A stretch of 25,255 nt of DNA. It comes from a virus (taxonomy: Duplodnaviria; Caudoviricetes). Under the pieces are notes generated by a model. It did not search any database, was not told the DNA's origin, and saw nothing but the letters and a program-made list of their open reading frames with translations. The stretch covers positions 1-25,255 of IMG/VR virus record IMGVR_UViG_3300025674_000355; one strand, 5' to 3'. This document shows, piece after piece, positions 1-25,255 of the stretch (the stretch's first letter is position 1; the number at the start of each line of letters is the position of its first letter). A program made the position numbers and the translations under genes.

Positions 1-2
1 AC

Positions 3-953
3 CATCTTGCGCTCGTCAAGGTACTCAGCGACGTTGGGATCTTGCGAGCAGGCCCACACCAGGCACCCATCAGGCGCATCACTGGTGGCTTCGCTGCGCA
101 GATCAAAGGCGCCAGCGCGAGTGTCAAACAGGCCAAAGAAGAGCACAGCGCTGCTGTTCGCCTGGTTGAAGGTCTCAACGATGGTGGCAGACTGGCCAAG
201 GGCAGCCGAGTTGATCAAGTTGTCAAAGACATAGGTCTTACAACCATGCAAGCTGCTGAAGCGGTTGATGAACTCAGCGCGCGGCATACCTGAAGCCACA
301 GCTGAGCCAGCGCCACCACCAGTGTAGGCAGGGTGCGTGGCAAGCACGCTGGCGACCTTGCCAGACATGTAGCAGCGCAGCTCCAGACCAGCAAAGTTGG
401 TGTAGGGGCGCAACAGCACCAGGTTGTCTTCAATGTCCTTGATCGGGTTCTGATCAGGGTAGTCTTCAGGCGTGTTCAGGCCATTGCCACTGGTGCCAAT
501 GGTGAAGTTTTGCCTGCTGAAGAGACTGGTGTTGACCATGGCAGCTGCAATGTCAGCATCATGGGCCTGGTACACCTTGGACAGCTGGATGGGCACAATG
601 TTGCGCTCCAAGTCAGCAAAGCGGTGCTCGAAGGTCTGGCCGCGTCGCAAGGGGCGTGGAAGGTCCAGCGTAGAGCGGATACGCACAGTGAACTCCACAG
701 CGCTCTCAAGCAGGGTGCCAGCGCTGGGTGGGTCGATGCCAGGGGACCAATCGCGCAGATTGGTGCCTTCCATCAAGGCATTGGACAGCGCAGCCAGATC
801 ATAGCTGGTGGTGTTGGAGCGCCCTGTCTCTTTGTCCAAGCACAGGGCTTTAGGCAGGGTGCTGATGGCGAACTTTTCCAGATTGCTCTGAACAAAAGAT
901 TCGCTGACTCGATTGATGTCGACATCAGTGACGACGTATGAAGGGGTTGCCAT
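3..953 (-). CDS. Major capsid protein (HK97 fold, lambda gpE-like), 3' truncated at window edge
   Basis: Not in the ORF track. Manual translation from ATG 953 gives MATPSYVVTDVDINRVSESFVQSNLEKFAISTLPKALC...DYPDQNPIKDIEDNLVLLRP...EYLDERKM, open to the edge. AGGAG RBS at 967-963. Lies after protease and decoration genes; the 'D-x-NPIKDI' segment resembles gpE-family capsids. Confidence 0.8.
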   Translation of the reverse strand, partial: MATPSYVVTDVDINRVSESFVQSNLEKFAISTLPKALCLDKETGRSNTTSYDLAALSNALMEGTNLRDWSPGIDPPSAGTLLESAVEFTVRIRSTLDLPRPLRRGQTFEHRFADLERNIVPIQLSKVYQAHDADIAAAMVNTSLFSRQNFTIGTSGNGLNTPEDYPDQNPIKDIEDNLVLLRPYTNFAGLELRCYMSGKVASVLATHPAYTGGGAGSAVASGMPRAEFINRFSSLHGCKTYVFDNLINSAALGQSATIVETFNQANSSAVLFFGLFDTRAGAFDLRSEATSDAPDGCLVWACSQDPNVAEYLDERKM

Positions 954-968
954 GGTTCATATCTCCTA

Positions 969-1358
969 TCAGGCTTTCACATTGCCTTTGTAGCTGTGAA
1001 GGTAAACACGGGCACGGTCACCACTGACAGTGGCAGACACAGCGCCATCCACAGGCTCAGGCGCATAGAAGCCAATGATCAGATCGCCAGTGATCGCACT
1101 GGCAGCAACAGCTTCACCACTGGCATTGGTGGTGATGTCAGCATAGGGGTCAACAGCCCCACCAAAGTTGACAAGGGTAAACCCTTCAACAGCCACCAGG
1201 GCTTCACCACTGGCAGCTGGCGCGTTCTGAACCACGCCAAGGGCCTGCACAGTGCTGACTGAAGCTTCGTCAAGCACGCCAGCGTTGTTGACCACAATGG
1301 TGTAGGCAGTGAGCGCGCTGGCGCCAGCCTTGCCAAGAATCGTCTTCTGCTCAGACAT
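969..1358 (-). CDS. Head decoration/cement protein (DUF2190-like)
   Basis: 129 aa, Gly/Ala/Val-rich (ALGVVQNAPAASGEALVAVEG; ITTNASGEAVAA), between protease and capsid. GAGGAG RBS favours ATG 1358. Confidence 0.7.
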   Translation of the reverse strand: MSEQKTILGKAGASALTAYTIVVNNAGVLDEASVSTVQALGVVQNAPAASGEALVAVEGFTLVNFGGAVDPYADITTNASGEAVAASAITGDLIIGFYAPEPVDGAVSATVSGDRARVYLHSYKGNVKA

Positions 1359-1369
1359 CTTCAATCTCC

Positions 1370-2464
1370 TCAGGCTCGCGCAAGCGCTGCCTTCTTCAGT
1401 TCTTTGTAAATGGCATTCGCCTTGATCTGATCACCCTCAGCCATCTGCACAGCCTTGGCATTGAGATCAGCATCACTCAGTGTGGGGTCTTCATCGACGA
1501 TGGGGGCGCTGGCCTCAGACAGGCGCACAGCCCATGGGTTCATGGGGGCTGGCTCAAGCTTGCGCTGCGCTGGCGCAGTGTCCTTTGGGGTGGCTTCAGC
1601 CAGGATGGCACCAACGCGATCTTTATCAGCGCGCCAGACGTTGAAGACCACTTCAGCAAGCTCAGCAGTCCAGATCAGGCTCTGGGGCTGAATCTGGGTG
1701 AAGATGGCTTTGTCTCGCTCAGCTTGCAGCTGGTCACGCTCAGCGCGCAGCTTGGCGATCTCTTCAGACATCTCAGGCGCTGGCACAATCTCAGCCACAG
1801 GCTCTTCATCTTCGCCAGCTTCCATCATGGCAGCTTCCATCAAAGATTTTAGCTCCATCATCTCAGCCATCTGGCCAGCCAGCTTGCCAACCACGGCTTC
1901 AAGCTGGCTCAGTCGATCTTCCTCAGGCTTTGCTTCATCAGCAAGCTCAGCCTTCTCTTTGTCATAATGCTCAGGCATCTCAACCCTCTCTTCTGCGCCT
2001 AGCACATGTGTGTCACCAGGCTTTAAGTGCTTCTGATGTGGCGCTGCCACCAACGAGACCTCGCGCAATGCAAAGTCATATGTATTGCCTCTATCATCTT
2101 CGATAGGGCCAAAGCTTGGCGAGACATACTTGATCTGTCCACGCTTCAGCTTGTCTTCTGCCTCAGGGTCTGCAAAGGCCACAGCAGCGATGAGACTGTC
2201 AACACCATCAATGCTGTGGCGCCTGAGCGCCAGCACATCACCATGGCGCTCACCATCCCTGTCATGCTCCCTGAGCATGGGCGCTGTGTAATCGCCTTTG
2301 GCCAGCTTGCGATACTCAGCCACCCTGTCTTCAATCCAGCTGCCATCCACATCAAACTGGCGCCCTTGGTAGACAAAGCCAGGGGCCTGAGCGATCACCA
2401 CCCACTTCACCAGGCGGTCAGCTGGATCTTTTGGCTTTGGTGGCAGGCCATTGAGTGTCAACAC
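1370..2464 (-). CDS. Prohead protease/scaffold (Mu gpI-like)
   Basis: PMLREHD (His), IKYVSPSF (Ser) and LREVSLVAAPH motifs, followed by an acidic coiled-coil scaffold. Start moved to GTG 2464, just after the upstream stop at 2476. Confidence 0.85.
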   Translation of the reverse strand: MLTLNGLPPKPKDPADRLVKWVVIAQAPGFVYQGRQFDVDGSWIEDRVAEYRKLAKGDYTAPMLREHDRDGERHGDVLALRRHSIDGVDSLIAAVAFADPEAEDKLKRGQIKYVSPSFGPIEDDRGNTYDFALREVSLVAAPHQKHLKPGDTHVLGAEERVEMPEHYDKEKAELADEAKPEEDRLSQLEAVVGKLAGQMAEMMELKSLMEAAMMEAGEDEEPVAEIVPAPEMSEEIAKLRAERDQLQAERDKAIFTQIQPQSLIWTAELAEVVFNVWRADKDRVGAILAEATPKDTAPAQRKLEPAPMNPWAVRLSEASAPIVDEDPTLSDADLNAKAVQMAEGDQIKANAIYKELKKAALARA

Positions 2465-2475
2465 AAGTCCCTGTC

Positions 2476-3411
2476 TCACTTGTCTGCCTCCATCTTGCGC
2501 AGCTGCTGAGCAGCCCATCTGGCCACTCGCTTGCCACGTCTGCCACCCCACAGGCCAAGGGCTTGCTTGGCCTTTGGCACATGGCCTTGCTCGTCTCTGG
2601 CTGGCGCTTTGTCTGCTGTGCCAGCTGCCCGATTGATATAATCACGCATCCTTTCAAGCGTCTCTTTGCTCAGTGGCCTGCCACCAGCAAGATCTCTGGC
2701 TCTGGCAATGCCCACAGGCGTGCCAGCGCGCTTGCTGGGTGGCGCCTCAGCCCTGGCTTTGAGCGCCCACTTGGCAGCGTTGCGCATCCATTGAGGGGGC
2801 TTTACTGACTCAGCCTGCCTGGTGCTTTGAGGGTGATCCTTTGGCAGCAAGTCAAGATCAGTGGTGTAAGACTTCTTACGCTGGCCAGTCTTCAGCAGCT
2901 TCAGGAAAGCATTGACCCTGCCCATGCTCCACTGATTGCGAGACATGCCAGGCCTGTGACTTGTTGAGAATGCGCCAGCGCCGCGACGATAGACAGCTTT
3001 CAGGGTGCCAATGTCCACAGCGCGCTTATTGCCTTTGAGCGCATCCACTTTGGCTCTCAGCGCCTTCTCGGTGGCCTTGTCGATCTTGATGCCACCCCTG
3101 GTGCCTGAGGCTGAGCCTCTGGGATTGCGCTTGCTGCCCTTGATGCGGTCTTCTTTGGGTGCTGGGGTCTGCGCCTGTGTGCGCCCATCACCAAGCTGCG
3201 CCAGCTGTGTGACCTTCTCATATGGGTAGAAGCGCTTTACAAGCCAGTGCAGATACTTGCCCTTGGACCTTGCAGCGAGCATGTATCTGAGGTTCTCAGC
3301 GGCGCCTTTGTAGTCATACACACCACCATTGCGAAAGATCACCCTGAGATCATCGCCAGACTTGCCAACCTGATCCACATTGCTGCTAGTGACTTTTGTC
3401 AATGGTGCCAT
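2476..3411 (-). CDS. Basic multi-domain protein: KTSC domain + DUF5824-like domain + phage head-associated 'GTPVGIARARDL' domain
   Basis: N-term VTSSNVDQVG...LRVIFRNGGVYDY...AARSKGKYL (KTSC); middle LKAVYRRGAGAFSTSHRPGMSRNQWSMGRVNAFL; C-term AGTPVGIARARDLAGGRPLSKETLERMRDY...LWGG. Confidence 0.7.
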   Translation of the reverse strand: MAPLTKVTSSNVDQVGKSGDDLRVIFRNGGVYDYKGAAENLRYMLAARSKGKYLHWLVKRFYPYEKVTQLAQLGDGRTQAQTPAPKEDRIKGSKRNPRGSASGTRGGIKIDKATEKALRAKVDALKGNKRAVDIGTLKAVYRRGAGAFSTSHRPGMSRNQWSMGRVNAFLKLLKTGQRKKSYTTDLDLLPKDHPQSTRQAESVKPPQWMRNAAKWALKARAEAPPSKRAGTPVGIARARDLAGGRPLSKETLERMRDYINRAAGTADKAPARDEQGHVPKAKQALGLWGGRRGKRVARWAAQQLRKMEADK

Positions 3412-3442
3412 GATGCCTCAAAACCGACTCATCAGTCTGTTT

Positions 3443-3483
3443 ATAATTAGGGGCGCTGATCGCTTGCGTCAAGCAGGGGCGCT
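3443..3483 (-). promoter_or_regulatory. Candidate internal promoter for the head genes
   Basis: Minus strand TTGACG (3472-3467), 17 nt, then TAATTATAAA. An AT-rich island in a GC-rich context, flanked by direct repeats AGCGCCCCT. Confidence 0.5.
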
Positions 3484-4899
3484 TCAGCCTTCTTCATCGA
3501 CAATGCCCATGGCCAAGTCATTTTCTTTGGCCAGCTGCGCTTGAATCTCAGGTGTGGGTGTCAGCAGGCCAGCATTCTTCAGCGTTGCAAGGGTGCTGGC
3601 GCGCTTGGCGTTGTCTTTCTCTTCAACCACAGCATGTGCCACATTGGGGGTGAAGACCATGCCAAGGCGCGCATCCATTGGGAAATTGAGAATGATGAAG
3701 CGTCGAAGCAGGCGCTCAGCTGCCCTGGCTGGCAAGTCAGCTAAGTAGTCATAGGCATCACGAGCTTCAGCGCTGGCATCTTGCCTGGCTGAATAGCTGC
3801 CTGTGCCTTGCAAGCTCATCAGCCTGTGGACATTGCCAAGGGCATGACCGATCTGCCTGTCTAGCGCGTCGATCTGTGGGCCCAGATCTGGGGTGGCGCT
3901 GGCAGGGCTGATGATCTGCAATTCATGGTCGCCTGGTGGCATGATGATGTGTGACACATGCTCAGCAGTTCTGTTGCCAAGCTCGTCATCAAGCTTGTCT
4001 TCAGCCTCAGTGGTCAAGGGGCGCTGTGGATCTTGCTTCACTGTCATAATGCCAAGGGCATTGACTTCAGTGGCCAGCGCCCACAGCTGCAAGGCTTTCT
4101 GCTTCATCTCAATCAGACGAGCACAGGCCCTGAGAATAGAGCGCCCTTCAAGATCGCCCTTTGAAGCTGGCATGAATGGCACATGAATCAGCTTTTCCCA
4201 TTGGATCACCTTGGAGCCAGGGCCTGCATTGCCAAAGGTATCAATCTGATCGAAGGTCTCTTGGACAATCGCCACCATGCCTGTATCAGGGTTGCCTTGA
4301 AACACCCACTCATCGACGCTCTTTGGCATGATGGTTAAGGGTATCTCAGGGATAAGGTAGGTTCTGACAGGCCCCTGAGGCAGCGCCAGCTGGCGTTCAA
4401 TGGCTGTGATCTCGCCAAGGTAGAAGCCACAGATCATGCTGAATTGCAGGATATCAGCGATCCAATCAGACCACACCCTGTCAAGGCCTGTGTCAGTCCA
4501 TGAAGCCCACACCAGGCTGGCATAATCATAGTGCCTGTCAAGCGCTGCCTGTGCAGCTGGGTTGCCCTTCAAGTGGCTTGGCAGCTGTGGCTTCTCAATG
4601 CGCCAAGGGGCGGCGCCGATGGCAGACACAGCGCCTTGGATGGCATCGCGCACCATGGGCTCAGTGGTGCTCAGGCGCCAGAACATGCCCACATCACCAG
4701 ATCTGCCCCTGGCATACACTGGCTTGAAGGCCTGTGTGTGTTCCAGGCGCTCTCTGCCAGCGCTGAAAGGCAGGCCAGACCTTGAAGCCCTGTGCAGCCA
4801 GTCTGATGGGCGCACTGTCAGTGACTGCCCTCTGTATGTGGCCACTGTAGAGCCATCTTCAGCCAGGCTCACAGCGATCTGTGTGTCAGTTGCTTTCAT
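3484..4899 (-). CDS. Portal protein (Mu gp29/DUF935-like)
   Basis: ~470 aa directly downstream of TerL; GDLEGRSILRAC, LDRQIGHALG and GTGSYSA motifs. Start is ATG 4899 (GGAG RBS) or GTG 4905/4908. Confidence 0.88.
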   Translation of the reverse strand: MKATDTQIAVSLAEDGSTVATYRGQSLTVRPSDWLHRASRSGLPFSAGRERLEHTQAFKPVYARGRSGDVGMFWRLSTTEPMVRDAIQGAVSAIGAAPWRIEKPQLPSHLKGNPAAQAALDRHYDYASLVWASWTDTGLDRVWSDWIADILQFSMICGFYLGEITAIERQLALPQGPVRTYLIPEIPLTIMPKSVDEWVFQGNPDTGMVAIVQETFDQIDTFGNAGPGSKVIQWEKLIHVPFMPASKGDLEGRSILRACARLIEMKQKALQLWALATEVNALGIMTVKQDPQRPLTTEAEDKLDDELGNRTAEHVSHIIMPPGDHELQIISPASATPDLGPQIDALDRQIGHALGNVHRLMSLQGTGSYSARQDASAEARDAYDYLADLPARAAERLLRRFIILNFPMDARLGMVFTPNVAHAVVEEKDNAKRASTLATLKNAGLLTPTPEIQAQLAKENDLAMGIVDEEG

Positions 4900-4901
4900 C
4901 G

Positions 4902-6107
4902 TCACCACTCCACTTTTCGCTTGCCTGCCTGTGTGCGAGACCTGCCAACTTTGATGCGAGCTCCAATGGAGCCCACAGTCATCGCCAGCGCCCCTGAGGC
5001 AGCGTCTATCAAGTCATCATGCTTGACATCAGGAAAGGCCACAGCCTGCCCTATCAAGTCTTCTGTGTACGCGCCAGCCATCAGCATGACCTTGCCACGC
5101 TCAGCCCTTGCAGCCAAAGGCGCAGCCCTGGTGGCTTTGTCCCTTGAAGGCTTTATAGAGCGCATTGCCACATGGGCAAGCTCAGGCGCCTGCAAAAGCT
5201 CAGCATGGGCAATCTCAAAGCCTGCGATGGTCTCAATGCCCACTTCAGTGTCTGGCTCAGATCTGGCTGTGTCAATAATGCGCTTCTTCACTTCAGGCCA
5301 GCTGGCTCTACCCTGCCACAGCCCATCGATGAAGACCCTGGCATCATCAGTGACTGTGACCCTGGCAGTGGCTGTGAAGTCTGCGCTGGCCTTGGTAGAC
5401 ACAGCGAGATCCCAAAAGCGATACCTCAGGCCCTTGTGAGCATCTGGCAGTGAGCCAGTAAAGACAGGCAGCCAGTCACGCTTGAAGAGACCCCCGGCCA
5501 TGTCAATGAATTGGCCTTCAAGCTCCTGCTGTGCAAGCTCCGTGGTGTACCGGCCACTTACAAAATCATAGAAGTCATCAGGCAGGGCTGTGTTGTCTTT
5601 CGTCGATGCAAAGTGTGTGGCTGTGCCTTCATCCTGGCTGAGCTTGTGCAGCCAGTTGAAACCTTTGGGAGTGCTCGTCATCCATATGCGCCCTGGCTTC
5701 AAGCGCAAGCGCCCCACCAGTATTTCAAAGGCCTCAGGTGTCTTGATCATGGCAGCTTCATCAATCCAGATGGCGCCCAGATTGGGACCACGCAGCCTGT
5801 CTGGCTCAGTGGCAGTGCGCCACAATATCTCAGTGCCATTGATCAGATGCGTGACGAGATCAGCGCGCCTGTGGCTTCTGACTAAGGGCCTGGCAGACTC
5901 CATGAAGGCTGGCAGTGTGGCGTCTTTCAAGACTCGATAAGTGGGCGCCACCACCATGACCCTTGTGCCTGGTGGCTGGCGCAACAGCTCCACAGCGCCT
6001 GCCCATGTCTTGCCTGAGCCAATGCCACCCACAAACAGGCGCACCCTTGAAGGGTCGCACATGAAGGCGCGCTGAATCCTGTGGGGCTTGCAGATGAACT
6101 GTGCCAT
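4902..6107 (-). CDS. terL: Terminase large subunit
   Basis: Walker A GGIGSGKT, Walker B IWIDEA, TSTP coupling motif, RNase H-like nuclease motifs FWDLA...HDDLIDA. Confidence 0.96.
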   Translation of the reverse strand: MAQFICKPHRIQRAFMCDPSRVRLFVGGIGSGKTWAGAVELLRQPPGTRVMVVAPTYRVLKDATLPAFMESARPLVRSHRRADLVTHLINGTEILWRTATEPDRLRGPNLGAIWIDEAAMIKTPEAFEILVGRLRLKPGRIWMTSTPKGFNWLHKLSQDEGTATHFASTKDNTALPDDFYDFVSGRYTTELAQQELEGQFIDMAGGLFKRDWLPVFTGSLPDAHKGLRYRFWDLAVSTKASADFTATARVTVTDDARVFIDGLWQGRASWPEVKKRIIDTARSEPDTEVGIETIAGFEIAHAELLQAPELAHVAMRSIKPSRDKATRAAPLAARAERGKVMLMAGAYTEDLIGQAVAFPDVKHDDLIDAASGALAMTVGSIGARIKVGRSRTQAGKRKVEW

Positions 6108-6484
6108 CAGTCATCACCCACCAGATTCACAATGATCTCCTCATCAGCATTGGCCTCAGGCTGGCGCATCGCCCATGTCTCAGGCCAGCGACGCTCTAAC
6201 AGCCAGGCCCATCTCTGCCAGCCTTTGGCCTTCTGAGCATCTTCTTCAGCAATGCGCGCTGCAAGGATCTGCTGAGCCTCAGCCTCAGCCTTTTTCAGGG
6301 CTAGAAGAAAGTCATGATAGATGCCATCAGGCTCTGAGCGCCCCCTTGACATCCATGTGTCAAGGGTTCTGTGGGTGATGCCTGCCAGCGTGGCTGCTGT
6401 CACATATGGCAAACAGTTGCGCACAGCATCACAGATGATCTTCTGGGTCTTGTCATTTAGCTTTGTGGGTCTGCCCTTTGGCAT
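6107..6484 (-). CDS. terS: Terminase small subunit
   Basis: MPKGRPTKL start, HTH (TAATLAGITHRTLDTW), W..WAWLLERRWPE motif; 1-nt overlap with TerL. Confidence 0.8.
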   Translation of the reverse strand: MPKGRPTKLNDKTQKIICDAVRNCLPYVTAATLAGITHRTLDTWMSRGRSEPDGIYHDFLLALKKAEAEAQQILAARIAEEDAQKAKGWQRWAWLLERRWPETWAMRQPEANADEEIIVNLVGDD

Positions 6485-6533
6485 CGCTCAGCCCCTCTGC
6501 CTGTCTGGCCAATATATGCGCATCATCACCCCT

Positions 6534-7580
6534 TCAAGCAAACAGGGTCTGTTGCGCGCTGGCTTGCTGGATACAATGGGGTGATAGCCACAGGCGATCT
6601 CTGTGCATCTGGGTGGTGGCGCCATACCCACCCTTAAAACAACTTTCAGCAACATTTTGAAACCAATCCACCACAACCCAGCCAGCATCTTCAAGCGCCT
6701 GGTGCTCTACCTCAAAGCCAGCAAGCACAATTCTCAGCCTTGGATCATCGCCATGTTCAAGCGCCCACTTGCCCACATCGCCAGCGATTGTGCTTGAATC
6801 ATGGTTGTAGACATCAGACACACCATCAGCCCCATACGGTGGATCTAAGAAGACCCCACACACACCACCCATACGCACCTTAATGGTGTGTGTGCTGCCC
6901 TTGGTGCATATCCTTGACCAATCGCCATTCAAGATGCGCACATGGCGCAAGCGAGCACACAGCGCCTTCATCCACTTGACGAGCTTTGGCATGGTCATGG
7001 GGTGTGGCTCGCCAAGTCCTGGCTCTCTCATATTGCCAAGCAACACACCCCTGCCATCATGGCCATTAAAGGGCTTTCCACGCACCACACCCCTGCCTGT
7101 CTTTGATTGCTTCACCAGCCTGCCATCTTCATCAGCGATCCATGCACCCTTGCCTGAACACCAGCCAGCGCCTATCCAGCAACACAGACCCCACACCCAC
7201 CAGCCAGCGATGCGAGCATCATAGAAGGCAGCATCACCCATCAGCCTCAACAGCATCTCGTCAGTGCGCCACTTCAAGATGCCAAGATGCCTGGCATGAA
7301 GATCTGCCTCTGCCACAGGCCAGCTGGCGTGCTCAGCCACAGCTTCAGGATCAGCCTGCACAGCGCGCCAGAAATTCACCAGCAAGCCATCAGCGTCATT
7401 GACTGTTTCACTGTGATAGGGGCGATTGGCTTTGTGTGGGCGCCTGAGAAGCACAGCCAGCGAGCCAGCAAAGGGCTCCACATAGTGATCCACATCACCA
7501 AGCGCAGACCACACAGCCTCAGCTGCCCTTGACTTGCCACCAAACCATGGGAAAGGTGCTTTGATATCAAACTGTGTCAT
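6534..7580 (-). CDS. D12-class N6-adenine DNA methyltransferase (Dam-like)
   Basis: APFPWFGGKS, YVEPFAGS (SAM binding), ETVND, and catalytic FLDPPY. Confidence 0.92.
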   Translation of the reverse strand: MTQFDIKAPFPWFGGKSRAAEAVWSALGDVDHYVEPFAGSLAVLLRRPHKANRPYHSETVNDADGLLVNFWRAVQADPEAVAEHASWPVAEADLHARHLGILKWRTDEMLLRLMGDAAFYDARIAGWWVWGLCCWIGAGWCSGKGAWIADEDGRLVKQSKTGRGVVRGKPFNGHDGRGVLLGNMREPGLGEPHPMTMPKLVKWMKALCARLRHVRILNGDWSRICTKGSTHTIKVRMGGVCGVFLDPPYGADGVSDVYNHDSSTIAGDVGKWALEHGDDPRLRIVLAGFEVEHQALEDAGWVVVDWFQNVAESCFKGGYGATTQMHRDRLWLSPHCIQQASAQQTLFA

Positions 7581-8241
7581 GCTTCACCCCCTTGATCCAT
7601 GGTCGCTGCCTTGTGAGATTTGATGTGGCTGTGACAAGCCTGAGCTTGGCAGCTGCTTTGTGGTATGCCTGCCATGACTCAGCCAGCGCCCTATCAGCCA
7701 GCGTGGCTTGCCACTGGCCTTTGACAATGGCCAGCGCATCCACCACCAGGCCCTGGCTTGACAGCCAGTCAAGCGCCACCAGCACAAAGGGCCTGGCATG
7801 ATCCACATGCACTGCTGAGCCTGCCAATGGCGCGCCTGAGATGGCACACACTGTGGCAGCGCTCTGAGCCCTGAAGTCTTCAATCTGTGGCCTGATCTCA
7901 GCGCGCAGCGCATCAAGCACTTCAGTGCGCTTGCTGGGTGGCGTGATGCACTTGATATAGCTCCAATCAATCAAGCTGCCATCTTGCCTGAGCGCCCAGA
8001 AGCAATTGAGCCTGGCTGTGTTGCGTGGGTGCTGTGATGGCGCCACCACAATGCCAGCCAGGCCAGCGCCCACCTTATCAAGCAGCTGGGGGTGATGCGC
8101 CAGCACATCAGACACAAAGCGCTGTGACCTGCCTTTGAGTTTTGTTGGCACCCTGGCTGCGCTCAGAATCTTCCTGCAATCGGCTGTCACAGCCTTCTTT
8201 GTGGTGTAAAGCCTGTCACCAAGCACCACTGGCATCTTCAT
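7567..8241 (-). CDS. DCL/DUF3223-family domain fused to a putative His-Me (HNH-like) nuclease
   Basis: HHPQLLDKVGAGLAGIVV...CFWALRQDGSLIDWSYIKCI matches the DCL signature (HP...K.G.G...CF...R.DG...DFSY.KC). C-term CAISG...VHVDHARPF...W..YH...LRLVTATSNL. Confidence 0.75.
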   Translation of the reverse strand: MKMPVVLGDRLYTTKKAVTADCRKILSAARVPTKLKGRSQRFVSDVLAHHPQLLDKVGAGLAGIVVAPSQHPRNTARLNCFWALRQDGSLIDWSYIKCITPPSKRTEVLDALRAEIRPQIEDFRAQSAATVCAISGAPLAGSAVHVDHARPFVLVALDWLSSQGLVVDALAIVKGQWQATLADRALAESWQAYHKAAAKLRLVTATSNLTRQRPWIKGVKHDTV

Positions 8242-8444
8242 GCTTCACCCCCTCTGCGCTGGCGCCAGCGCGCTTGCTCAATCCTGATGTTTCCCTTGGC
8301 GATCAGCACCACCACCAGGCCAGCCACACCAATACCAATCCCTGTCCACAGGCAGACCCTGCCAGCTGAGCCAGCCAGCGCGCTTGCATCGCTGGCGAGC
8401 CCATTGCCAATTTTCGCAATGCGTCTGATCTTTTCGCAATTCAT
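8238..8444 (-). CDS. Small membrane protein
   Basis: 68 aa with one hydrophobic stretch (LWTGIGIGVAGLVVVLIA); ATGA overlaps at both ends. Confidence 0.6.
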   Translation of the reverse strand: MNCEKIRRIAKIGNGLASDASALAGSAGRVCLWTGIGIGVAGLVVVLIAKGNIRIEQARWRQRRGGEA

Positions 8445-8644
8445 CGCACACCACCACCAGGCTGAGCCTCTATCAAGGCCTGTGTCAGATCAGCCAGACG
8501 ACGATGGCAGCGCCATTGGTTAAAGAAGGCCTGCCTAGCTTGCCTGGCTTCATCCTCAGTGGTGGCTTGCTTGCTGAGCTTGCGCACTGTCTGAAGATCT
8601 CTTCTGGCCTGGCTGATGGCTTTGATGGTCATGACTTCAATCAT
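8441..8644 (-). CDS. Hypothetical protein
   Basis: 67 aa helical ORF with ATGA overlaps to both neighbours. Confidence 0.6.
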   Translation of the reverse strand: MIEVMTIKAISQARRDLQTVRKLSKQATTEDEARQARQAFFNQWRCHRRLADLTQALIEAQPGGGVR

Positions 8645-8877
8645 TGCAGCCCCTCAGCCCTGTCAGCAGCATCACTGAGCACTTTGGCAAGCTGGCGCGC
8701 CTGATCTGGTGTCATTGAAGCGCTAGCATGCACCAGAATGCGCGCGCTGGGGTGGTCTTGATTGTAAATGCTGGCTGATACAAACCCACCATCAAGGCCT
8801 GCCATGTTCCATGTGCCTGAGTCATCAGGGCCGACGATGAATTTCCCTGGCTGCTGTGTCCATTGCTTCTTACTCAT
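8641..8877 (-). CDS. Hypothetical protein
   Basis: MSKKQW... start at 8877 overlaps the DnaB stop; ends MTPDQARQLAKVLSDAADRAE. Confidence 0.65.
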   Translation of the reverse strand: MSKKQWTQQPGKFIVGPDDSGTWNMAGLDGGFVSASIYNQDHPSARILVHASASMTPDQARQLAKVLSDAADRAEGLQ

Positions 8878-10189
8878 ATCCAAACCCCACATCTGCAAAG
8901 CGCGTCTGAGCGCCTATCCAGCGAGCATTGGCAGTGCCCATGCTGCCATGCCTATTCTTCAGCACCAGCACTTCAGCCAGCGTCTGATCAGCGTCTGCCT
9001 CATAATAGCCTTCACGATAGAGCGCCAGCACCACATCAGCATCTTGCTCAATGTCGCCTGACTCTTTCAGATCGCTCATCTTTGGGTGCTTGTCTCGCCT
9101 GTTCTCACACTCCCTGTTCAGCTGGCTCAGCAGCAACACAGGGCAGTGATGGTCTTTGGCAATCGCCTTGCAAGCCCATGATCCAGCACCCACACGCTCA
9201 GCCCGATTGGCTGTGCCTGTGTCTGGTGCGCTCAGGCGCTGCAAGTAATCCACAGCCACCAGGGCTGGCTGGCCATGCTTGCGAGCAAAGGCGCGCACCC
9301 TTGACGCAAGCTCAGCTGGTGTCACATTGCTGGCATCGTCGATGTGCAGTGGCAGCTTGGCGAGCCTGGCAGACGCTTGCAGGATGGCAGACCAGTGCGT
9401 CTGGCTCAGGCGCCATGGCTCTCTGATCAGGCCAGCATCCACCCTGGCTTCAAGCGCCAGCGCCCTCTCGCCAAGCCCCTTGCCTGTCATTTCAAGGCTT
9501 GCGATGTAGACAGGCCCTTTGAGTGCAGCTGTCAAGCACAGCTGAAGCATCATGGCAGTCTTGCCCATGCCAGGCCTGGCAGCGAGCACATAAAGCCTGG
9601 TGGCTTCAAGCGCGCCAATGAAGCCATCAAGCTCAGCAAAGCCTGTTTTGATGCCAGCTGGTGCCTCTCGCTTGCTGCGCTCTTCAATCTCGACAAAGAC
9701 ACTTTGCATGATGCTGCCCATGCCTTGCAGCGTCGATGAAGGGGGCGCTGTGGTGTCCAGCTGCTGTGTGAGTCTGGCACCCAGCTTGACAGGATCAGCA
9801 CCAGGCGCTTCACAGCCCTCAGCCACCTGCAAGGCTGCAAAGCGCAGATCTCTAAGGCGCGCCAGCTGCATGATCGTCTGAGCGTGCTTGCTGGCATGGG
9901 CAGGGATTGCGCCACCCATGGCAGACCATGACGCCAGATCACGCAAGTGCTCATCTCTGGTGGGTGCGCTTGCTTGCAGCGCCTGCCACAGGGTCACTTC
10001 ATCAACAGGCTCTGAGCCAAGTCTGAGCGCCACCAGGGCCTGCCATGCTCGCCTGTGAAGTGGCGCCCAGAAGTCAGTGGCCTGCAAGCCATCAGCCACC
10101 AGCTGATCAATCTGGTCTGGATCAGCGAGCATGGCGCCAAGCAGGCAGCGCTCTGAGTCAAGGCTTTTGATGCTGTCTGCCATCTTCAT
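8870..10189 (-). CDS. dnaB: Replicative DNA helicase, DnaB family
   Basis: SERCLLGAML N-term, LAARPGMGKT Walker A, SLEM, VDYLQ, LSQLNR, SDLKESGDIEQDADVV, KNRHG. Confidence 0.97.
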   Translation of the reverse strand: MKMADSIKSLDSERCLLGAMLADPDQIDQLVADGLQATDFWAPLHRRAWQALVALRLGSEPVDEVTLWQALQASAPTRDEHLRDLASWSAMGGAIPAHASKHAQTIMQLARLRDLRFAALQVAEGCEAPGADPVKLGARLTQQLDTTAPPSSTLQGMGSIMQSVFVEIEERSKREAPAGIKTGFAELDGFIGALEATRLYVLAARPGMGKTAMMLQLCLTAALKGPVYIASLEMTGKGLGERALALEARVDAGLIREPWRLSQTHWSAILQASARLAKLPLHIDDASNVTPAELASRVRAFARKHGQPALVAVDYLQRLSAPDTGTANRAERVGAGSWACKAIAKDHHCPVLLLSQLNRECENRRDKHPKMSDLKESGDIEQDADVVLALYREGYYEADADQTLAEVLVLKNRHGSMGTANARWIGAQTRFADVGFGYE

Positions 10190-11088
10190 GCATCACCCCC
10201 AAAGAGAATTGAGCGATCCAGCGATGCCAGCGCAGCTGCTGTGCGCGCGCGCCTGGCCTGCTTCTCTTCTTCAGTCTCAGGGGGTGGTGGCTTTGGCGCT
10301 GGCTGGCTTGAAGGTCTGCGCATATCCCTGCCCCTGGTGAGGCTGGCAGGGTACAAGGCGCGCTTGACTTGCTCTTTTGTCCATGGCGCCTCATCGCCTT
10401 TGGCTTTCCGGAGCTCAGCGAAGAAGAGCCCCCTGGCGTTGCCAATGTCTTTGGTGCCAACAGCCAGCGCAGTTTCACCCAGACAGTGGCTCAGCATGTC
10501 TTCAGTGACATCAAGCCTGACTCGCCTGAGCTGAGCCAGCGTTGGCAGCGAGCCCACACCCACTACTTCACTCCAAACATCCTGCCAGCCAGCCAGGCGC
10601 TCAGCCTTGGCTTCTTTGCTGGCGATGTGTGCCACTTCGCTTGCTTGCTCTCTTCTTTGTCTCTTCTTTATTTCTTCGTGGGTATCCATTTGGGGGTGGT
10701 GTTGGGTATCCATTTGGGGGTGGTGTTGGGTATCCATTTGGGGTGGGTATTCATTTGGGGTGGGTATCCATTTGGGAGTGGTGGTGGGGTCTGATTTAGG
10801 GGTGGTGGTGGGGTCTGATTTGGGGGTGGTCAGCTGATAGCTTGAAGGCTTGCCAGGGCGCTTGATGCGCTTGATGTAACCAAGGTCTTCAAGTGCGCTC
10901 AGCGCCTTTGAGACAGTCTTGATATTCAGCCTGGCGCCTTTGGCAATGGCTGTGACTGATGGGTGCACAGTTGGCAGATAGGTGGTGAGCACAAACAAGG
11001 TGAGCTTGTGTGATGCGCTCAGGCGCTGATCATCTCTGATGATGCGCTGATAGTCATAGGTCTTGACTGGCTTTGTGGGGTTGATCAC
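10186..11088 (-). CDS. Replication initiator (lambda O-like, N-terminal winged HTH) with internal iterons
   Basis: HPSVTAIAKGARLNIKTVSKALSALEDLGYIKR wHTH; repeat-encoded linker; immediately upstream of DnaB. GGAG RBS supports GTG 11088. Confidence 0.85.
   Translation of the reverse strand: MINPTKPVKTYDYQRIIRDDQRLSASHKLTLFVLTTYLPTVHPSVTAIAKGARLNIKTVSKALSALEDLGYIKRIKRPGKPSSYQLTTPKSDPTTTPKSDPTTTPKWIPTPNEYPPQMDTQHHPQMDTQHHPQMDTHEEIKKRQRREQASEVAHIASKEAKAERLAGWQDVWSEVVGVGSLPTLAQLRRVRLDVTEDMLSHCLGETALAVGTKDIGNARGLFFAELRKAKGDEAPWTKEQVKRALYPASLTRGRDMRRPSSQPAPKPPPPETEEEKQARRARTAAALASLDRSILFGGDA
10680..10830. repeat. Iteron array, putative replication origin
   Basis: Five GGGTAT(C/T)CATTTGGG units start at 10680, 10704, 10728, 10745 and 10762. 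Two GGGGTCTGATTT(A/G)GGGGTGGT units start at 10786 and 10810. A pyrimidine/AT-rich tract lies at ~10648-10678. Confidence 0.85.
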
Positions 11089-11112
11089 AATGATCTCCAA
11101 GTTTTGAGTTTT

Positions 11113-11158
11113 CACCAATGGCGTGCCGGGCTGCAACCCACATGGCGCGCCATTGGTG
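11113..11158. promoter_or_regulatory. Intergenic inverted repeat (15-bp arms) upstream of the initiator gene
   Basis: CACCAATGGCGTGCC ... GGCGCGCCATTGGTG, 14/15 Watson-Crick pairs; no following U-tract on either strand. Confidence 0.6.
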
Positions 11159-11165
11159 TATCAGG

Positions 11166-11516
11166 CTACACACCTGCCTTATCGCTGGCAAGCCTGGTGG
11201 CTGCTTTGAATTTGACTGCAATGCCAGCGTTTAAAGCTGAGCGCCTGTGGTATCCCCACCACTTATAGTCATCAAGGCGATACCACAGGCCAGACATGCC
11301 CTTGGCATATTTTGGAATCCAGACAAGCTCAGCGCTGCCATCAGCAGCCCACTTCACACTGATATAGCTTTTTCGCACTGGCGCCCTGTATTGCTGGCGC
11401 TTCTGCCAGCGCAGCCCCCACACATAGTGTCTGGTGGCTTCATCCTTCTCAGACTTGCCAAGCTTCTCAGGCCCTTTGTGTGGCCTGTGGTCTTTGATGG
11501 TGGTCAGATCAATCAT
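11166..11516 (-). CDS. Hypothetical basic, Trp/Tyr-rich protein
   Basis: MIDLTTIKDH... start overlaps the Cro-like gene stop; 116 aa. Confidence 0.65.
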   Translation of the reverse strand: MIDLTTIKDHRPHKGPEKLGKSEKDEATRHYVWGLRWQKRQQYRAPVRKSYISVKWAADGSAELVWIPKYAKGMSGLWYRLDDYKWWGYHRRSALNAGIAVKFKAATRLASDKAGV

Positions 11517-11760
11517 TGTCCAGATCCTTGCAGAAGTCAGCAGCTGCGCTGGCGCACTTGCCATCAGGGTCAAGCAGGTTGGCAAGCTCAATGCCAGTGA
11601 TCAGCGAGACCACCAGCGCCACATCAGCGCGCCATGGGGTGCGTCCTGACAGATAATCGTAAAGGCTCTGTGTGGCGCACCCAGCTGCCTGAGCCAGCTG
11701 AGCCACTGAGCGATCATTGAAGGCCAGCCATGCCTTGATCTTCTTCCTCTGTGTCTTCAT
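11509..11760 (-). CDS. Cro/XRE-family HTH regulator
   Basis: SVAQLAQAAGCATQSLYDYLSGRTP HTH; GGAGGG RBS before ATG 11760; first gene of the leftward unit at a divergent promoter region. Confidence 0.85.
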   Translation of the reverse strand: MKTQRKKIKAWLAFNDRSVAQLAQAAGCATQSLYDYLSGRTPWRADVALVVSLITGIELANLLDPDGKCASAAADFCKDLDND

Positions 11761-11792
11761 CTCAATGCCCTCCATTCATCGGCACACCCACT

Positions 11793-11821
11793 TAAATGCC
11801 AATGGCCTTGCATGCTGTCAA
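11793..11821 (-). promoter_or_regulatory. Leftward sigma70-like promoter for the Cro/replication operon
   Basis: TTGACA (11821-11816), 17 nt ending TGG, then weak -10 CATTTA; back-to-back with the rightward promoter. Confidence 0.5.
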
Positions 11822-11830
11822 CCCACTTCG

Positions 11831-11916
11831 ATTATTTTCCATTATTCTGTTGACAGTGGGGATAGGTGGGTTTAGATTGTTCACATGGCAGGGCAATGGA
11901 GCCCATCACCAAAGGA
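11831..11916 (+). promoter_or_regulatory. Rightward early promoter/leader module, copy 1
   Basis: AT-rich UP-like tract, TTGACA 11850-11855, 17 nt, TAGATT 11873-11878, hairpin GGGC-AATGGA-GCCC 11891-11904, RBS AAAGGAG. Confidence 0.85.
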
Positions 11917-11922
11917 GCCATC

Positions 11923-12660
11923 ATGGACTACACACTTTCACAACTGCTTGAGACCTCAGCCACCCTTCTCAACGTCATGGTGCAAGCCTTCATCAAGACT
12001 GGCACTGTCAAGCAGGCTCGCTTGCAGGCGCTCAATGGCCTGTGGTCAAAGGTCAATGGCCAGACCTTTCTGCGCTTTGAAGAGATCGGCGGCTGCGCCG
12101 AGCTCCACATTGGCCATGACTTGACCCTCTACAGTGACGGCCTGGTGATGGCGCGCTGTGCTGGCCAGTGGGTGAACATCTCTGATGACATCCTGCCTGA
12201 CACTGAAGACATCGTTGCGCAGTGGTGGGCGGACACCATGACCACTGAAGACACTGAAGATGATGCTGCTGAGCTTGAAGCTGAAGCCATCCTGATGGCA
12301 GCGGCGCCAGCGTATGAAGTGGATGGTGTGCCTGGTGTCTTTGTGCGCAGTCGCACTGATGCGCAGAAGGCCTATTCAGTGGTGGGTGGCAAGGCTTGCA
12401 ACTGTCCTGCCCATCGTAAGTGCTGGCACTTGAGCGCTGCTGAGCTTGCGCCAGCATGGGAGTTTGCAGCGCGCAGCCTCTACGCTGCGCTCAGCCCTGA
12501 GTTCACCCCAAAGACTCGCGCACAGACTGTGGCCAGCATGTGGCGCCAGACGCTGGATCAGGCGCCCACCATCAGGCGTGGCAAGGTGGATGTGGTGTCT
12601 GCTATTCGCCAGTTCAGCGCAGATGCCAGCGCAGTCATCACTGAGCTTGCCAAGGATTGA
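11923..12660 (+). CDS. Acidic early protein with SWIM-type zinc finger
   Basis: AAAGGAG RBS before ATG 11923; YSVVGGKACNCPAHRKCWHL fits CxC-xn-CxH. Confidence 0.75.
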   Translation: MDYTLSQLLETSATLLNVMVQAFIKTGTVKQARLQALNGLWSKVNGQTFLRFEEIGGCAELHIGHDLTLYSDGLVMARCAGQWVNISDDILPDTEDIVAQWWADTMTTEDTEDDAAELEAEAILMAAAPAYEVDGVPGVFVRSRTDAQKAYSVVGGKACNCPAHRKCWHLSAAELAPAWEFAARSLYAALSPEFTPKTRAQTVASMWRQTLDQAPTIRRGKVDVVSAIRQFSADASAVITELAKD

Positions 12661-12890
12661 AGATGATGTGTGCCACGTGTGGCGCTGTGGGGCTGGACAC
12701 CAGCCCCCACTTCAAGGGCCAGCTGCTGAGCGCTTCACTGTGGGCGCTCGAAGCTGGCAAGGGCACTCAGCGCGCCTGGCACCCCAGATCAAGACAGATC
12801 ATCACAGGGCACATTGTGCCCATCTTGCAGGCATCAAAGGGGGCGCTGCTTGTGAGACTCATACACCAATGCCCACCACCAAAGGAATGA
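12657..12890 (+). CDS. Hypothetical small protein (CxxC at N-terminus)
   Basis: Fills the gap with 4-nt overlaps at both ends; MMCATCG. Confidence 0.55.
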   Translation: MKMMCATCGAVGLDTSPHFKGQLLSASLWALEAGKGTQRAWHPRSRQIITGHIVPILQASKGALLVRLIHQCPPPKE

Positions 12891-12892
12891 CC

Positions 12893-13870
12893 ATGCTAAA
12901 GATCAGCACCATTCTCACGATTCATCAGATGGCAAGCGATGCCATCAAAGAACTGAAGCAGGCTCCATGCCAGCCACACAGCGAGCACCAGACGCTGATT
13001 GATGCCCTGGTGGATGTGCGAGACATCAGCGCCAGCCTTGGTGGCCAGCTGGCCTGGCAACAGGCCTTGAAGAGCTCTTCAGCGCCTGAGCCTGCCAGCG
13101 AGCCAGCGCCAGCGCCAGCGCCTGAGCCTGATCCACTGCCACAGCCTGATGTGGCGCTGGCGCCTGGTGTGTCTCACCAGGCGCTTCTGAGGCTTGCACA
13201 GATCGCCTTGCCTGAGCCTGCCAGCGCGCCAGCGCCTGCCAGCAAGCGCGCCACCACTGATGACTGGCTTGATGCTGGGTCAAAGGCAGTGCAGAAGCGC
13301 AAGCCAGGCGAGCCATCCACCAAGGCGATCCTATCAGTGATCAGGGTTTATGCCACTCAGCCTGAAGGGGTCATGGTGGGTGATGTCATCAAGGCAGATA
13401 AGGTCAAGGTGGCAAGGCATCTGGGGTGCAGCAAGTCACAGGTGCAGAAGATCAATCGCTGGCTGAAGCTCGCTGGCCTGATCAGGCCTGCAAATGATGA
13501 TAACCCATGGGCCTCAGATGGCTGTCATTGGATCTTGACCCTGCCTGATACAAAGCCCACAGCCATCACCAGGCCAGACTGGCTGGCTTGCGCGCTGAAG
13601 TCACTGGCCAGGCGCAAGACTGGTGAAGCAGACCCTGAGGCCTTGAAGGCGATCATTGGCGCCTGTGCCAGGCTCGCCAAGTGGCAGGGGGCTGATCTTC
13701 AAGTGGTGGCAAGCGCTGCCACTTTCGCCAAAGAAGCAGACATCAGCACCAGCACAGCAATCAGATGCATTTACTGGCTGCGCTCAAAGGGGCTGGCATC
13801 GACAAAACAGGCGCCCACAAAGCAGAAGCCCATCAAGATGGCCTTGACCATGCCAGGGGGTGCGCAATGA
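12893..13870 (+). CDS. Protein with Pro/Ala linker and two tandem winged-HTH-like repeats
   Basis: Start trimmed to ATG 12893 (or 12887) after AAAGGA. Internal duplication: DWL...KRKPGE...VARHLGCSKSQVQKINRWLKLAGLI and DWL...RRKTGE...FAKEADISTSTAIRCIYWLRSKGLA. Confidence 0.7.
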   Translation: MLKISTILTIHQMASDAIKELKQAPCQPHSEHQTLIDALVDVRDISASLGGQLAWQQALKSSSAPEPASEPAPAPAPEPDPLPQPDVALAPGVSHQALLRLAQIALPEPASAPAPASKRATTDDWLDAGSKAVQKRKPGEPSTKAILSVIRVYATQPEGVMVGDVIKADKVKVARHLGCSKSQVQKINRWLKLAGLIRPANDDNPWASDGCHWILTLPDTKPTAITRPDWLACALKSLARRKTGEADPEALKAIIGACARLAKWQGADLQVVASAATFAKEADISTSTAIRCIYWLRSKGLASTKQAPTKQKPIKMALTMPGGAQ

Positions 13871-14214
13871 AGACAGCCCCACTTTATGACTACATTGCCA
13901 CTGCCCTGAGGCAGGGCGCTGAGCTGATGGCTGAGTGCGACGATGGCGCACAGCAGAAGAAGGCCTGCCAGCATGTGGCGCACTGGCTCCAAGTGCTAGA
14001 GCTGCCAGCCAAGCTGAAGAGCGCTTCAGCCTTCAAGCACACCATTTACATCAAGGGCATTGGCTGGCTTGACTGGCATGATGGCCTCTGGCGCCTGTGT
14101 GGCCTTGATAGGGCAGGACAGGGCTTTGCAGCCTATGGGCTCAGGGCCTGTGCGCAGATGATCTTTGAGCTTAACTTGAGTCAACAGCCTGAGTCTGAGG
14201 CATTGACACACTGA
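13867..14214 (+). CDS. Hypothetical protein
   Basis: MKTAPLYDY... start in an ATGA overlap with the upstream stop; 115 aa. Confidence 0.65.
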   Translation: MKTAPLYDYIATALRQGAELMAECDDGAQQKKACQHVAHWLQVLELPAKLKSASAFKHTIYIKGIGWLDWHDGLWRLCGLDRAGQGFAAYGLRACAQMIFELNLSQQPESEALTH

Positions 14215-14677
14215 CACGCCTGGCCAAGGTGGATGGCTCAGCCCACCTTGGCCTTCAAAGCTCAAAGGGGTGGTGCTCACCACCGACAGCTGAGCCTATG
14301 CGCTGAAGAGACCTTCTGAGGGGCAGTGCCTCAGCAGCGCCTTGATCTGGCAGATGCATCGCTTCTTATCCTTTGGTGGGTGATGGGCTGGCAGATCAGC
14401 TTTCAAGCAATGCCAGCGCCCACAGTGGCATCGCACACTTTGCTGATCACTTTCTTGATTGGCATTCAATATGGAACCATGATCCTGTGGGCTTGTCCCC
14501 TTGGCAGGCCAGCTGCCACACAGTGCAAGCCTGTGCAAGGGGCCTGGTGCTGATGGTGCTTGCGCTTGATCGGCCAGTGTCTCTGATGTCACAACTAGGG
14601 ACCGGACAGATCATCAGCTTAAGAGCGATGTGATCAAGTGCATCACCTGAAGCGCCCTTTGCTGTGAGGGGCTGCCC
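14215..14677 (+). ncRNA. Candidate structured non-coding RNA or long regulatory leader
   Basis: Largest gap without a convincing ORF, containing serial stems at 14222-14253, 14260-14295, 14300-14340, 14384-14422, 14497-14542, 14549-14618 and 14654-14672. No family recognised; strand is tentative (G-U pairs favour +). Confidence 0.45.
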
Positions 14678-15367
14678 ATGCTGAAAGTGCCACTGAGCCC
14701 TGAAGAGATCGCCACCATCAAAGCACGCACCCTGGCTGGCGAGCCCACAGGCCAGATTGCCAAAGCCCTTGGCAGATCCACCAGGGCTGTCAATCGAGTA
14801 AAGCAAGCCCTTGGCCTTGGCTCGCCAGCCCCAAAGGTCAAGGCCATGTCAGATGCTGAGATTGACCACATTGGCAGGCTGTGCAAGCAGGGCCTGAGTG
14901 TGCCTGAGATTGTGAAGATCTCCAAGCGCAGCCCATCAAGTGTGCTTAGAGCCATCAGGCTCAAAGGCTTGAAGCCACTGAAGCAGATGCATGGCGAGTC
15001 TGAGCGTTGCAGGCTCAGGGCGCTGAGCTTTGTTGCCCTTGGCTACCCATCAGCCAAAGTGGCCAAGCTGTGTGGTGTGACTCAGGATCAAGTCAAGCAA
15101 TGGATGAAGGCAGACACTGACATCAGCCTGCCAAAGCAGATGCCAAAGCACATCAGGGGCTGGCGCCTGGTGGAAATCGTAGAAGGCGCTGAAAGCTGGC
15201 AGGATGAAGACAGTGGCTTGCAGGCTACTGTGGCAAGGCGCATAAGAAGAGAATGGCGCTTGCTTGATCCATGGTCTGAAGAGATCTTCATCACCAGGCA
15301 GGCTGCGCTTGATAGAGCCAGGGGCCTGATCCATGACACAAGACAGCATCACCACACTGATCATTGA
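14678..15367 (+). CDS. Triple-HTH DNA-binding protein
   Basis: Three HTH repeats: GEPTGQIAKALGRSTRAVNRV, GLSVPEIVKISKRSPSSVLRAI, GYPSAKVAKLCGVTQDQVKQW. GAGGGG RBS. Confidence 0.75.
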   Translation: MLKVPLSPEEIATIKARTLAGEPTGQIAKALGRSTRAVNRVKQALGLGSPAPKVKAMSDAEIDHIGRLCKQGLSVPEIVKISKRSPSSVLRAIRLKGLKPLKQMHGESERCRLRALSFVALGYPSAKVAKLCGVTQDQVKQWMKADTDISLPKQMPKHIRGWRLVEIVEGAESWQDEDSGLQATVARRIRREWRLLDPWSEEIFITRQAALDRARGLIHDTRQHHHTDH

Positions 15368-15845
15368 AGGCCAGCCTGTGGCCTATATGAGACCTCGCGC
15401 AGCTGCCAGGGGCAGAAAGGCCACAGTCTATACACCAGCCAAGCTTGAACAGTGGTATCAATCCAGCGCTGTGCAGCTGCGCATTCAATGGGGCGCCACA
15501 CCACCACTGACAGACCCGCTCAGGGTTGATGTGGTGGCTGTGTGTGCAAGGCCAGCGAGCCTGCCAGCGAGCCTCAAAAGCATTGGCTTTACCTCAGCCA
15601 GCTGGCGCGCTTGCGCTGAGCGCACACCAAAGCTCACAGCGCCTGATGCTGATAACTTCTTAAAGAGCGCCCTTGATGCGCTGCAAAGGGGTGGGGTGAT
15701 CCATGATGATCGCCTGGTGGTGGATGCCAGGGTGGTCAAGTGCCATGCTGCGCCTGGTGAAGAGCCACACCTTGAAGTCACCTTACATCAAGCCAGTCAG
15801 AATATTTTCCAATATTCTGTTGACAATGGGGATAGGTGGGCTTAA
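15333..15845 (+). CDS. rusA: RusA-family Holliday junction resolvase
   Basis: IEGQPVAYMRPR, VYTP, and catalytic PDADNFLKSALDAL...IHDDRLVV...K motif. Confidence 0.92.
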   Translation: MTQDSITTLIIEGQPVAYMRPRAAARGRKATVYTPAKLEQWYQSSAVQLRIQWGATPPLTDPLRVDVVAVCARPASLPASLKSIGFTSASWRACAERTPKLTAPDADNFLKSALDALQRGGVIHDDRLVVDARVVKCHAAPGEEPHLEVTLHQASQNIFQYSVDNGDRWA

Positions 15846-15893
15846 ACATGAATCATTGATGTGGGCAATGGAGCCCACATCACACCAAAGGAT
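15798..15893 (+). promoter_or_regulatory. Rightward early promoter/leader module, copy 2
   Basis: Palindrome CAGAATATT-TTCC-AATATTCTG, TTGACA 15820-15825, 17 nt, TAAACA(T), 10-bp hairpin TGATGTGGGC-AATGGA-GCCCACATCA 15857-15882, RBS AAAGGA. Confidence 0.8.
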
Positions 15894-15900
15894 TCAACCC

Positions 15901-16422
15901 ATGTTTGAATTGACCCCAGCCCAGCGCCTTGCCATCTATGTCTTCAGCCAGGATCTCAACAACATTGAGGCCATTGAGGCCTTGAATGCTGCCATGCCAC
16001 AGCGCTTTGACGCTGGCGACACCAGCCCCTTCATCTATGACGCTGATCACCTGCTTCAGATTGGTGGTGGCAGTGACTGGCTTGATCTCGTCTTTGAAGA
16101 TGGCCAGCTGCATGGCGAGCATGGCGCTGTGGATCTGGCCAGCGCTGAGCCTGCCATTGAGGCCATGGCTGTGCAGTGGCTTAATGATGCCAAGTGTGAC
16201 TTGGAGGCCCTGGTGCATGATGAGATTGATGGTGTGAGCTATGACGCCACACCCCTTGAAGCTGCCACCATCATCTGTGGCACTGTGGATGCCATGGGCT
16301 TCAAGCTCAGCCAGGCGCCAGCGCTTGAAGACATCGCTGGCATCATCTCAGGCTCTGGCACTGAAGAAGAGCGCGCCAGCAAGGTCATGGCGCACATCAT
16401 CAGCCTGAGCGCAGATGCCTAA
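15901..16422 (+). CDS. Highly acidic hypothetical early protein
   Basis: ATG 15901 after AAAGGA; 173 aa; hand count 31 D/E versus 6 K/R. Confidence 0.75.
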   Translation: MFELTPAQRLAIYVFSQDLNNIEAIEALNAAMPQRFDAGDTSPFIYDADHLLQIGGGSDWLDLVFEDGQLHGEHGAVDLASAEPAIEAMAVQWLNDAKCDLEALVHDEIDGVSYDATPLEAATIICGTVDAMGFKLSQAPALEDIAGIISGSGTEEERASKVMAHIISLSADA

Positions 16423-17464
16423 GCCACTTGATGCCAGATGCCAGATCCCAAAAGATCTGACATCTGCCAGGCCCTTCAATCTCAGGCTGGACCACCACTA
16501 AAGCAGACTCCCCATGCTGCTGTTCGGGAAAGCCACCCCTCTTGGCATAGCCATCAGCCTTCTTGTATCCCCTCACTCTGATTGCACTTGTGACCCTGCC
16601 ACGCCTGTGCTCGCTGGTCAGTTCACCCCACTGGTGGATGTGGCCAGCTGCAAAGATGTGGGCTTCACCATCAAGCAGGGCCTCTTTATGTGGGCCGTGG
16701 GTAGGGTGAAACCAGCTGCGCCCCCTGAAGTCATGCCTGAGCTTGATCACCAGGGCTTCAAGGTCTGGCCTGTCTCGCCATTGCAGGTATAAGCGCAACT
16801 CGTCTGGGTCATAGCACTTCACACCATTCTGCTCACAAAGCCATTGCAAGGGGTCAAGGCCTGGCACATGTGACCATGCATCATGGTTGCCACCCACCAC
16901 TGCCAGCCACTGCCCCTGGCTCAGAAGCCACTCGCTGGCTTTCCACCCCTCAGAAGCCAGGCTTGACGAGTTTGCATAGAGCTTGCCTAGCCTGCCAATC
17001 CAATTATCTTGCATGTCACCAATGCAGGTGATCAGCACCCCTGGCTCACACAGCAGCTTGATGTGGTCATGGAGTGCAGACCAGTCACAGCCATCATTGT
17101 CGACGTGTGGATCGCCTATGATGGCAATGGCCATGGGCTCAGCTGGCAGTGTCACCAGGCGCGCTGGATTGTGCTTTGCTCGCTTGCGCTTGCTGGCGCG
17201 TACCCTGGCCTTGATCCATTCTTCAATGGGCTCATCTGGCAGGGGCTGGGGTCTGCTCACTTCCACAGACAGTGGCTGTGTGGCGCTCAGGAAGTCTTCA
17301 GTGGTGGGTGGGTGCTGGCCTGTCCAATACTGCCAGCGCAGTGGATGGGCTGGGTCTTTGCGCCTGAGGGGACAGCCAGCTGTGCCACGCTCACATCTGC
17401 TTCTCAGGGTGCTTTGGCCTATGCCAAAGTGCTCAGCAGCTTCTCTGGCATTGACCCACATCAC
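16400..17464 (-). CDS. Calcineurin-like metallophosphoesterase with N-terminal HTH
   Basis: IGDPH, IGDMQDN, GGNHD, RH and AGHIH motifs; N-term NAREAAEHFGIGQSTLRSR. Confidence 0.85.
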   Translation of the reverse strand: MMWVNAREAAEHFGIGQSTLRSRCERGTAGCPLRRKDPAHPLRWQYWTGQHPPTTEDFLSATQPLSVEVSRPQPLPDEPIEEWIKARVRASKRKRAKHNPARLVTLPAEPMAIAIIGDPHVDNDGCDWSALHDHIKLLCEPGVLITCIGDMQDNWIGRLGKLYANSSSLASEGWKASEWLLSQGQWLAVVGGNHDAWSHVPGLDPLQWLCEQNGVKCYDPDELRLYLQWRDRPDLEALVIKLRHDFRGRSWFHPTHGPHKEALLDGEAHIFAAGHIHQWGELTSEHRRGRVTSAIRVRGYKKADGYAKRGGFPEQQHGESALVVVQPEIEGPGRCQIFWDLASGIKWLRHLRSG

Positions 17465-17802
17465 CCATCTCCATGCTTGCTGCGCTCTTCAAGCCTGATG
17501 ACTCGCCTGTCCACATCCACAACTTGTGTGGCAATCTCGCCGACCTGCTTGGCAATGGCGCTCATCTGCCCATTGATGGGCTCTAGCTGAGTCACCAAAA
17601 GCTCTTTGAAGCTATCGAGTGTTGGCAGGGCGCTCAGGCTGGCTTGGCTGGCAGCGTTCCGTTGCTCCAGCTGCTCAGTGCGCTCTCGCAATCTGTCCAG
17701 CTGCGCCACCAGGCGAGACACCACCCAGCCAATGATGCTGGTGATGATGCCAAAGACCCCAGATGCCACAGCCATCAGGATGGCCAAAGACTCAGCAGAC
17801 AT
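17461..17802 (-). CDS. Single-TM plus coiled-coil membrane protein (lysis-cassette holin/spanin-like)
   Basis: N-terminal TM (AILMAVASGVFGIITSIIGWVV), coiled coil ending DVDRRVIRLEE. Confidence 0.55.
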   Translation of the reverse strand: MSAESLAILMAVASGVFGIITSIIGWVVSRLVAQLDRLRERTEQLEQRNAASQASLSALPTLDSFKELLVTQLEPINGQMSAIAKQVGEIATQVVDVDRRVIRLEERSKHGDG

Positions 17803-18101
17803 CATCCACCCCCTGAAAGGCGCTTGAAGCCTTCTTTGCCAGATAGGAAAGCCAGCACCACAATCAGTGGCTGGATCGTCTCTTCAGTGATCTGGCCTTG
17901 GCTCGCCAGCCACATCAGCCAGGCCAGCAAGCCACCACCCACCACAAGCAGTGTGATGGCTATGGCAGTCTCCTGCCAGCTGGCCTTGCCATCCTTGTCA
18001 AAGTCGATGGGGCTTTGTGTCGCCTCAGGGGCTTTGTCAGTGGCCTTCTCAGGCCCTTCTTCAGGCTTTTCTGTTGCATCCATGTCTGGCCGCGCCTCCA
18101 T
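17802..18101 (-). CDS. Putative two-TM holin with EF-hand-like loop
   Basis: Two hydrophobic segments, basic C-tail, DFDKDGKASWQE loop; alternative start 18083. Confidence 0.55.
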   Translation of the reverse strand: MEARPDMDATEKPEEGPEKATDKAPEATQSPIDFDKDGKASWQETAIAITLLVVGGGLLAWLMWLASQGQITEETIQPLIVVLAFLSGKEGFKRLSGGG

Positions 18102-18105
18102 GCTT

Positions 18106-18381
18106 TCATTGCGCCTCAGGCTCGCTGGCTGGCTTGCAGTCTACCCTGATGACTGTCCTATTCTCAGCCACCACTTCTTTGCCATTGGCGATCTGCCAGC
18201 GCCCCAGCTCGTATGACCACACCAGGGTCTGGCCACACTCGTCTTCACCAAACTCTGGCACAGCTGCTGAGCGCGCCAGATCAGACCAGTCAATGTCTGC
18301 CCCTGAGGGGCGTTTGCCAGCACAGGCAGTCAAGACAAGTGCCAGCGCCAACAGTGTGATTATTGTGCAGTCTCGTTTCAA
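18106..18381 (-). CDS. Lipoprotein (o-spanin-like)
   Basis: TTG start after GGAGGG; signal peptide with lipobox LVLTA-C; located in the lysis region. Confidence 0.65.
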   Translation of the reverse strand: MKRDCTIITLLALALVLTACAGKRPSGADIDWSDLARSAAVPEFGEDECGQTLVWSYELGRWQIANGKEVVAENRTVIRVDCKPASEPEAQ

Positions 18382-18515
18382 GGCTTTGCCCTCCATTGGC
18401 AGACACAGCGCCACAGGGCGCTGAAGATCTGCCCCAATGCCATCAGCGCAAGATAGACACAGCACAGGGCTATCATGCCCACCAGGCCAGCCAGCGCCAC
18501 ATCAGCCACAATCAT
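18378..18515 (-). CDS. Small Cys-rich membrane peptide (45 aa)
   Basis: Not in the ORF track. MIVADVALAGLVGMIALCCVYLALMALGQIFSALWRCVCQWRAKP* fills the gap and overlaps both neighbours (TTGA at 18378-18381). Confidence 0.55.
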   Translation of the reverse strand: MIVADVALAGLVGMIALCCVYLALMALGQIFSALWRCVCQWRAKP

Positions 18516-19560
18516 GGGCTTCAGTCAGACGCCAGTCGTCTGCCTCAGTGTCTTCTTTGCGCAGTGTAGTGCCAGCGCGCCACATGCTGGCGTATTCATC
18601 ACCCCACATCAGCCTGTCAAGCGCATCTGCAAAGGTGTATTCAGCGTCTGGCCCTGGCTCAGGCTCAGGCCCTGGCTCAGGGCACTTGACCTTGGCAAGC
18701 TCCCTGAGGAAGTCTTGACGCTGCAAGCGCTCTTTGGTGCTGCCCTTGATGTGCTTCCATGACCAATAGCTGAAGCGACGCACACCCAGATCAATGCTTG
18801 TCTGTGCAGCGAGCCACAGCGCATCGACGCCTGTCACACCTGTGGGGTGATCTTGCGCATAGATCGCCATGCCAAAGACCAGTGCATCAAGGTGCCCATC
18901 TTCAAGCATTGGGCTCCATGTCTGCCACGTGTTGGTTTGAATCACACCAGGCCTGAAGAAGGGGCTGTGTGTCCATGCCTTGTCTGCCTGATACTGGCTA
19001 TAGGCCTGTGGTTCACCCACACGCACTTCAGGCCTGGCAAGCAGTGCAGCATCTTGAAGCCTTGGACCTTTCCTGAAAGGCACAGCAGTGCAGCTGAGAT
19101 AGCACCCATCATGGCCAGCCTGAGCTTCAGCCAGGCCCTCTGCCAGATCGCCTGCCAGGGTGGCGCCAGCTGGGCCCCATCCACTGGCATTGCTGTTACC
19201 CTCAGCATCAATGCTGATGAAGTCTGGCACCAGCTGGCGCGCTGGCTTGTCGAGATCTCGCCAGCCATAGAGCCTGCCCATGTCTTCAATGGTCTCATCC
19301 ACTGCCTGAGCTTGCGCCACAGGCCAGATCATCACACCCACTTCATCAGCGCCTGCAAGCCTCAGCGCTGCAATGGCGCGCCTCAGATGGCTCACAGCCC
19401 ATCTGGATCTGTGCAGTGGCTTGATGCCCACATTGGTGACAATGCATGGCCTGGTGATGCCACAGGCTGTGATGGCTTGCGCCCATTGCGCCAGCGCTTC
19501 ATCTGTTTTGCCTGGCTGTGGCCCATCAATCCAGGCGCCCACTTGAATGTGTTCTGTCAT
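18502..19560 (-). CDS. Putative TIM-barrel glycoside hydrolase / endolysin
   Basis: FISIDAE (DxE), PQAY and SYWSW motifs as in GH25/GH18-like barrels; PEPGPEPEPGP linker; upstream of membrane and lipoprotein genes. Confidence 0.55.
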   Translation of the reverse strand: MTEHIQVGAWIDGPQPGKTDEALAQWAQAITACGITRPCIVTNVGIKPLHRSRWAVSHLRRAIAALRLAGADEVGVMIWPVAQAQAVDETIEDMGRLYGWRDLDKPARQLVPDFISIDAEGNSNASGWGPAGATLAGDLAEGLAEAQAGHDGCYLSCTAVPFRKGPRLQDAALLARPEVRVGEPQAYSQYQADKAWTHSPFFRPGVIQTNTWQTWSPMLEDGHLDALVFGMAIYAQDHPTGVTGVDALWLAAQTSIDLGVRRFSYWSWKHIKGSTKERLQRQDFLRELAKVKCPEPGPEPEPGPDAEYTFADALDRLMWGDEYASMWRAGTTLRKEDTEADDWRLTEAHDCG

Positions 19561-19886
19561 GGTGCCAGCCCTTCAAGGTGTGTCTGGATCGCATCAAGCA
19601 ATTCAGCCTTCAGCGAGGTCTCAGACAGGCTCAGGCCAAGATCAGCGCCAAGCGCCACAAGCTCAGCCTTGGTCAAGCCATCAGTCAGCATGGTGTGGGC
19701 TTCTGACAGGCTCAGGCCAGTGTCAATGCGCACCAGGCCAGCGCCTGTGATGGTGGTGGTGGCTGGCGCGCTGTGATGCTCAGCCTGTGCAGCATCTGCC
19801 TGTGTGATGGTGTATCCAGCCAGCGCCTTGAAAAGCACCCTGTCAGCTTTAGGAAGATCGCTAGATGTGTGTTGATAAATGTTCAT
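19557..19886 (-). CDS. Small protein with C-terminal Rho-N/HeH-like helical motif
   Basis: LTKAELVALGADLGLSLSETSLKAELLDAI. Confidence 0.6.
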   Translation of the reverse strand: MNIYQHTSSDLPKADRVLFKALAGYTITQADAAQAEHHSAPATTTITGAGLVRIDTGLSLSEAHTMLTDGLTKAELVALGADLGLSLSETSLKAELLDAIQTHLEGLAP

Positions 19887-20695
19887 CAGCTATACCTGAA
19901 AGCAGCCGCTTCTTCACATTGAATGATGGCTGGATCTTGTGGTGTCGTGTTGGCAGTGTAAAGCGCAATTTTGCTCGTCACAGTGGAGCTTGTTACGTCG
20001 CCTTCTTCAATGGCGAGCATGTTATCACCGTCAATCAGATATGCCTTCTGAAGTGTATCAGTGCTTGTGTTGTCCACTTCAAGGGCCACCCACACTGGTG
20101 TGGTGACTGAAGTCAGATCACCCTTGGCATCAGGGTCGATTGTGCTGAAGCTCTCCAAGATGCCCACACTGCCAGCTGAGCCATTGGCAAGCGTAAAGCG
20201 AAAGAAAGCTGCGCCTGTATGAAGCCACAGATTATTGTTGGCTTTCTGTGCGCCTGTGATGCCTGTGATCTTCAAGATCACCAGACCCTTTGCAAGTGCA
20301 GTGGTGGGTGTAAATTCAAGCTGGGCAACTGTTGTGGCAGGGTTTGGTGAAGAGCAGATCAGCGCAGCGCCAGCGCTCTTTGTGACACTGCCTGTGCCAG
20401 TCGTTGAGACCACCCAGCCTCTGCCAGTCACATCAGCCAATGCATCAGCCTTGGCAAACTCAGCGCTCCCTGTGGCATTGGTGACAAGTCCGCTGATGCG
20501 ATTGTATGCCCTTGGTGGCACCAGCCACCCCAGATCGCCTGTCAAGGCTGCAAAGGTGCGCCCATCATCAAGCTGATAAATGTCACCATCGCTGGCGCCA
20601 GCATCAGCCCTGAGCGCTGCAAGGGCTGTGGTGTAGTCAGCATATGGGCCCTTCACACCCTCAGAAGGTGTGATGCCCCATGAAAAGAAGCCCAT
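19886..20695 (-). CDS. Putative tail fibre/receptor-binding protein
   Basis: Start trimmed to ATG 20695 (MGFFSWG, AGGGG RBS); Thr/Ala/Gly-rich and beta-rich; end of the tail block. Confidence 0.55.
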   Translation of the reverse strand: MGFFSWGITPSEGVKGPYADYTTALAALRADAGASDGDIYQLDDGRTFAALTGDLGWLVPPRAYNRISGLVTNATGSAEFAKADALADVTGRGWVVSTTGTGSVTKSAGAALICSSPNPATTVAQLEFTPTTALAKGLVILKITGITGAQKANNNLWLHTGAAFFRFTLANGSAGSVGILESFSTIDPDAKGDLTSVTTPVWVALEVDNTSTDTLQKAYLIDGDNMLAIEEGDVTSSTVTSKIALYTANTTPQDPAIIQCEEAAAFRYS

Positions 20696-20699
20696 GATA

Positions 20700-20996
20700 T
20701 CACCCCTGAAGAATGGCCAGCTTGGTGGTGGCAGTGTCTGCAATGCCATTGATCTGGCCATTGGGCACAGCTGTGGCAAACTCAATGGAGCCACCAGCCA
20801 CCAGCTTGAAGCCTGTGGTGGATGAAGCTGTGTCACCATCAAAGGTCAAATAGATGTTGTTTGACCCAATGTTCTGCACAAGCAGATACTTCCTGACACC
20901 AGCTGCCAGCACTTCACCTGAGCCTGTGTGAAGCACATCCACCACTGACTGAGCGCCCCCAAAGGTATAGGGGACATTGTGCGCAATAACTCTCAT
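20700..20996 (-). CDS. Small beta-rich virion structural protein
   Basis: AGGAG RBS; RKYLLVQNIGSNNIYLTFDG...GFKLVAGGS. Confidence 0.6.
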   Translation of the reverse strand: MRVIAHNVPYTFGGAQSVVDVLHTGSGEVLAAGVRKYLLVQNIGSNNIYLTFDGDTASSTTGFKLVAGGSIEFATAVPNGQINGIADTATTKLAILQG

Positions 20997-21014
20997 GTGT
21001 CTTGACTCCTATTG

Positions 21015-21098
21015 AGTGCCACTGTGTGTGGCGCTGGCACCAGGCGCCAGCGAGTTGACTTTAATTTAATGCCAGCCTGCAAGCCTGCAAGCCAGCCC
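21015..21098 (-). promoter_or_regulatory. Intergenic region with candidate internal promoter and leader hairpins
   Basis: Minus strand: tandem GGCTTGCA x2, then AT-rich TAAATTAAA, then hairpin CGCTGGCGC-CTG-GTGCCAGCG. Confidence 0.4.
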
Positions 21099-21099
21099 C

Positions 21100-21651
21100 T
21101 CAGATGCTCGTCTGGTCTTCAAGCGCCCTGAAGCCCCACAAGATGGCATCTGTGCTCACTGGCACAGGCGCCATGCTTACCCTGATGAAGACATCTTGCA
21201 CCCCGCTCCATGTCTGGGTTTGTGTCTCAGTGATGGGCGCAATCTCAGCGCCACCAGTGTATGCACTCAGGCTGGCGCCTGTGTCTGTGCGCCTGATGTC
21301 CACTTTAATCTGGCCTTGGTAGCGCGCCACCCATGTCACGCTGAAGCGATCCACACCAGCCAGGGCTGGCGATTCAAGGGCTATGGCAAAGGTGACTGTG
21401 GGCGCTGTGGCTTCTTTGTAGATGTATGAGACGGTTGAGTCAGTGACGACCCCCTTACTCCAGACATCAAGCAGGGCTCGTCTGTTGATGGTGCTGTATA
21501 CGTGATTGCTGTTTTCAAGCAGGATCTGTTGCTCATCAACAGACCCACCCCCAATGATGTTGACACCATCTGCCACGCTGATCTGGCTGGCGCCTGTCTC
21601 GTCTGCAATGCTGCCAATGACCCTGAAGAAGGTGTTGTTTTGAATCGCCAT
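21100..21651 (-). CDS. Hypothetical tail-associated protein
   Basis: 183 aa, 1-nt overlap with the upstream gene, beta-rich composition. Confidence 0.6.
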   Translation of the reverse strand: MAIQNNTFFRVIGSIADETGASQISVADGVNIIGGGSVDEQQILLENSNHVYSTINRRALLDVWSKGVVTDSTVSYIYKEATAPTVTFAIALESPALAGVDRFSVTWVARYQGQIKVDIRRTDTGASLSAYTGGAEIAPITETQTQTWSGVQDVFIRVSMAPVPVSTDAILWGFRALEDQTSI

Positions 21652-23159
21652 CAGAAGCCCTCATCTATCAGCACTGTGCAAGCTGGATAATAAAGAATGA
21701 TGCTTGTTTCAGTGGTGCCATTGCTGATGGCTGGCTCAATGTCTTCACCCCTGATCTGAAGACGCAGCAAGCGCGCTGTGTCGCTGGCGCTGGCAGCTTG
21801 CTCTTCAAAGGTCGCATCAATCAGCCTGAGGCCATGGGTGCCATTGAGCACATCTGCATAAACCCATGTGCCATCAAGATGCTGAGTGTTGGCAGCTGCA
21901 AAGGTAAAATAAAGCCTGTCTGCTGTCTCATTGGTGCCAAAGCCAGCACCAGCCATGGGTGTCAGATCAATGGTGGCGCCTTGCACATCTGGTGTGGCTA
22001 CGTCACCACCACCAATGTCTTCAAGGGTGGCTCTCAGGCGCACTGTAAAGCCTCTGGCTTCTCTGTCAGTGACTGAGCCAGCCACCAAGGCCAGCGCCCT
22101 ATATCTGCGCCTGGTGTTGAGTGTGGCTGTCCTAGTGTCGATGCGATAGGTCGGAAGCTCGCCACCCACAGCCATGTATGCATCAAGGTATGTGGACTCT
22201 TTGTAATATTCAGCCATGCCCCACATGCGCCCACTGTCACGCACATCAGGCGAGCCACCCACATTGACCACCCTGGTGCGCTCAGCTGCCAGCGCGCGCT
22301 GGCGTCTGTAGATTTCCGAATATGTGCGAGCCCTTGGAGCCATGCCAGGCCTGAGTGCATTGGCCTGGCTTGCTGGCGATGTGAAGGCAGTCTCTGTCAA
22401 GCTCCAGCCATACAGCAAGAAGCGCCCAAGCTCAGTGATGGTGGCTCTGAACTGCTGATAAGCCACCAGGCGCCGATCTAAGCGGGGCAGCACATAGACT
22501 TCATCATGCCCATTCTCATAGACGATCATCACAGGCCCTTGATACTGATACACATCAGCCGGCGCTGTGCCTGTGCTGTCTTCACTGAAAGTCATCTGCC
22601 AGCGCTTGGTGTCGTCATAGGTGGCAGCGAGTGTGGTGCCAAGGTCTATTTTGTACCGATTGGCAGTGATGTCATTGGCATGGCGATCATCACTGGCAGT
22701 GTTGCCAGTGTTCAGGGCCGATTGGAACACCAGCCATGGCACCACCACATCACCAGCCAAGTTGGTGACATCAAAGGTAAACTCGACCTCTTGATCTGAG
22801 GCATCATCAAGGATAGGGGTCATGCTTACATTGTCATAGACCACCCCACTGAGCGCCATCAACACCAAGCGAGCATTGAGCGCTGTGCCACCAGCGCCAT
22901 CAATGCTGGCAAGACCTCTGATCTTCAGCGTCAGCTCAGTGCATGTGGGGCTGATGTGCCATGGGCTCAGTGGCACACAAGACAGGCCAGCGCTTGCCAG
23001 GGTGGGCCTGGCATCTGAGCCATACGACATGCCAGCGCCCCTGCCCCTGTCTGCCCATGCTTGCACACCATTGGCATCCATGCCCTGTGACACAAAGGCA
23101 TCAAGGGGCCTGCTCAGGGTCAAGTCAATGGCTGCGCTGTCCAGCTTCTTAAAGGCCAT
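21651..23159 (-). CDS. Hypothetical tail/baseplate protein
   Basis: 502 aa ORF in the structural block; no catalytic motifs recognised. Confidence 0.6.
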   Translation of the reverse strand: MAFKKLDSAAIDLTLSRPLDAFVSQGMDANGVQAWADRGRGAGMSYGSDARPTLASAGLSCVPLSPWHISPTCTELTLKIRGLASIDGAGGTALNARLVLMALSGVVYDNVSMTPILDDASDQEVEFTFDVTNLAGDVVVPWLVFQSALNTGNTASDDRHANDITANRYKIDLGTTLAATYDDTKRWQMTFSEDSTGTAPADVYQYQGPVMIVYENGHDEVYVLPRLDRRLVAYQQFRATITELGRFLLYGWSLTETAFTSPASQANALRPGMAPRARTYSEIYRRQRALAAERTRVVNVGGSPDVRDSGRMWGMAEYYKESTYLDAYMAVGGELPTYRIDTRTATLNTRRRYRALALVAGSVTDREARGFTVRLRATLEDIGGGDVATPDVQGATIDLTPMAGAGFGTNETADRLYFTFAAANTQHLDGTWVYADVLNGTHGLRLIDATFEEQAASASDTARLLRLQIRGEDIEPAISNGTTETSIILYYPACTVLIDEGF

Positions 23160-23163
23160 TGGC

Positions 23164-25255
23164 TCAACTCCTATAGGTCTTTGGCAGATCGGTATTCAAT
23201 TCTTCATCAGCATCAGCGATGAAGACCCAGTCATCTTGCTGCTGTGTCACGCACTGAGCATAGGCACTTGGCCTGATGATATCGCCAGCTGATGGCGCTG
23301 GCGATGCTGGCGCAGTCAAGGTGATCTGATTGGTGGCGATGCTTTGAATGAATAGCCCTGTGTCCACAGGTGTGCCGTATTGATCCATGATGTCTATGGC
23401 ATCACCCACAGCAAAGCCCTCAACATCAGCATCAAAGGGGCCTGAGCCACTGGCTTCAGTGAAGTCATTGACATTGACAGTGAAGACTGTGGATGTGGGC
23501 GCTGGCGATGATGCCACTGTGGCTGATGGCGCAATCAAGCCAGCCCTTGGATGGATCAGCCCCACATCAAGCAAGCCATACACCATGATGTGCTCACCTA
23601 TCTGGCCTGGCTCGCCACTGAAGACTTCCCTTCTGCTGATCACCAGCATGGGTGCATTGGTGCGCCCCCTGCCACCATCACCATCAGGGATCAGGCTGTG
23701 TGTCACGCTGATCACATCACCAAGCTCAAACTGCGCTGATGGCAAGCATTCCACAAAGAGCATGGGGATGGGGTCATGGTAGCGTTGAATGATGGTCTGT
23801 ATGATCTGTGTGGCCAGATCACGGCGCCTGGTGCCTCTCAGGGTCAAGCTCAGGCTGCTGTGCTCGCCTGGTGGCTGGCGCCTATATTTGATGGTGTCTC
23901 GCGCGCTGATCCTGCTTGCTGGCAAGCCAGGCTCTACTCTGTATTGAAGCTCCACCCTGTCAATGGCATCTATCAAATTGCGATTGTGGATGATGGCAGC
24001 TGAGCGCACTTGTGACTGGCTCAGGCTCAGGGTGCTGCCATAGTCTGCTGAGTCTTTGAGCCTGATGATGCTGAGTTTGCCAGCTGGTGTGCTGATCAGG
24101 GCGCTCAGAAGGGGTGTCAGAATTTCCCTGATCACATCGCCAAGGGCTTTGCTGCCATCCTCGAAGAAGAAGACATCATCAAGGGTGATGCCTATCTCAT
24201 CACCCCACAGCAAGATCCCCTCTACATCCACCAGGCCCACAGGGATAGAGCCAGCCAGCGCATTGATGCCTGTGTCATAGGCTCCATTGGGGCCTGCTGT
24301 GTTGTCGTTTCTGGTGGTCGTCAGCAGCTGCAAAATCAGCTTGCCAGGGTGGCTGGACAGGGGCAGTGTGTTGTCACCAATCGATCCACTGTCCACATTG
24401 CTTGGTGAGTCTGCGCGAGTGCTGAAGACCTCCCTGGTGGGTGTGTCTTTGTACACACTCATGTCTTCTGGCAGGGGGCGCCCTGCAAAGGTCTCTGAGT
24501 CTGCCAGCATGTGCAGATAGAATGTGGCGCCCTGATCGAAGAAGGTGTAAGTGCCCTTGATGGCGGCATCATCACCCAGCATGAAGAGCGCCTGCCTGGG
24601 GTCGCTTACCACCCCTGAGCCACCAGCTGGCGCTTCTTGTGTCAGCATGGTGGCGCTCAGCCTGTCAAGGCGAGGTCTCTGCCCATCAAGGATAGCATTG
24701 ATCATCCTGCCCTGGCAGCGCTCAGCGAAGATCTGCTGAGCATCCACCAAGGCCAGCAAGCCATCAGCGCTGATGGTCAAGCTTAGCCCTGTGTCGCTGG
24801 TGTTGATATCTCTGATCACCCCAGACCACATGACCACTTCATCAGCTGGCGCATCTGTGCTGTCTAGTGGCACCCTCAGCAGCTGGATCAGGCGCCCAGC
24901 CAGGGTGTTGCATGTGCTGAAGATCTCCACATCGTCAGTGGTGTCTGCGCCATGGGCCTGTGCAGATGTGCCTAGCGCTGCCCTGGTGACATCATACCTG
25001 AAGCCCCCTGCAATGCTTGACTGGCTGGCGCCATCGACGATCAAACATTCTCGCTCCAAGTATACAGCGCCATCAAGCCCTGATGTGTCTACATCAATGG
25101 TGGGCTGGCTGGCTGTCATGGCAGCGATCAAGCGCGCCACCACCCCATGTCTGAGCCGATAGAGCAGGGGCCTGGTGGTGGTGTCTGCGCGCAGTGTGAA
25201 AGTTTGATTGCTGATGGTGGCTCTGCCATCTCTGAAGTCAACATCAGCGCTCAAC
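23164..25255 (-). CDS. Large tail tip/hub protein, 5' truncated
   Basis: >696 aa, open to the edge; WSGVIRDI, STPAGKLSIIRL and FELGDVISVTH segments are typical of tail hub/central fibre proteins. Confidence 0.7.
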   Translation of the reverse strand, partial: LSADVDFRDGRATISNQTFTLRADTTTRPLLYRLRHGVVARLIAAMTASQPTIDVDTSGLDGAVYLERECLIVDGASQSSIAGGFRYDVTRAALGTSAQAHGADTTDDVEIFSTCNTLAGRLIQLLRVPLDSTDAPADEVVMWSGVIRDINTSDTGLSLTISADGLLALVDAQQIFAERCQGRMINAILDGQRPRLDRLSATMLTQEAPAGGSGVVSDPRQALFMLGDDAAIKGTYTFFDQGATFYLHMLADSETFAGRPLPEDMSVYKDTPTREVFSTRADSPSNVDSGSIGDNTLPLSSHPGKLILQLLTTTRNDNTAGPNGAYDTGINALAGSIPVGLVDVEGILLWGDEIGITLDDVFFFEDGSKALGDVIREILTPLLSALISTPAGKLSIIRLKDSADYGSTLSLSQSQVRSAAIIHNRNLIDAIDRVELQYRVEPGLPASRISARDTIKYRRQPPGEHSSLSLTLRGTRRRDLATQIIQTIIQRYHDPIPMLFVECLPSAQFELGDVISVTHSLIPDGDGGRGRTNAPMLVISRREVFSGEPGQIGEHIMVYGLLDVGLIHPRAGLIAPSATVASSPAPTSTVFTVNVNDFTEASGSGPFDADVEGFAVGDAIDIMDQYGTPVDTGLFIQSIATNQITLTAPASPAPSAGDIIRPSAYAQCVTQQQDDWVFIADADEELNTDLPKTYRS

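Follow-up and report, generated by a model that had tools for sequence, protein, structure and literature searches.

A candidate hairpin RNA mirrors a shared leader tag of likely early phage genes beside a tRNA top-half mimic

What is a single inverted copy of a ribosome-binding-site motif doing in an intergenic region of a phage that carries the same motif, in sense orientation, ahead of three of its genes? The question arises from a virus record that we analysed over its whole length of 25,255 nt, called the window here. A sequence-only reading of this DNA had noticed a + strand segment antisense to the leaders of three early genes, and had proposed either an RNA that co-represses them or a fourth leader on the minus strand serving a 34-aa ORF. 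Proteins of the window match terminase, portal, protease, DnaB, a replication initiator, HTH regulators and RusA (Pfam/PHROG). The minus strand carries most genes, and a + strand island lies at 11923-16422. Both copies of a sigma-70-like promoter repeat (D13; 11818-11874 and 15788-15844) belong to this island, whose genes we term early judging by position and promoter type. The four matching segments were found where they had been reported (14368-14389, 11900-11916, 12871-12886 and 15872-15893), and the leaders and genes concerned are the following.

11818-11922, + strand: target leader 1, with a sigma-70-like promoter (11850-11878), a 5' hairpin and the tag at 11907-11916
11923-12660, + strand: target gene 1, 245 aa; SWIM-like zinc-finger, as a lead only
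12871-12892, + strand: target leader 2, internal to the operon
12893-13870, + strand: target gene 2, 325 aa; weak replication-initiator-like HTH match (E 8e-4)
15788-15900, + strand: target leader 3, with the second promoter-repeat copy, a 5' hairpin and the tag at 15883-15892
15901-16422, + strand: target gene 3, 173 aa; function not assigned by profile searches

Target gene 1 has no Pfam or PHROG match; its nearest Atlas cluster is 39% SWIM (score 0.89), and it has homologues in L007, L009, L012 and L014. Leaders 1 and 3 start with the same short GC hairpin (11891-11904 and ~15863-15876), and hairpins of this kind, with variable loops, head tagged leaders in all relatives. A CsrA-type site in these 5' hairpins was considered and dropped by eye, conservation being absent.

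The core of the tag is the 10-mer CACCAAAGGA, which has four exact matches in the window, three on the + strand and one on the minus strand. The + strand copies start at 11907, 12877 and 15883, each 6-8 nt ahead of an ATG (11923, 12893 and 15901). The inverted copy is at 14369-14378, in the 463-nt stretch that separates the early operon from the HTH-RusA genes. One mismatch admits one additional site, and five matches were reached by 2 of 100 shuffles. Perfect antisense complementarity to the 463-nt region extends over at most 11 nt, a length that all three leaders attain; dinucleotide shuffles averaged 6.8 nt and reached 11 nt in 0/1000. A 20-mer of the tag region matched seven metagenome sequences: the window itself (L026), three close relatives (among them L027, the same phage as L001) and three unrelated sequences, which we took as chance or ordinary leaders. 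In L025 and L028 (5001-5020), on an unrelated, cellular-looking contig, this 20-mer is the sense leader of a 194-aa ORF.

The intergenic region that holds the inverted copy, together with the genes behind it, contains the following features.

14222-14253, + strand: 11-bp hairpin after the last + strand operon gene, without a U-tract
14255-14359, minus strand: 34-aa micro-ORF behind the inverted tag
14269-14284, + strand: small hairpin, a predicted fold
14300-14340, + strand: two stacked 6-bp helices with a 7-nt loop, read from the sequence, immediately 5' of the long hairpin
14342-14399, + strand: predicted long hairpin, core of the candidate regulatory RNA, with the seed displayed in its loop
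14368-14389, + strand: anti-leader segment, whose 5' part (~14368-14378) is the predicted seed over the Shine-Dalgarno (SD) of the tagged leaders
14467-14474, + strand: motif 19-27 nt ahead of the tRNA top-half in 5/5 genomes
14497-14542, + strand: tRNA top-half mimic, with a 7-bp acceptor-like stem, a 5-bp T-stem, a T-loop-like 7-nt loop and no anticodon arm
14544-14582, + strand: hairpin after the top-half, where relatives have their anti-leader hairpin
14572-14592, + strand: motif also present in L009 and L014, ahead of the HTH gene
14678-15845, + strand: HTH regulator and RusA resolvase genes, directly after the RNA region in all lineages

The long hairpin is predicted to fold at -24.0 kcal/mol on the + strand versus -13.7 kcal/mol on the minus strand, and the predicted fold is unchanged when the whole intergenic region is folded. 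The seed, whose accessibility mattered to the original proposal, would be largely exposed: in four folding contexts its unpaired probability was calculated as 0.5-1.0 at 14367-14374 and 14377, and as ~0.1 at 14375-14376. The hairpin is identical in L001, L029 and L030, and 14286-14421 is unchanged in close relatives (95%). One X15 contig alters two upper-stem bases (14359 and 14360), which counts against an antisense RNA; no compensating change is among the variants listed (all but 15 rows of the table). In the 14316-14334 stem of the neighbouring stacked helices, one X15 contig has two double compensatory changes (14317/14333 and 14318/14332). These helices share their topology with the tRNA top-half of the relatives, and the two may be homologous, although the loop is non-canonical. 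In L001, the 14222-14253 hairpin differs by a compensated substitution (14227/14248) and by a change to U.G at 14245. Since it has no U-tract, it could be a terminator or a processing or stability element; it is not among the terminator-like sites of the window scan.

Flanking signals were sought in the same region. The scan, which used sigma-70 patterns only, listed no promoter-like or terminator-like site in 14215-14680, and Rfam returned no credible family in 11000-17000 of the window or over the slot in three relatives. The motif at 14467-14474 may be a promoter or an operator; as a general late promoter it was rejected, late genes being without it upstream. The hairpin at 14544-14582 was likewise rejected as a second anti-leader, its net energies to the leaders (-2.7 to -4.7 kcal/mol) being no better than non-cognate ones. 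Two of the five matches of the 14572-14592 motif (L118 and L120) fall within an unrelated phage gene and were set aside. A sigma-54 promoter near 14570 was discarded by eye, conservation being absent. One RNA run gave a single contig over 14150-14720, which ends at 14217; such contigs carry no strand. Contigs of the RNA runs X19 and X20, both of one study, span the phage but give neither strand nor level, and the lack of X19 cover over 14218-14720 is not counted as absence of transcript. The RNA-run contigs give no sign of the transcript, and this counts against an antisense RNA, as does the failure to find a promoter or a U-tract terminator in the region.

The 7-nt loop at 14497-14542 is one that we take to be T-loop-like, going by the T-loop consensus. 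A top-half stands in the same slot of L007, L009, L014 and L121 and reads on the + strand in 5/5 genomes. There are four different T-stems, each fully paired, which we count as structure under selection. ARAGORN reported no tRNA in 8/8 loci, and a cloverleaf with D and anticodon arms is absent from them. In a search for the top-half, the window, L009, L014 and G001 each yielded a single match per contig, compared with 0-0.07 matches per shuffled contig; a looser search added L007 and two matches in other loci, among 138. By its modelled shape, the mimic is predicted to be a handle for RNase P and/or RNase Z. The adjoining hairpin has a 3' RCCA end in L007, L009 and L014, and none in L121 or the window. 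The looser search also brought up a second, weaker T-loop-like hairpin in the window (~17810-17850, minus strand, near 17849), at a gene junction.

Comparison with relatives provides the strongest evidence for the antisense proposal. The slot is covered by four relative genomes in three other lineages (L007; L009 and L014, which form one lineage; and L121), the DnaB of these lineages being 64-66% identical to that of the window. L048 (terminase 72%) has a different replication module and was excluded, and sequence divergence in alignments A5 and A6 was too great for counting pairs. The tags of the three other lineages, GGAGACCTC, GGAAACCTC and AGGACAAAC, differ from one another and from that of the window, and in each of the four lineages the space from the early operon to the HTH-RusA genes contains a single antisense copy of that lineage's tag, so that an inverted copy occupies the slot in 5/5 genomes. 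In the relatives this copy lies inside a predicted long + strand hairpin that begins 3 nt past the tRNA top half. Tag, inverted copy, synteny, covariation across four lineages and top-half geometry are thus features that can be read off the genomes directly. Tags were picked by eye in three of the four lineages; the L121 case was blind, the tag having been taken from L012 beforehand and its antisense then found in the slot on retrieval.

Tag copies lie over the SD of non-structural genes, three in the window and three to eight in relatives. The 21 kb of L014 hold five exact copies, namely four leaders and the slot copy; leaders account for three of four exact copies in L009 and for six of nine in L007, which also has two strays; L121 itself carries the tag at three leaders. 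Tagged genes of the relatives include DnaB and other minus-strand genes (L007, L009, L014 and L012), and among identified head or packaging genes none carries the tag, in the window or the relatives. In L035, which is L007 reversed, a Type II hammerhead ribozyme (RF02276; 10251-10315, + strand; 37.3 bits, gathering 37) stands directly ahead of a tagged leader in the early operon.

Pairing was assessed by our own duplex-plus-opening calculation rather than by IntaRNA. Among 33 curated gene starts of the window, the three tagged leaders took ranks 1-3 in predicted pairing, with net energies of -12.2 to -13.8 kcal/mol compared with -7.5 kcal/mol for the next start. The predicted seed overlies the SD itself in all lineages. 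An antisense run of more than 7 nt occurs at no identified terminase, portal or protease gene in any lineage, on rough gene calls that in relatives were automatic and missed some true starts. The mean antisense run is 9.0-11.2 nt for cognate pairs versus 5.7-8.5 nt across lineages, and the cognate mean was attained by 0, 2, 4, 1 and 0 per 1000 shuffles in the five genomes. Predicted net energies split cognate from non-cognate leaders for the window, L007 and L121. The L009 and L014 hairpins would pair with L007 leaders, via G.U, about as well as with their own, which counts against an antisense RNA. So do the seed length of just 9-12 nt and the L007 seed, which is partly self-paired in the predicted fold (opening cost at least 6.6 kcal/mol). 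One of the four L014 leaders is matched by wobble pairing rather than exactly.

Several signs point to the + strand. All five hairpins are predicted to fold better on it, by 1.7 to 10.3 kcal/mol. Variants that keep pairing through G.U at 14245, 14279 and 14280 favour the same strand; those at 14279 and 14280 are from two variant X15 contigs and lie in the 14269-14284 hairpin.

A similar layout has been described in cultured phages. In cluster K mycobacteriophages, non-structural genes carry a private tag at their SD, the start-associated sequences (SAS), which also occur in one inverted copy (PMC3203893, PMC11373665); the available text of both papers, of 2011 and 2024, gives their function as unknown, and that of the latter reports late transcription of Adephagia as starting in the gap that holds the inverted SAS (PMC11373665). 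Like the tags described here, SAS recur as an asymmetric motif that covers the SD of non-structural genes, with one inverted copy away from gene starts. They differ in that the published 13-bp consensus is unmatched by the tags of the four lineages, in their copy number of 11-19, and in that no T-loop mimic was found beside them. In Adephagia and Anaya, we found the inverted SAS to be the 10-nt loop of a long + strand hairpin in the predicted fold, and this hairpin region has matches in 186 records. The exact anti-SAS loop occurs in 5/14 cluster K genomes, an imperfect CU-rich loop in another 5/14 and neither in 4/14. A blind covariation test in cluster K succeeded in none of two cases: the loop drifts and the tag stays fixed, DarthP and Unicorn keeping the standard SAS despite altered loops, and this counts against an antisense function. 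After the inverted SAS (L123 30683-30695 in Adephagia, L124 31871-31883 in Anaya) a larger multi-branched structure follows before the late genes. Pixie gene 97 (L125 ~31832-32080) and Ellie gene 94 (L129 87-387) overlap this structured late-leader region and may be miscalls.

Collectively, the covariation, the shuffles, the pairing specificity, the + strand signs, the compensatory changes and the precedent of the c4 RNA lead us to consider it likely that the segment is the loop of a + strand hairpin RNA, a trans-acting antisense repressor of the tagged genes that is probably freed via the tRNA mimic. The multi-target proposal is thus supported by the loop position of the seed, the first three ranks of the leaders among 33 starts and the seed-tag covariation in four lineages. 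A + strand transcript would be cut at the mimic by host RNase P and/or RNase Z, and the freed hairpin would pair with the tagged leaders over the SD, blocking 30S loading on all of them together and turning down early and replication genes; these steps, including + strand transcription, are our inference. Element order counts against the antisense RNA: in the window the perfect anti-leader hairpin precedes the conserved motif and the top-half, and in the four other genomes it follows them on the 3' side. The window hairpin, lying upstream of the mimic, would come from read-through of the early operon and give feedback; the hairpin of the relatives, downstream of the conserved motif, could have timing of its own. 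An alternative to feedback would be a timed switch from a promoter near 14467. It is our conjecture that a tandem duplication, with one unit keeping the seed and the other the T-loop, produced the difference in order, which it would fit.

The inverted tag could instead serve the minus strand. The fourth-leader proposal stood as far as the ORF itself goes: the 34-aa frame is present at 14359-14255, follows the SD at a plausible 9 nt, stops just short of the 14222-14253 hairpin and, with its start codon, is kept within the window's lineage. The ORF is intact in close relatives, and X15 contigs change its ATG to GTG and carry +4/-1 indels (net +3), so that start codon and frame are retained. A leftward promoter near 14470 and an end at the 14222-14253 hairpin would then yield a fourth leader for a translated 34-aa protein, any RNA structure being secondary or dual-use. 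The 20-mer ahead of the 194-aa ORF in the unrelated L025/L028 and a 35-aa frame at the equivalent place in L014 agree with this. In three of five genomes (L007, L009 and L121) the proposal fails, the inverted tag having no start codon after it, and the micro-ORF is therefore probably not the conserved feature. Moreover, the peptide has no homologues in other lineages, the listed X15 and L001 changes mix silent and replacing ones, with four explained by stem compensation on our reading of the codons, and the wobbles and the T-loop indicate the + strand. The micro-ORF may be translated in the window's lineage, and we rate a fourth leader as the role of the segment as quite unlikely. Very unlikely, too, is a decoy or binding site, in which the sense copy of the tag on a minus-strand RNA (or on the DNA) would be bound by a protein that recognises the tagged leaders. 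It would explain the covariation equally well, and the SAS authors, in the text available, left an RNA or a protein partner open (PMC3203893). Against it stand the preference of 5/5 hairpins and of all G.U-keeping variants for the + strand, the + strand reading of the adjacent T-loop mimic, and the finding of no candidate RNA-binding gene among the scanned proteins.

A real + strand RNA might also act other than by trans repression, as a leader or processing element of HTH-RusA, by pairing in cis, or as an activator that opens the 5' hairpins. The element is always directly ahead of HTH-RusA with no terminator before the HTH gene, and in the window the 5' hairpins of leaders 1 and 3 would be invaded if the RNA paired over its full length. 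We nevertheless think this unlikely, since the seed lies over the SD in all lineages, which predicts occlusion, and since cis pairing could not reach those targets that lie downstream and on the other strand (DnaB among others, in L007, L009, L014 and L012). Hardly credible is the remaining explanation, that the match is chance or a local inversion of a favoured ribosome-binding site in a generic pyrimidine-rich loop. Any SD resembles the target of such a loop, and in 5/10 sampled cluster K genomes loops are CU-rich without an exact match; yet the matches here are not confined to the SD and include lineage-specific tag positions, at the same slot in four lineages, and only 0-4 per 1000 shuffles reach them in each genome. 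As far as genome comparison can tell, the phage element appears real and conserved, and the comparative support for an antisense function is unusually strong.

The antisense RNA that we favour has two close known systems, the CI RNA of phage P4 and the c4 RNA. The loop of c4 (phages P1 and P7) pairs at the ribosome-binding site and blocks translation, according to the available text of PMC12197685 (see also PMC8201110), and the c4 precursor is described as an RNase P substrate (PMC11143913). The candidate RNA resembles c4 in lying on the same strand as its window targets and in its predicted loop complementarity to their ribosome-binding sites, and RNase P handles the c4 precursor. It differs in that c4 controls one antirepressor operon whereas the shared tag marks 3-8 leaders, in that targets of the relatives lie on both strands, and in having a separate acceptor/T-arm mimic beside the hairpin. 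Rfam C4 gave no match at E <= 5 in 11000-17000 of the window or in L035, L033 and L038, and no antirepressor was matched among the 32 window proteins; the candidate is therefore not a C4 member. SviR of the Vibrio cholerae PLE is described as a trans-acting, multi-target sRNA that lowers translation of phage genes (10.1101/2022.04.08.487710). The RNA predicted here would share the trans action and the multiple targets, but SviR is directed from a satellite against its helper and, in the source as available, uses different seeds per target with no single shared tag. The phage RNAs sar, OOP and aQ are cis-encoded and single-target, and VpdS and PreS are Hfq-bound (PMC12197685). These, too, set expression by pairing, as is predicted here; they are single-target in cis or host-directed, and in the text available none is described as acting against a shared leader tag of its own genome. 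Unlike Hfq-dependent sRNAs, the candidate has no promoter or U-tract terminator of its own that was found in 14215-14680 with sigma-70 patterns. In mascRNA/menRNA and in the tRNA-miRNA units of gammaherpesviruses, RNase P or RNase Z cuts an acceptor/T-arm mimic that adjoins a regulatory hairpin; those are eukaryotic, and the cleavage here is predicted. Searches of the open-access literature brought up no description of a phage RNA that would pair with a leader tag common to several genes of the phage itself; the 38 undescribed phage sRNAs listed in PMC12197685 may be relevant here.

Phage early-gene shut-off is known mostly at the level of transcription. If the antisense reading is true, the locus would be a compact switch at the level of translation, with targets recognisable directly in the genome sequence, and its four natural cognate pairs are a ready test of cross-lineage specificity. 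We advance more tentatively the possibility that unrelated phage families carry a private leader 'zip code' on early and replication mRNAs together with a mirror hairpin RNA, here freed by host tRNA-processing enzymes via an anticodon-less tRNA mimic, as one off-switch for the entire early programme. This would explain the cluster K SAS, and codes private to a lineage could also act against superinfecting kin. For SAS, the layout offers an explanation testable in cultured phages with transcriptomes.

Metagenome runs containing the phage DNA are from oyster, freshwater, aquatic, marine and marsh samples. No cultured relative was found by blastn, and a terminase search for a cultured relative or host gave 313 matches, every one below 60%. 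The genome-contig search identified no host, its three matches being at 37-39% only. No integrase was found among the 32 window proteins and 31 other scanned proteins, at least 28 of these from relatives. At 14681, where the HTH gene starts, three runs part from the window sequence, which points to allele exchange there. The replication-initiator gene contains 24-nt tandem repeats (10654-10830) that are possibly origin iterons. A DUF3223 gene (7567-8241, minus strand), between a methyltransferase and the DnaB cluster, is missing from the close relatives L002-L004. Between portal and protease, a protein with KTSC and DUF5824 (2476-3411, minus strand) is 75-80% identical across lineages, a conservation that exceeds that of DnaB.
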